Source of the DNA: Lingula anatina
Lineage: Eukaryota > Animalia > Brachiopoda
NCBI GenBank assembly: GCA_051362555.1
Contig: CM120645.1
Coordinates: forward strand, 23,898,934 to 23,962,933
DNA: 64,000 nucleotides
Reading direction: 5' to 3'
The translations under genes were made by a program, and so were the position numbers. Positions 1-64,000 of this stretch are shown here, piece after piece. The first letter of the stretch is position 1; each line of letters begins with the position of its first letter. The notes under the pieces were generated by a model. That model ran no database searches. It was not told the origin of the DNA and saw nothing but the letters and a program-made list of their open reading frames with translations.

Positions 1-261
1 GATCATGTCGAATAGTTTCTACGTGCTGTTTCCGTCCTCCAAAAGTCGCACGATGGACGTTCTCCTCACGCGCGAACTCCCACGTTTTTCCCTGTTTTTT
101 TTTTTTTGGCCGTAGACCACACGTAGCAGCCCGTACGTTCGGTTGGGACCTAGGCTTAAACAAGTGTCTTGGTCTTGAAACTGAAAGTTTTAACATAACT
201 TTGCAAAAATATACCCTGCATATATCTCTTGCATTAGGGTTACTCCGTTCCTTTGTTTAAG

Positions 262-1025
262 GAATTCGATCTCTTTTGCTACGTGTGTTACTACGCATCG
301 GTAATAGTGGAGCCGAGAGAAAAAGCCATGTGGGCTGTCTAAACTATGGTAAGCCACGGCAGTGTGATTCGCGGTGGAAGCGAAGAATTTGCCAGCGAGC
401 AGTGGTACAAAACACACCGGTATTTTAGTCGAAACACGAACGCCAGCATCGTGGCTGAAGGGAGGAAGATCCTACTGTTTTTTAAAGACTGGTACGGCAT
501 CGATGTGGTCGTTGGTGACGATACCTTGTCAGCATGGGCGTCCGCAGGGGGGGGGGTCTCAATGGGATTACTTGACCCCCCCCCCTGGAATTTTGGCGGG
601 CACGTCAATTGCTGTTACCCAGCCAATCATTATCTCCCCCTTCAATGACTTTTGACCCCCCTCCCTTCCCCTGGAAAAAATTCTGCGGACGCTCATGCTT
701 GTCAGCCATTCGGTTTCAAGATTACTGTATGGAACCTGGCGGTATAGGGTTCAATCGCGAAATTAAACTACATGCAGAAGATCGTGTTCCAACTCTTTGT
801 TTTTCCGATCCCCTTGGGTCAACACTCTGATCTGACCTGATATGACGTCACACAAGGGACGTACGCCGTCGTCAACCCATACGTCATTAGTCTGACCAGG
901 CCCGAGTTGGGTGAAGGCGTAGGGCGCGGAATCTTTCTCAATGCATGCGTCCAAACGAGACTATGAATGGTGGTTGGATGGGGATCACCTTTTCCTGTGA
1001 CAGTTTAGATTATCGTGTACCATAG
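262..1025 (+). pseudogene. Tandem-array family copy 1 (subfamily A), pseudogene; leader exon lies upstream of the window
   Basis: Acceptor tttaag|gaattc at 261/262. TAC>TAA stop just before MVSHGS. MITE at 533-697. About 230 bp of central coding sequence is missing. Ends at ...gtaccatag like the other copies. Confidence 0.9.
533..697. mobile_element. hAT-type MITE, 165 bp
   Basis: TIRs CATGGGCGTCCGCAG / CTGCGGACGCTCATG (1 mismatch). Perfect 8-bp TSD CTTGTCAG at 525-532 and 698-705. Absent from intact paralogs. Confidence 0.9.
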
Positions 1026-2510
1026 ATCAGATTTCGTTAATTCAAAAGGTATTTTCCGGGGAAATATAAACACATACAAGTCTTTTTTGCTTGGTTTTAA
1101 GGTTTAAATTTAAACAAATAGGGATAATTGTAAGGAGTAGGCAAGGACAAAAATCTGTTGAAGGAAAACACTAGCTCTGTTTGTCAATGAGAGAGAGAGA
1201 GAGCTTGCCCTTTGTTCATTCCCCATTACCGATGCTTAGGCAAAAGAACCATCAACTACGAGACAAGTAAGACGATATATGTAGGAATTGAATCTAGTAC
1301 AAAAAATGTAATATTTGAATGCAGCGTTAAGAATCCAATTCAATCGTTTGTTATATAAGCAACGTAACTGTTTCAGACACAATCTGAAAATAAAAATAGA
1401 CTTTTGGTCTACGTCATTGCATATAATGTTTCGTTCAAAAAAAGCTGTCACCCCTGTTAAAAGGAAGGACGGATCTGAGGCACGGGAATATAGGAAGAAG
1501 CTGATACATGTATATCTAACAGATATTGCGTCTCAGTTGACACCTGTGAATAAGCGTTAGTATATAGATAACGCCAGCATCCATTAAAGCAATAAAAGCT
1601 TTTGTGCGGGCGACTCACTGGTTCAGGTGATCTTAACTTGACTAACACGGTGACAGTAGATAGAAATAATTTCTGTCGAATTTAGAATGTGCACCATATA
1701 TAGTGTGACGAAAAAGAACGGACTTTGTGAGCAGAAAGGTGTTATTTTAAGCACCATTTCCTAATGTTACTCGGACTGGGCTAGCTAGACAGGCCATAGT
1801 TTCTGAAAGAGAAAACAAAGAGAACATTTGAATAGAATCTTTTCATATAATCTGTCAGGTTGCTGAAGGCGTCAAGGCAAGCAAGATAAATGTAGGAATC
1901 AAATCTATAACTAAAGGAGAAAAAGCACTATGGGTTTCAAATACTTGATGATCAGAGAAAATAGAAAACGTGTATATCAAACCCCAGTTTAGCATCTGCG
2001 TACGTCTGCCTACATATGACTTCAAAGATTCATATTTTCGTGTTTACGTCTCTCTCTCTCTCTCTCTCTCTCGATGCCCGGCAAACCAAGGAAGATCTCC
2101 CAGAAAACTCGAGTGGTTCTTCAACAAAGACGGCAGTTTAGCCAGGTGTTCAGTTCTCCTTACTTTCTGTCAAGTACTATAGGGCAATTTTACTAATAAC
2201 TAATCACTAATAACTAATCAGGCATTGAAAAGATACATAAAATAATGAATACAAATAATGTGTTTTGCAGAGAACGTCCTTACTAAAAAAAAACGGCGAA
2301 TCCACTCACTGCGTGCACCACGTTGCACAAATCCTGATTTTTGGTGAGATGAGATACTGCTGAACAGATAGAAAAATACAAGTTATTAAAACCGAGTTTT
2401 TGCTAATAGTGTTATCATTATTATCCACATTATTATATAAATACATAGTATCTTGTTTACTGATAAGATGCCTCGTTTGATGAAGGTAATGTAGTGTATA
2501 TCCATTGACT

Positions 2511-2928
2511 GACAACTGAACATCGGCGTCGTGAAGTATTCAAATTATGTACAGTCAAAAAGAGTTAATGGTACCGTTATCTTTTTGCGATTTTCACGTT
2601 ATAATTCTTGAGCAGCCCGTATGAACAAAGGGTTTAGTGCCTTTATGGAAAAATTTTAAGTAACCTTTAAAACAGAAATAAACCAGCAGTATTTTATCAG
2701 GGACTGCATTCACTGACTGGTCCGAAAAAAAACACTGATTAACCACATAGGAAGAACAATGACAATTTGGACAACCAGTTACCTACTCAAACAGCATCAA
2801 GATAACAATGAAGTCTAAAAATATGGCGTGGATTTGTTGGTGGGTGCTTTAAAGCAAGAAGTTGTACAAGTTCTTGCCCAAAGCTTAGGCACTTAATAAT
2901 TTGTAATCTATTCAGCCATTTTATAATT
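2511..2928 (-). repeat. Inverted copy of the upstream/promoter region of copy 3 (6474-6890)
   Basis: The reverse complement matches 6474-6890 over about 420 bp (aattataaaatggctgaatag ... cacgacgccg(a/c)tgttcagttg). Confidence 0.85.
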
Positions 2929-3433
2929 GAAGGTCCTTGTGTGAAATCTGGGATTTGTAACGACACTATATCCTAAACTTATTGTAGCAGTTAAGCCTGG
3001 ATTATGTACAGTAACATCTGAAACACTCTCTTTCTCTGCAGTACTCAAAAATATCCTGATTTGAGAAGTAAAGTACAATACATATCTTTTCTCTTCTTAG
3101 AGTTAATTGTTAGTTTGTTGCTGTTTAACTGGTTGTTTAGAATTTGACAGTGTTCATGCCACATCAGTGGCATTTTTGAACCATTCAGTTACAGTGCATA
3201 TCTTAAAAATATTGTCATTTCATTTCCCATTCAATGTTACTTAAAGTGATTCTCTCTAGACAGAAACATGAAAATTGCGACAAAATAATGGTACCATTAA
3301 CCTCAAAACTAACTGTATTCTATTTGAATATTGCACAACACGGTAAGTAGTTGTCGTTCACTAGTTGGGAGAGGTGTGCCAAAAAGATCCCCAGAGACAC
3401 ATCCGCCACATAATAGTTACCGAAAACTGGAAC

Positions 3434-4558
3434 ATGGTGAGTCAACAGTAAATACGTCAAGTAAAGCCTAGGTCCCAACTACCTTTTGGACGCACGGTTT
3501 TAAGTTCCTTGCATCCGGCTAGGATGTAGCTAGATCGCACGTATCGGCTGTTGATCATGTCGAAAAGTTTCTAAGTGCTGTTTGCGTCCTCCAAAAGTCG
3601 CACGATGGACGTTCTCCTCACGGGCGAACTCCCACGTTTTCCCCTTTTTTTTTGGCCGTAGACCACACGTAGCAGCCCGTACGTTCGGTTGGGACCTAGG
3701 CTTAAACAAATGTCTGGGTCTTGAAACTGAAAGTTTTAACATATACCCTGCATATATCTCTTGCATTAGGGTTACTCCGTTCCTTTGTTTAAGGAATTCG
3801 ATCTCTTTTGCTACGTGTGTTACTACGCATCGGTAATAGTGGAGCCGAGAGAAAAAGCCATGTGCGCTGTCTACACTATGGTTAGCCACGGCAGTGTGAT
3901 TCTCGGAGGAAGCGAGGAATTTGCCAGCGAGCAGTGGTACAAAACACACCGATATTTTGGTCGAAACACGAACGCTAGCATCGTGGCTGAAGGGAGGAAG
4001 ATCCTACTGTTTTTTAAAGACTGGTACGGCATCGATGTGGTCGTTGGTGACGATACCTTGTCAGCATGGGCATCCGCAAGGGGGGTCTCAATGGGATTAC
4101 TTGACCCCCCCCCCCCCCCCCTGGAATTTTGTCGGGCACGTTAATTGCGGTTACCCAGCCAATCATTATCTCCCCCTTCAATGACTTTTAACCCCCCCCC
4201 CCTTGGAAAATTTTCTGCGGACGCTCATGCTTGTCAGCCATTCGGTTTCAAGATTACTATATGGAACCTGGCGGCATAGGGTTCAATCGCGAAATTAAAC
4301 TACATGCAGAAGATCGTGTTCCAACTCTATGTTTTTCCGATCCCCTTGGGTCAACACGCTGATCTGACCTGGTATGACGTCACACAAGGGACGTACGCTG
4401 TCGTCAACCACCACGTCATTAGTCTGACCAGGCCCGAGTTGGGGGAAGGCGTAGGGCGCGGAATCTTTTCTCAATGCATGCGTCCAAACGAGACTATGAA
4501 TTGTGGTTGGATGGGGATCACCTTCTCCTGTGACAGTTTAGATTATCTTGTACCATAG
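3434..4558 (+). pseudogene. Family copy 2 (subfamily A), pseudogene
   Basis: Leader ATG|gtgagt at 3434-3436. Acceptor at 3793/3794. Same MITE (4065-4229) and same central deletion as copy 1. The C-terminal remnant ends at 4558. Confidence 0.9.
4065..4229. mobile_element. hAT-type MITE, duplicated together with copy 1/2
   Basis: Same TIRs as 533-697. TSD CTTGTCAG at 4057-4064 and 4230-4237. Confidence 0.9.
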
Positions 4559-5600
4559 ATCAGCTTTTAATTCAAAATGTTTTTTCCGGGGTAATATAAA
4601 CACATACAAGCCTTTTTTTGCTTGGTTTTAAGGTTTAAATTTAAACAAATAGGGATAATTGTAAGGAGTGGGCAAGGGAATTGTGGCAAGGACAATAATC
4701 TGTTGAAGGAAAACACTAGCTCTGTTTGTCAATGAGAGAGAGAGAAGAGAGAGAGAGAGAGAGCTTGCCCTCTGTTCGTTCCCCATTACCGATGCTTAGG
4801 CAAAAGAACCATCAACTACGAGGCAAGTAAGACGATAAATGTAGGAATTGAATCTAGTACAAAAAATGTAATATTTGAATGCAGCGTTAAGAATCCAATT
4901 CAATCGTTTGTTATCTAAGCAACGTAACTGTTTCAGACACAATCTGAAAATAAAAATAGACTTTTGGTCTACGTCATTGCATGTAATGTTTCGTTCAAAA
5001 AAGCTGTCACCCCTGTTAAAAAGAAGGACGGATCTGAGGCACGGGAATATAGGAAGAAGCTGATATATCTTACAGATATTGCGTCTCAGTTGACACCTGT
5101 GAATAAGCATTAGTATATAGATAACGCCAGCATCCATTAATACAGTAAAAGCTTTTGTGCGGGCGACTCACTGGTTCAGATGATCTTAACTTGACTAACA
5201 CGGTGAGAGTAGATAGAAATAATTTCTGTCGAATTTAGAATGTGCACCATATATAGTGTGACGAAGAAGAACGGACTTTGTGAGCAGGAAGGTGTTATTT
5301 AGGCACGATTTCCTTATGTTACTCGGTCTGGGCTAGCTAGACAGGCCAGAGTTTCTGAAAGAGAAAACAAAGAGAACATTTGAATCGAATCTTTTCATAT
5401 AATCTGTCAGGTTGCTGAAGGCGTCAAGGCAAGCAAGATAAATGTAGGAATCAAATCTATTACTAAAGGAGAAAAAGCACTATGGGTTTCAAATACTTGA
5501 TGATCAGAGAAAATAGAAAACGTGTATATCAAACCCCAGTTTAGCATCTGCGTACGTCTGCCTACATATGATTTCAAAGATTCATGTTTTCGTGTTTACG

Positions 5601-5648
<48 letters not shown>

Positions 5649-6851
5649 CTGCAAACCAAGGAAGATCTCCCAGAAAATTCGAGTGGTTCTTCAACAAGGA
5701 CGGCAGTTTAACCAGGTGTTCAGTTCCCCTAACTTCCTGTCAAATAATATAGGGCACTTTTACTAATAACTAATCACTAATAACTAATCAGGCATTGAAA
5801 AGATACATAAAATAATGAAAACAAATAATGCGTTTTGCAGAGAACGTCCTCACTAAAAAAAAAAAGGCCAATCCACCCACTGCGTGCACCACGTTGCACA
5901 AATCCTGATTTTTGGTGAGATGAGATACTGCTGAACAGATAGAAAAAAACAAGTTATTAAAACCGAGTTTTTGCTAATAGTGTTATAATTATTATCCGCA
6001 TTATTATATAAATACATAGTGTCTGGTTTACTGATAAGATGCCTCGTTTGATGGTAATATAGTGTATATCCATTGACTGGTTTCAGTGTCAATAAGATGT
6101 AAATTTTCATCCCAGATCACTTAGGTCGTCGCTTATTATCAGATTAAAACGACGGTAGATTTCACCCTTTCAGTCTTTTTATTCATTTGTATATATTGGA
6201 GGAAGATGGTGGCCTGTCTTTGGAAATTTAGTCAAATACAAATTTGGTAATTTTGTTGCCATTTGAATATTGGACGGATTGTCAAATATGTCCCCGCTGA
6301 GGGGGGGACGATTCCTGATAAATAAACATATTACGGGGGGGGGGGGGTATAGGCTTGGTTTCTGATTCAAAATATAAACACATAATAACTAATTTGTTTA
6401 GAAGTTGTCATTCACTGCGTTTCTGCTTACCAGCATTATAGCAATGTACGACCTTTCGCTTGATTAAAGTGGAAATTATAAAATGGCTGAATAGATTACA
6501 AGTTATAAAGTGCCTAAGCTTTGGGCAAGAACTTGTACAATTTCTTGCTTTAAAGCACCCACCAACAAATCCAAGCCATATTTTTAGACTTCATTGTTAT
6601 CTTGATGCTGTTTGAGTAGGTAACTGGTTGTCCAAATTGTCATTGTTCTTCCTATGTGGTTGATCAGTGTTTTTTTCGGACCAGTCAGTGAATGCATTCC
6701 CTGATAAAATACTGCTGGTTTATTTCTCTTTTAAAGGTTACTTAAAGTTTTTCCATAAAGGCACTTAAACCTTTGTTCATACGGGCTGCTCAAGAATTAT
6801 AACGTGAAAATCGCAAAAAGATAACGGTACCATTAACTCTTTTTGACTGTC

Positions 6852-6887
6852 TATAAATTGAATATTTCACGACGCCGCTGTTCAGTT
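6852..6887 (+). promoter_or_regulatory. Core promoter of family copy 3: TATA box plus initiator
   Basis: TATAAA at 6852 and Inr-like TCAGTT at 6882 (about 30 nt spacing), roughly 95 nt before the ATG|GT leader. The motif (c)gccgctgttc(a)gttg recurs about 100 nt upstream of the ATG in copies 7, 8, 9, 10, 12, 13 and 14. Confidence 0.6.
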
Positions 6888-6975
6888 GGCGTTCACTAGT
6901 CAACCAAAGAGGTGTACCAAGAAGATATAGCCAGGGACAATTTGAGCGTCTCAGTAGTCTCCTATGACATTAAAC

Positions 6976-8642
6976 ATGGTGAGTACAGCAATAGAGTTTA
7001 TCAAGTACCCACGAGTACTGTGTCCATTATAAGGCATTTCAACCTGATGACAGCGGTGGACACCGGTGATAAATTCGTCCACTGGTGTGTTGTACATGAT
7101 GTGTTTTGACATTCAGTTTAGCAGGCTGTTGGTATTGTACTGTTTGCATTGCCCTCAGCTGACTAATTCGAGTTCATCGGAAACTTAACCCAGCAAAACA
7201 TTCAGTTTCATTTTGAGCTCTTCAGTCTCACAATCTTTTTTTTTTTATTTTTATTTATTTATTTATTTTTTTTACTGAACCGGGTACAGGTCTTGTTGGG
7301 CTAATGTTTTTCAAATACTTTAAAAATTATCCCTTGAAAAATTTTAAAGGGTAAATGAAACAATCCGTACCACGACGTTGGAGCCAAAACTGTTGAATAT
7401 TGATAAATGCGTTGTAAAATTAAAATAACAAAAGATAGTCGATAGATATCTTGAGAGACGAATCGAATTTGTTTACGTTAAACAGCATGGACGTGATACA
7501 ATCTTTATCGGAACCGACAACATTCGTTGGTCTTCTCTTTGATGAACGTCTCCCTTTCCGAAAGATACCAACCTATATGGAATTAGAGCTTCAATAAGCC
7601 ATTGGAATTTTTCATAATAAAAAAATTTATATTTAACTATTTATTTAGCTGCTAATTTGCTGATGATACTAACACTATATAAAAAAATGTTTTGGGTGTC
7701 TTGGAACTAAATTTAAATCTTTACGTAAATTTGCAGAAACATAGCCTTCATATATCTCGTGGATACTGTATTAAGGTGACTCCGTTTCTTTTTCTTTTTT
7801 TTTTAATTATTTATTTATTTATTTATTTATTTTTTGTTAAGGTTTCGCATCTCTTTTCCCTCCTGTGTTTCTTGGCATTGCCAATGGTGGTGGCGGGAGA
7901 AAACTTGTGCATCGTCTACACTATGGCTAGCCATGGCAGCAACGATGGCATTCCGAGCCAAGGATTTGACAGCGAGAAGTGGTACAAAGTACACCGATTA
8001 TTTGATCGACACACGAACGCCAGCATCGCAGCTGAAGGGAGGAAGTTCCTACAGTTTTTTAGCGAGTGGTACGGCATCAGTTTGGACGTCGGTAACGATA
8101 CACTGTCAGGGGTTGCTCCAACCACTCTGTTTCTCGAGCCCGCGGGAGTTCGCCTAATTTTTAGACTCTCGGTCCTACCAAAATACGCTAATTATAGACT
8201 TTATTCGGAGTCGCGTGGCAATGAAGTTCGTTTTTACCGTTCCAAGATTTGCAGTGTTGGATGGATGATTTAGTTCAGAGATGAGTTTACTGTAACCACG
8301 GGCCGAAATCAGGGAATGGTCATTCCAGCAAGAAGCGCCGTCAGGTCTCGAGTCTATTACATAAAACCCGGGGGAAAGGGCTTCGATAACGTAATTAAGC
8401 TGCAAGCGGAAGATCGCGTTCCAATTCTTGTAGTTCCCATGCCCTTGGGCCAACACGCCGGGTATGAAGAAGGAAGCTACTCTGTCTCCAATCCGCACGT
8501 GACCAGTCTCACCAGACCCGAGTTTGGTGTAGGAAGAATGCGCGGGATCTCCCCTCGGTACAAAAATGGAACCGAATATGTGGTCGACGGTCGAATGGTG
8601 TTCACCTTCCACTGTGGCAACATGGAGGATCAGCTGCCATAG
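6976..8642 (+). pseudogene. Family copy 3 (subfamily B): leader 6976-6978, exon 7842-8642, single nonsense codon
   Basis: ATG|gtgagt; acceptor gttaag|gtttcg. TAT>TAG at 8271-8273 relative to copy 4. The same frame continues to the normal stop at 8642. Confidence 0.85.
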
Positions 8643-9580
8643 ATGAGCTTTTCATACACTGAAACGTTTTTCCGATGAGGTTACACAAACATATTATTAT
8701 TTTTGCTTGGTTTTAAGGTTTAAATATGATGTAATGGAATTCATTGTAAGGGTTGGGTAAAGGAAACATGGGAAGAATAAAAATCTGTTGAAAGAACATT
8801 TTGACTGCGCTGATATCAAAAAGACCTTCACTAAAATTATAAATTCTATCAGGGAGAAAGAGAGAGTAAATTCAATGGAAATTGAATATGAGATAAGTAT
8901 ATCAATAGATAAAGGCATTAAATCTATTACAGGAAATTCTATATTGAAAACGGAACTAAAAAACCAACTTAATCATTGTTATATAAGGAACGTAACTGTT
9001 TCAGATTGTAATTTATAATATTTAAAAAGAGATTTTCGGCCTTTAGAATTGTTTTTCCTGTCTAAATTCAACTGGATATTAGGCATGAAATAATAAAAAA
9101 AATTAACCACGTCTGTAAAAGGGACTTGTTGCAGAACTGCAACAGATGAGAGATATTCCTTAACTGAAACCGTGTCAGTTGACAGATAATGCCAGCATCC
9201 ATAAATGCAATAAAAACTTTTGTGCGGGTGCCTCACCGGCTTCAGGTGATTTTGACTTGACTAACACGGTGAGAGTGGATATAAATAATTTCTGTCGAAA
9301 TCAAAATGTCCACCGTATATAGAGTGACAAAATAAACGGAGGCTTAATTTTAAGCACCATTTTTTAATTTTACTGGGCACCCAGGCGAAATACCCAATGG
9401 CTAACAAAACCCTACTAGACGATGATCAGAATATAGATAACGTTTATCCTCTGCGTCTAACTACTTTTTATTTGATAGATCCATGTTCATGTGCAGCTCA
9501 CTCTCTCTCTTCCGCTTACCCCGTCCACTCTTTCTCTCCCCCTCTCTCCCTCCCACTCTTGTTCTCTCTCTCTCTCTCTT
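7122..9580. repeat. Tandem duplication unit (mid-intron to 3' flank of copy 3), repeated at about 9584-12030
   Basis: caggctgttggt(a/g)ttgtactgtt at 7122 and 9584. The junction sits at a (CT)n tract (about 9563-9580). The unit starts downstream of the leader exon. Confidence 0.85.
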
Positions 9581-10288
9581 TATCAGGCTGTTGGTGTTGT
9601 ACTGTTCGCATTGCCCTCAGCTGACTAATAAGAGTTCATCGGAAACTAAACCCAGCAAAACATTCTGTTTCATTTTAAGCTCTTCATTCTCACAATCTCT
9701 TTTTTTTTAATTTTTTATTTTTTTACTGAACCGGGTACAGGTCTTGTTCGGCTAATGTTTTTCAAAGACTTTTAAAATTATCCCTTGAAAAAAATTTAAA
9801 GGGTAAATGAAACAATCCGTACCACGACGTTGGAGCCAAAACTGTTGAATATTGATAATTGCGTTGCATTAAAATTTCAAAATATAGTCGATAGATATCT
9901 TGAGAGACGAATCAAATGTGTTTGCGTTAAACAGCACGTGACACAATCTTTATCGGAACCGACAACATTCGTTGGTCTTCTCTTTGGTGATCGTCTCCCT
10001 TTCCGAAAGATACCAACCTATATGGAATTAGAGCTTCAATAAGCCATTGGTATTTTTCATAATAAAAAATATATATTTAAGTATTTATTTAGCTTCTAAT
10101 TTGCTGATGATACTAACTCTATATAAAAAAATGTTTTGGGTGTCTTGGAACAAAATTTAAATCTTTACGTAAATATGCAGAAACATAGCCTACATACATC
10201 TCGTGGATACTGTATTAAGGTGACTCCATTTCTTTTTTCTTTTTTTCTTTTTTTTTTTTTAATTTATTTATTTTTTTTTTTTCTTAAG

Positions 10289-11089
10289 GTATCGCATCTC
10301 TTTTTCCTCCTGTGTTTGTTCGCATTGCCAATGGTGGTGGAGGGAGAAAACTTGTGCATCGTCTACACTATGATTGGTCAGGGCAGCAACGATGGCATTC
10401 CGAGCCAAGGATTTGACAGCGAGAAGTGGTACAAAGTACACCGATTATTTGATCGACACACGAACGCCAGCATTGCGGCTGAAGGGAGAAATTTCCTACA
10501 GTTTTTTAGCGAGTGGTACGGCATCAGTTTGGACGTCGGTAACGATACACTGTCAGGGGTTGTTCCAAACACTCTGTATGTCGAGGCATCGGGAGTTCGC
10601 CTAATTTTTAGACTCACGGTCCTACCAAATTACGCTAATTATAGACTTTATTCGGAGTCGTGTGGCAATGAAGTTCGTTTTTACCGTTCCAAGGTTTGCA
10701 TTGTTGGATGGATGATTTATTTCAGAGATGAGTTTACTGTAACCACGGGCCGAAATCAAGGAATGGTCATTCCAGCAAGAAGCGCCGTCAGGTCTCGAGT
10801 CTACTACATAAAACCCGGGGGAAAGGGCTTCGATAACGAAATTAAGCTGCAAGCGGAAGATCGCGTTCCAATTCTTGTAGTTCCCATGCCCTTGGGCCAA
10901 GACGCCGGGTATGAAACAGGAAGCTACTCTGTCTCCAATCCGCACGTGACCAGTCTCACCAGACCCGAGTTTGGTGTAGGAAGAATGCGCGGGATCACCA
11001 CTCGGTACAAAAATGGAACCGAATATGTGGTCGGAGGTCGATTGGTGTTCACCTTCCACTGTGGCAATATGGAGGATCAGCTGCCATAG
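10289..11089 (+). CDS. Family copy 4 (subfamily B): intact 266-codon coding exon with no leader exon of its own
   Basis: Acceptor cttaag|gtatcg. Open frame VSHLFFLLCLFALPMVVEG...TFHCGNMEDQLP*. No ATG|GT leader or promoter motif between 8642 and 10289. Confidence 0.7.
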   Translation, partial: VSHLFFLLCLFALPMVVEGENLCIVYTMIGQGSNDGIPSQGFDSEKWYKVHRLFDRHTNASIAAEGRNFLQFFSEWYGISLDVGNDTLSGVVPNTLYVEASGVRLIFRLTVLPNYANYRLYSESCGNEVRFYRSKVCIVGWMIYFRDEFTVTTGRNQGMVIPARSAVRSRVYYIKPGGKGFDNEIKLQAEDRVPILVVPMPLGQDAGYETGSYSVSNPHVTSLTRPEFGVGRMRGITTRYKNGTEYVVGGRLVFTFHCGNMEDQLP

Positions 11090-12332
11090 ATGAACTTTTC
11101 ATACACTGAAACGTTTTTCCGATGAGGTTACTCAAACATATTATTATTTTTGCTTGGTTTTAAGGTTTAAATATGATGTAATGGAATTCATTGTAAGGGT
11201 TGGGTAAAGGAAACATGGGAAGAATAAAAATCTGTTGAAAGAACATTTTGACTGCGCTGATATCAAAAAGAACTTCACTAAAATTATAAATTCTATCAGG
11301 GAGAAAGAGAGAGTAAATTCAATGGAAATTGAGTATGAGATAAGTATATCAATAGATAAAGACATTTAATCTATTACAGGAAATTCTATATTGAAAACGG
11401 AACTAAAAAACCAACTTAATCATTGTTATATAAGGAACGTAACTGTTTCAGATTGTAATTTATAATATTTAAAAAGAGGTTTTCGGCCTTCGGAATTGTT
11501 TTTCCTGTCTAAATTCAACTGGATATTAGGCATGAAATAATAAAAAAAAATTAACCACGTCTGTAAAAGGGACTTGTTGCAGAACTGCAACAGATGAGAG
11601 ATATTCCTTAACTGACACCGTGTCAGTTGACAAATAATGCCAGCATCCATAAATGCAATAAAAGCTTTTGTGCGGGTGCCTCACCGGCTTCAGGTGATTT
11701 TGACTTGACTAACACGGTGAGAGTGGATATAAATAATTTCTGTCGAAATCAAAATGTGCACCGTATATAGAGTGACAAAATAAACGGAGGCTTAATTTTA
11801 AGCACCATTTTCTAATTTTACTGGGAACCCAGAAGAAAATACCCAATGGCTAACAAAACCCTACTAGACGATGATCAGAAAATATATTATGTTTATCCTC
11901 TGCGTCTAACTACTTTTTATTTGATAGATCCATGTTCATGTGCAGCTCACTCTCTCTCTCTTCCGCTTACCCCGTCCTCTCTTTCTCTCCCCCTCTCTCC
12001 CTCCCACTCTTGTTCTCTCTCTCTCTCTATCCCTCTCTCTCTCTCCCTCTCTCTCGTCCACTTACCCCGCCCCCTCTCTCTCTCCCTCCTCTCTTTCTTT
12101 CATTTTCTCTCAATGCGAACACTAACCCCAGCAAACCAAGGAAGATCTCCCAGAAAATTCGAGTATTGCTTCGACGTGTTTATTCAGGTGCTCAGTCTTC
12201 CTTACTTTCTATCAGATGTAATAAGGCAAATGTCACAACTGAAGTTACATCTTTTTTTTCGCCACCAATAACTCATCATGCATTTAGAATATACATAAAT
12301 TAATGAATGCAAATAATGCGTTTAACAGAGAA

Positions 12333-12490
12333 TGTCTTCACTAAAGCAATGTGCAATTTACTCACGATGTCTTCACTAAAGCAATGTGCAATGCACCCAG
12401 GGTGTCTTCACTAAAGCAGTGGCCAATTTAGTAAGGGTGTCTTCACTAAAGCAATGGCCAATTCATTCAGGGCGTCTTAATAAAAGCCAA
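12333..12490. repeat. Short tandem repeat (about 33-35 bp unit, core gtcttcactaaagcaatg); paralogous arrays at about 15256-15380 and 34398-34545
   Basis: Four to five copies of the core with similar, diverged linkers. Confidence 0.8.
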
Positions 12491-13720
12491 TTCAGTGGGT
12501 CTATGCACGATGCAAAAAGTCCGACAACACTTTTTTGTGATGAGATACTGCTGAAAAAATACAAAAATATCAGTTATAAAACGGCATGTTTGTTAATATC
12601 ATCTCACGGTATTAGTAGTTTGGAGTGCCATCTTATCAAAGATGTACTCAGTGGTTGGTTTACAGCTCTGCTGCCTTGTTTGAAAGTATTATAGTGTATC
12701 CGTTGACTAAATTCAGTGTGACTTTGGTGTATAAATATGTTCATCCCAGGTTAGGACGCCGCTTATTATAACCTTAAAATTGACGGTAGATTTCACCTTC
12801 GGTGTCTTATTGATTTGTATATACAGGGAGGGAGATGGTGGCCTGTCTTTGAAAGTAAAATTCAAAATTAATTGTTTTTTTGTTGTCGTTTGACTATTTT
12901 TCTGTCTGTCAAAAATTCCCCCTCTTAGGAATGGGGTTGGCGGGTTGCAGGAAGGATCTCTTATAAAGTTTACACATTGCAGATGTTGTATAGGCTTGGT
13001 TACGCGTTTCTTTTTCCAAAAAAAAAAAACTGTAATTATATAAATAACTGGTTAAAAATTTGTCACTTTGAACTTCGCAAAAAAGAACAAACCAAATCGC
13101 TCAAATGCACAAACTGGTACTTAAAAATGGCTGAATTAATAGATAACAAGTGATAAAGTTTGAATAAGTTTGAAAAAGGCAGACTCTAAAAACAATACGT
13201 TTATCGCCACTATGTAAATACTGACTGGTTGCATAACACACCGTGTAGTTGCTAATTAAGGTGACCCTGGACCATTCATTTACGGTAAATACCTCGAAAA
13301 ATTAATGTATCCTTTTATCTCATAGTTAACAATGAAAGAGATCTTTCATGGTGTCAAGATAGGATGATGAAATAGAATTATTATTTACTTAGAGACTAAA
13401 TTACATATATGTCCATAAATGGACCTTGGTTACGTGAATGATATTTTATTTATTTTACTTTATTTCACTATTACTTTAAGCTTTTTCATGATAGACAGAC
13501 TTTTGTATATACGGGATGCGGAGAGAAAAAGTGTAAATTGCGGCACGATTTTAACTGAATTACGCACTTTGTGTCACAACGTTTCCAAAACCGTTGAATA
13601 TTGGGCGCGATTTGCTCCAGTATTTTTAAGATAAACCTTTGCATTGTGATTAGATGTCTTGTTTGGCCCTGTGTTTATCTTGTTTATCTGTTTTTAGGAC
13701 CCCGTTCTTTTCTTTTTAAG

Positions 13721-14536
13721 GTATTGTATCTTTTTACCCTCCTGAGTTTCTTCGCACTACCAATGGTGGCGGAGGGAGAAAGAATGTGCGCTGTCTACAC
13801 CATGATAAGTCATGGCAGTATGATTCGCAGTGGAAGCCAAGAATTTGCCAGCGAGCAGTGGTACAAAATACACCGATATTTTGGTCGAAACACAAACGTC
13901 AGCATCGCAGCTGAAGGGAGGAAGTTCCTACAGTTTTTGAAGGAATGGTATGGAATCGATGTGTACGTTGCCGACGATGCCTTGTCAGGGGTTGATCCAA
14001 CTCCTGTGTTTTTCGAGACCATGGCAGTTAACTTTACTTTCAAAATCGTGACTCTTCCGCAGTCTGCCAATTTTAGACTTAATTCGGAGTCACGTGACAA
14101 TGAAGTTCGTTTTTATGATTCACAGATTTGCTTAATTACATGGTGGATTGTGATCAAAAATGAGTTTACTGTAACAGAGGGTCGAAATCAGGGAATGGTC
14201 GTCCCAGCAAGTAGTATGATTGGGTTACATTATTACAATATAAAACCTGGGCACAAGGGGTTCGATAGCGAAATTAAGCTACGTGGAGAAAACCGTGTTC
14301 CTGTTCTTTCAATTCCCACCCCCTTGGGCCAAGACACTAATCTGACCGGGTATGACATCACAGAAGGAACGTACGTCGTCTACAATCAGTATGTCACCAG
14401 TCTGACGAGGCCAGAGTTCGGTGACGGCGTAGCGCGTGGGATCTCTCCTCGATATGTGCACGGAAACGAATTTGTGAATGATGGTAGAATGGTGGTCACC
14501 TTCTCCTGTAACCGTACCGAGTACCGTCTGCCATAG
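13721..14536 (+). CDS. Family copy 5 (subfamily C): intact 271-codon coding exon; own promoter and leader deleted
   Basis: Acceptor tttaag|gtattg; open frame to ...TFSCNRTEYRLP*. Upstream sequence jumps from tacgggatgc (about 13519; this lies upstream of the promoter in copy 9) into sequence that within about 40 nt becomes late-intron sequence. Confidence 0.7.
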   Translation, partial: VLYLFTLLSFFALPMVAEGERMCAVYTMISHGSMIRSGSQEFASEQWYKIHRYFGRNTNVSIAAEGRKFLQFLKEWYGIDVYVADDALSGVDPTPVFFETMAVNFTFKIVTLPQSANFRLNSESRDNEVRFYDSQICLITWWIVIKNEFTVTEGRNQGMVVPASSMIGLHYYNIKPGHKGFDSEIKLRGENRVPVLSIPTPLGQDTNLTGYDITEGTYVVYNQYVTSLTRPEFGDGVARGISPRYVHGNEFVNDGRMVVTFSCNRTEYRLP

Positions 14537-16020
14537 ATTGACTTTAATGCAAACGGATTTTTAAATATATCTTTTTTGCTTCATGGTTTTCAGTTTTTAT
14601 TCTGAACCAGGGGGATTTATTGTAAAGGTTAGGAAAAGGGTAAAAGGAAAAAATAAAATTGCTTTGAAAGAGCACTTGGGCTATTTTTATGTCAAGATAA
14701 CTTTAATGAAATATTTCTGTTCGTGGGAGAGAATGAAAAAGAGAGAGAGTGAGATCCCTCCGCTCACCATAAAGTCCTCTTCACCTTTCAAGTTCCCTTT
14801 GAAACCCGTGCTTCTGATCACCACAGTCTCTCCATGACTGGGTCTCTCCATGAAAATGGCATTATTTGATAGATCCATGTTCATGTGCAGCTCACTCTCT
14901 CTCTTCCGCTTACCCCCCTCTCTTTCTCTCCCCCTCTCTCCCTCCCACTTTTGTTCTCTCTCTGTCTCTATCCCTCTCTCTCTTTCTCGTCCACTTACCC
15001 CGCCCTCTCTCTCTCTCCCTCCTCTCTTTCTCTCATTTTCTCTCAATGCGGACACTAAACCCAGCAAACCAAGGAAGATCTCCCAGAAAATTCGAGTATT
15101 GCTTCGACGTGTTTATTCAGGTGCTCAGTCTTCCTTACTTTCTGTCAGATGAAATAAGGCAAATGTCACAACCGAAGTTACATCTTTTTTTTCGTCACCA
15201 AGAACTCATCATGCATTTAAAAGATACATAAATTAATGAATGCAAATAATGAGAATGTCTTCACTAAAGCAAATTGCAATTCACTCACGATGTCTTCACT
15301 AAAGCAATGTGCAAATCACTCAGGGTGTCTTCACTAAAGCAATGGCCAATTCATTCAGGACGTCTTAATAAAAGCCAATTCAAGCAGTGGGTCTATGCAC
15401 GATGCAAAAAGTCCGACAACACTTTTTTTGTGATTAGATACTGCTGAAAAAAAAAATACAAAAATATCAGTTATAAAACAGCATGTTTGTTAATATCATC
15501 TCACGGTATTGGTAGTTTGGAGTGCCATCTTATAAAGGATGTACTCAGTGGTTGGTTTACTGCTCTGCGGCCTTGTTTGAAAGTATTATAGTGTATCCGT
15601 TGACTAAATTCAGTGTGACTTTGGTGTATAAATATGTTCATCCCAGGTTAGAACGCCGCTTATTATGAGCTTAAAATTGACGGTAGATTTCACCTTCGGT
15701 GTCTTATTGATTTGTATATACAGGGGAGAGATGGTGGCCTGTCTTTGAAAGTAAAATTCAAAATTAATTGTTGTTTTGATGTCGTTTGACTATTTTTCTG
15801 TCTGTCTGTTTGACTATTTTTCTGGAGAGAAAAAGTGTAAATTGTGGCACGATTTTAACTGAATTACACACTTTGTGTCACAACGTTTCCAAAACCGTTG
15901 AATATTGGGCGCGATTTGCTCCAGTATTTTAAAGGTAAACCTTTGCTTTGTGATTAGATGTCTTGGCACTGTGTTTATCTTGTTTATCTGTTTTTAAGAC
16001 CCCGTTCTTTTCTTTTTAAG

Positions 16021-16609
16021 GTATTGCATCTCTTTACCCTCCTGAGTTTCTTTGAACTACCAATGGTGCCGGAGGGAGAAAGAATGTGCGCCGTCTACAC
16101 CATGATAAGCCACGGCAGTATGATTCGCGGTGGAAGCCAAGAATTTGCCAGCAAGCAGTGGTACAAAATTCACAGATATTTTGGTCGAAACACAAACGCC
16201 AGCATCGCGGCTGAAGGGAGGAAGGTCCTACAGTTTTTGAAGGAATGGTATGGAATCGACGTGGACGTTGCCGACGATACCTTGTCAGGGGTTGATCCAA
16301 CTCCTGTGTTTTTCGAGACCTTGGCAGTTAACTTTACTTTCAAAATCGTGACCGTTCCGCAGTCTTCCAATTTTAGACTTTATTCGGAGTCACGTGACAA
16401 TGAAGTTCGTTTTTATGATTCACAGATTTGCTTAATTACATGGTGGATTGTGATCAAAAATGAGTTTACTGTAACAGAGGGTCGAAATCAGGGAATGGTC
16501 GTCCCAGCAAGTAGTGTGATTGGGTTAAATTATTACAATATAAAACCTGGATGATGGAAGAATGGTGATCACCTTCTCCTGTAATCGTACCGAGTATCGT
16601 CTGCCATAG
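16021..16609 (+). pseudogene. Family copy 6 (subfamily C): no leader, about 227-bp internal deletion
   Basis: aaacctgg is joined to atgatggaaga (equivalent to loss of 14251-14477 of copy 5), giving a stop at 16554. The upstream flank also lacks the leader. Confidence 0.85.
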
Positions 16610-17257
16610 ATAGCTTTCATTCATTGAAATGTTATCTTTCTTGGCTATTCAAATATGTCGTTTTTGCTGGTTTAAGAATTATTTTTCTCCCATGAAATTA
16701 ATTGTAAGGGTTGGGCAAAGGAAAATATATGAGAAGAATAAAATTTCATTGAAATAGTACTTGGACTACTTTTTTAACAAGACAATCCCACTCATTAGGA
16801 AGTGTGTGTGAGAGAGAAAGAGAGCGAGAGAGAGAAAGAGAAAGAGATCCTTCTTACCAAATTGACTCTGGCAAGAGTAATATCAAAGTACGCCATAACT
16901 TTCAGTACCTTTTGAAAGCCAAAAAGCTTTACTGTTTTATATATATACTAAAGCAAAGACCGGTGTTACGAAACTGAGGGTTAGCCATGGTAACAACGAC
17001 TTTCCAGCGTGGGAAGATAATCAAGCTAATTATACTGGTTGAATACCGATGTTACTTCTAGCGGTAATACCACTAAATGCGTCTCAGTTAAAATGTGAGT
17101 GTGAGCACTTCACTACGCCGCTGTTCAGTTGCCTTTTACTAGTCAACCGAAGAGGTGTACATGTACCAAAAGATAAAACCAGGGAAACATTTATGCGTCT
17201 CAATAGTCACCAAAATTAGGGACATGGTGAGTACAGCAATAATTTTAACTATTATTA

Positions 17258-17425
17258 CAGGCCCGTAGCCAGCAATTTCAAAAGGGGGGGTTCTTTTTCT
17301 GAAAAAGTGGACCTTTTTCCATAAAAACTTAATGAACCTAGATCAAATTATACCAAGAGTGGACCCCTTTCCACCAAAAGGGGCGGTTCTTTCGAACCCC
17401 CCGAACCCCCCTGGCTACGGGCCTG
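17258..17425. mobile_element. MITE with TIR CAGGCCCGTAGCCAG and 5-bp TSD (hAT-like)
   Basis: Perfect 15-bp TIRs flanked by TATTA on both sides. The paralogous intron of copy 8 (about 20610-20620) is the empty site. Confidence 0.85.
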
Positions 17426-17546
17426 TATTAGAATAAAGCGTATATTATCTGTTTTATGATATAACCATCTAATGGTGTTCACCAGAGTAGATACTGTGGT
17501 TAGTTATTTTACCGATGTGGTGTACATGCTGTTGTGTTAATATTAA

Positions 17547-17768
17547 GACTGGGTTCCCATAAACCTATCGTACTAGCAGGATCGATCTAACTCCGAGGGG
17601 ATTCTCGCTAAATCGTTTACAGTTTAAGCGGCTTAAATGTCTGTCATGCCAACAAAGCTGCTAGGGTGGTAATTATCTTTCGTGCAAGCTTAAACTAATG
17701 CAGTTTAGCAAGAAACCCCTTGGAGATAGATCGTTCTGCTAGTACGATAGGGATATGGGAATGGTCCC
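17547..17768. mobile_element. Long-TIR MITE (Harbinger/PIF-like) in the intron of copy 7
   Basis: About 60-bp imperfect inverted ends (ttcccata..cctatcgtactagcag / ctgctagtacgatagg..tatgggaa). Absent from the equivalent intron site in copies 10, 13 and 14. Confidence 0.75.
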
Positions 17769-19230
17769 TTAGTCCAGCAAGCTGTTGATATTGCTCTGTC
17801 TGCGTTACGGCTATCCGACTAATAAGGAATTAAATAAAAAATAATCACTGGAAAACATTCAGTTTTATTTAGAACACATCTGTTTCACAAATTGTCTGGT
17901 TTTAACCTCAGCTGGAAGTGCACTGTCCAGACGGGGGAGGGGGCTGGGGCTGGGGTGGGGATGGGGGATGGGGGGTGGGGGGTGGGGCGGGGATGATATT
18001 ACCGGAAATTAAATTAAGCCTATTTATTTCAAAGAGAAAATTACGCACTTGGTGTCACAACGTTGTTCCAAAACGGTTAAATATCGGGTTCGATTTGCTC
18101 CAGTATTTTAAACATAAACCCTCACTTTGTGATTAGATGTCTTGTCTTACCCTGTGTATATCTTGTGGAGCCTGCATTAAGGGTGACTCCGTTTCTTTTT
18201 CTTTTTTAAGGTATTACATCTCTTTTCCATCCTGTGTTTCTTCGCATTGCCAATGGTGGTGGCGAGAGAAAGAATGTGCGCTGTTTACACATTGATAAGC
18301 CACGGCAGTATGATTCGCGGCGGAAGCCAAGAATTTGCCACCGAGCAGTGGTATAAAATACACCGATATTTTGGTCGAAACACAAACGCCAGCATCGCGG
18401 CTGAAGGGAGGAAGGTCCTACAATTTTTGAAGGAATGGTATGGAATCGACGTGGACGTTGCCGACGATACATTGTCAGGGGTTGATCCAACTCCTGTGTT
18501 CTTTGAAACTTTACTTTCGATATCCTGACCCTTCCGCAGTCTGCTAATTTTAGACTTAATTCGGAATCACGTGGCAATGAAGTTCGTTTTTATGATTCTC
18601 AGGTTTGCTATAATGCATGGCTGATTGTGACCAATAATGAGTTTTCTGTAAAAGAGGGTCGAAATCAGGGAATGGTCGTTCCGGCAAATAGTATGATTGG
18701 GTTACACTATTACTATATGAAACCTGGGCGCAAGGGTTTCGATAGAGAAATCAAGCTACGTGCAGAAAACCGTGTCCCAAGTCTTTTAATTCCCACCCAC
18801 TTGGGTCAAGACACTTATCGGACAGAGTATGACGTCACAACAGGCACTTACATGGTCTTCAATGAGTATATCACCAGTCTGACGAGGCCAGAGTTCGGTG
18901 ACGGCGTAGCGCGTGGGATCTCTCCTCGATACGTGCATGGAAACGAATATCTGAATGATGGTAGAATGGTGATCACCTTCTCCTGTTACCGAACCAAATA
19001 TCGTCTGCCATAGATTACATTAATGTATTGAAAAGTTATCATTATGGGTTATTCGAATCTGTCATTGTTTTGTTGGTTTTAGAATTATTTTGCTCCCATG
19101 AAATTAATTGTAAGGGTTTTGCAAAGGAAAATATACGAGAAGAAAAAAATCTCATTGAAATTATTCTTGTACTACTTTTTAACAAGACAATTCCGCTCAT
19201 TAGTGTGTGTGTGTGTGTGTGTGAGTCTGA

Positions 19231-19272
<42 letters not shown>

Positions 19273-20584
19273 GCCATCCTTCTTACCAAATTGACTCTGG
19301 CAAGAGTAATACAAGTATCAAAGTACCCTACAAATTTCAGTACCTTTTGAAAATCAAAAAAGCTTTACTGTTTTATATATATACTTAAACCAAGACCGGT
19401 GTTACGAAACTGAGGGTTCGTGTATCAGAAAGTCCGCCTTCCATTTTGTTATAATGGTTAGGGTTAGCCTGACTTAAGTGGGTCTAAATTTAGAGCGAGG
19501 CTTCCTATCAAAATGAATGGCAAGCGGACTCTCTATCCCCGGCAAAAGGGATGGGGGTCTTTGGAAACCCCCCCCCCCCCCAGAACACGCCCTGGCTACG
19601 GGTCTACCAACACTTCTGTTTCTTCGGTAAGCAAATTGGAGAGGGCAAACCTTCGTCAGCATTTTTTGTCGTTTTCACCTCTAAACCTTAAACTATGTCC
19701 GTTCATATGATCAAATATCATTCTTAAACGATATGATTTATATTTGAAAGTGGCAAATCTAGTCAACCCATCTTATTTCTATGATGAAATCAATGTTCTC
19801 TGGGCAACGTTACTTAATTAATTACTGTGCTATTTTTTTACGTATGTGCTTTCAAAATGGATAAATCATTTTTATCAACGATCTACATTGAGTTAGTTGA
19901 GGGAGTGAAATGGTAACATTCTTTTTATTTTATTGAATAACCTGAAAAATATTTGGATATAACTTGACTGAAACTGACCTAATGAAAAATACTCTAAAAT
20001 ACTGTAATACAAGTCCCCTAACCCCCCTCTTACACAAATCAGCAATACGACAATGGTGCCGCGTGCCAATGGTTGCGTAATGCATCACAGGGGGCGTCTT
20101 CCGGAAGATGGTCAAATTGTCAAGTTTATACTGACGGGTATATAATTTTTTTCTGTCGGAAGACGGTCAAACATGGAGGACGGATCAACAAAGATAGTTT
20201 GGAAGACTGTCAGAAAATATCTCTGGATCCGTCCGTGATCATGCATGTCTTACTGTCTTGTAATGTGTTATGCTTAAAAACACCCTAAAATGTTCCGCTT
20301 TCATTCATTGTGTTGTAAACAACCAAAGATACGGGCATGCAGGCATGGTTACAACGACTTTCCAGCATGGGAAGATAATAAAGCTAATTATACTGGTTGA
20401 ACACCGATGTTACCTCTGCCGCGGTAATACCACTAAATGTGTCCCAGTTTAAATGTGAGTGTGAATACTTCACTACGCCGCTGTTCCGTTGCCTTTTACT
20501 AGTCAACCGAAGAGGTGTACATGTACCAAAAGATAAAACCAGGGTAACATTTGAGCGTCTCAATAGTCACCGAAAATTAGGGAC

Positions 20585-22188
20585 ATGGTGAGTGCAGCAA
20601 TAATTTAAACTATTATTAAAATAAAGCGTATGTTATCTGTTTTATGATATAACCATCTAATGGTGTTCACCAGAGTAGATACTGTGGTTAGTTATTTTAC
20701 CGATGTGGTGTACATGCTGTTGTGTTAATATTAAGACTGGGTTCCCATAAACCTATCGTACTAGCAGGATCGATCTAACTCCGAGGGGATTCTCGCTAAA
20801 TTGTTTACAGTTTAAGCGGCTTAAATGTCTGTCACGTCCAACGAAGCTGCTAGGGTGGTAATTATCTTTCGTTCAAGCTTAAACTTATGTAATTTAGCAA
20901 GAAACCCCTCGGAGATAGACCGTTCTGCTAGTACGATAGGGTATGGGAATGGTCCCTTAGTCCAACAAGCTGTTGGTATTGCACTGTCTGCGTTACGGCT
21001 ATCTGACCAATAAGGATTTAATTACAAACTAAACACAGAAAAACACCCAGTTTTATTTAGAACACATCTGTCTCACAAATTGTCTGGTTTTTAACCTCAG
21101 CTGGAAGTGCACTGTCCAGCCGGGGGATGGGGGGATGGGGGTGGGGCGAGGATGATGTTACCGGAAATTAAATTAAGCCTTTTTATTTCAAAGAGGGAAT
21201 TACGCACTTGGTGTCACAACGTTGTTCCAAAACGGTTAAATATCGGGCGCGATTTGCTCCAGTATTTTAAACATAAACCCTCACCTAGATGTCTTGTGAT
21301 TAGATGTCTTGTCTAACCCTGTGTATATCTTGTGCAGACTGTATTAAGGGTGACTCCGTTTTTTATTTTAGGTATTACATCTCTTTTCTCTCCTGTGTTT
21401 CTTCGCATTGCCAATGGTGGTGGCGAGAGAAAGAATGTGCGCTGTTTACACCATGATAAGCCACGGCAGTATGGTTCTCGATGGAAGCCAAGAATTTCCC
21501 AGCGACCAGTGGTACAAAGTACACCGATATTTTGGTCGAAACACGAACGCCAGCATCGCGGCTGAAGGGAGGAAGTTCCTACAGTTTTTGAAGGAATGGT
21601 ACGGTATCGTAGTAGATGTTGGTGACGATACCTTGTCAGGGGTTGATCCAACTCCTGTGGTTTTCGATACCACATCGGTTAACTTTACTTTTAAAATCAT
21701 GACTCTTTCGATGTCTGCTAATTTTAAAATTTACTCCGAGTCACGCAACAACAAAGTTCGTTTTTTACGGCTCCAAGATTTACAGTAACGCATGGCTGAT
21801 TATGACCAAAAATGAGTTTACTGTAACGGAGGGTCGAAATCAGGGAATGGTTGTTCCGGCAAGAAGTATGATTCGGCTAGAGTATTACTACATGAAACCT
21901 GGCCACAAGGGGTTTGACAACGAGATTATACTCCTTGCAGAAAACCGTGTTCCACTGCTTCTGATTCCCATCCCCTTGGGCCAAGACACTGATCTGACCG
22001 GGTGTGACGTCACACAAGGAACGTACGCTGTCTACAATCGCCACGTCATCAGTCTGACCAGGCCAGAGTTCGGTGACGGCTTAGCGCGTGGGATCTCTCC
22101 TCACTACGTGCACGGAAACGAATTTCTGAATGACGGTAGAATGGTGATCACCTTCTCCTGTAACCGTACCGAGTACGGTCTGCCATAG
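20585..22188 (+). pseudogene. Family copy 8 (subfamily C): leader 20585-20587, exon 21372-22188; only lesion is +1 T in a T-run
   Basis: gttcgTTTTTTacgg at 21761-21766 versus five T in paralogs. Both halves are otherwise open. Could be a sequencing error. Confidence 0.65.
20735..20956. mobile_element. Same long-TIR MITE as 17547-17768, at the paralogous intron position
   Basis: 222 bp, near-identical to the copy 7 insertion. Confidence 0.75.
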
Positions 22189-22734
22189 ATTGACTATATT
22201 ACAAACGGGGTTTTTAATATATCTTTTTTGCTTCATGGTTTTCAGTTTTTATTCTGAACCAGTGGGATTTATTGTAAGGTTTGGGCAAATGAAATCAGAG
22301 AAAAATATAAATCCGTTGATATCTGATAACGGACTTCTACGTGGTGAGATGAAATCTGCTAGTATGTAATATTTAACAAGTTACTATAATAATCAAGCGC
22401 TAAAATATCATCAAAAGAAATGCCATAAATTACATGAATATTTTTTTGCAGAGATCGTCTTCACTAAAGCAATGGCCAAGTTTAGTCACTGGGTATGAGC
22501 CAGTTACTTAAATTGTGATTATATTTTCATTTCAGTGACCTTATCAGCCATAAAACAGAGTGCTAGTTACGATATTGGTAGTTTGGAGTGCATCATAATA
22601 AGAACTCGCCTGACGTGGTATTTCATAATATGAATATTTAAATGAACTCTAAACTGTTGCCTTGATTGTTTTACAGTGAGGCACGGCTGCCCATCTGACG
22701 TGACAGGCATACAGTGTTTTTATTATCTATATTA

Positions 22735-23441
22735 TAAACACAGAAGACATATACAATCAAGGCTTTACATACACAAATAAATTATGAATACACCATACAT
22801 ATACAAGTATTTCATTGTTATCTACAATTTCACTTCTTAGTGCGAAGGCGTTTAATAAAAATCTAGCCAGTGAGAAAATGCTCTCTTCGTTCCGTCAGAC
22901 ATTATAGTTGTAAACAAGTATAAATTTGGAAAGCGGGATGTCCATTCAGTTCTAAAGTATTTCAATCTGAATTCGTCGTACTAGGGACATAAAAGTAAAA
23001 AAATGCATTTCGTTTTCTACTGTGTGAATGCCTAGTCTGAGACATAGAGGGCAAAACCTTTCATCTCTGTCGATTTTTGTATAACGGCCTCTTTCGATCA
23101 TGAGCTCATGACTTGAGCAACGAAAATTTGAAAGTACATGTATTTTTCTTTGCTTGTAGGTTAAAGGCAGTGAAAGGTATCGTTCAGGATTTAAAGCGCT
23201 TTTGTATAGTTTATAACTGATGCATTTAGGTGATACATTAATATCGGCAAATACAGTTTGTTGTGCACATTCTGTAATTCTAGTTCTAAATAAACTTAAG
23301 AACGCCTCTGCATCCCAGACATCGTTCGCTATCCAGGCGTATCCAAAACCATAATGAAATAAAAGTTTTTAATGCAAGTCGCCCAGGATGACCTTCCTTC
23401 AGTGTCTAAACGGCGTAACATAATAAAACATTGCTTGGGGT
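22735..23441 (-). mobile_element. Degenerate 3' fragment of a non-LTR retrotransposon ORF2 (CR1/RTE-X-like C-terminal Zn-binding region)
   Basis: The minus strand translates YPKQCFIML...WATCIK..., then LSNFRCSSHELMIERGRYTKIDRDERFCPLCLRLGIHTVENEMHF..CP* with frameshifts. The paralogous flank at about 26580-26600 lacks it. Boundaries approximate. Confidence 0.75.
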
Positions 23442-24027
23442 AAAAATATAGACATAAATAGTGACTAGCCAAAACGATGTAGGCGTTGTTGACTAGTTTC
23501 AGTGTACATACGATGTACGGTTCATCCCAGGCAAGAACGTGGCTAAAAAGACAATAGATTTCACCCTTTCAACTGCTCATTCATGTGTTTAAACTGTATA
23601 TAAACAGGAGGGGGATTACGACCTGTCTTTGAGAAATCAAATACAATCGCTTTTGTTTTCTTACATTCTTTTGCTATTTTGAAAAAAGTGTCTGGTTGTC
23701 CAAAATTTCTGAAAGCTAGTCGATCAACGCGGGTTTTTTGGTCATTCAGTTGTAATGTAGTTCCTGATCAAACTGTCGGTTTATTTTCATTTTAATGCTA
23801 CTTTATGCTTTTCCATTAAAGACAGGCAGGTCTATGCTTATACGGGATGCACATTAAAATATTCATGAAAATGGCTGCAAACTGCCACCATAAATGCCTT
23901 TTTACACTGTATATAATTTGAATACGCCGCTGTTCAGTTGTCTTTCACTAGTCAACCAAGGAGATGTACCAAGAAGATAAAGCCGGGGTAAATTTGAGCG
24001 TCTCAGTAATCGCGGAAGACTGGAAAC

Positions 24028-25220
24028 ATGGTAATTACGTAAGTTAAGCTGTAAACTTTATCAGATGCTTGCCTTTGTCATGTCCGTTTTATGGCATTAC
24101 AGCCTAATGGTGTTTGCTATCGTAGACACCGGTGATTTATTTGTTCTGGACTGGTGTGTTGTACACATAATGTGGTGTAAACTTTAAGTCCTACTGGAAT
24201 GTCCGTATTGCAATGTCTGCATTGTTTCTATCTGAAAACATTGGCTAGTAAACCACAGGATATATCCAGTTAAATTTTTGATACTTAAGGACCTGGGAAC
24301 CCAGTAAATATAGTTTCATTTTTAAGCTGTATATTAATCAAAGACTGTTCGGTCACGGGTGTCTTGAGATTACTAATTACACTGTGATTTTTTAAAGATA
24401 TACTATACAAACATCTTATGGGCATTGCGCATTTAGGACGATTCAGTTTCTTTTTTTTAAGGTGTCGCATCTCTTTTCCCTCTTGTGCGTTGTTTACACT
24501 ATGATAAGCCATGGCAGTATGGTTCACGGTGGAAGCCAAGGATTTGCCAGCGAGCAGTGGTACAAAATACACCGATATTTTGGTCTAAACACTAACGCCG
24601 GAATCGCGGCTGAAGGGAGAAAGTTGCTACAGTACGGCATCGACGTGGTTGTTGGCGACGATACCTTGTCAGGGGTTGATCCAACTCCCGTGGTTTTCGA
24701 TACAACATCGGTTAACTTTACTTTTCAAATCATGACCCTTCCGAAGTCTGCTAATTTTAAACTTTATTCCGAGTCACACAACAACAAAGTTCGTTTTTAC
24801 GACTCCAAGATTTACAGTAACGCATGGATGATTGTAACTAAAAATAAGTTTACTGTAACGGAGGGTCGAAATCAGGGAATGGTCGTCCCAGCAAATAGTA
24901 TGATACGGCTACAATATTACTATATAAAACCTGGACGCAAGGGGTTCGACAGCGAGATTTTGTTCCATGCGGAAGACCGCGTTCCAATTCTTTTAATTCC
25001 TATTCCCTTGGGTCAAAACACTGATCTGACCGGTTATGACGTCACACAAGGAACCTACGCCGTTTTTAACCATCACATCGTCAGTCTGACCAGGCCAGAG
25101 TTCGGTGACGGGGTAGCGCGTGGGGTCTCTCCTCGCTACGTGCACGGAAACGAATTATTGAATGATGGTAGAATGGTGATCACCTTCTCCTGTAACCGTA
25201 CCATGTACAGTCTGCCATAG
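24028..25220 (+). CDS. Family copy 9 (subfamily C): leader 24028-24030, exon 24462-25220, 253 aa with two in-frame deletions
   Basis: ATG|gtaatt; acceptor tttaag|gtgtcg; open frame. Lacks 14 codons around the signal-peptide cleavage site and 5 codons (FLKEW). Confidence 0.65.
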
Positions 25221-25369
25221 AATGACTATAATACAAACTGGGTTTTAAATTTATCATTTTTGCTTCATGATTTTCAGTTTTTATTCTGAATCAGTGGGAT
25301 TATTTGTAAGGGTATGGAAAAGGGATTATAACACCACCCTTAAAACATTTAATTTTCCAATTATCACTC

Positions 25370-25405
<36 letters not shown>

Positions 25406-25639
25406 ACAATACCACTTACACATTATCCCCAGCAAATGTTTGCTGATATCTCCCAAAAAATCTAAGTATTGCTTCAACACACTCGGTAGTTTATCCAGGT
25501 ACTTAATTCTTCTTTCTTCCTTCCTGTTAAGTAAAGAAAGCATAGTTAATAAATAAATAAATAAATAAATAAATAAAATAGAATAGAATAAAATAAAGAT
25601 ATTGCACCTGTTTTTATCAATCATACATGTACATTCTTT

Positions 25640-26366
25640 GTAAACTATGTGTGAGATAATACACTGTCACCCGAGCGATATATGCCATAATGGCATAATG
25701 GCATGATCATGGCATATATCGCGAGAGGGTGACAGTGTATTATTTGACATACATACCGAGAAAAAATATTCAGTCATTTCATCCTAAAACACCCCTAAAA
25801 CCGAATAAAGTGACCCTATATCACGCTCTAGAGATGTTATACGGAATAAACTTGTCCACGTGCGCTGGTCACCTCCCGCCAAATTCTTACGTAATGTCTG
25901 GTCAATTTTTCCTAAATACTTGTCATGGACGTTCAACAGTGAGCTTAAGTGATAGATACAATACGAGTCGCCGAGCTGTACGTGAAATATTACGAGTGTA
26001 TTGGCGAGCCGCAGGCGAGACAATACACGAGTAATTTTCACGTACAGCTCGGCGACGAGTGTTGTATCTGGCTTAAACCACGGCCTCTGATTGGCTACTA
26101 CACTAGTAGTGCAACAGACCGTGCAGGGCCGTAGCCTCCGGGGGGGCAGGGGGGCAGCTGCCCCCCCTGGGATTTAGAATTTTCCACACTGGTAGGGGGA
26201 CACCCCCTCCCCCCTCGGGGGCTAAGCCCCCTCGCGTCCGCTTACTGCCCCCCCTGGCATTTTGCTCAGGCTACGGCCCTGCCGTGGAACGCACTCGTAC
26301 ATGACGTGCTTGTATGTCGAATACAGCACGGCCGAGTCTTTTGTTCTACGTGCTAGCCGTGGTTTA
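25640..26366. mobile_element. Palindrome-rich non-autonomous element (Crypton-like, tentative)
   Basis: Long internal palindromes at 25656-25743 and 25955-26068, an inverted pair ttaaaccacggc / gccgtggtttaa, and a ctgattggcta motif. No coding capacity. Boundaries approximate. Confidence 0.45.
26124..26281. mobile_element. GC-rich MITE with TIR CAGGGCCGTAGCCT and 5-bp TSD CCGTG, nested in the palindromic element
   Basis: TIRs at both ends. CCGTG at 26119-26123 and 26282-26286. TIR related to the 17258 element. Confidence 0.85.
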
Positions 26367-27240
26367 AATGCTGCTGTGCAAATCCAAAGTATCAGCCACA
26401 AAACAGCCTGCCTGTTAATACCACCCCACGGTATTGGCCATTTGGGGTGCATCATGATAGGAGCTTGCCTGACATGGTATTTCATCAAGTCTATATTTAA
26501 ATGAATTCTAAAATTTTGCTTTGATTGTTGTAAAGTGAGGCACGGGTGCCAACCTGACGTGACAGGCATACAGTGTCTTTATTATCCACATAAAAGAAAT
26601 AGGTAATGACTTCACAAAACGATGTAGCCGTTGTTGACTAGTTTCAGTGTAGATAAGTTGTACTGTTCATCCCAGGTAAGAACGTCGCTAAAAGACGATA
26701 GTTTTCACCCCACCAACTGTTCATTCATTTGTATAAACTGCATATAAATAGGAGGGAAATTATTACCTGCAATTGAGAAGTCAAATTCACTCTTGCTATT
26801 TTGGTGTCTGGTTGTCCAGAATTTCACCCAGATCTTCCCAGCTAGTAGATCAACGGTGGTTTAGGATCATTTAGTTAAAATGTTGGTCTAACTGGGGAGA
26901 AGGGCAAGCAAGGAGTAAAATAGCGTAATTGAATGAGCAGGCCAAGAAAAATAAAACCGTACGTTGTTAAAATTCAGATATTATATATCTATTTTGTTCT
27001 CTGTATAATGTGTGGCGGTTTAGTTTACATATAAAAAACGCCCATATCGTCTATCACGCTTGCCAGTGCTCGTGGTAACGCTAATTGAACGCTGATTCTA
27101 GCTTTTTTATAATTGCATTTAATTTCAATAATGCACTACGCCGCTGTTCAGTTGCCTTTTACTAGTCAACGGAAGAGGTGACAAAAAGATCAAACCAGGG
27201 TAACATTTGAGCGTCTCAATAATCACCGAAAATTAGGGAC

Positions 27241-28441
27241 ATGGTGAGTACAGCAATAATTAATTAATTTGTCACCTGTATAACAACTTAATGGTGTTCG
27301 CCAGAGTAGATACTGCGGTTAGTTTGTTTACTGATGCTATTGTGTTAACACTTAGTCCAGCAAGCTGGAATTAATTTTATTTTTAATAAAAAAAACTAAA
27401 CTCAGGAAAACATCCAGATTCATTAAAAACACATCAGTCTCACAAATTTCTGATTTCTAACCTCAACTGGGAATGCACTGTTCAAACCAGGTGGTGGCCG
27501 GGGGGGAGGGGGGGTGAATATCGTACGCGATTTGTTCCATTATTTTAAACATAAATCTTCACTTTGTAATTAGATGCCCTGTCTAGCCCTGTGTATATCT
27601 TGTGACAGTGTATTAATTAAAGGTGACTCCTTTCTTATCTTTTTAAGGTATTACATCTCTTTTCTCTCCTGTGTTTCTTCGCATTGCCAATGGTGGTGGC
27701 GAGAGAAAGAATGTGGGCTGTCTACACCATGATAAGCAACGGCAGTATGATTCGCAGTGGAAGCCAAGGATTTGCCAGCGATCAGTGGTACAGAATCCAC
27801 CGATATTTTGGTCTAAACAGCATCGCAGCTGAAGGGAGGGAGTTCCTTCAGTTTTTGAAGGAATGGTATGGAATAGACGTGGACGTTGGTGACGATACTT
27901 TGTCAGAGGTTGATCCAACTCCTGTGTTTTTCGAAACCACTGCAGTTAACTTTACTTTTAAAATCCTGAGTCTTCCGCAGTCTGCTAATTTTAGACTTTC
28001 TTCGGAGTCACGTGAGAATGAAGTTCGTTTTTACGATTCACAGATTTTCTTAAATACATGGTTGATTGTGATCAAAAATGAGTTTACTGTATCAGAGGGT
28101 CGAAATCAGGGAATGGTTGTTCCGGCAAATAGTATGATTGGGATACATTATTACAATATAAAACCTGGGCACAAGGGGTTCGAGCTACGTGGAGAAAACC
28201 GTGCTCCAGTTCTTTTAATTCCCATCCCCTTGGGTCAACACACTGATCGGACCGGGTATGACGTCACACAAGGCACGTACTTCGTCTACACTCGGTTGTC
28301 AGAAGTCTCCCCAGACCCGAGTTGGAAGTCGGCGTAATGCGTCGGATCTCTCCTCGCTTCGTGCATGGAAACGAATATCTGAATGATGGTCGAATGGTAG
28401 TCACTTTCTCTTGTAACCGTGCAGATAATCGTCTACCATAG
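27241..28441 (+). pseudogene. Family copy 10 (subfamily C): leader 27241-27243, exon 27648-28441, late frameshift
   Basis: In-frame 9-bp and 12-bp deletions plus a -1 frameshift near 28295. The normal C-terminus (...TFSCNRADNRLP*) is in another frame. Confidence 0.85.
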
Positions 28442-29147
28442 ATTAGCATTTCATACATTGGAAAGTTTTCTTTGGGGCTTATACGAATATATCATTATTT
28501 TGCTTCTATTCCAGCCATTATGATTCCATGAAATTATTTGTAAGGGTGTTGGGCAAAAGAAATAAGCGGTGAGTAAAAAAGCAGTTGCAAGAACACCTGG
28601 GTTGTTTTAAACTCTTGATCAAAAAGTTTATCTTACCTCCAATTCCATACGTTTTTGTTTACAAATAAATAATTAGTTCACTGTTCTGGATGCGCTCTAA
28701 GGTCACGTGTTCAGTAGTGCTTGCAAGTGGGTCGCGCCATATTTGAACCGCGGCTCAGTTAGGCCTGGCTCAACTTGGTTGTGAACACAGCCTTATAAGA
28801 GCAAACCATTGTCTCTACACCAGTTCACTACAGGTGACACCAATTACCTGTACATGAAGATTCATTATCATCATAAATTTTACGGACTTCAGTCGGCTCT
28901 TTGACAAACGTCATTAAAATCACAAACTGTTTAATGGTATTACAACCAAATGGTGTTCTCCAGAATATATACTGTGCTTAGATACTTTACTGATGTAGTG
29001 TACGTGCATAAACATCATTTCAGTTAAAGTGTTCGGCGTCTTGGAACTAAAATGATACAATATCTTTGTAATTAAATGTCTAGTCTTGTCTTGTGTATAT
29101 CTTGTGGACACCGTATTAAGACTAACACTATTTTTTTTCTTTTAAAA

Positions 29148-29523
29148 GTATTGCATCTCATTTCCCTCCTGTGTTTCTTCGCATCTTTTAACATCTTTTA
29201 CATACATGATTTAAAGTCTGCCAAAGCTTGTTTTTATTTGCTTTTTATGAAAACAAAAATATAGCCCATGTAGGTTTCACGGTAAAAAGGTACACTTTTT
29301 TCGGAAAAAAGACCCCCCTTTGTATATGGAACCTGGCGACATAGGGTTCGATCGCAAAATTAAACTACATACAGAAAATCGTGTTCCAACTCTTGTTTTC
29401 CGATCCCGTTGGGTCAACATACTAATCTGACCTGGTATGACGTCACACAAGGGACGTACGCTGTCGTCAACCATCACGTCATCAGTCTGACGAGACCTAA
29501 GTTGGGTGAAAGCGTAGGGCGCG
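29148..29523 (+). pseudogene. Family copy 11 (subfamily A), heavily deleted remnant
   Basis: Acceptor AG mutated to AA. Signal-peptide fragment at 29148-29184 and a copy-1/2-like segment atggaacctggcg...gcgtagggcgcg at about 29326-29523. Confidence 0.8.
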
Positions 29524-29692
29524 AAGCGGAAAGATGTTGTTTTAAGCACCATTTCCTTATGTTACTTGGCAAAAGCACTGTGGGTTTCAAATACTTGATT
29601 AGAGAAAATAGAAAACGTGCATAGCTAACTCCACTTTAGCGACTGCACACGTCTCCCTACATTTGATTTCAAAGATTCATGTTTACGTTCAG

Positions 29693-30046
29693 CTCTCGCT
29701 CACTCCCACTTCTCCCTCTCTCCCCCCCGCCCCCTCTCTTTCTCTCTCGCTCTCGCTCTCTCCCCCCCACTTCTCTCTCTCTCCCCCCCCAATTCTCTCT
29801 CTCTCACCCCCACTTCTCTCTCTCTCTGTCTCCCCCCACCCCTCTCTCTCTCTCTCTCTCTCACCCCCACTTCTCTCTCTCTGTCCCCCCCCCCACACTT
29901 CTCTCTCTCTCTCTCTCTCTCACCCCCACTTCTCTCTCTCTCTCACCCCAGCTTCTCTCTCTCACCCCCACTTCTCTCTCTCTCTCTCTCTCTCTCTCCC
30001 CCCCCCCCCACTTCTCTCTCTCTCTCTCTCTCTCTCATTTTCTCTC
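29693..30046. repeat. Expanded compound (CT)n / ccccacttctctct microsatellite
   Basis: Directly visible. Occupies the same flank position as the shorter CT tracts at 2049, 5601, 11950, 14893 and 34087. Confidence 0.9.
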
Positions 30047-30591
30047 AGTGCCACGCACTAACCCTAGCAAACCAAGGAAGATCTCCCAGAAAATCCGAGT
30101 ATTGCTTCGACGTGTTCGGCAGTTTATCCAAGTGTTCAGTTCTCCTTACCATCTGTCAGATGAAATAAGACAAATTTCTAAACTGATTTCACACATTTGT
30201 CGTCACCAATAACTCATCACGTTTTCAAAAGATACATGAAATATTGAATACAAATAATGCGTTTTGCAGAGAACGTCCTCACTAAAGAAAGGGCCAATCA
30301 CTAAAAAACGGCCAATTATTTTTATTTCTTAAAATTACGTTTCGTTTAAAAGTTACTTAAAGCTTTTCCATTAAATGCACTTAAACCTTTGTTCATACGG
30401 GCTGCTCAAAATTTATATCGTGAAAATCGCATTAAGATAAAGGTACCATTAGCTATTTTTGACTGTATGTAATTTGAACACTTTTCGACGCCGCTGTTCA
30501 GTTGCCGTTCACTAGTCAACCAAAGAGGTGTACCGAGAAGATATAGCCAGGGACAATTTGAGCGTCTCAGTAGTCTCCGATGACATTAAAC

Positions 30592-33212
30592 ATGGAGAGT
30601 ACAGCGACAGAGTTTATCAAATACCCACGAGTACTTTGTCCATTATAAGGCATTTCAACCTGATGACAGCGGTGGACACCGGTGATAAATTCGTCCACTG
30701 GTGCGTTGTAATGCTGTTTTTGACATTCAGTTTAGCAGGCTGTTGGTATTGTACTGTTCGCATTGCCCTCAGATGACTAATTCGAGTTCATCGGAAACTA
30801 AACCCAGCAAAACATTCAGTTTCATTTTGAGCTCTTCAGTCTCACAACATTTTTTTGCTGAACTGGGTACAGGCGCAGGTCTCGTGTGGCTAATGTTTTT
30901 CATAGACTTGCCCCTTGAAAAATTTTAAAGGGTAAATGTAACAATCTGTATCACGACGTTGGAGCCAAAACTGTTGAATATTGATAAATGCGTTGTAAAA
31001 TTAAAATAACAAAAGATAGTCGATAGATCTCTTGAGTGATAAATCAAATTTGTTTGTGTTAAACAGCATGGCCGAGATTCAATCTTTATCAGAACCGACA
31101 ACATTCATTGGCCTTCTCTTTGATGTTCGTTTCGCTTTCCGAAAGATACCAGCCTATATGGAATTATAGCTTCAATAAGCCAAATGGTATTTTTCATAAC
31201 TTTTAAAATATATATATATCTAACTATTTATTTAGTTGCCAACAAGCTGGGTTAACTTGGGGGAGATTTTGCACCTGAGAAAACTGATGAAACTCCCTTA
31301 TTAAATGTTTCGGATGTCTCGCAACAAAATTTAAATTTTTACGTTTGCTTGCAGAAACATAGCCTACATACATTTCGTGGATACTGCATTAAGGTGACTC
31401 TGTTTATTTTTCTTTTTTTTTTTTAATTAATTAATATGTATTTATTTATTTTTTATTTATTTATTTTTATTATTATTATTATTATTTTTATTTTTATTTT
31501 TTTTTTTGTTAAGGTATCGCATCTCTTTCCCCTCCTGTGTTTGTTAGCATTGCCAATGGTGGTGGAGGGAGGAAACTTGCGCATCGTCTACACTATGGCT
31601 AGCCGTGGCAGCAACGATGGCATTCCCAGCCAAGGATTTTCCAACGAAGAATGGTACAAAGTGCACCGATATTTTTTTTTTTTTTTTTTTTTTTTTTTGC
31701 ATTTTTTTATTATTATTAAACATATATAAACACAATACAGCACATTACAAAGAAGACAAACATACGAGAACATGCAATACATCACAGAATCAGAAAGCAC
31801 GTTTCAGTACAAATACAAAACGATACACTACATCAGTACAGTTTTATAACTTAATACAATACATATACTTTTATGGGTGCACAGTCACTGAAATATTATT
31901 TTAATATTGTAGAACGTACAATACAATATACAAAATTCTTCAGTACATTACAGAGTACATTCAAACTGAACAATACGTGAACAAAGCAAGGTGATACTGT
32001 GCACCACTATAAGAACTACAGATATAATAGATTGTGTGTCTTAATATAATATAGTGTATATGCACATTCGTACACACATTTTTCACATACAGCCTCACAC
32101 ATCCGAAGGCGCACGCACACTGTAGTGCACACAAATACTTATAATACAGATGCTCAGTCACTGAAATACTGATCTTATTTTGAGCAAGAAATAAAAATAC
32201 ATATTATAAACAGTATTGTTTTGTTATTCCGCTAATATCTTATCAATATTTAGCCAAATCTGTTGTATGTTAGTTCGTTTCGCTTGAGGATACATGTATA
32301 ATGAGAACCTGGTAATATTTCCATAGCATCTGACATATTGTATTAACCCTACCCAAGTGGGGGGGTCGGATCTGGACCTGCATATGCTTATGTATTTCTT
32401 AGTTATCAATGTAAGTAAATACAGGCCTTCTATCTTGAATTGTTGTACAAGACCAAATAAGAACACTTTGGGATGCCTCTCTATATTCATCTTCATACTT
32501 TCCCTTATAGCATTAATAAGGCAAGTCCAGATATTTTGTACGTATGGACATTCCCAAAAGTGCACCGATATTTTGGTCGACACATGAACGCCAGCATCGC
32601 AGCTGGAGGGAGGAAGTTCCTACAGTTTTTAAACGACTGGTACGGCATCAGTTTGGACGTTGGCGACGATACCTTGTCAGGGGTTGATCCAACCACTATG
32701 TTTCTCGAGCCCGCGGGAGTTCGCGTTATTTTAAGACTCTCGGTCCTACCGGAATACGCTAATTATAGACTTGATTCGGAGTCGCGTGGCAATGAAAGTC
32801 GTTTATACGGTTCCAGAGTTTACAGTGTTGGATGGATGATTTATTTCAGAGATGAGTTTACTGTAACCACGGGCAGAAATCAAGGAATGGTCATTCCAGC
32901 AAGAAGCGCAGTCAGGTCTCGAGTCTATTACATAAAACCCGAGGCAAAGGGCTTCGATAACATAATTAAGCTGCAAACGGAAGATCGCGTTCCATTCTTG
33001 TGCTTCCCATGCCCTTGGGCCAAGACGCCGGGTATGAAACAGGAAGCTACTCTGTCTCCAATCCGCACGTGACCAGTCTCACCAGACCCGAGTTTGGTAT
33101 AGGAAGAATGCGCGGGATCTCCCCTAGGTACAAAAATGGAATCGAATATGTGGTCGACGGTCGAATGGTGTTCACCTTCCACTGTGACAATATGGAAGAT
33201 CATCTGCCATAG
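30592..33212 (+). pseudogene. Family copy 12 (subfamily B): dead donor, L1-type insertion, frameshift
   Basis: Leader reads ATG|GAGAGT (GT lost). Exon starts at 31514. Insertion at about 31672-32556; -1 deletion near 32995; ends at 33212. Confidence 0.9.
31672..32556 (-). mobile_element. 5'-truncated L1/Tx1-clade retrotransposon with poly(A) tail and TSD
   Basis: Poly-T at 31672-31698. TSD aaagtgcaccgata(tttt) at 31658-31671 and 32557-32570. Minus-strand ORF FWECPYVQNIW...LFG...KKYI...W matches the end of the zf-RVT region of L1-type ORF2, followed by a 3' UTR. Confidence 0.85.
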
Positions 33213-35662
33213 ATGAGCTTTTCTTACACTGAAATTTTTCCCGACGGGGTTACACGAACTCATTATTATTTTCTGCTTGGTTTAAAGGTTTAACTTTGAT
33301 GTAATGAAATTTATTGTGTGGGTTGGGAAAGGGAAATATTGGAGGAATAAAGATCTGTTAAAATAAAACTTTGAGTGCACTTATATCAATAATGCCTTCA
33401 CTAAAATAATAACGTTTATCAGTGAGAGAAATTCAATGGGAATTGAATGTGAAACAAGTAAGACAATACAAAAAGACATTAAATCTATTAGAGGAAATTC
33501 TATATTGAAAGCAGAACTAAAAACCCAATTCAATCGTGTAAGGAACGTAACTCTTTTAGATTATAATTTACAATATTTAATAAGATGTTTTCGGCCTTCG
33601 GCATTGTTTTTCCTGTCTAAATTCAACTGCATATTAGGTATCAAATAAAAGCAAATCACCACGTCTGTAAAAGGGACTTCGGTGAGAGATACTCCTTTTC
33701 AACTGAAACCGTGTCAGTTATAAATAAAACCGACATCCATTAATGCAATTAAAGCTTTTGTGGGGGCATCTCACCGGCTTCAGATGATTTAAACTTGACT
33801 AACATGGTGAGAACAGATATAAATAATTTTTGTCCAAATCAAAATGTGCACCTAGAATAGGTCCTAGAGTGAAAAAATAATCGGAGGATTTTAAAATTAA
33901 AATTTTAAGCACCATTTTCTAATTTTACTAGGCCTATATGGCAGTCCGGAAAAATGCCTCATGGCTAACAAATACTACATGATGATCAGAAAATAGATAA
34001 AGTTTATCCCCAGAGTCTAACTACTTTTTATTTAATAGATCCATGTTCATGTGCAGCTCACTTCCGCTTACCCCGCTTACCCCGCCCTCTCTCTCTCTCT
34101 CTCTCTTTCTCGTCCGCTTACCCCTCCCTCTCCCTCTCTCTCCCCCTCCTCTCTTTTTCTCATTTTCTCTCAATGCGAACACTAACCCCAGCAAACCAAG
34201 GAAGATCTCCCAGAAAATTCGAGTATTGCTTCGACGTGTTTATTCAGTTTATTCAGGTGCTCAGTCCTCCTTACTTTCTGTCAGATGAAATAAGGCAAAT
34301 GTCACAACTGATGTTACATCTATTCGTCACCAAGAACTCATCATGCATTTAAAAGATACATAAATAAATGAATGCAAATATTGCGTTTAGCAGAGAATGT
34401 CTTCACTAAAGCAATGTGCAATTTACTCACGACGTCTTCACTAAAGCAATGTGCAATGCACCCAGGACGTCTTCACTAAAGCAATGGCCAATTCACTAAG
34501 GGTGTCTTCACTAAAGCAATGGCTAATTCATTCAGAACGTCTTAATATATATAATAAAAGTCAATTCACTCAATGGGTCTATGCACGATACAAAAAGTCT
34601 GACAACACTTATTGTGTGATGAGATACTGCTAAACAAATACAAAAATATCAGTTATAAAACGGCATGTTTGTTAATATCATCTCACGGTATTGGTAGTTT
34701 GGAGTGTCGTCTTACCAAAGATGTAGTCAGTGGTTGGTTTACAGCTCTGCTGCCTTGTTTAATAAAAGTATTATAGTGTATCCGTTGACTAAATTCATTG
34801 TGACTTTGGTGTACAAATATGGTCATCCCAGGTTAGGACCTCGCTTAATATAAGGTTAAAATAGCTTTCACCCTTTCAATGTCTTATTAATTTGTACATA
34901 CTGGAGGAAGATGGTGGCCTGTCTTTGAAAAGTAAAATACAAAGTTAATTGATATTTTGTTGTTGTTTGGCAATTTTTCTGATTTTCAAAAATGTCCCGT
35001 CTGATGGAAATAAGATGTACTGTTCATCCCAGGTAAAAACGTCGCTAAAAGACCACAGATTTCACCTGTCAACTGCTCATTCAATTGTATAAACTGCATA
35101 TAAATAGGAAGGGAAATTATTACCTGCAACTGAGAAGTCAAATTCACTCTTGCTATTTTGGTGTCTGGTTGTCCAGAATTTCACCCAGATCTTCCCAGCT
35201 AGTTGATCAATAGCGGTTTTGGATCATTCAGTTGAAATTTTGGTCTAGGGGTCCGCCATATAGATAAACGTCCCAATAAAATATTCGTCCCGATAGATAC
35301 GTCTCTATACATTATATACATACACGTCTCAATAGATTTACGTCTCTTTAAATTTACGTTCCGATAGATCCACCAACAGTTTCCTATAAACCTCTATAAA
35401 CATATATATATATATGTTCTCCGTATAGTGCGTGGCGGTTTAGTTTACATATAAAAAACGCCCATATAGTCTATCACGCTTGCCAGTGCTCGTAGTAACG
35501 CTAACAGAACGCTGACATCAACATTTTTTTATAACTGTGTTTTTAAAATTTCAATACTGCACTAAGCCGCTGTTCAGTTGCCTTTTACTAGTCAACCGAA
35601 GAGGTGTAAAGATAAAACCAGGGAAACATTGTGCGTCTCAATAGTCACCGAAAATTCGGAAC

Positions 35663-37021
35663 ATGGTGAGTACAGCATTAATTAATAAAGAGTATGTGAC
35701 CTGTTTTATGGTATTGCAACTTACTTAATGGTGTTCCCCAGAGTGGATGCCGTGGTTAGTTTGTTTACTGATGTGGTGCACGTGCTGTTGTGTTAACATT
35801 TAGTCCAGCAACCTGGAATAAATTTTATTTTTAAAATAAAAAAGAAACTAAACTCAGGAAAACATCCAGGTTCATTAAAAACACATCAGTCTCACAAATT
35901 GTCTGATTTCTAACCTCAACTGGGGATGCACTGTTCAAACCAGGTGGTGCCCGGGGGGGGGGGGGGGGGGGGGGGGGGGGAGGGAGGGGGGGTACGCCAA
36001 ATGATGTTACCGGAAACTAAATTGAGCATTTCATAGAGGGAATAAGGTTAATTGTCACATTTCCAAAACGGTTGAATATCGTACGCGATTTGTTCCAGTA
36101 TTTTAAACATAGATTTTCACTTTGTAATTAGATGCCCTGTCTAGCCCTGTGTATGTCTCGTGACACTGTATTAATTAAAGGTGACTCCCTTCTTATCTTT
36201 TTAAGGTATTGCATCTCTTTTCTTGCCTGTGTTGCTTCGCATTGCCCATGGTGATGGCGGGAGAAAGAATGTGCGCTGTCTACACCATGATAAGCCACGG
36301 CAGTATGATTCTCGATGGAAGCCAAGGATTTCCCAGCGACCAGTGGTACAAAGTACACCGATATTTTGGTCGAAACACGAACGCCAGCATCGAGGCTGAA
36401 GGGAGGAAGTTCCTACAATTTTTAAAGGAATGGTACGGCATCGACGTGGGCGTTGCCGACGATACGTTGTCAGGGGTTGATCCAACTCCTGTGTTCTTCG
36501 AAACCTCTGCAGTAAACTTTACTTTTATAATCATAAGTCTTCCGCAGTCTGCTAATTTTAGACTTTATTCGGAGTCACGTGGCAATGAAGTTCGTTTTTA
36601 CGATTCCCAGATTTGCTATAATGCATGGCTGATCGTGACCAAAAATGAGTTTACTGTAACAGAGGGTCGAAATCAGGGAATGTTCGTCCCGGCAAAAAGT
36701 GTGATTCGGTTTAAAGATTATTATACGAAACCAGGGCGCAAGGGTTTCGACACCGAAATAAAGCTACGTGCAGAAGACCGTGTTCCACTGCTTCGGGTAG
36801 CCATTCCCTTGGGCCAAGACACTAATCTGACCGGATATGACGTCACACTAGGCAAGTACTGCGTCTTCAGTCCGCATGTCACCAGTCTGACCAGGCCAGA
36901 GTTCGGTGACGGCGTAGGACGTGGGGTCCTTCCTCTGTACGTGCACGGAAACGAACATCTGAATGATGGTCGAATGGTAGTCACTTTCTCTTGTAACCGT
37001 GCAGATAATCGCCTGCCATAG
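35663..37021 (+). CDS. Family copy 13 (subfamily C), fully intact: exons 35663-35665 and 36206-37021; 272-aa predicted secreted protein of unknown function
   Basis: ATG|gtgagt ... tttaag|gtattg gives MVLHLFSCLCCFALPMVMAG-ERMCAVY... with a hydrophobic signal peptide, N-glycan sequons NAS/NFT/NLT and an open frame to ...RLP*. Confidence 0.85.
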
Positions 37022-37603
37022 ATGAGCTTTTCATACATTGGAAAGTTTTTTTCGGGGCTTATACGAATATATCATTATTTTGCTTGCATTCGAGTCATTT
37101 TGATTCCATGAAATAATTTGTAAGGGTTGGACAAAATAAAAAATAAAATGAATAATAATGATAATGATAATAATAAGCGGTGAATAAAAGAACATCGGGA
37201 AATTCTGTGTTTTGCAGTGATTAAAACGTTACCACCAACTTGACACACTTAGAATCAGAATTTGCTCGTTTAAGGCCTCTTGTCCATTAGTGCTTTCAAG
37301 TGGCTCAGTTACGTTGTGAACAGAGACATACAAGACCAAACCATTGTGTCTACACCAGTTCACTAAAGGTGACACCAATTACCTTTAACGAACTTATGTT
37401 GTCTCTTTGGCAAGCTTCATTAAAATCACAAAACAAGTATGTGTGAATGATTAGACAAGGTTATGATACTCAATCCTGTGGCGTGTTGATCAGGGTTAAA
37501 GACAATTGTATCTGAAAAAAAAAATTTAACCGTTTTCTTTGAAGGAGAAAACTTACAACCCAATCACACCGAGAACTTAATAAAAGCTTTTCATCCAAGC
37601 AAG

Positions 37604-37829
37604 GGTGCTTTCCCAGAGATTTAGATCGACCTAAAGATTCAGTTTTAGATCGACCTAACTCCCTGGGGGTTCACGCTAAATTGCAGTCAGCCGAGCGGGC
37701 ACCATAGTTAATTACCCCCTTACAGCTTTTAGTAGGCGGGACAGACGCTTAAGATGGCCAAGCGGACAGTAATCTAGTGAGACTCCCCACAGGGATAGAT
37801 CGATCTAAAAATCTATGGAAATGGGGTGC
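37604..37829. mobile_element. Long-TIR MITE (Harbinger/PIF-like), reverse orientation of 54791-55005
   Basis: Inverted ends containing tagatcga; 3-bp flanking repeat AAG. The internal sequence is the reverse complement of the 54791 element. Confidence 0.7.
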
Positions 37830-38686
37830 AAGATATCAAACGCTGAGCAAATGCAAGTTAATTTTGTGTTTAATATGTTGTTTGATACGTATGTGCTCCC
37901 AAAAAGAATAAATCATTTTTATGTTCAATATTGAGTTAATTAAGGGGGTAAAATGTTATCATTCTTCTTATTTTTCTAAATAACTCCAAAAAATATCTGG
38001 ACATATGGTTGCGTATTGCATCATGCAGTGTTTTTAATATATAATGTTTAAAAAATGTGACGCTTTCAATCTTCGTGTTGCATATAATTACAGATACGGG
38101 CAAGCAGGCATGGAAATAACGACTTTCCTGTTGTGTCTACCTGCCAAAAACTGTAAAAAGGTTGTAAGAGAAGATAATGAAGGTAACTATACTGGTTGTA
38201 TAACGACGACGCCTCAAAAAAATATTTTCGGGTTTAATGAAGTTGTACTAGAGGTACCAAAAACATAGTTGAAATGAAAAAGAAAAAAGCTTACTGTTAG
38301 TTGCTTAAGTTTAAGTTCATCGATGAGATGGGGTGAATAGCAAGGAGAAATAGCAAAATTGAATGAGCAGACCAAGAACAATTAAACCGTACGCTTTTAA
38401 AACTCAGTTCATTCTACATATCTTTATATATTTTTTCTCTGTATAGTGTGTGACGGTTTAGTTTATATATAAAAAACGCCCATATCATCTATCACGCGTG
38501 CCAGTGCTCGTAGTAACGCAAACCAAACGCTGACACCAACATTTTTTAAGAACTGTATTTAATTTCAATACTGCACTAAGCCGCTGTTCAGTTGTCCTTT
38601 TTCTGGTCAACCGAAAAGGTGTACCAAGAGATCAAACCAGAGAAACATTTTCAAGAGCGTCTAAATAGTCACCGAAAATTAGGGAC

Positions 38687-40691
38687 ATGGTGAGTACAGC
38701 AATAGTTAATAAAGATTATATTACCTGTTTTATAGTATTGTAACTTAATTATATATAGTATACATATAGAATAGTGGTGTTCGGCAGAGTGGATGCCGTG
38801 GTAAGTTTGTTTACAGTGGTGTAGATGCTGTTGTGTTAACATTTAGTCCAACAAGCTGTTGGTATTGCACTTACTGTCTGCGTCATGGCTATCCGACCAA
38901 TAAGGAATTAATTTTAATTAGTTAAAGGGATAATAACTCTTCGTTTTGGCCAAAAAATGAATTTTCCTGGAGTAAACAACAATTTTCCCATACTTACCAA
39001 TGGTTAATGAATCCATTTTTACATTCAAAGTTAGTCCCTGGTTTTTTTCTAAAAAGTTTGGTTTTTTGTTAAAATCTCTTAAGAGATTATAACAGAGTAT
39101 AGCCATCAATGGAGGTCACGTTGTCTGAAGACAAGCTCAGATATTAGAATAATAGCTATAACTGCTGTTTATGTCATAAAACAGAATATATTATATTTCT
39201 ATGAGTTATTCACAATGTTTTTATTGTGAAATATAGACCTCATATGAAGAGTTATTATCCCTTTAACTTAAAAAAAACTAAACACAGGAAAATACCAGTT
39301 TCAATAAGAACACACCAGTCTCACAAATTGCCTTGATTTTAACCTCAACTAGAAGTGCATTATCCAGCCGGGGGGGAGGGGGGTGATGTTACAGGAAATG
39401 AAATTACGCACGTTATTTTCAAAGAGGGAATTACGCACGTCACAACGTTGTTCCAGCATGGTTGAATATCATTCGCTATTTGCTCCAGTTTTTTTAACAT
39501 ATGCAAATATTGTGTAAATTGGTCAGTAGCGGCGTTGATCCTTATACTAAAGAATACATGTAGTATAGGTTATGCATGAGAGTGAAGTTTTTGGCACGAA
39601 ATGTACAGAGATCTCAAAATCTTTTTAGACATCAAAGTTAGCCATAGAGAATAGTTTACCATCATTGGCACTGGGTCGGGGGTGGGGGGGAGAGTTTGAA
39701 ACAGAAAACTGACGACTCGTTCTAGCTCGAATTTATGTCGAAACTGCCTTCGAAAACATCTCAGTTTAAGAGTGTTTGGCGTCTTGGTACCTTTACTTAG
39801 TACTTAGATGTCTTGCCTAGCCCTGTGTATATCTTGTGGACACTGTATTAAGGGTGACTCCGTTCTTTTCTTTTCCAGGCATTGCATCTCTTTTCCCTCA
39901 TGTGTTTCTTCACATTGCCAATGGCGGTGGCGGGAGAAAGAATGTGTGCTGTCTACACTGTGATAAGCCATGGCAGTATGACCCGCGGTGGAAGCCAAGG
40001 ATTTGCCGAGCAGTGGTACAAAAACCATCGATATTTTGGTCTGAACACGAACACTAGTATCGCGGCTGAAGGGAGGAAGGTCCTACAGTTTTTGAAGGAA
40101 TGGTACGGCATCGACGTGGGCGTTGTAGACGATACGTTGTCAGGGGTTGATCCAACCCCTGTGTTCTTCGAAACCACGACAGTTAAATTTACTTTCAAAA
40201 TCGTGACCGTTCCGCAGTCTGCTAATTTTAGACTTTATTCGGAGTCACGTGGCAATGAAGTTCGTTTTTACGATTCCCAGATTTGTTATAATGCATGGCT
40301 GATCGTGACCAAAAATGAGTTTACTGTAACAGAGGGTCGAAATCAGGGAATGGTCGTTCCGGCAAATAGTATGATTGGGTTACACTATTACTATATGAAA
40401 CCTGGGCGCAAGGGGTTCGATAGCGAAATTAAGCTACTTGTAGAAGACCGTGTCCCAAGTCTTTTAATTCCCACCCCCTTGGGTCAAGACACTGATCTGA
40501 GCGCGTATGACGTCACCACAGGCACTTACGTGGTCCTCAATGGGTATGTCACCAGTCTGACGAGGCCAGAGTTCGGTGACGGCGTAGCACGTGGGATCTC
40601 TCCTCGATACGTGCATGGAAACGAATTTCTGAATGATGGAAGAATGGTGATCACCTTCTCCTGTAACCGTACCAAGTATAGTCTGCCATAG
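38687..40691 (+). CDS. Family copy 14 (subfamily C), fully intact: exons 38687-38689 and 39879-40691; 271-aa predicted secreted protein
   Basis: ATG|gtgagt ... ttccag|gcattg gives MALHLFSLMCFFTLPMAVAG-ERMCAVY...TFSCNRTKYSLP*. Confidence 0.85.
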
Positions 40692-40881
40692 GTTACATTT
40701 TCATTCATTGAAAAGTTTCTTGACTATTCTAAAATGTTGACTTTTGCTTATTTTAGAATTATTTTGCTTTCGTGAAATTAATTGTAAGGGCTGGGCAAAG
40801 GAAAATAAATTACAAGAATGAAATCTTTTTGAAATTGTTCTTTGACCACTTTTTTAACAAGACAATCCCACTCATTAGGGA

Positions 40882-40921
<40 letters not shown>

Positions 40922-42215
40922 GAGAGAGAGAGACATCCTTCTTACCAAATTGGATCTGGCAATAGTAATACCAAAGTACGTCACAGCCTTCAGTACCTTT
41001 TAAAGTTATAAGTTAAAGTTTTGAAAATCAAGAAAGCTTTAGAGTTATATATAACTGTCACGTTACACTGGTATCAGCGGCATTAACGGCGATGGTTTCT
41101 ATCCCTTCCTGTTTTTAAGCAAAGTAATTCAGAATTTAATCCATCCTGTGAAAATTCAATTCAGATTGGATACCAGAAAAGTAAGACATACATCATAGTA
41201 GAGAAATTACAGGAACATCTATATTTGAAAGCAGCATTTAAATCCAATTTAATGGTTTATTATGTTAATAACCTTACTATTGCAATCGTTTTTCTCACTG
41301 TGAAATGAATTTTGCATAATTATATGAAATTTGTTGAAGTAAAGACGTTCGAATTTTTATAGCGGTTACTGTAAGGCGCCAACAGCAATGGGCCGTTGCA
41401 CTGCTGATAGCAGATGAAAACTGCATCATGCCTGTAGATGTCTGTAATTCAATACGTGTCATACGTGCTTGCGATGAAAACTTAAAAAAAAAAAAACGAT
41501 GTTTTTTTTCAGTTACATAAAAGAATCTCATGATGAACATTTAATGATTTTGTTCATACAGGTTGCGCATATTGTATGAACAAAACGAAATGGGGGCATC
41601 AAAAACAGAGATAAAATTGAAAATAAGGTATTAACTTAAAAAAGGTCTTGGAGACAATTGAGAAAGGAAAATTTAAATAAATTGTGGACAGTTAAATAAT
41701 TGAACAAGACCTTTAAATATGAAGAATGTATAATAATCAATGATCACGAAAAAAAATCCTTAACAAAATTAATTACATGCAACCATGGACTGGAAATTGA
41801 AAAAAAAAAAAAAAAAAAAAAAAAGGCAAACCCTCCAAAACCTCATTTTAAGAAAGAAATTGCACACACTACTACACGGAAATTGACCACGAACAACACT
41901 TTCTCCTCACCTGTAAAGTATAAAAAGAAGCAAGAAATCATGCACAACTCCCATATCAAATACACCGACAAAATTATAATTGGGCAGGCTCTGATCAGAG
42001 GCAATTTATCCTACAAATCTACAGAGTGATAAATCCCTTAAAACAGTAGGTCCTTTTCTAGACCAAAGTTCAGCTCGTTCAATGATACAAATAATTGAAC
42101 ATGATAATGATATTTTTTCAGCTGAAAGTTAGCCATTGTTTTTAAACACGTGACAATTATTTTTATCAACATGAGGAAGAAAAATTGTGAATAAAATTTC
42201 TGGAAAATAGGCCTT

Positions 42216-42400
42216 CCGCCATCTTGTTTTGGAAAAGGGAAAGTGGTCGTCTGTCATCTTATGGGGGTCACAATATCGCTTTCATTTTCAAGCGCACAAG
42301 CCAGATTGTGCTGTTCCATACGATTGCAGTAGGAGTCCACCGAGCTTTCATTTTTACAGGAAGTGACGTTATAAATTTGCAGCACGTGACTTCATTGGTG
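42216..42400. promoter_or_regulatory. Probable housekeeping-type promoter of the TATDN2-like gene
   Basis: YY1-like CCGCCATCTT (42216), ETS/CRE-like GGAAGTGACGT (about 42359), E-box CACGTGAC (about 42383) and ATTGG. A donor-like aagg|gtgag near 42465 would close a 5' UTR exon. Confidence 0.45.
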
Positions 42401-42922
42401 GGATGTCTGAAATGTGATGGCTGCCTTGCAGCGAGATTTGGGTGAAAGCTCGAGTTCTGTCAAGGGTGAGATTTTCTTTGAATTATAACTACTTTTTAAA
42501 TTATTGAACAGTACGTTATGATTACAGGGGTTAGTGTTTACAATCAAAAGCATGTTGTGTTAAACTGTTTCAATTAACTGTCTTCAAAGAATAAGACGTA
42601 TTTGACACTGGAACAAGATATGCAATTCTCGCCCCTCCCCACCTTCAACGTCAAGGATTCGAATTTTCCCCACATTAAATTGTGTGGTGTTTTTGATCAA
42701 TGTCTCTTCTATTTAGAGAACTTTGTTTGGTAGTTTACGCAATTGTTTATCGCCATCTTGCAAGAAATTTCAAGCCCATTGAAGTACATGTATATACTGT
42801 TATTATTTATGATTAACAAAATCATTAAAAAAAAATTACTCATCAAACTAACCTTGCAACCCTGCATGTTATTCACTGTTTCAGTGTAGCTACCTGCGTC
42901 ATACAAACAATTCCAGATTGTC

Positions 42923-45014
42923 ATGGAGACACCTACTGGTGACACAAATAAAAACAAGTCTGCTAATGCCAAGACTCGGAAAAACAGCTCGCCTGTCTTT
43001 TCTGCCTCCGCTTCCCTGCATGGAGCAGCCAGGTTGTTCTCGCGGTCAGTACAGGACTTGGGACAGCAGAAGAGAGGCTCACCTGCCCAAAACCTGAGGA
43101 GAAGTGCAAGCCCAAGGCTGCAAGAATGCCTTATAACAGAGAAGAAAGGTGGGAATTCATTTTTAACCTGAAAAGAAAAGCAGCTTTGGACTGTATCTTT
43201 TGATTTATCTTGGAATTGTTGAAAGTTGTGCACAAATATGGGACATGAGAAACTGAACACAATTTTTTCAAGCTGACCCTTGATTTCTGCTGTGTACCCA
43301 CACAACTCTTTACTAATTTCTCAGGGCTATTTTACTTTATATTCTTGAATTAGGCTGAAAGCATGTTAGGGGTTGTACAGATCAGAAGCATGGTCTGTTT
43401 CATTTGTCAGTTCAGCAGTTTAAAGGAAAATTCATTCTGAAAAGTAAAGCCAGGCAGGCAGAAAACTGGATGTACGGGGTGTTACAAAATTTTATTTTAG
43501 CCAGGAGAAGATAGCATTTATAATGAATACATTATTTTTCTTGTTTAGAAACAAACTTTGCTGCAATATGAAGTTTAACTAAAAAACTAATTAAAATTCT
43601 TTAATTTACATGCATTTTCAGATCGCAGTGTAGATCTAGGTCATGGTGACCCAGTTATTTCCAAACCTAGTGAAGCTGTCTCCATGGCGACCTGCCCAAA
43701 GAAGAGGCTGGGGTCGTGGTCCTCTTCCTCCTCCTCTGCCAACTCTGTACAATGTGACCCTCAGACGGGGGCCAGTATTGGAGGTGAGAAAGTGAACTAC
43801 ATGATTTTGTAGAATAAGATAGGGAACTCTTCCCAATGTTACTGTTTACCAGTAATAAGAACAGGTCTGCAGCGGCAATTTCAAGGGTGGAGGGGACTTT
43901 TTTTCTTTCTTTTTTGAAAAGTAAACTTTTTTGCCCCCTTAGTTGACCAACACCTAGATCAAATTTTGATGCAGTGAGGACAGCAATAATAATCTAAGCT
44001 CTCAGCATAATAAAAGAAACTGTTATTTTTCTAAGGCATGGGATTTTTTTTAATCTTTCAACTCTGTCTTGTTCATCTGCCATGTTGGATTCAATTTTAA
44101 GATTGCATGTGGGTCACTGAAGTTCAATAAGTGTTGTATTTAATTGACTTTTTGTTCTTTTTGAATGAAGAGATTTGGTATGTTTTATTAATGAGAGTAA
44201 GACTTCTAAATTAATTAATTGTTCTTATTATAATTGTAGAAGAAGCACCTGCCAGTCAAGAGATCTCAACTGTAGATGGCATTGGTGATGCAAGAGTAGT
44301 TGAAGTCACCTCAGCTGGCAATGAGACCAGTACAAACACCATGCTTCCTTCAGTCATCAGATCACTGGAGACGGCTCTAACACAGGAGCTGTGCAGTGAA
44401 GACCAGGTGGCTGACAAGGAAAACTCCTCCCAGTACAACCTGATGTTCAAGTCTCTGTGTTCCTCTCAGTTAGAGCCTGTTTTGTTCTCTGGGGAGTACA
44501 GTGTGTTGTCCAACCATTACCTGTGCCAGGTCGCTTACAAGGGAGAGGATTTCTCAAGTGTAGAGCACGCCTACCAAGTTTTAAAAGCACGTTTCCATGG
44601 GAAAGAGAAACTCGCAGACCAAATCCAGCATGCCAAGCGAGGGAGAGATGCAGAACGACTTGGTTCTCAGGTGGAGGAGTCAGACCTTTGGATCAGCAAG
44701 AGATGCCGAGTCATCAGGAAATTGTTGCAGTCCAAAAGTGATCTTTGTCCGCAGTTTAACATGGTTCTGCTGGACACAGGTGACCATCCACTTTGGCATT
44801 CTGTCACCTGTCCAGGGTGGGGCGTTGGACTGACTGAGGAAGATTTCCGCCGTGGGAGATGCCCAAGGGGAGGGAACTTGTTAGGAGTGGCCATCATGAA
44901 ACTGAGGAAATCTTTGCGGAACACAGATTCCAGTAAAATTGTAAAAGGTTAGAAATTACTGAATTTGTTCAGCCTGCTTTTGCCTAAACTGAGAGTAACA
45001 TTTTCTTTAAGGCC

Positions 45015-45050
<36 letters not shown>

Positions 45051-48000
45051 TTGTTTTGAAGCTCTTGCCATTTGTAAAGATTCCATTAATATTGCAGTAG
45101 CTGAGCTGTAGCAATAAATGGTTCTAATAAATGCAGCAAAGTCAGGAATGGAGAAAATTGTTTTATTTGCCAGTACTATTTAAAGTAGAAATATAAATGA
45201 TTTCTTTAATTTGAAGCAGAAAAGCTATCAGTAGTAAATGTCCAATTAGAACCTAACTAGTTCTGTTTGATAAAATATTTTTTTGACAATTACATATTTT
45301 TAACTACAAAAAATGTTCTTTTCAGATAAAACGTCACACAAGAAATCTCACAAAAAACTCAAGTGCAGCAAATCTCCGAAGTCCTTACTCCGTGTCAGTT
45401 CAACAGATAAAGGTACAACTGTGTATTGATAGAATTCCAGGGATATACATTTAGCAACCCCCTTAGATATTTTCTTTAGTGTGTACCTTGTATTTTATGG
45501 AGGCAAATTAAAATGATTCTTTTGCAGGAAAACATCTCATTTTAAGTTGTACCAGTGTGATATTGATTTTTCTGAATTATATAACAAATCACTGAAATTG
45601 TTTAGCTTGTAAGCTGAAATCACAAGTACACAGTTTTATATAATGACAAATACTTAATTATGATACCATCTTTTTGCCATCAGAACAACTTTTTGTATCA
45701 AAACTGAAATTTTAATGTAAGTACCAGTTGCGTACACTTTGGTATATATTATAATATATTTGACAGGGGATATTTTAGAATGTAATTACATTTATTCTTC
45801 AGACCGTGGTAGCTGTGAGATGGTTGAGAGGGATAGTACTGTCAGTGAGAGAAGAAGTCAAGGTCATCTGAAAAATGGTCAAGATTATGCTGAGGACACT
45901 CGAACTGTATTGTCTGGCCCGTTTAATGGACCAAGGGTGGACTTTGGTCAGTCTGTTGCTGACGGAGAGAGGGAAAGCATCTCACATGGCACTCGGGAAA
46001 CGAGTATGGACACATCTGCTGAGAAAATAGACCAAGAACTTATAAATACTAAAAGTTCAAATACAAGCAGGTCCAGTACAGGCAGTTCCAGTGGAAACAC
46101 ATCAGTGAGTAATAGCAGTTCCAATACAGTGGGAACAGACTATAATACCAGTGCCAGTAATGTTAGCAGTTCAAGAGACAACAGTAGTATTGAGACTCCG
46201 TCCTCTAAAACTATCACCCTGAGAAAGAAGAAAAAGAAGGGAAAAAGAAAGAAAACCGAGAAAAAACACCATGGACAGGGTGGATTGCCCCCTGAACCTG
46301 ATGTCAGAGAGGTCAGTTATGGAAGTGACAGTGTCAGAAACACTCAGCTGGCTGCCCAAATTGACCAGGGGTCAGTGAGATCTGGCCATCAATGCCAAGG
46401 ACTAATTGTCCAGAAAAAGTCTTCAGGTTTTGGCCGAGGAAGAGTGTGCTTCAAAATGAAAACACCGGGAAGAAGGAATTCTCTCGAACAGCAGATGCAT
46501 CTTCAAAATTTGCAAGAACAGCAGTTTCAGATTCAACAAAGAAATCAAAAGCAGGAAAAATGGGGTGAAAACCAACAGCAGCCACACTTACCGGTACATG
46601 ACTGTGAAATAGAGCAACCACAGGTACAATTACAACAAGAGACCTGTGCACAGGTCCCAGGCCAACATCCACAGGTAAAACAGAAAGAAGGGCAAAGTGG
46701 ACAACAAAAAGAACAGGAACACCATAGACCTACTGAAAATCCTGCCAAGGACTGGAGACAGTGGGGTCCAAAATGGGGGCCCAGACGTGGGAGAAAACCA
46801 CTGGCACAGATCCGAGACGGCACCTTGATGGAGTCCGGCAGCATGAAAACCAGCACTCCTAAACCTAAGACCTCCACTGTGCTCAGTCTACACCAGAGAT
46901 TGAGAGCTGGGGAAGGTGGACTGGGGTGTCTCAAGAGAGAGAAGAGCCTCCAGACAAGTACGCCATTCAAAGCCAATAGTGGTCCAATAACACAACAAAA
47001 TGGTGACTTCTTAAAAGATCAGACTTTGGAAACACTGCCAGTTGATTTTGTTGCAAATCCAGGCCAGGAAAACTGCAATGGATGGGAAGAGTTTATGCAC
47101 AACCAGGAAGGGAAAGCACATGGTTTACAAATTAATAACAATGCAGAGGTTGAGGACAGGAACCACTCTGTCTCTGACATCACCCTGTCACGCTGTAACA
47201 TTGGAGACGGTGACAATGACGGCTACGATGACAGTTGGCTCAGTAACAAAGACTCCAGCAATTCTGATCAGTTTAATGTCGTAACAAGCCACCAGGAGGT
47301 GCTAAGTCCAGCCTGGATACCAGTCAATTCCAGGATAAGCCCAGCTCTGAAACCTACAGCCACTAGAAGTGTGATTTGTGGTTCTTTGGGGGCAGCACCA
47401 GACCGCAGTGGCTATCCTCACAATAATTGGACCATGATGTCAAAGACGGAGAAAAATGGCGGAAATCCCAAAAGAAGGGTTGTCCCTGTACAGAAGGCTT
47501 ACAGCGACACTGCCCTGAAAAGATCAGATTCTAGTACAGTGTCCAGAAATGTCTCTTACATCCAACCTGTGAATAATCAGTCACATGACCAGTCACATGA
47601 TGGGTCACATGATCAGTCACATGATCAATCTTTTGATCAGCTGAGCACCTCCTCTGTGGACTGGTTTGAGGTGCAGGACAGCCCCTCTCGCCATATACAT
47701 TTCCAGAATACCTCCGGCAGCTACAGAAGTGTAGATGGAGCCACCAGTGATAGCAAACTGAGATATGGAAGCTGGGAAGAATATAATGAAAATAATGGTG
47801 GGACTTCAACGGAAATAAAAATGACACAGGGTGATGGTAATGACAATAGTTCTAGTTATAACAGTTGGGAAGAATACAATGACAAGGACAGTGTTCCAGT
47901 GAGGTTGTCATCAGTGACACCAGAGTGTATGTACAGAGAACAAGACTGGAGGTGGGGTGGCGGGGGCAGGATGAGTGACCCTGGTCCCCTGAGAAACCAA

Positions 48001-50194
48001 CTGATGACCATGAACAACCAAGGTCAGGTCACATTTGGCAGTGTGGGTGGTGCACAGACAGCAGCTGAGAACTCTGGTTCCAGGAAATCCTGGGGGAGAG
48101 GACGGGGGGAGGATGTGTGGAGGAGGCCTGTGGGGGGGTGGACAGCCACAAAATCATCGTCCAATCTGGAAACGGCAAAGACTCAGGGCTTTGGAAGTAG
48201 TTCATCTCTGAACTCAGAGGAGACTGGGGTGTGGAGCAAGGCGTTCTGTAAGAAGTTCAGCAGTGTTGATATTCCGTACATTGACACTCACTGTCATATT
48301 GACTTCCTGTTTCGAAGGACAGGCTTCAAGGGGACATTCGCCAAGTATAGATGTCAGAACGCGGCTACGTTTCCTGCCAGCTACGAGGGATGTGTGGCAG
48401 TGTTCTGTGAACCACATTCTTTTAAAGTTCAAGGTATGAAAATGATGGTTGTGTATTATTTTTGTTTTACAGGTGCAAAGAAAACATGTTTGGTAAATCT
48501 GATATCATATTGAAAGACTTACCTTTAACAACTGTGTGTAAAAGGGAATTTGTAAATTTTGACGCTGAATAAGAACTTAAATTTTTCAAATACTAGTTGC
48601 GGATCTTATGTATGGAGCTCATAGATATGTATCTCAGAAAATCTTTAAAAGAAAAAGATACAGATATTTAAGTAGGAGTTTTTAATGAATATTTTATTTC
48701 CTCAGGTGGTCTATGGCGTGATATAGTCCAGGAAGAGGGGGTGTGGGGTGCATTTGGCTGTCACCCTAAGTGTGCCACAGACTACACACTGGTGTCTGAC
48801 CAGGGGCTCCAGGCGTGTCTCCGTCACCCTAAAACAGTAGCCCTGGGGGAGATAGGACTAGACTACTCTGGGAAGTAAGTATATATTTAGACTGATGGAG
48901 ATAATTTTTGTTATTAAATCACTCCACTCCACTCCCACTGGCCCTGGGTGAGGTAAGACTAAACTTGATGTGAAAAGGGTGTTGGTGTGCAGTCGACTCC
49001 CTACAAGTAGCAGACGATGGCCTGTTTGAGTTGAGACTTCAGCTCTATGGAATACTGGTCTGTACTGCTTATAAAGATATCTTCCTTCCAAACAAGGCAT
49101 TTTATGGAAATCTCTACCTCATTATTTTGTAGGTTTGGTAGTTTGAAGGAGAAGCAGAAGCTTGTGTTTGTGAAGCAGTTACAGATGGCTATGGACAGAG
49201 GTCTGCCGCTGGTCATCCACTGTAGGGAGGCTGAGGATGACTGCTTTGAGATTATGAAGACAGTGAGTTCACTTCAGGAGATATTGTAGACCATCTTAAA
49301 TTACATGTACAGTTGTGACATATGAGCTGCTTTATTTGTTTGCATTAAAATACATATGTAAACCATATTAAGTTTAAAGTTGGCTTTGCTAGATAGACGC
49401 AGGACCTTTGTGGTGAAAATATCTTGTTTCCATAACAATGTCAGTAACATCTTCTAGATGGTTCCAAAAGACTGGAAGATTCACCGCCACTGTTTCACCA
49501 GAGACTGGCAGGAGGCGTCCCGCTGGGTGGCGTTCTTCCCTAACCTCTTTGTGGGTCTGACGCCACTGGTGACCTACAGTTCGGCAGTGGAGGTCCACCA
49601 GGTGGCCCGCTGTCTGCCCTTAGATCGTCTGCTGCTGGAGACGGACGCTCCGTACTTTGTGCCACATGGGGTGAGGCGGTGAACTTTGTCAGTAATGACA
49701 CCTTTGTTGTTTTACTCTCAAATATGATTCATTGGAAAGGTTTTATAAAGTTTTCCAAATACTCACACTACATTATTATGCTCTCCTGATCAACATGATA
49801 CAACAAAAGTAAATAATTGAAAGGAGTAAATAAACAGATGAATAAAAATTGTGGCATTGATTTATAAAATTATTACGAGTTACAACAACCCTTGTTGGAT
49901 CTATTTTTCTTCACATTTCAATTTTCTGTTATGTTGGGTATTCTCTGTTTTAGCTAGGTTGGGTATTTCTCTGTTTTCTGTTAGGCTTGGTATTCCTCCA
50001 TAGCAGTATTCTAAGAGTATATACACACTAAGACTGTATGCTCTGTGTTCCAGGTGCGGAGAGATGAGATGCAGTACTCTCACCCTGGTCTGGCTGTCGT
50101 CGTTGCAGACGAGGTGGCCATGTGGAAGGGCGTAACCACGCACGAAGTCCTTAAGGCATGCCGGGAAAATACCAGGAAAATGTACGGGATCTGA
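42923..50194 (+). CDS. TATDN2: TATDN2-like TatD nuclease with N-terminal NADAR domain and long disordered linker, about 1488 aa. Exons 42923-43148, 43622-43783, 44240-44947, 45326-45412, 45803-48433, 48706-48874, 49133-49262, 49458-49670, 50054-50194
   Basis: All introns are GT-AG with compatible phases (total 4467 nt). TatD motifs [57 protein letters not shown]. The FGCHP/IHRHCF forms and long N-terminus match the TATDN2 subfamily. Confidence 0.85.
44473..44916 (+). other. NADAR (YbiA/RibX, DUF1768) domain encoded within a single exon
   Basis: Motifs [26 protein letters not shown]...W, LLDTG...L, WGVG, G.NLLG.AIM.LR match the NADAR consensus. Confidence 0.8.
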
Positions 50195-50776
50195 GGTTGG
50201 ACAGTTCACTTGGAAAATAAGCAAGGGCAAATTACCATTGAAATGCATAAGAATTTCAAACAAGCATTAGCATATGTGAATACTGTAGACTTGCAGATTG
50301 CAGAGAAAAGGGCTCAGAGGAAAAAATGGATAGAATATCTTAGTATATTGTAGACTAAGGCACTGATACTATGTATGGGATTTTACATCATGTAACTTGA
50401 TATAGAGGTCAGAGAATTTTCTTTGGTTTTACTTGCTGGCTGATTATATATAGAAAAATAGCATGTATTATAGGTGGACTGATGTTGCCACTTTGGCCTA
50501 GGAAATAGTAGAAAATGAAGTTATTCTTGAATGAAATATGCCTTGTCAAGGTAAGAAATGTGTCTTTTATTTCCAGCTGTTGATGTTTTCCAAGTCCTTC
50601 CCCAGATGCTTGGAGCTGGAATAAGATAACTTCTGGGTATTATATCTTTGGTAATTTGTATATTGTAATTTGCATGCATTTAATTTCAGTATTCTAGTAC
50701 CGACATTTTTCTGATATTAACTATTCCGAGTGCCAATGACTCCTTGCATGTCAGTTGATTGTACAGATTCACTTAA

Positions 50777-50941
50777 TCTGTATTCACATGGCAGTATTCA
50801 CATATCTGTATTCACATTGCAGTATTCACATATCTGTATTCACATGGCAGTATTCACATATCTGTATTCACATTGCAGTATTCACATATCTGTATTCACA
50901 TTGCAGTATTCACATTGCAGTATTCACATATGTATTCACAT
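50777..50941. repeat. 14-bp minisatellite (gtattcacat + atct/tgca/ggca)
   Basis: About 12 tandem units, directly visible. Confidence 0.9.
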
Positions 50942-51517
50942 GTAAGTATTGTTTAAGTGGACAAATATGAGGTGTCCGTTGTACAGCTACCCTCACTACA
51001 GTAATTACATATTCTAGAAAATGAAAAAAAATTCTTCTGTTTCTAATTCAAAGACTACAAAACTCCGTAAAAATACAGATACTTGGGTTTTATTTACTAT
51101 CATTCAAATATTACATATTATTTTAGCATTCTATAACAAATGCCATTGTAATTGTTTGTTTGTTATGAAAATTAAATAGTGTTAAATGGTCATATTCTTA
51201 TTTTATCTGTTACAGTTATTTTCATAGTTGGTTGAATTTTCTCTGTAACAAATGGATTTGTAACAGAAGTATATTGAAAATTTAATGAATAATTTTTGCA
51301 TAGTTTCAACAGGATTTTTCGTGGAGTGTTCAGGAATGAAAATCCCTCTTCATAATTACATATAGATCCCCTTTACTTAATCCGACTATATTTATTTCCA
51401 ATTCTGATTTTTACTGTTACAATCACTATGTCATACCTTTCTATGACAAATCCTTGGATAATAAAAAGGTTTACCATTATTTCACTACCCATTAGTCTAG
51501 CATCAAAGTTGTCCACA

Positions 51518-54500
51518 TTTTTATGTACAGACACAGATGTGTCTGTACATATTGCCATCACCTGCGTCTGTCGTCGCCGTCGTCGCCGATGGCGATGCCG
51601 ATGCCGATGCCGATGCCGTGCACTTTCCTTGTAAACACGATAAGTGGAACACAGTTTTATTTTTTGCTTTTATATTTACAGAGCTGATGAATATTCATAA
51701 TACGCAGGTCAAGTTCGAAAATCAGCATGATCGGGCCATTATAGTAGATGTTATGCTGTTTTTTCACTTTTCAGCATATATGCAACCCTGTAAACACATT
51801 TTAAGGAAAACCGTTAGGCCAATTGTCATTAAACTCACAGGAGTGGTCAATCTTACTAAAACGCAGGTTGAGTTCGAAAATCAGCATAATCGGGCCATTA
51901 TTTTAGAAGTTATGCTGTTTTTTCACATTTCCTCAGATTCAGTTCTTAGGCATGTTAACAGTCTTATCATTTAACTAATAAGATACATAAAAGTGTTTGT
52001 TTAACATTTCCTGCATCTTTACAACATTGTTAGTTGATTATGTAAAAATGATGGTAAACTTGTTATCGTGTATTGTGTTATAAAGAATCAAAAATGGAAA
52101 TAAACTCATATCATTGCAGTTTGTCATATTCAATAATTCAGTATGTTCAGAATCTCAGAATGGAAGAAATTGGACATTTTACACTATTCTGTTGATATTT
52201 TTCCCATCTCATCAATTTTCTTAGTTGATCATATAAAAATGGCAGTAAACTGTTAATTTTGTTTTGTGTAAAAAAATTGTTAAAAATGGGAAAAAAACCC
52301 ATTTCAGAACAGTGCTGTCTTGTTTCACATTTCTACAGATTCAGTTCTTAGGCATGTTAACACTCTCATTATTGAACTAATAAGATACATAAAAGTGTTT
52401 GTTTGACATTTCCTTCATCTTTACAACCTTGTTAGTTGATTATGTAAAAATGATGGTAAACTTGTTATCGTGTATTGTGTAATAAAGTGTCAAAAATGGA
52501 AATAAACTCATATCATTGCAGTTTGTCAGATTCAATCATTCACTATGTTCAGAATCTCAGAATGGAAGAAATTGGACATTTAACACTGTTCTATTGATAT
52601 TTTTCACATCTCATCAATTTTCTTAGTTGATCATATAAAAAATGGCAGTATCCTATTAATTTTGTTTTATGTTAAAAAAGTGTTAAAACAGGAAATAAAC
52701 CCATTTCAGAACAGTGCAGTCTTGTTTACATTTTGGCATTTTTAAGGTGTGACTTTGAAGTTCCATGGGCCTGAAGACCTTTGCTAGTCACATTTTCTGA
52801 ATATCCATAATACTAATATTTTATTATTAAAATTGATGGTCATTATGCTGTCAAACATTATGTAATATTGCATCAAAATTTGAAAAAAAACCTATTTTGG
52901 GCACTGCTCCCATGATGACCATTTAAGAAAAACCATGTCACTTACTGTTCTCAAACAGTACAGTTAATATGTACAGATGTGTCTGTACATATTGCCATCA
53001 CCTGCGTCTGTCGTCGCCGTCGTTGCCATCACTGTCGCTGTCGCCGGCGCCGTGCACTTTCATTGTAAACACGATAAGTGGAAGAAAGTTTTACTTTTTG
53101 GCTGTATATTTACAGAGCTGCTGAATATTCATAAAATGCAGGTCAAGTTCGAAAATCAGCATAATCGGGCCATTATTGTAGAAGTTATGCTGTTTTTTTA
53201 CTTTTCAGCATATATGCAACACTGTAAACACATTTCAAGGAAAACTGATAGGCTTTTTGTCATGAAACTCACAGGAGTAATTTATCTTACTATAACGCAG
53301 GTCAAGTTCGAAAATCGGCAGGATCGGTCCACTATTTTAGTAGTTATGCTTTTTTTTTTCACTTTTCAGCATATATGCAACAATGTTAACACAATATAAG
53401 AAAAACAGATAGGCCAATTGTCATTAAACTTACAGGAGTGGTCATTCCTGCTAAAACGCAGGTTGAGTTCAAAAATCAGCATAATCGGGCCATTATTTTA
53501 AAGAAATGCAGTTTTTTCACATTTCCTCAGATTCAATTCTTAGGCATGTAAACAGTTTCATTATTGAACTAATAAGATACGTAAAAGTGTTTGTTTGGCA
53601 TTTCCTGCATCTTTGCAACATTATTAGTTGATTATGTAAAAATGATGGTAAACTTGTTAACGTGTATTGTGTAATAAAGTGTCAAAAACGGAAATAAACT
53701 CATATCATTGCAGTTTGTCAGATTCAATCATTCACTATGTTCAGAATCTCAGAATGGAAGAAATTGAACATTTAACACTGCTCTATTCATATTTTTCCCA
53801 TCTCATCAATTTTCTTAGTTGATCATATAAAAACGGCAGTAAACTGTTAATTTTGTTTTTTTTTTTTAATTGTTAAAAATGGAAAAAAAAACCATTTCAG
53901 AACAGTGCTGTCTTGTTTCACATTTTGGCATTTTCAAGTTGTGACTTTGAAGTTCCATGGGCCTGAAGACCTTTGCTAGTCACATTTACTGAATATCCAT
54001 AATACTAATATTTTATTATTAAAGTTGATGGTCATTATGCTGTTAAACATTATGTAATATTGCATCAAAATTTGAAAAAAAACTATTTTGGGCACTGCTC
54101 CCATGATGACCATTTAAGAAAAACCATGTCATTTACTGTTCTTAAACTTACAGGAAAGAAACATGGGACTAAAATACAGCTTCAGTAGGAAACACAGTCT
54201 GTTTGGTAATTCTTACTGCCAGTTAAACAGTTATTTTGTGAAAATTAAATTTTTCACATATTGGCATTTTCAAGGTGTGACTTTGAAGTTCCACGGGCTT
54301 GAAGACCCATGCTAGTCACATTTTCTGAAAATCCATGATACGTATATTTTATTATTAAAAATTGACGGTCATTATGCTGTTAACCATTATGTAATCTGGC
54401 ATCAGAATAGAAGAAAACACAATTTTGGGTGCTGCTGCCATGATGACCATTATGGGAAAACCATGTTACTTATGATTGCCAAACTTTCAAAAAAGAAATA

Positions 54501-54753
54501 CAGGACTAAAATGCAGTCTGAGTTGGAAAAGCAGTCTAAGTGACTTCTTTTTCTGCAAGTTATACATTTTCAAAGTGTAAACTTGTCACGTATATTAATT
54601 ACATTGGTATTACCTGTTGAGGATAATTAAAATTTGATGTTGCATTTGCAGTTTAACATAATGTTCTTTTGCATCAGAATTGACAGTAGCCTATTTTGTG
54701 CATAGTTATTTCCTGTTTTTTGTCTGTACATTTGACAGCTTTGCTGCCTTGTC
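51518..54753 (+). mobile_element. Helentron-associated non-autonomous element (HINE / DINE-1-like) with internal tandem repeats
   Basis: 5' subTIR ATGTACAGACA (51523) with adjacent inverted copy TGTCTGTACAT (51540), then a GTC/GCCGAT microsatellite and about 160-bp core repeats (51703, 51863, 53138, 53297, 53458). 3' subTIR TGTCTGTACAT (54721) is followed by a short stem-loop. A second head lies at about 52969. Confidence 0.7.
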
Positions 54754-54790
54754 CTATAATGTGCTGAAGATTTGCTGACAAGATACCTAG

Positions 54791-55005
54791 GCTCTATTCC
54801 CATAGATTTTAGATCGATCTATCCCCGCGGGGAGTCTCACTAGATTACTTTCAGATAATCCGACTTAAATGTCCGTCCCGCCTACTACAAGCTGTAAGGG
54901 GGTAATTAACTTTCGTGTCCGCCCGGCTGACAGCTATTTGGCGTGAACCCCCAGGGAGTTAGGTCGATCTAAAGTAGGTCGATCTAATCTATGGAAATGG
55001 GGTGC
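54791..55005. mobile_element. Long-TIR MITE (Harbinger/PIF-like) with 3-bp TSD TAG
   Basis: TAG at 54788-54790 and 55006-55008; inverted ends. Related to the elements at 37604, 17547 and 20735. Confidence 0.75.
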
Positions 55006-55294
55006 TAGTCACACAGTGGATATTCTGGAAAGGATTGCGACATTTTCACACGATTCTCATGTACAGTTAAGTTCTAAATACCTGACTTTTTCTGACATTT
55101 TACTATCAAAAATCATTTTCAAGCATTCACATTCACAACTTCATTCAGGACTTTCAAATTGGCGTAAATTACATTGACCAAACATTTTAGGGGGTTGGAG
55201 GGGGGATACTAATCCATGTTGTTTGAATTATTGAGGGTTTGCTGTAGTTCACGTAATAGGTGACTGCTATAGGAGGACTGACAATTGTCTTATC

Positions 55295-56073
55295 TCAGGT
55301 ATTGAGCACTGTATCCTTTGATGACTTCCGAACCAGATCAAGGTGCATACGCCCAAAAATGCGACCGAAGGACTCGAAGCAAGGGTCAGAAAATGTACGA
55401 ATGCACATTCCAAATACTGTCCCAATTGCCTTGAGTTGAATTCCGTAGCTTTTTATAGAGGGCACCACGCTCCACACATTACAGAAGGTGAGACAGGCAA
55501 AGTGAATGCCCCAGCAAAAGGCACATGGGACGCCACAGATGGCACTCAATATGCGGTAAGTCCATTTTTTGGTTGCACTGAAGGTGGCAAAACTTGTCCG
55601 CCATATTGTCTGAAAGCTATGGGTACCTTCTGGTTCTGCTATCACATCCTCAAAGAGAACCTAACAGAGGGAAGAAGAATTGCAATTCTATTTTTTTAGA
55701 TATTTGTTATTAAACCTGAAGTTCAAATGTAAAAGATTTACCATTTTTACTGTGGAATTCAAAGATGTCAAATGTTGACAATATTCAAACTGTTTGGATT
55801 TCAGGGTAAACCAAAAGCAAGAAGTTTGGGGAGGGTTCCAATTTATCAACTTTTCCCGTCCCCACATTGCAGAGCGGAGCATACCTTCAGATGGTCATTC
55901 ATGTTGGTAGGATCACGGTCAGTCATGTCCAGTGCGAACGGTGCTATCACCTTGAAGTTAGATGGTGGCTCCATCTTGTGGTCTGTTGGTTCACTGTTCA
56001 GGGAGACATTGGAGCCAAATTGAGGCTTTGCTGTAATGTCAGCAGATCCAGATTTTTCTTCTGTATCAGACAT
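55295..56073 (-). CDS. CAV: Caveolin, 184 aa; coding exons 56073-55885 and 55660-55295
   Basis: Spliced product ...LDMTDRDPTNMNDHLK|VLFEDVIAEPEGTHSF... contains the caveolin signature FEDVIAEP, followed by the scaffolding and hydrophobic membrane segment. Confidence 0.95.
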
Positions 56074-58527
56074 AGTGGCAGTCTACACACTTGTCAACTG
56101 GACAACTGCTTGAAAACCTTAGTATAAATACCTGAAAACTATCACAGTTTCAAACTTACAGTGAAAGTCTTCAAATCAAAGGCACTTTCTTGAGATACCC
56201 GATGGTCAACTCTGCACAATTTTGCAAGTTTGAAAAAAATCTTCCTCCTATGGAAAAGTCCCAGTACTAACTTCTAAAGATGGGTGTTGTTGTATTGCTG
56301 GTGGTAAAAGAGGGAGGAGCATGAATTAAGAGAGGGCTGCTACAGAGAGGTGTACAATCATGTTGCATTCATTGGTCCACATTTACCAGATGCCACCGCT
56401 GTGACCTGCACCACTTGAAAAAATTAACAGCGTTTATTGGATTTATTTAAATTATTTAAAAAGTGCTTTCACATGATAGATTCATGTTTTATTGGGCATA
56501 ATGTCAGTAACAAAACTATATATTGTGTTTGGAGCCTCTATTTGTCCCCCTCAAAGAAGTGCATGGCCTCCATATCTTTATGAAGGTTATCAGTCAACCT
56601 TTACTGTGCACCATCTGGTGGAATACTGATATAGAGGGCAAATCGGGTTATATTTTAACAATGTTATCAGCAATAAAATTTGGCACTTCAGGCAATTGTA
56701 ATAGATAAAAGTGGTGATGATCAAGATTTTGTATCAAAATATTTTATTTTTCAGGTTTGATCATATTTAAGGAAATTGAAAATGCTAAAAATAAGATGCT
56801 TTTCAGGATAAAAAATATGACATTGGGACAATTAAAAATGCAGGCAGGATAATTTTATATTTTTGAAAATTTTTATCGTCTTCAGATTTTAACGAGAGCA
56901 ATTACACTCTTCAATTGTTAAGACCAGGGAGATACTATGTTATAGACATCTCAGCATGTACACAGTACTTCAGCAGTACCCAGTCAAAGTCAAGAACCAC
57001 CTGTCTGATCTGAAATTAGTACCAGGGTGTGTTCACAATAAATATATTGTACTAGCTAGTGCGCCCCAACTCCCAAGAAAGCTCATGCTGAATGTAATCT
57101 TCCTGGTGTTGAGTAGAAAATACAGTAAAAACTGGTGATAATACAACTACGTTGAAAACGAGAGGTGTGAATCTGTTCACCTGATTGCCTTCAGCAAGAG
57201 TATCTGTGGAGTTACTATGCAGTAGCTAGTTGGACAGATATAGTGTAAACTGGCCCTATTGGTATCTATAAGTAATATTGGGTCACCAGGACACATGGTA
57301 GTTAACTGCTGTTTTCCTGTTAATGATTAAAGAAACATTTAATCGTGACACAGTTTTTGATATCAGTACATGTATGTTTTGTTTTACACAGCTTCTAGGA
57401 AAGCCTTGCACCCATCAAATGTGTAGGATCCTAGAGACAGCAACACATCAACTAGGAGTTCCTTTCATGCACTAATCATGTATACCTCTTTTATAAACAT
57501 TTTACTTTTTACTAATGATGTTGTGAAGACATGAATTTACATGATGCAAATCCATAGTTGGCAAAAACGTAGTTCTATGCAGTTAATAATTGTTCAGTAA
57601 CAAATAACACCAAAGGTATGGAAAATACTGCCATTTCTTTATTTATCATATTTTTACATCTTAAATTTATGTGACATTGGTTATTTATCATGTTAAGAGA
57701 AATCATATTTAAATTTTAACTTCTGACAAATGAAGGGCATTTCCACTACAATTTCTACTGGGTCCTTCATCTGGATTACACAGTGCTGGTACATGATAAC
57801 TGTGCTTCAAAATGTCACCTCAAAAAACACTAAAGACGAACTTGAAACAAGGATGTAATGCAGTAAAAATAAATGATAAAATCAAATAAACTTAAATTGT
57901 AAATCTGACCTTGCTGAATCTTAAACTTGACCTGCATTATGCTACGACAAATAAATCGGGCTACAGTAAAACCTGTAGATTTACTTCCTTTAAGTATTAT
58001 ACCAAGAAATATTACCAAGAAATATCTCTCATTTTCATAACATGACAAATTGCTCCAGCTAATTTTCAGTAAAAAAGATACACCCTTCCAAAGTTATTGC
58101 AGAAACAAGACGAGTGCAAATTCCTGGCACAAAAGGCTTGGACTATAGTGACAGCTTTATTTGTATAAACATTGACCATTTCCTTTTCAATCCTTTCTTG
58201 TCAATTCATCACTTGCATCCCTTTATATTATCCTTTCATTACTTCAACAAAGATACAATATGATCTAGGCTTGATATTCTGTAAATATTTTATTTTTATC
58301 AAATTCACATTCCTGTCACTGTATCTTTGACAAAAAGATTATGATGTAGTATCATCTCAACTTTTGTCTTTATGAATTAAATCAAAGCTCAAAGCCAAGA
58401 TCCTCCTCATAAGTTACAGTATTTATAGTTCTGTTCTCTTTGTCCAACTTCCTCAAGACAACTAATCATAAGTGAACATTCTGCCATCTGGTGACTCCCT
58501 CCAGTGCCATGTACCACAATGCAGGAA

Positions 58528-61500
58528 CTAGGTCACTTTCTTCTTCTTCCTCCCTGGTCCTCCGCCTCCACCCCCTCGCTTCCCCTTCCCACCTTTCTTC
58601 TTCTTGTCCTTACATTTCTTACAGAACCACTGCTCATCATCGCTGGGAGGGTTGACGATACCCACACAGACCCTGAAATATCAAATTGAATGCTAGCTGT
58701 GACAGTTGTCTTTGTAAAACTGGAAATGAATATTGCCTGCTTTTATTTGAAATTCCTACCAATCTATTTCAGAAATGACTTCATCATTTTCAAACATAAA
58801 TCAAGGTAACTTCAATATCAATAAGTTCACTGCCTTGAATAAAAAAATAAATAAATAAAGGGAGTGATTTTTCATCAAACAATATTACATTGCTATGCTA
58901 CAGATTTCCTTTCTTTTCTGCTTAGTAATAAGACACCTTTTGCTGGATCCTCCCTCTCCTACAAATCCAACTTCATTCCTGGCCAAGTCATAGGATTTTG
59001 GACTATCTTCAATAATTTTGATGATTGCTGCCATGCCATTTTAACCAATCAAAACTTACCAGTGATACCAGTCGTCATGGTTTCAATGTCATTTTAACCA
59101 ATCAAAACTTACCAGTGATACAAGTTGTCATGGCTACAATGTCATTTTAACCAATCAAAACTTACCAGTGATACCAATCGTCACAGCCATCACAGCCAAT
59201 CATTGGACTGCCGTCATCTTGTAGTTTACAGTTGGGGCAAATCCAGATGGTATTGCCTGCTTCGTCCTAAAGTATAAGAAACATTTATTACAGACTAGAA
59301 AGTATTATGTAACGCAGGGTCCCACCCAGATGGTGTGGCAGTATCCTGAGTTAATTTTCAGTTATTTCACCAACAAGGCATATAGATGAGGATTCAGTTA
59401 ACAAACTGATAAACATAAAATTGAGATGAAATGTAATGTAGCAGTCAATCAGATATTCTTACCACAAACTGGTACTGTCCTATGGTTTCCGTGACAACAA
59501 CACATTTCTGGGCAGCTGCTTTTGACTTGAGGGCAGGGGGTGGCATGGGGGGTACCACAGGGGGTGAGAGGGGTGCCTTGGGCACTCTGGGGGGTGAGGG
59601 GGGTGGAGAGGGTGATGATTCAGGAGAGAAGTGGAAGGGGGACAGAGAGGTAGCAGAGGGTGGGGTTTTGGCTCTGGTCACCCGGGGCGGTGAGAAGGGG
59701 GTGGGGGTCTTAGAGGCCTTGGTGGGGGACTTGAGGGGTGGGGGTGGGGGTATGGGTGCCGCCTTTGGCTCTGGTCTATCCACTCTGGGGGTTGATGCAG
59801 CCCTGGGGGGTGAGGGTATTGACAGAGGGGGTGGCTGATCCCTTGGTGGCATTGGCTTGATAACTCTGGAATACACAATGCACAAATATCCCCATTAGCC
59901 TACATGTTGGACTGGAGTATTGTCCAACAGCGATTACTGGTGTAACTTCTAATAGTCAAAGGTCTGAAGTTTTCTTCTACACATGATTTGTGCAATGAGA
60001 TATTATGAAGGCTCATTTAAGATATTTAGAATTTCTAACAGAAATGATTTAGGGTAGTAGGACAAAAAGTAGTATGAAATGGGTCCATGGCCTTAAACCA
60101 CCAAGTAAATATAATTGAATTTTCGAATTTAAATCAGAAAGTCATGTTTACTTTACTATGCAATCCTGTTTGAAGGAATCAACTTACAGTTTTGGTATCT
60201 CAGGTTTCTCCAGTTTTGTTAATATCTCGTCCCGTAGCGAGGATGATGTTTTCTTTGTCATCTCTGAAGCAGAGTCTGACTGTGAAGCTGCCGTAGGAGA
60301 GGAACTGACGGAGGGCGTTGAGCCACCCAATTTGAACTTCAGTTTTGGCACAAAAGGTTCTTCCTTCCCCTGGGAAGATTTGAAAAAAAATATGGAATGG
60401 AACTCTAGTGTTACCTGTTTCCACCATTCTTAACTTGCCAGTAATATTTTGTGCATAGATTTTTCATGATGCTGGTAATTAACTTAAAGGAACATAAAAT
60501 ATATTAAGTCCTAAATGGAGATTCATGTCTAAAAAAATAACTTGACTAAATTGTGTTAGATGTTTGATAAGTTAAAAGTGACTGGCACCAGATGATTACT
60601 TTTATAAATGTATTCCTCATAAATAGAACATTAATGCTATTTGCTATCAACACCAATGAAGTTTTGAGAACATGTTCATTAAAAAAACAAATTCACTACA
60701 GCTGGTGATGTACACAGAGTGAAATGTCACTCTCTCACCTTATTTTCTTCCTCTCTGGATTTCTCTTCTTTTCTCTTTTCTTTCTCCTTGTCTTTGTGCC
60801 TGTCTTTATCCTTCTTTCTCTCCTTTTCTTCTTTTCTCTTTTCTTTCTTTTCACTCTTCTCTCTATCTCTGTCCTTGTCCTTTTCTTTCTTCTTCTTTTT
60901 CTTCTTGTCTTTATCTTTCCTGTCCTTTTTCTCCTTCTTGTGCGACTTCTCTTTATCCTGAAAATAATTTCCAAAATATTTTATAATGCAGCTCCTTCAT
61001 GTTGCAGATTTTTTAATTTAACATTTTCCAGATGAAACTTATGAAAGCTGATCAAAACTATTACACACACACTCACTAAAATTCCTGAAAAAGCCAAAAC
61101 AAATTTTTTCACATTATCATTTCAACAGATCTTCACAATGACTCTCAACACAAACACTTTGGACTGAAGTCGACAACCAAGAAAATATCGTTAATTTGTC
61201 CCATAAATGTCTGAAGAGCACTCATATCTTAATTAAAAATCATCCTGTACACTTAGCCAGAAAGTTATTAGTTTATACATTCACATCACAGCAACCTGAT
61301 AGCAACCCTATTGCTTTACCTTTATTTTCCCACCCTCCAGTTTAATTGGCTTAATCTTGAGCGTGGAATCTTCCGTCCCGCTGACCCTCTGGATGGTCAG
61401 TTTGGTTGGAGACGGGTAGTTAAACTCTGAGCTAGACGCTTGACCCATGACGGCTGTGTCCGAGGCCTGAGGCTGCTGAGGCGGCAGAGTCTTGACCACG

Positions 61501-63627
61501 CTGGGTTCTAAAGATGGTGACCTCATAGGAGAGGATGAAAATGATGAGTGGACAGACGGCGACCGACTGATTAAATCTTTTAATGGGAGTTTGATTCCTA
61601 GTCCTTGTCCAGTCAGGGGAGACCCCGGAGTCGCTGAGGAACTGTCTTCTTTCACACCACTGGATTTTTGCTTTAATTTCTTTTTTAGTTTCTTTTTGAT
61701 GTCTGAGTCTTTAGATTTTTCTTTCTTTTCCTTGCTTTTGTCCTTATCTTTGTTGCTCAGAGATTTGTCTTTTTTCTTCTTAATTTTGGTCCCAGTTTCT
61801 CCAGATGTAATAGTCAGGGTAGGAACCTTGGGGGCCTCAGCTGGTTTATCATCAAATTCAAATGCGTAGGGATCTTTTGTAACTTTTTCTTTCTCCTTAA
61901 CTTTTTCTTTCTCTTTTTCCTTTAATTTTTCCTTCTCTTTTTCCTTATCTTTCTTAGCTACTTCCTGTTCATGTTCCATATTAGCTCTGCGAATCACCGC
62001 ATCTATAGAATCGTCAACAGAAGTCCGCCATGTTGGCACTGGTGGCGGTTGTGTCTCTTGATCTGATTGGTCAGATTTATCAGCTTCCGCCATTGTTCTC
62101 TTAATAGCTGCATCAATACTGTCATCGTAATTTTGAAGCCGTGCTCTTTTTGCAACGTTAACATCCTCATCAATGACTAACATTTCAGGTTCAGGGGAAT
62201 CATCCCTAGGGGGCAGTGGTGAGCTGCTTGCTATTGGTGCTGTCTTGGTAGTTTCAGTAAGCGCTTTGGCTAGATGAGAAGACTTTGAAGCAGCTGCACT
62301 ACCAGGGGAAGAGGGCGTCGTCTTCTTACTTTTACCTTCTCCCTTTGGACTTTTAGCCCTCACGGGAGATTTTGATCGAGATGGAGACTTTGGAGGCTTA
62401 GCAGTTTTGGAACTCAACATAGCCTTAACGACTTCTGAAGGTTTGGGGGTGAGTGGTGATTTTGGCACATTAGGTGGTGGTGGTGTTGGTGAAGGAAGTG
62501 GTGCTGTCGGAACAGGAGAAGGTGGCGCTGCTTTTGTCACCACCACAGGTGGTGCTGATGGTGCTAATGGCACCACTGGGGAAGTAAGTGGTCTCATCAA
62601 TAAACTGGATTCAGGTTTGGAGGGTGTGGTAACTTCATTCTGGACCTTCTCTGCTGGAGCCTTCTCTGGGGTGGTCTCCATTTTCTCTTCTTTTCTCAGC
62701 GGCTGTGATTTGATTGGTTGTTTTTGAGGCGCTGGTGGGGTACGAGCATCTGGGAGTTTTCCATGCCGCATAGGAGAAATGAGTCCCTGGTCTGTCATGA
62801 TGACATTTTTTATTTCATATCGAGAACCAAGCACTTCATCTGCCAGTCTGAAACAGGAAACAAATGATGTTTTTTTTTTTACAAACCTCTAAATCATCAG
62901 ATTTATTTGACAATTGTTATTTCTATTTAAATTTATCAATTATATGAAAAGTTCTTACTATTTGTGATACAACATGAGTACTGACCCTTTAAAATAAAGG
63001 AGATGATAAAACTACCTTTGTTTCTTTGCTGGCTGTTCTGCAGTAGGACTGGTCAACATTCTCTTCAATGTGTCTGAGCCAGCACTGCCATCTGGTGGCA
63101 AAACTTCACCATTCTGCTCACCAGGGGGAGGCACCTTCTTGGTGGGGGTCTGTGCAGGCTCTTCAAATTCTAACACAAAAAGTTATGGATAATTTAATGA
63201 ACATCTCTGTTAAAAGGTATTAATAATTTTTGACTCCCATGACCATAAGATGATATCAGAGAAAAATGTTTAAGAAATGACAACAATGAAAATCTAAAAA
63301 TTCAAACCTTCAGTTAGAAAATCAAAGCAACTTATACATAATATGGAGGCAAAAGTCTAATCATGAAAAGGCCGTTCAAATCACCTTCCATGTCAGGATA
63401 CATCAGCGGCAGGTGCTCATCAATCGCTTCATCCCTGTTCTGCACTTGTTGACTCTTCCGCGGAGGAAACTGGAGCCTGTTTTCTTTGGGAGCAGGGAAT
63501 GCTGGGATGTCATGTGCGAACACTGGTAGGTCCACATTGTTCACATACTCGTCAAGCTCACCCAGGACAATGCCAAGGTCACGGAATGCAAGGCCAAGGT
63601 CATCCAAGTTGGGTTCTGTTCTTCCAA
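58528..63627 (-). CDS. TAF3: TFIID subunit TAF3, 5'-partial. Exons 63627-63385, 63169-63016, 62847-61320, 60957-60739, 60369-60188, 59865-59463, 59266-59166, 58672-58528
   Basis: Histone-fold end GRTEPNLDDLGLAFRDLGI, Pro/Lys-rich middle, and C-terminal PHD finger IWICPNCKLQDDGSPMIGCDGCDDWYHWVCVGI...WFCKKC. All introns are GT-AG and in phase. Confidence 0.93.
59034..59185. repeat. 53-bp tandem repeat (x3) spanning the end of the TAF3 PHD exon and its splice donor
   Basis: cttaccagtgatac (minus strand gtatcactg|gtaag) at 59055, 59108 and 59161. Confidence 0.9.
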
Positions 63628-64000
63628 CTAGAGTTGTGACAGGAGCAGTATTATTACCTCTGAGTTATTATTGTGAAATATAAGTAAAACAACATGATAA
63701 TCACATATAAATGTAACCTCCATCTTTTGTAAGCTGTACAATATTATATTACTGACACAAATGAAGAGTAGTTACTGGATTGGAGAAATTAGCTGTTTAA
63801 TAAATAATTCATTACATAATTGAATAAACATTTCTTAATCTGCAATGTCTTCGACAGTTTATATACCAAAAAGACTTAAAATGTGTAAAAACAAGTCCTG
63901 TTCCAGTGTCATGAAAGCTACCTCCCACACCCCACTTACACTATGCAAAGTAACTGTGTACCATTCTCACCCCTTGAAGCACCCCCCTCCCAACCCTAAG

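What the first reader, a model, noticed from the sequence alone, without database searches (positions are those of the whole stretch)
44240..50194. NADAR domain fused in frame to a TATDN2-type nuclease
Seen: a complete NADAR domain sits in a symmetric (phase 1-1) exon that splices in frame, via a long low-complexity linker, to a TatD domain with intact metal-binding motifs. Established: NADAR proteins are N-glycosidases (YbiA/RibX act on riboflavin intermediates; DarT1-associated NADARs remove ADP-ribose from guanine in DNA). TatD enzymes are 3'-5' exonucleases, some with AP-endonuclease activity, and TATDN2 is linked to R-loop RNA degradation. Vertebrate TATDN2 is not known to me to carry NADAR. 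Inference: a single-chain 'recognise or remove base adduct, then cut' module for nucleic-acid repair or anti-toxin/antiviral defence, possibly acquired by exon shuffling or capture from a mobile or viral source.
Basis: partly seen in the sequence, partly recalled or inferred. Interest (0 to 1): 0.76.

Follow-up and report, generated by a model that had tools for sequence, protein, structure and literature searches.

The report
NADAR domain grafted onto brachiopod TATDN2
In this brachiopod, the gene for the genome-maintenance nuclease TATDN2 is spliced to include an extra domain of the kind that elsewhere strips ADP-ribose off guanine bases, a pairing seen in no other animal checked; the extra domain likely came from a jumping gene and, having lost part of its active site, likely works only as a slow eraser of that mark.

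Summary
The fusion is real. The gene is the TATDN2 orthologue of Lingula anatina (98% to RefSeq XP_013409413.1). It has nine coding exons (42923-50194, 1488 aa, no stop); the finding missed the first two. RNA reads from three runs show all eight coding junctions, including both sides of the NADAR exon (18 and 23 reads); no skip junction was listed. The TatD catalytic residues are intact. The NADAR domain folds well (pLDDT 96.8) and keeps the Glu and Lys essential in other NADARs. It has His for the last-strand Glu and lacks the DxxW Asp and a conserved Lys. Only Lingula has NADAR among 120 long TATDN2-like proteins, and none of 149 NADAR relatives has TatD. At least 63 of those 149 carry retrotransposon-ORF1-type partner domains, so capture from a LINE is likely, but trees do not resolve the donor. 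The 'remove adduct, then cut' idea is weak: NADARs restore an intact base, and human TATDN2 barely cuts DNA. Best reading: a captured, slowed guanine-ADP-ribose eraser tethered to an R-loop RNase; a pure binder or a passenger are close rivals. I found no paper on it. A lineage-restricted new variant; interest 0.45.

The parts
42885..43148 (+). Coding exon 1 (ATG at 42923; in-frame stop just upstream at 42887-42889); spliced from a 5' UTR exon ending at 42465
   Evidence: junction reads 3+5+3 (UTR) and 8+8+4 (to exon 2); stop-to-stop frame starts at 42890
43622..43783 (+). Exon 2, phase 1-1, low complexity; the RefSeq model P0001 starts at a Met in this exon
44240..44947 (+). Exon 3, phase 1-1, aa 130-366: about 75 aa spacer plus an intronless NADAR domain; skipping it would keep the frame
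   Evidence: junction reads 18 and 23
44464..44937 (+). NADAR/YbiA-fold domain (about aa 205-362). Kept: E238, K245, W280, R284, W323. Changed: last-strand Glu to H316, DxxW Asp to C320, Lys to E268, Arg to S272
45326..45412 (+). Exon 4, phase 1-1, Lys/Ser-rich
45803..48433 (+). Exon 5, phase 1-1: about 820 aa Ser/Gly/Gln-rich arm (inferred disordered), then the start of TatD with the DxHxH motif from 48283
46222..46254 (+). Basic stretch at aa 535-545, a candidate nuclear localisation signal (inferred)
48706..48874 (+). TatD exon 6, with E1320 (equivalent of human E593)
49133..49262 (+). TatD exon 7, with H1357
49458..49670 (+). TatD exon 8, with H1380, H1382, E1432 and D1434 (the last two are equivalents of human E705 and D707)
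50054..50194 (+). Last coding exon with the stop; reads continue as a 3' UTR to about 51300

Best explanation
This is the Lingula TATDN2 gene, spliced and expressed with an intronless NADAR domain near the N-terminus of its long low-complexity arm; the domain was likely captured from a retrotransposon ORF1 and likely acts as a slow eraser of ADP-ribose on guanine in single-stranded DNA or RNA, clearing the way for the TatD domain, which is predicted to degrade the RNA strand of R-loops as human TATDN2 does. Shown: the exon structure, the junction reads, the two domains, the intact TatD catalytic set, the changed NADAR residues, and absence of the fusion in the other proteins checked. Inferred: nuclear location (basic stretch at aa 535-545), R-loop RNase activity (orthology), retroelement origin (company kept by the nearest relatives), and residual hydrolase activity (residues kept). 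The two domains are about 850 aa apart, so the coupling would be co-localisation by tethering, not hand-off of a substrate. The NADAR product would be a normal guanine, not an abasic site.
For: Fusion. TATDN2: nine motif residues (D1222, H1224, H1226, E1320, H1357, H1380, H1382, E1432, D1434) are invariant in 38 of 38 TATDN2-like proteins compared, and the window groups with annelid and mollusc sequences (SH-aLRT 98). E1320-E1432-D1434 have the same 112+2 spacing as human E593-E705-D707. Fold: pLDDT 96.8; Foldseek best hits 8BAU (E 7e-9, TM 0.78) and YbiA 2B3W. Residual activity: the Glu and Lys equivalent to those essential in E. coli C7 NADAR and T4 AdfN are kept. His at the last-strand position occurs in phage NADARs, which are active, and T4 NADAR was weaker than C7 NADAR on RNA. 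36 of 167 related domains also have His. Constraint: of the 40 read-versus-window differences listed, 1 falls in the 708-nt NADAR exon (K to R) and 39 in 2189 nt of linker (Fisher p 3e-4; only 40 of 220 rows were visible). Origin: 63 of 149 nearest NADAR proteins (55 of 94 that are 300 aa or longer) carry an RRM-like region, zinc knuckle, PHD or SGNH esterase. In locus L001 such an ORF is followed by a frame with a weak endonuclease match (E 0.019). Oyster Tx1 LINE ORF1s carry NADAR (PMC12477816). Substrate plausibility: eukaryotic CARP-1 homologues, guanine ADP-ribosyltransferases, occur in Bivalvia and other animals (PMC12945103).
Against: The DxxW Asp (D in 118 of 167 relatives, C in 1) and the K75-equivalent (K in 130 of 167, E in 3) are lost, and the residue before Trp (Phe or Tyr in 123 of 167) is Gly; only 13 of 167 relatives lack both the Asp and the Lys. 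Across three Lingula versions, variable residues are 7 of 151 in NADAR, 65 of 859 in the linker (p 0.23) and 3 of 273 in TatD (p 0.04): NADAR is less constrained than TatD and not distinguishable from the linker. The other 119 TATDN2-like proteins work without NADAR. The donor is unresolved: placement moved between trees, AU tests rejected none of three placements, including a non-retroelement-like group (p 0.67, 0.60, 0.65), and no ORF1 or ORF2 remnant flanks the exon. No guanine ADP-ribosyltransferase was shown in Lingula (genome not held).
Confidence: 0.4

Rival explanations
1. The NADAR domain is catalytically dead but kept as a reader: it binds ADP-ribose, modified guanine or single-stranded nucleic acid and helps recruit the RNase.
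For: Loss of the Asp, the Lys and the last-strand Glu together, while the fold and core residues are kept. [quoted passage not shown] Human TATDN2 needs its N-terminal arm for R-loop binding.
Against: The Glu and Lys proven essential elsewhere are kept, and His-type phage NADARs are active. The lost Arg and Asp are phosphate contacts in 8BAU, so ADP-ribose binding would be weakened as well.
Confidence: 0.22
2. The exon is a near-neutral passenger: a retroelement fragment exonised into a phase-1 intron of an arm that tolerates anything, now slowly decaying.
For: Found in one lineage only. TATDN2 arms range from 133 to 2098 aa and share no detectable sequence among 20 invertebrate arms compared. 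Other models carry sporadic extra domains, such as reverse transcriptase in Babylonia and RING in Physella. Protein-level variation is not different from the linker. The active site is eroded.
Against: The frame is open with no stop or shift in three versions although no relative is above about 41% identical. Family-invariant residues are all kept. Few differences fall in the exon in the read tables. The exon is included at high rate.
Confidence: 0.25
3. A captured retroelement module turned against retroelements: the ORF1-derived domain steers the RNase to LINE ribonucleoproteins or their RNA:DNA intermediates in the germ line.
For: ORF1-type company of the relatives. Medaka Tatdn2 is expressed mainly in gonads (PMC12709183). 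Read counts differ about 50-fold or more between sample sets (tissues unknown).
Against: The RNA-binding and multimerising parts of ORF1 are absent from the exon. There is no direct evidence of targeting.
Confidence: 0.08
4. One reading: a glycosylase-plus-AP-endonuclease repair chain in which NADAR excises a damaged base and TatD cuts the abasic site.
For: NADARs are N-glycosidases, and TATDN1 and TATDN3 have AP-endonuclease activity (PMC10085689).
Against: On nucleic acids NADARs were shown to remove ADP-ribose from the base, not the base from the sugar. Human TATDN2 has only minor abasic activity. The TatD domain here is TATDN2-type.
Confidence: 0.05

Closest known systems
Human and medaka TATDN2 (PMC10711561, PMC12709183, PMC10085689)
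   Same: Group II HxH TatD domain with the same catalytic Glu/Glu/Asp spacing, at the end of a long low-complexity arm with a basic stretch; 44-50% identical to vertebrate TATDN2 over the domain.
   Different: A folded NADAR domain sits in the arm; none of the vertebrate or other invertebrate proteins checked has one.
YbiA-family NADARs: Phytophthora NADAR (8BAU), E. coli YbiA (2B3W)
   Same: Fold (TM 0.78 and 0.75) and the residues equivalent to E43, K50, W89, R93 and W133.
   Different: E125 is His, D130 is Cys, K75 is Glu, R79 is Ser; fused to a nuclease, not stand-alone.
NADAR-bearing ORF1 of Tx1 LINEs (Crassostrea gigas) and Pol of Ectocarpus Gypsy elements (PMC12477816)
   Same: The nearest sequence relatives are largely proteins with ORF1-type partner domains; the domain is intronless.
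   Different: Here it is a spliced exon of a host gene, without RRM, zinc knuckle, esterase or ORF2 remnants; identity to any relative is 41% or less.
Phage gp30.3/AdfN NADARs (PMC11257639, PMC11125620)
   Same: His in place of the last-strand Glu, with the first Glu and Lys kept.
   Different: No Pfam Phage_30_3 match at E 0.1; the His is shared with many animal retroelement-like NADARs and is probably convergent (inference).
C. elegans SNA-3 (PMC9303266)
   Same: An animal nuclear protein that uses NADAR domains in RNA metabolism; one of its domains lacks the catalytic residues.
   Different: Three NADARs, no nuclease domain, nematode-wide and essential.

Membership tests
TATDN2 | TatD domain with the Group II HxH motif | tested here: met
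   D1222-x-H1224-x-H1226, invariant in 38 of 38 compared; definition in PMC10085689
TATDN2 | Catalytic residues equivalent to human E593, E705, D707 | tested here: met
   E1320, E1432, D1434, same spacing
TATDN2 | Long N-terminal low-complexity arm, often with a nuclear localisation signal | tested here: met
   about 1200 aa upstream of TatD, Ser/Gly/Gln-rich, basic stretch at 535-545; disorder inferred, not computed
TATDN2 | Closer to TATDN2 than to TATDN1 or TATDN3 | tested here: met
   The hits that carry a TATDN name are all TATDN2, 279 bits or more; human TATDN3 47.6 bits and TATDN1 37.3 bits in PDB. The tree held only TATDN2-like rows.
TATDN2 | Mg-dependent degradation of the RNA strand of R-loops | not testable with these tools
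   needs an assay
NADAR superfamily | YbiA fold | tested here: met
   Pfam 73.4 bits; model pLDDT 96.8; Foldseek 8BAU and 2B3W
NADAR superfamily | First catalytic Glu and phosphate-binding Lys (E43, K50 of 8BAU) | tested here: met
   E238 and K245
YbiA subfamily | Glu in the last strand (E125 of 8BAU) | tested here: not met
   H316; definition in PMC11125620
NADAR superfamily | Asp three residues before the conserved Trp (D130 of 8BAU) | tested here: not met
   C320; no acidic residue between H316 and W323
DarT1-associated (BC4488) NADAR | Asp in the last strand, extended fold, operon with DarT1 | tested here: not met
   His in that position; 8BAT matches only at E 0.95
NADAR superfamily | Hydrolysis of guanine-ADP-ribose | not testable with these tools
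   needs an assay
LINE ORF1 with NADAR | RRM, zinc knuckle, PHD or esterase partners and a downstream ORF2 | tested here: not met
   none in the protein, and no ORF1-family match elsewhere in the window: it is a host exon, not an element
LINE ORF1 with NADAR | Descent from retroelement NADARs | tested here: inconclusive
   63 of 149 relatives have ORF1-type partners; tree placement is unstable and AU tests reject nothing

The most novel reading that the evidence does not exclude
Lingula has domesticated a retrotransposon's guanine-ADP-ribose eraser and wired it to its germ-line R-loop RNase. That would be the first animal nuclease with a built-in base de-ADP-ribosylase, and it would imply that guanine ADP-ribosylation of R-loops or RNA is an endogenous mark in lophotrochozoans and a front in the host-retroelement conflict.
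Probability: 0.2. Interest if true: 0.8.

Novelty: new variant of a known kind. Interest (0 to 1): 0.45.

Why it matters
Why animals and their retrotransposons carry NADAR domains is open: vertebrates lack them and no endogenous animal substrate is established in the papers I read. A host gene that has taken a NADAR into a nuclease of known R-loop and germ-cell function gives a concrete hypothesis for the substrate (ADP-ribosylated guanine on R-loop strands) and a ready assay. It would also be a clean case of domain domestication from a LINE ORF1. The limits: it was seen in one genus only, the active site is partly eroded, and the architecture already sits, uncommented, in RefSeq and UniProt.

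Tried and rejected
Annotation artefact or two separate genes: rejected by junction reads on both sides of exon 3 and continuous depth. Obligatory skipping: rejected; no skip junction was listed, and at most 2 reads per run could be hidden, so inclusion is at least about 77% in X1-X3 (my arithmetic from the listing threshold). Widespread architecture: NADAR in 1 of 120 listed TatD hits of 765-2436 aa (165 found, 120 listed), none in 28 invertebrate proteins rescanned with Pfam, best E 0.38 for a custom NADAR profile on 119 arms; TatD in 0 of 149 NADAR relatives and in 1 of 18 long hits of a NADAR profile search, the Lingula protein itself. No other brachiopod or phoronid was among the named hits, so the age of the fusion is unknown. 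Viral donor: no confirmed hit in viral contigs; structural hits are distant. Donor by phylogeny: unresolved (these trees used 171, 65 and 48 rows, the last two hand-picked subsets). The run search listed no indexed RNA holder, which is not evidence either way. The ESM Atlas returned only generic NADAR clusters. No whole genome was held, so Lingula's own retroelements and ADP-ribosyltransferases could not be searched. The YbiA mutagenesis paper PMC4477702 was not held. Literature searches for NADAR+TatD (3 papers, all unrelated by title) and for any two of Lingula/NADAR/TATDN2/YbiA (20 of 29 listed; none pairs NADAR with TATDN2) found no description. No complex prediction was run, because no binding between the domains is claimed. 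Supplements were not read; alignments in the supplements of PMC11125620, PMC12945103 and PMC12477816 could include Lingula sequences.
Full report
Observation. The sequence and a script give nine coding exons on the + strand: 42923-43148, 43622-43783, 44240-44947, 45326-45412, 45803-48433, 48706-48874, 49133-49262, 49458-49670 and 50054-50194. All introns are GT-AG and the product is 1488 aa without an internal stop. Pfam finds NADAR in exon 3 (E 3e-20, 73.4 bits, cut-off 35.1) and TatD_DNase in exons 6-8; a local TatD profile also covers the end of exon 5 and exon 9. Exon 3 is phase 1-1 and could be skipped in frame, but exons 2, 4 and 5 are also 1-1, so the symmetry is compatible with exon gain and does not prove it.

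Expression. Nine RNA runs with the same species label were listed and eight were laid. X1, X2 and X3 gave 616, 739 and 633 reads, nearly all in one orientation, and showed every coding junction: into exon 3, 3+6+9 reads; out of exon 3, 4+9+10; exon 4 to 5, 12+9+17; TatD junctions 8 to 49 per run. No skip of exon 3 was listed. Depth over the NADAR exon (10-20) is like that over the linker (12-39). X4, X5, X6, X7 and X9 gave 2-12 reads; whether this reflects tissue or sequence distance cannot be told. No single read spans both domains.

Identity. The NADAR exon is 98% identical to RefSeq XP_013409413.1 of Lingula anatina (P0001), which has both Pfam domains. A second RefSeq protein (P0270, XP_013385348.1) is in the same cluster. 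The three versions are about 95% alike in the linker and 99% in TatD: probably alleles or haplotypes, though a recent duplicate is not excluded. Both RefSeq models begin 96 aa into my model. The TatD domain is TATDN2: 44-60% identity to animal TATDN2-like proteins, only weak matches to human TATDN3 and TATDN1, nine motif residues invariant in 38 of 38 compared, and placement with annelid and mollusc sequences. E1320, E1432 and D1434 match human E593, E705 and D707 in spacing. Human TATDN2 degrades the RNA of R-loops, needs its disordered arm for binding, and has no appreciable DNase activity (PMC10711561, passages). Medaka Tatdn2 is expressed mainly in gonads (PMC12709183, passages).

Distribution. 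Of 120 listed TatD hits of 765-2436 aa (165 found), only P0001 has NADAR, by precomputed Pfam and by a profile built from the relatives (best E 0.38 on the other 119 arms). A Pfam rescan of 28 invertebrate ones agrees. None of the 149 nearest NADAR proteins from 1.84 billion representatives has TatD. A profile search among long proteins gave 18 hits, with TatD only in P0001. No other brachiopod or phoronid was among the named hits. These word-seeded searches can miss distant cases.

The NADAR domain. AlphaFold2 gives pLDDT 96.8 and Foldseek ranks 8BAU and YbiA first. Mapping through the alignment to 8BAU (two-residue numbering offset) and its published contacts (PMC11543638, passages): E43, K50, W89, R93 and W133 are kept as E238, K245, W280, R284 and W323. 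E125 is H316, D130 is C320, K75 is E268 and R79 is S272. Among 167 related domains the E125 column is Glu in 107 and His in 36, the D130 column is Asp in 118, and the K75 column is Lys in 130. His here is the phage pattern, and T4 gp30.3/AdfN is active and depends on the same Glu and Lys (PMC11125620, text parts 1-2 of 6; PMC11257639, passages), though weaker than the C7 enzyme on RNA (PMC11833690, passages). The Asp is probably one of the YbiA-critical residues; I infer this from the D343/W346 spacing chosen for mutation in SNA-3 (PMC9303266, passages), since the original paper was not held. The site is therefore altered, neither intact nor plainly dead. Evidence on selection is mixed. Protein variation among three versions is 7 of 151 in NADAR, 65 of 859 in the linker and 3 of 273 in TatD (NADAR vs TatD p 0.04, NADAR vs linker p 0.23). 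In the read tables 1 of 40 listed differences lies in exon 3 against 39 in the linker (p 3e-4), but only 40 of 220 rows were shown and the choice of rows is the tool's.

Origin. No relative exceeds about 41% identity. Of the 149, 47 have a zinc knuckle (0 of 119 TATDN2 controls), 31 an RRM-like region, 21 an SGNH esterase and 4 a PHD finger; 63 have at least one (the RRM and SGNH profiles were seeded from these same proteins). PHD and esterase domains are known ORF1 modules of LINEs (PMC4120745, abstract); that RRM and zinc knuckles are too is from that paper's keywords and from recall. In metagenome locus L001 a degraded ORF of the zinc-knuckle family is directly followed by a frame with a weak endonuclease match (E 0.019). 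NADAR in oyster Tx1 ORF1 is in print (PMC12477816, passages). Against certainty: the Lingula branch is long; it fell weakly near zinc-knuckle types in one tree, with His types in another (87/77), and unresolved once the His column was removed, on the side of the retroelement-like rows (SH-aLRT 94). AU tests rejected none of three placements. No element remnant flanks the exon. A viral donor has no close support, although NADARs occur in invertebrate RNA viruses (PMC9503650, passages). I put retroelement capture at about 0.6.

Mechanism. [quoted passage not shown] The product is an unmodified base, so there is nothing for an AP endonuclease to cut, and TATDN2 is not much of one. The more coherent coupling is co-localisation: the arm brings the protein to R-loops, the NADAR removes or binds ADP-ribose on single-stranded guanines, and TatD degrades the RNA. 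I give the slow eraser 0.40, a passenger 0.25, a non-catalytic reader 0.22, anti-retroelement targeting 0.08 and the glycosylase-AP chain 0.05. All functional steps are inferred.

Novelty. Searches for NADAR with TatD, TATDN2 (25 of 98 listed), NADAR with ADP-ribosylation (30 of 355 listed) and Lingula/NADAR/TATDN2/YbiA pairs (20 of 29 listed) showed no description of the fusion, and earlier scan notes had none. Earlier notes on LINE ORF1-NADAR fusions in other genomes agree with the proposed source, but they are unchecked leads. The architecture exists in RefSeq as an uncharacterised protein. Verdict: real, expressed, lineage-restricted; a new variant of a known kind; interest 0.45.

Noticed in passing
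window 3500-40700, + strand: Tandem array of about 12 related, apparently single-exon ORFs of about 260-280 aa with a hydrophobic N-terminus; several are broken by stops or frame changes. Three copies scanned gave no Pfam family beyond one E 0.099 hit; the ESM Atlas best score was 0.87, a lead only. An unnamed expanded family, possibly secreted.
   Followed up: partly
window 55295-56082, - strand: Caveolin gene downstream of TATDN2, on the opposite strand (Pfam E 4.5e-39).
   Followed up: partly
window 59437-62888, - strand: Pro/Lys/Glu-rich frames of a larger gene; no Pfam hit for the 525-aa frame. Unidentified.
   Followed up: partly
window 50195-50508: Read depth drops in this part of the 3' UTR and reads have loose ends at 50508: the sampled animals carry different sequence here, probably an indel.
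   Followed up: no
window 42923-43685: RNA junctions support a 96-aa N-terminal extension missing from both RefSeq models.
   Followed up: yes
proteins P0121, P0173, P0265, P0122, P0157: Other large multi-domain proteins with NADAR: an RS-rich 2914-aa protein with three NADARs, two preceded by zinc knuckles; a Haliotis protein with seven; a Paralvinella protein with two. Host capture of NADAR modules may be recurrent in marine invertebrates.
   Followed up: partly
proteins P0013, P0029, P0075, P0101: Other TATDN2 models carry sporadic extra domains (RVT_1, RING, PF04218, PF18697); some may be gene-model artefacts.
   Followed up: no
L001 553-1979: Degraded LINE-like element: RRM-like region and NADAR in ORF1, directly followed by an endonuclease-like frame.
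   Followed up: yes
window 51500-53400: Two similar copies of a repeat element downstream of the gene (similar frames at 51501-51974 and 52968-53399).
   Followed up: no
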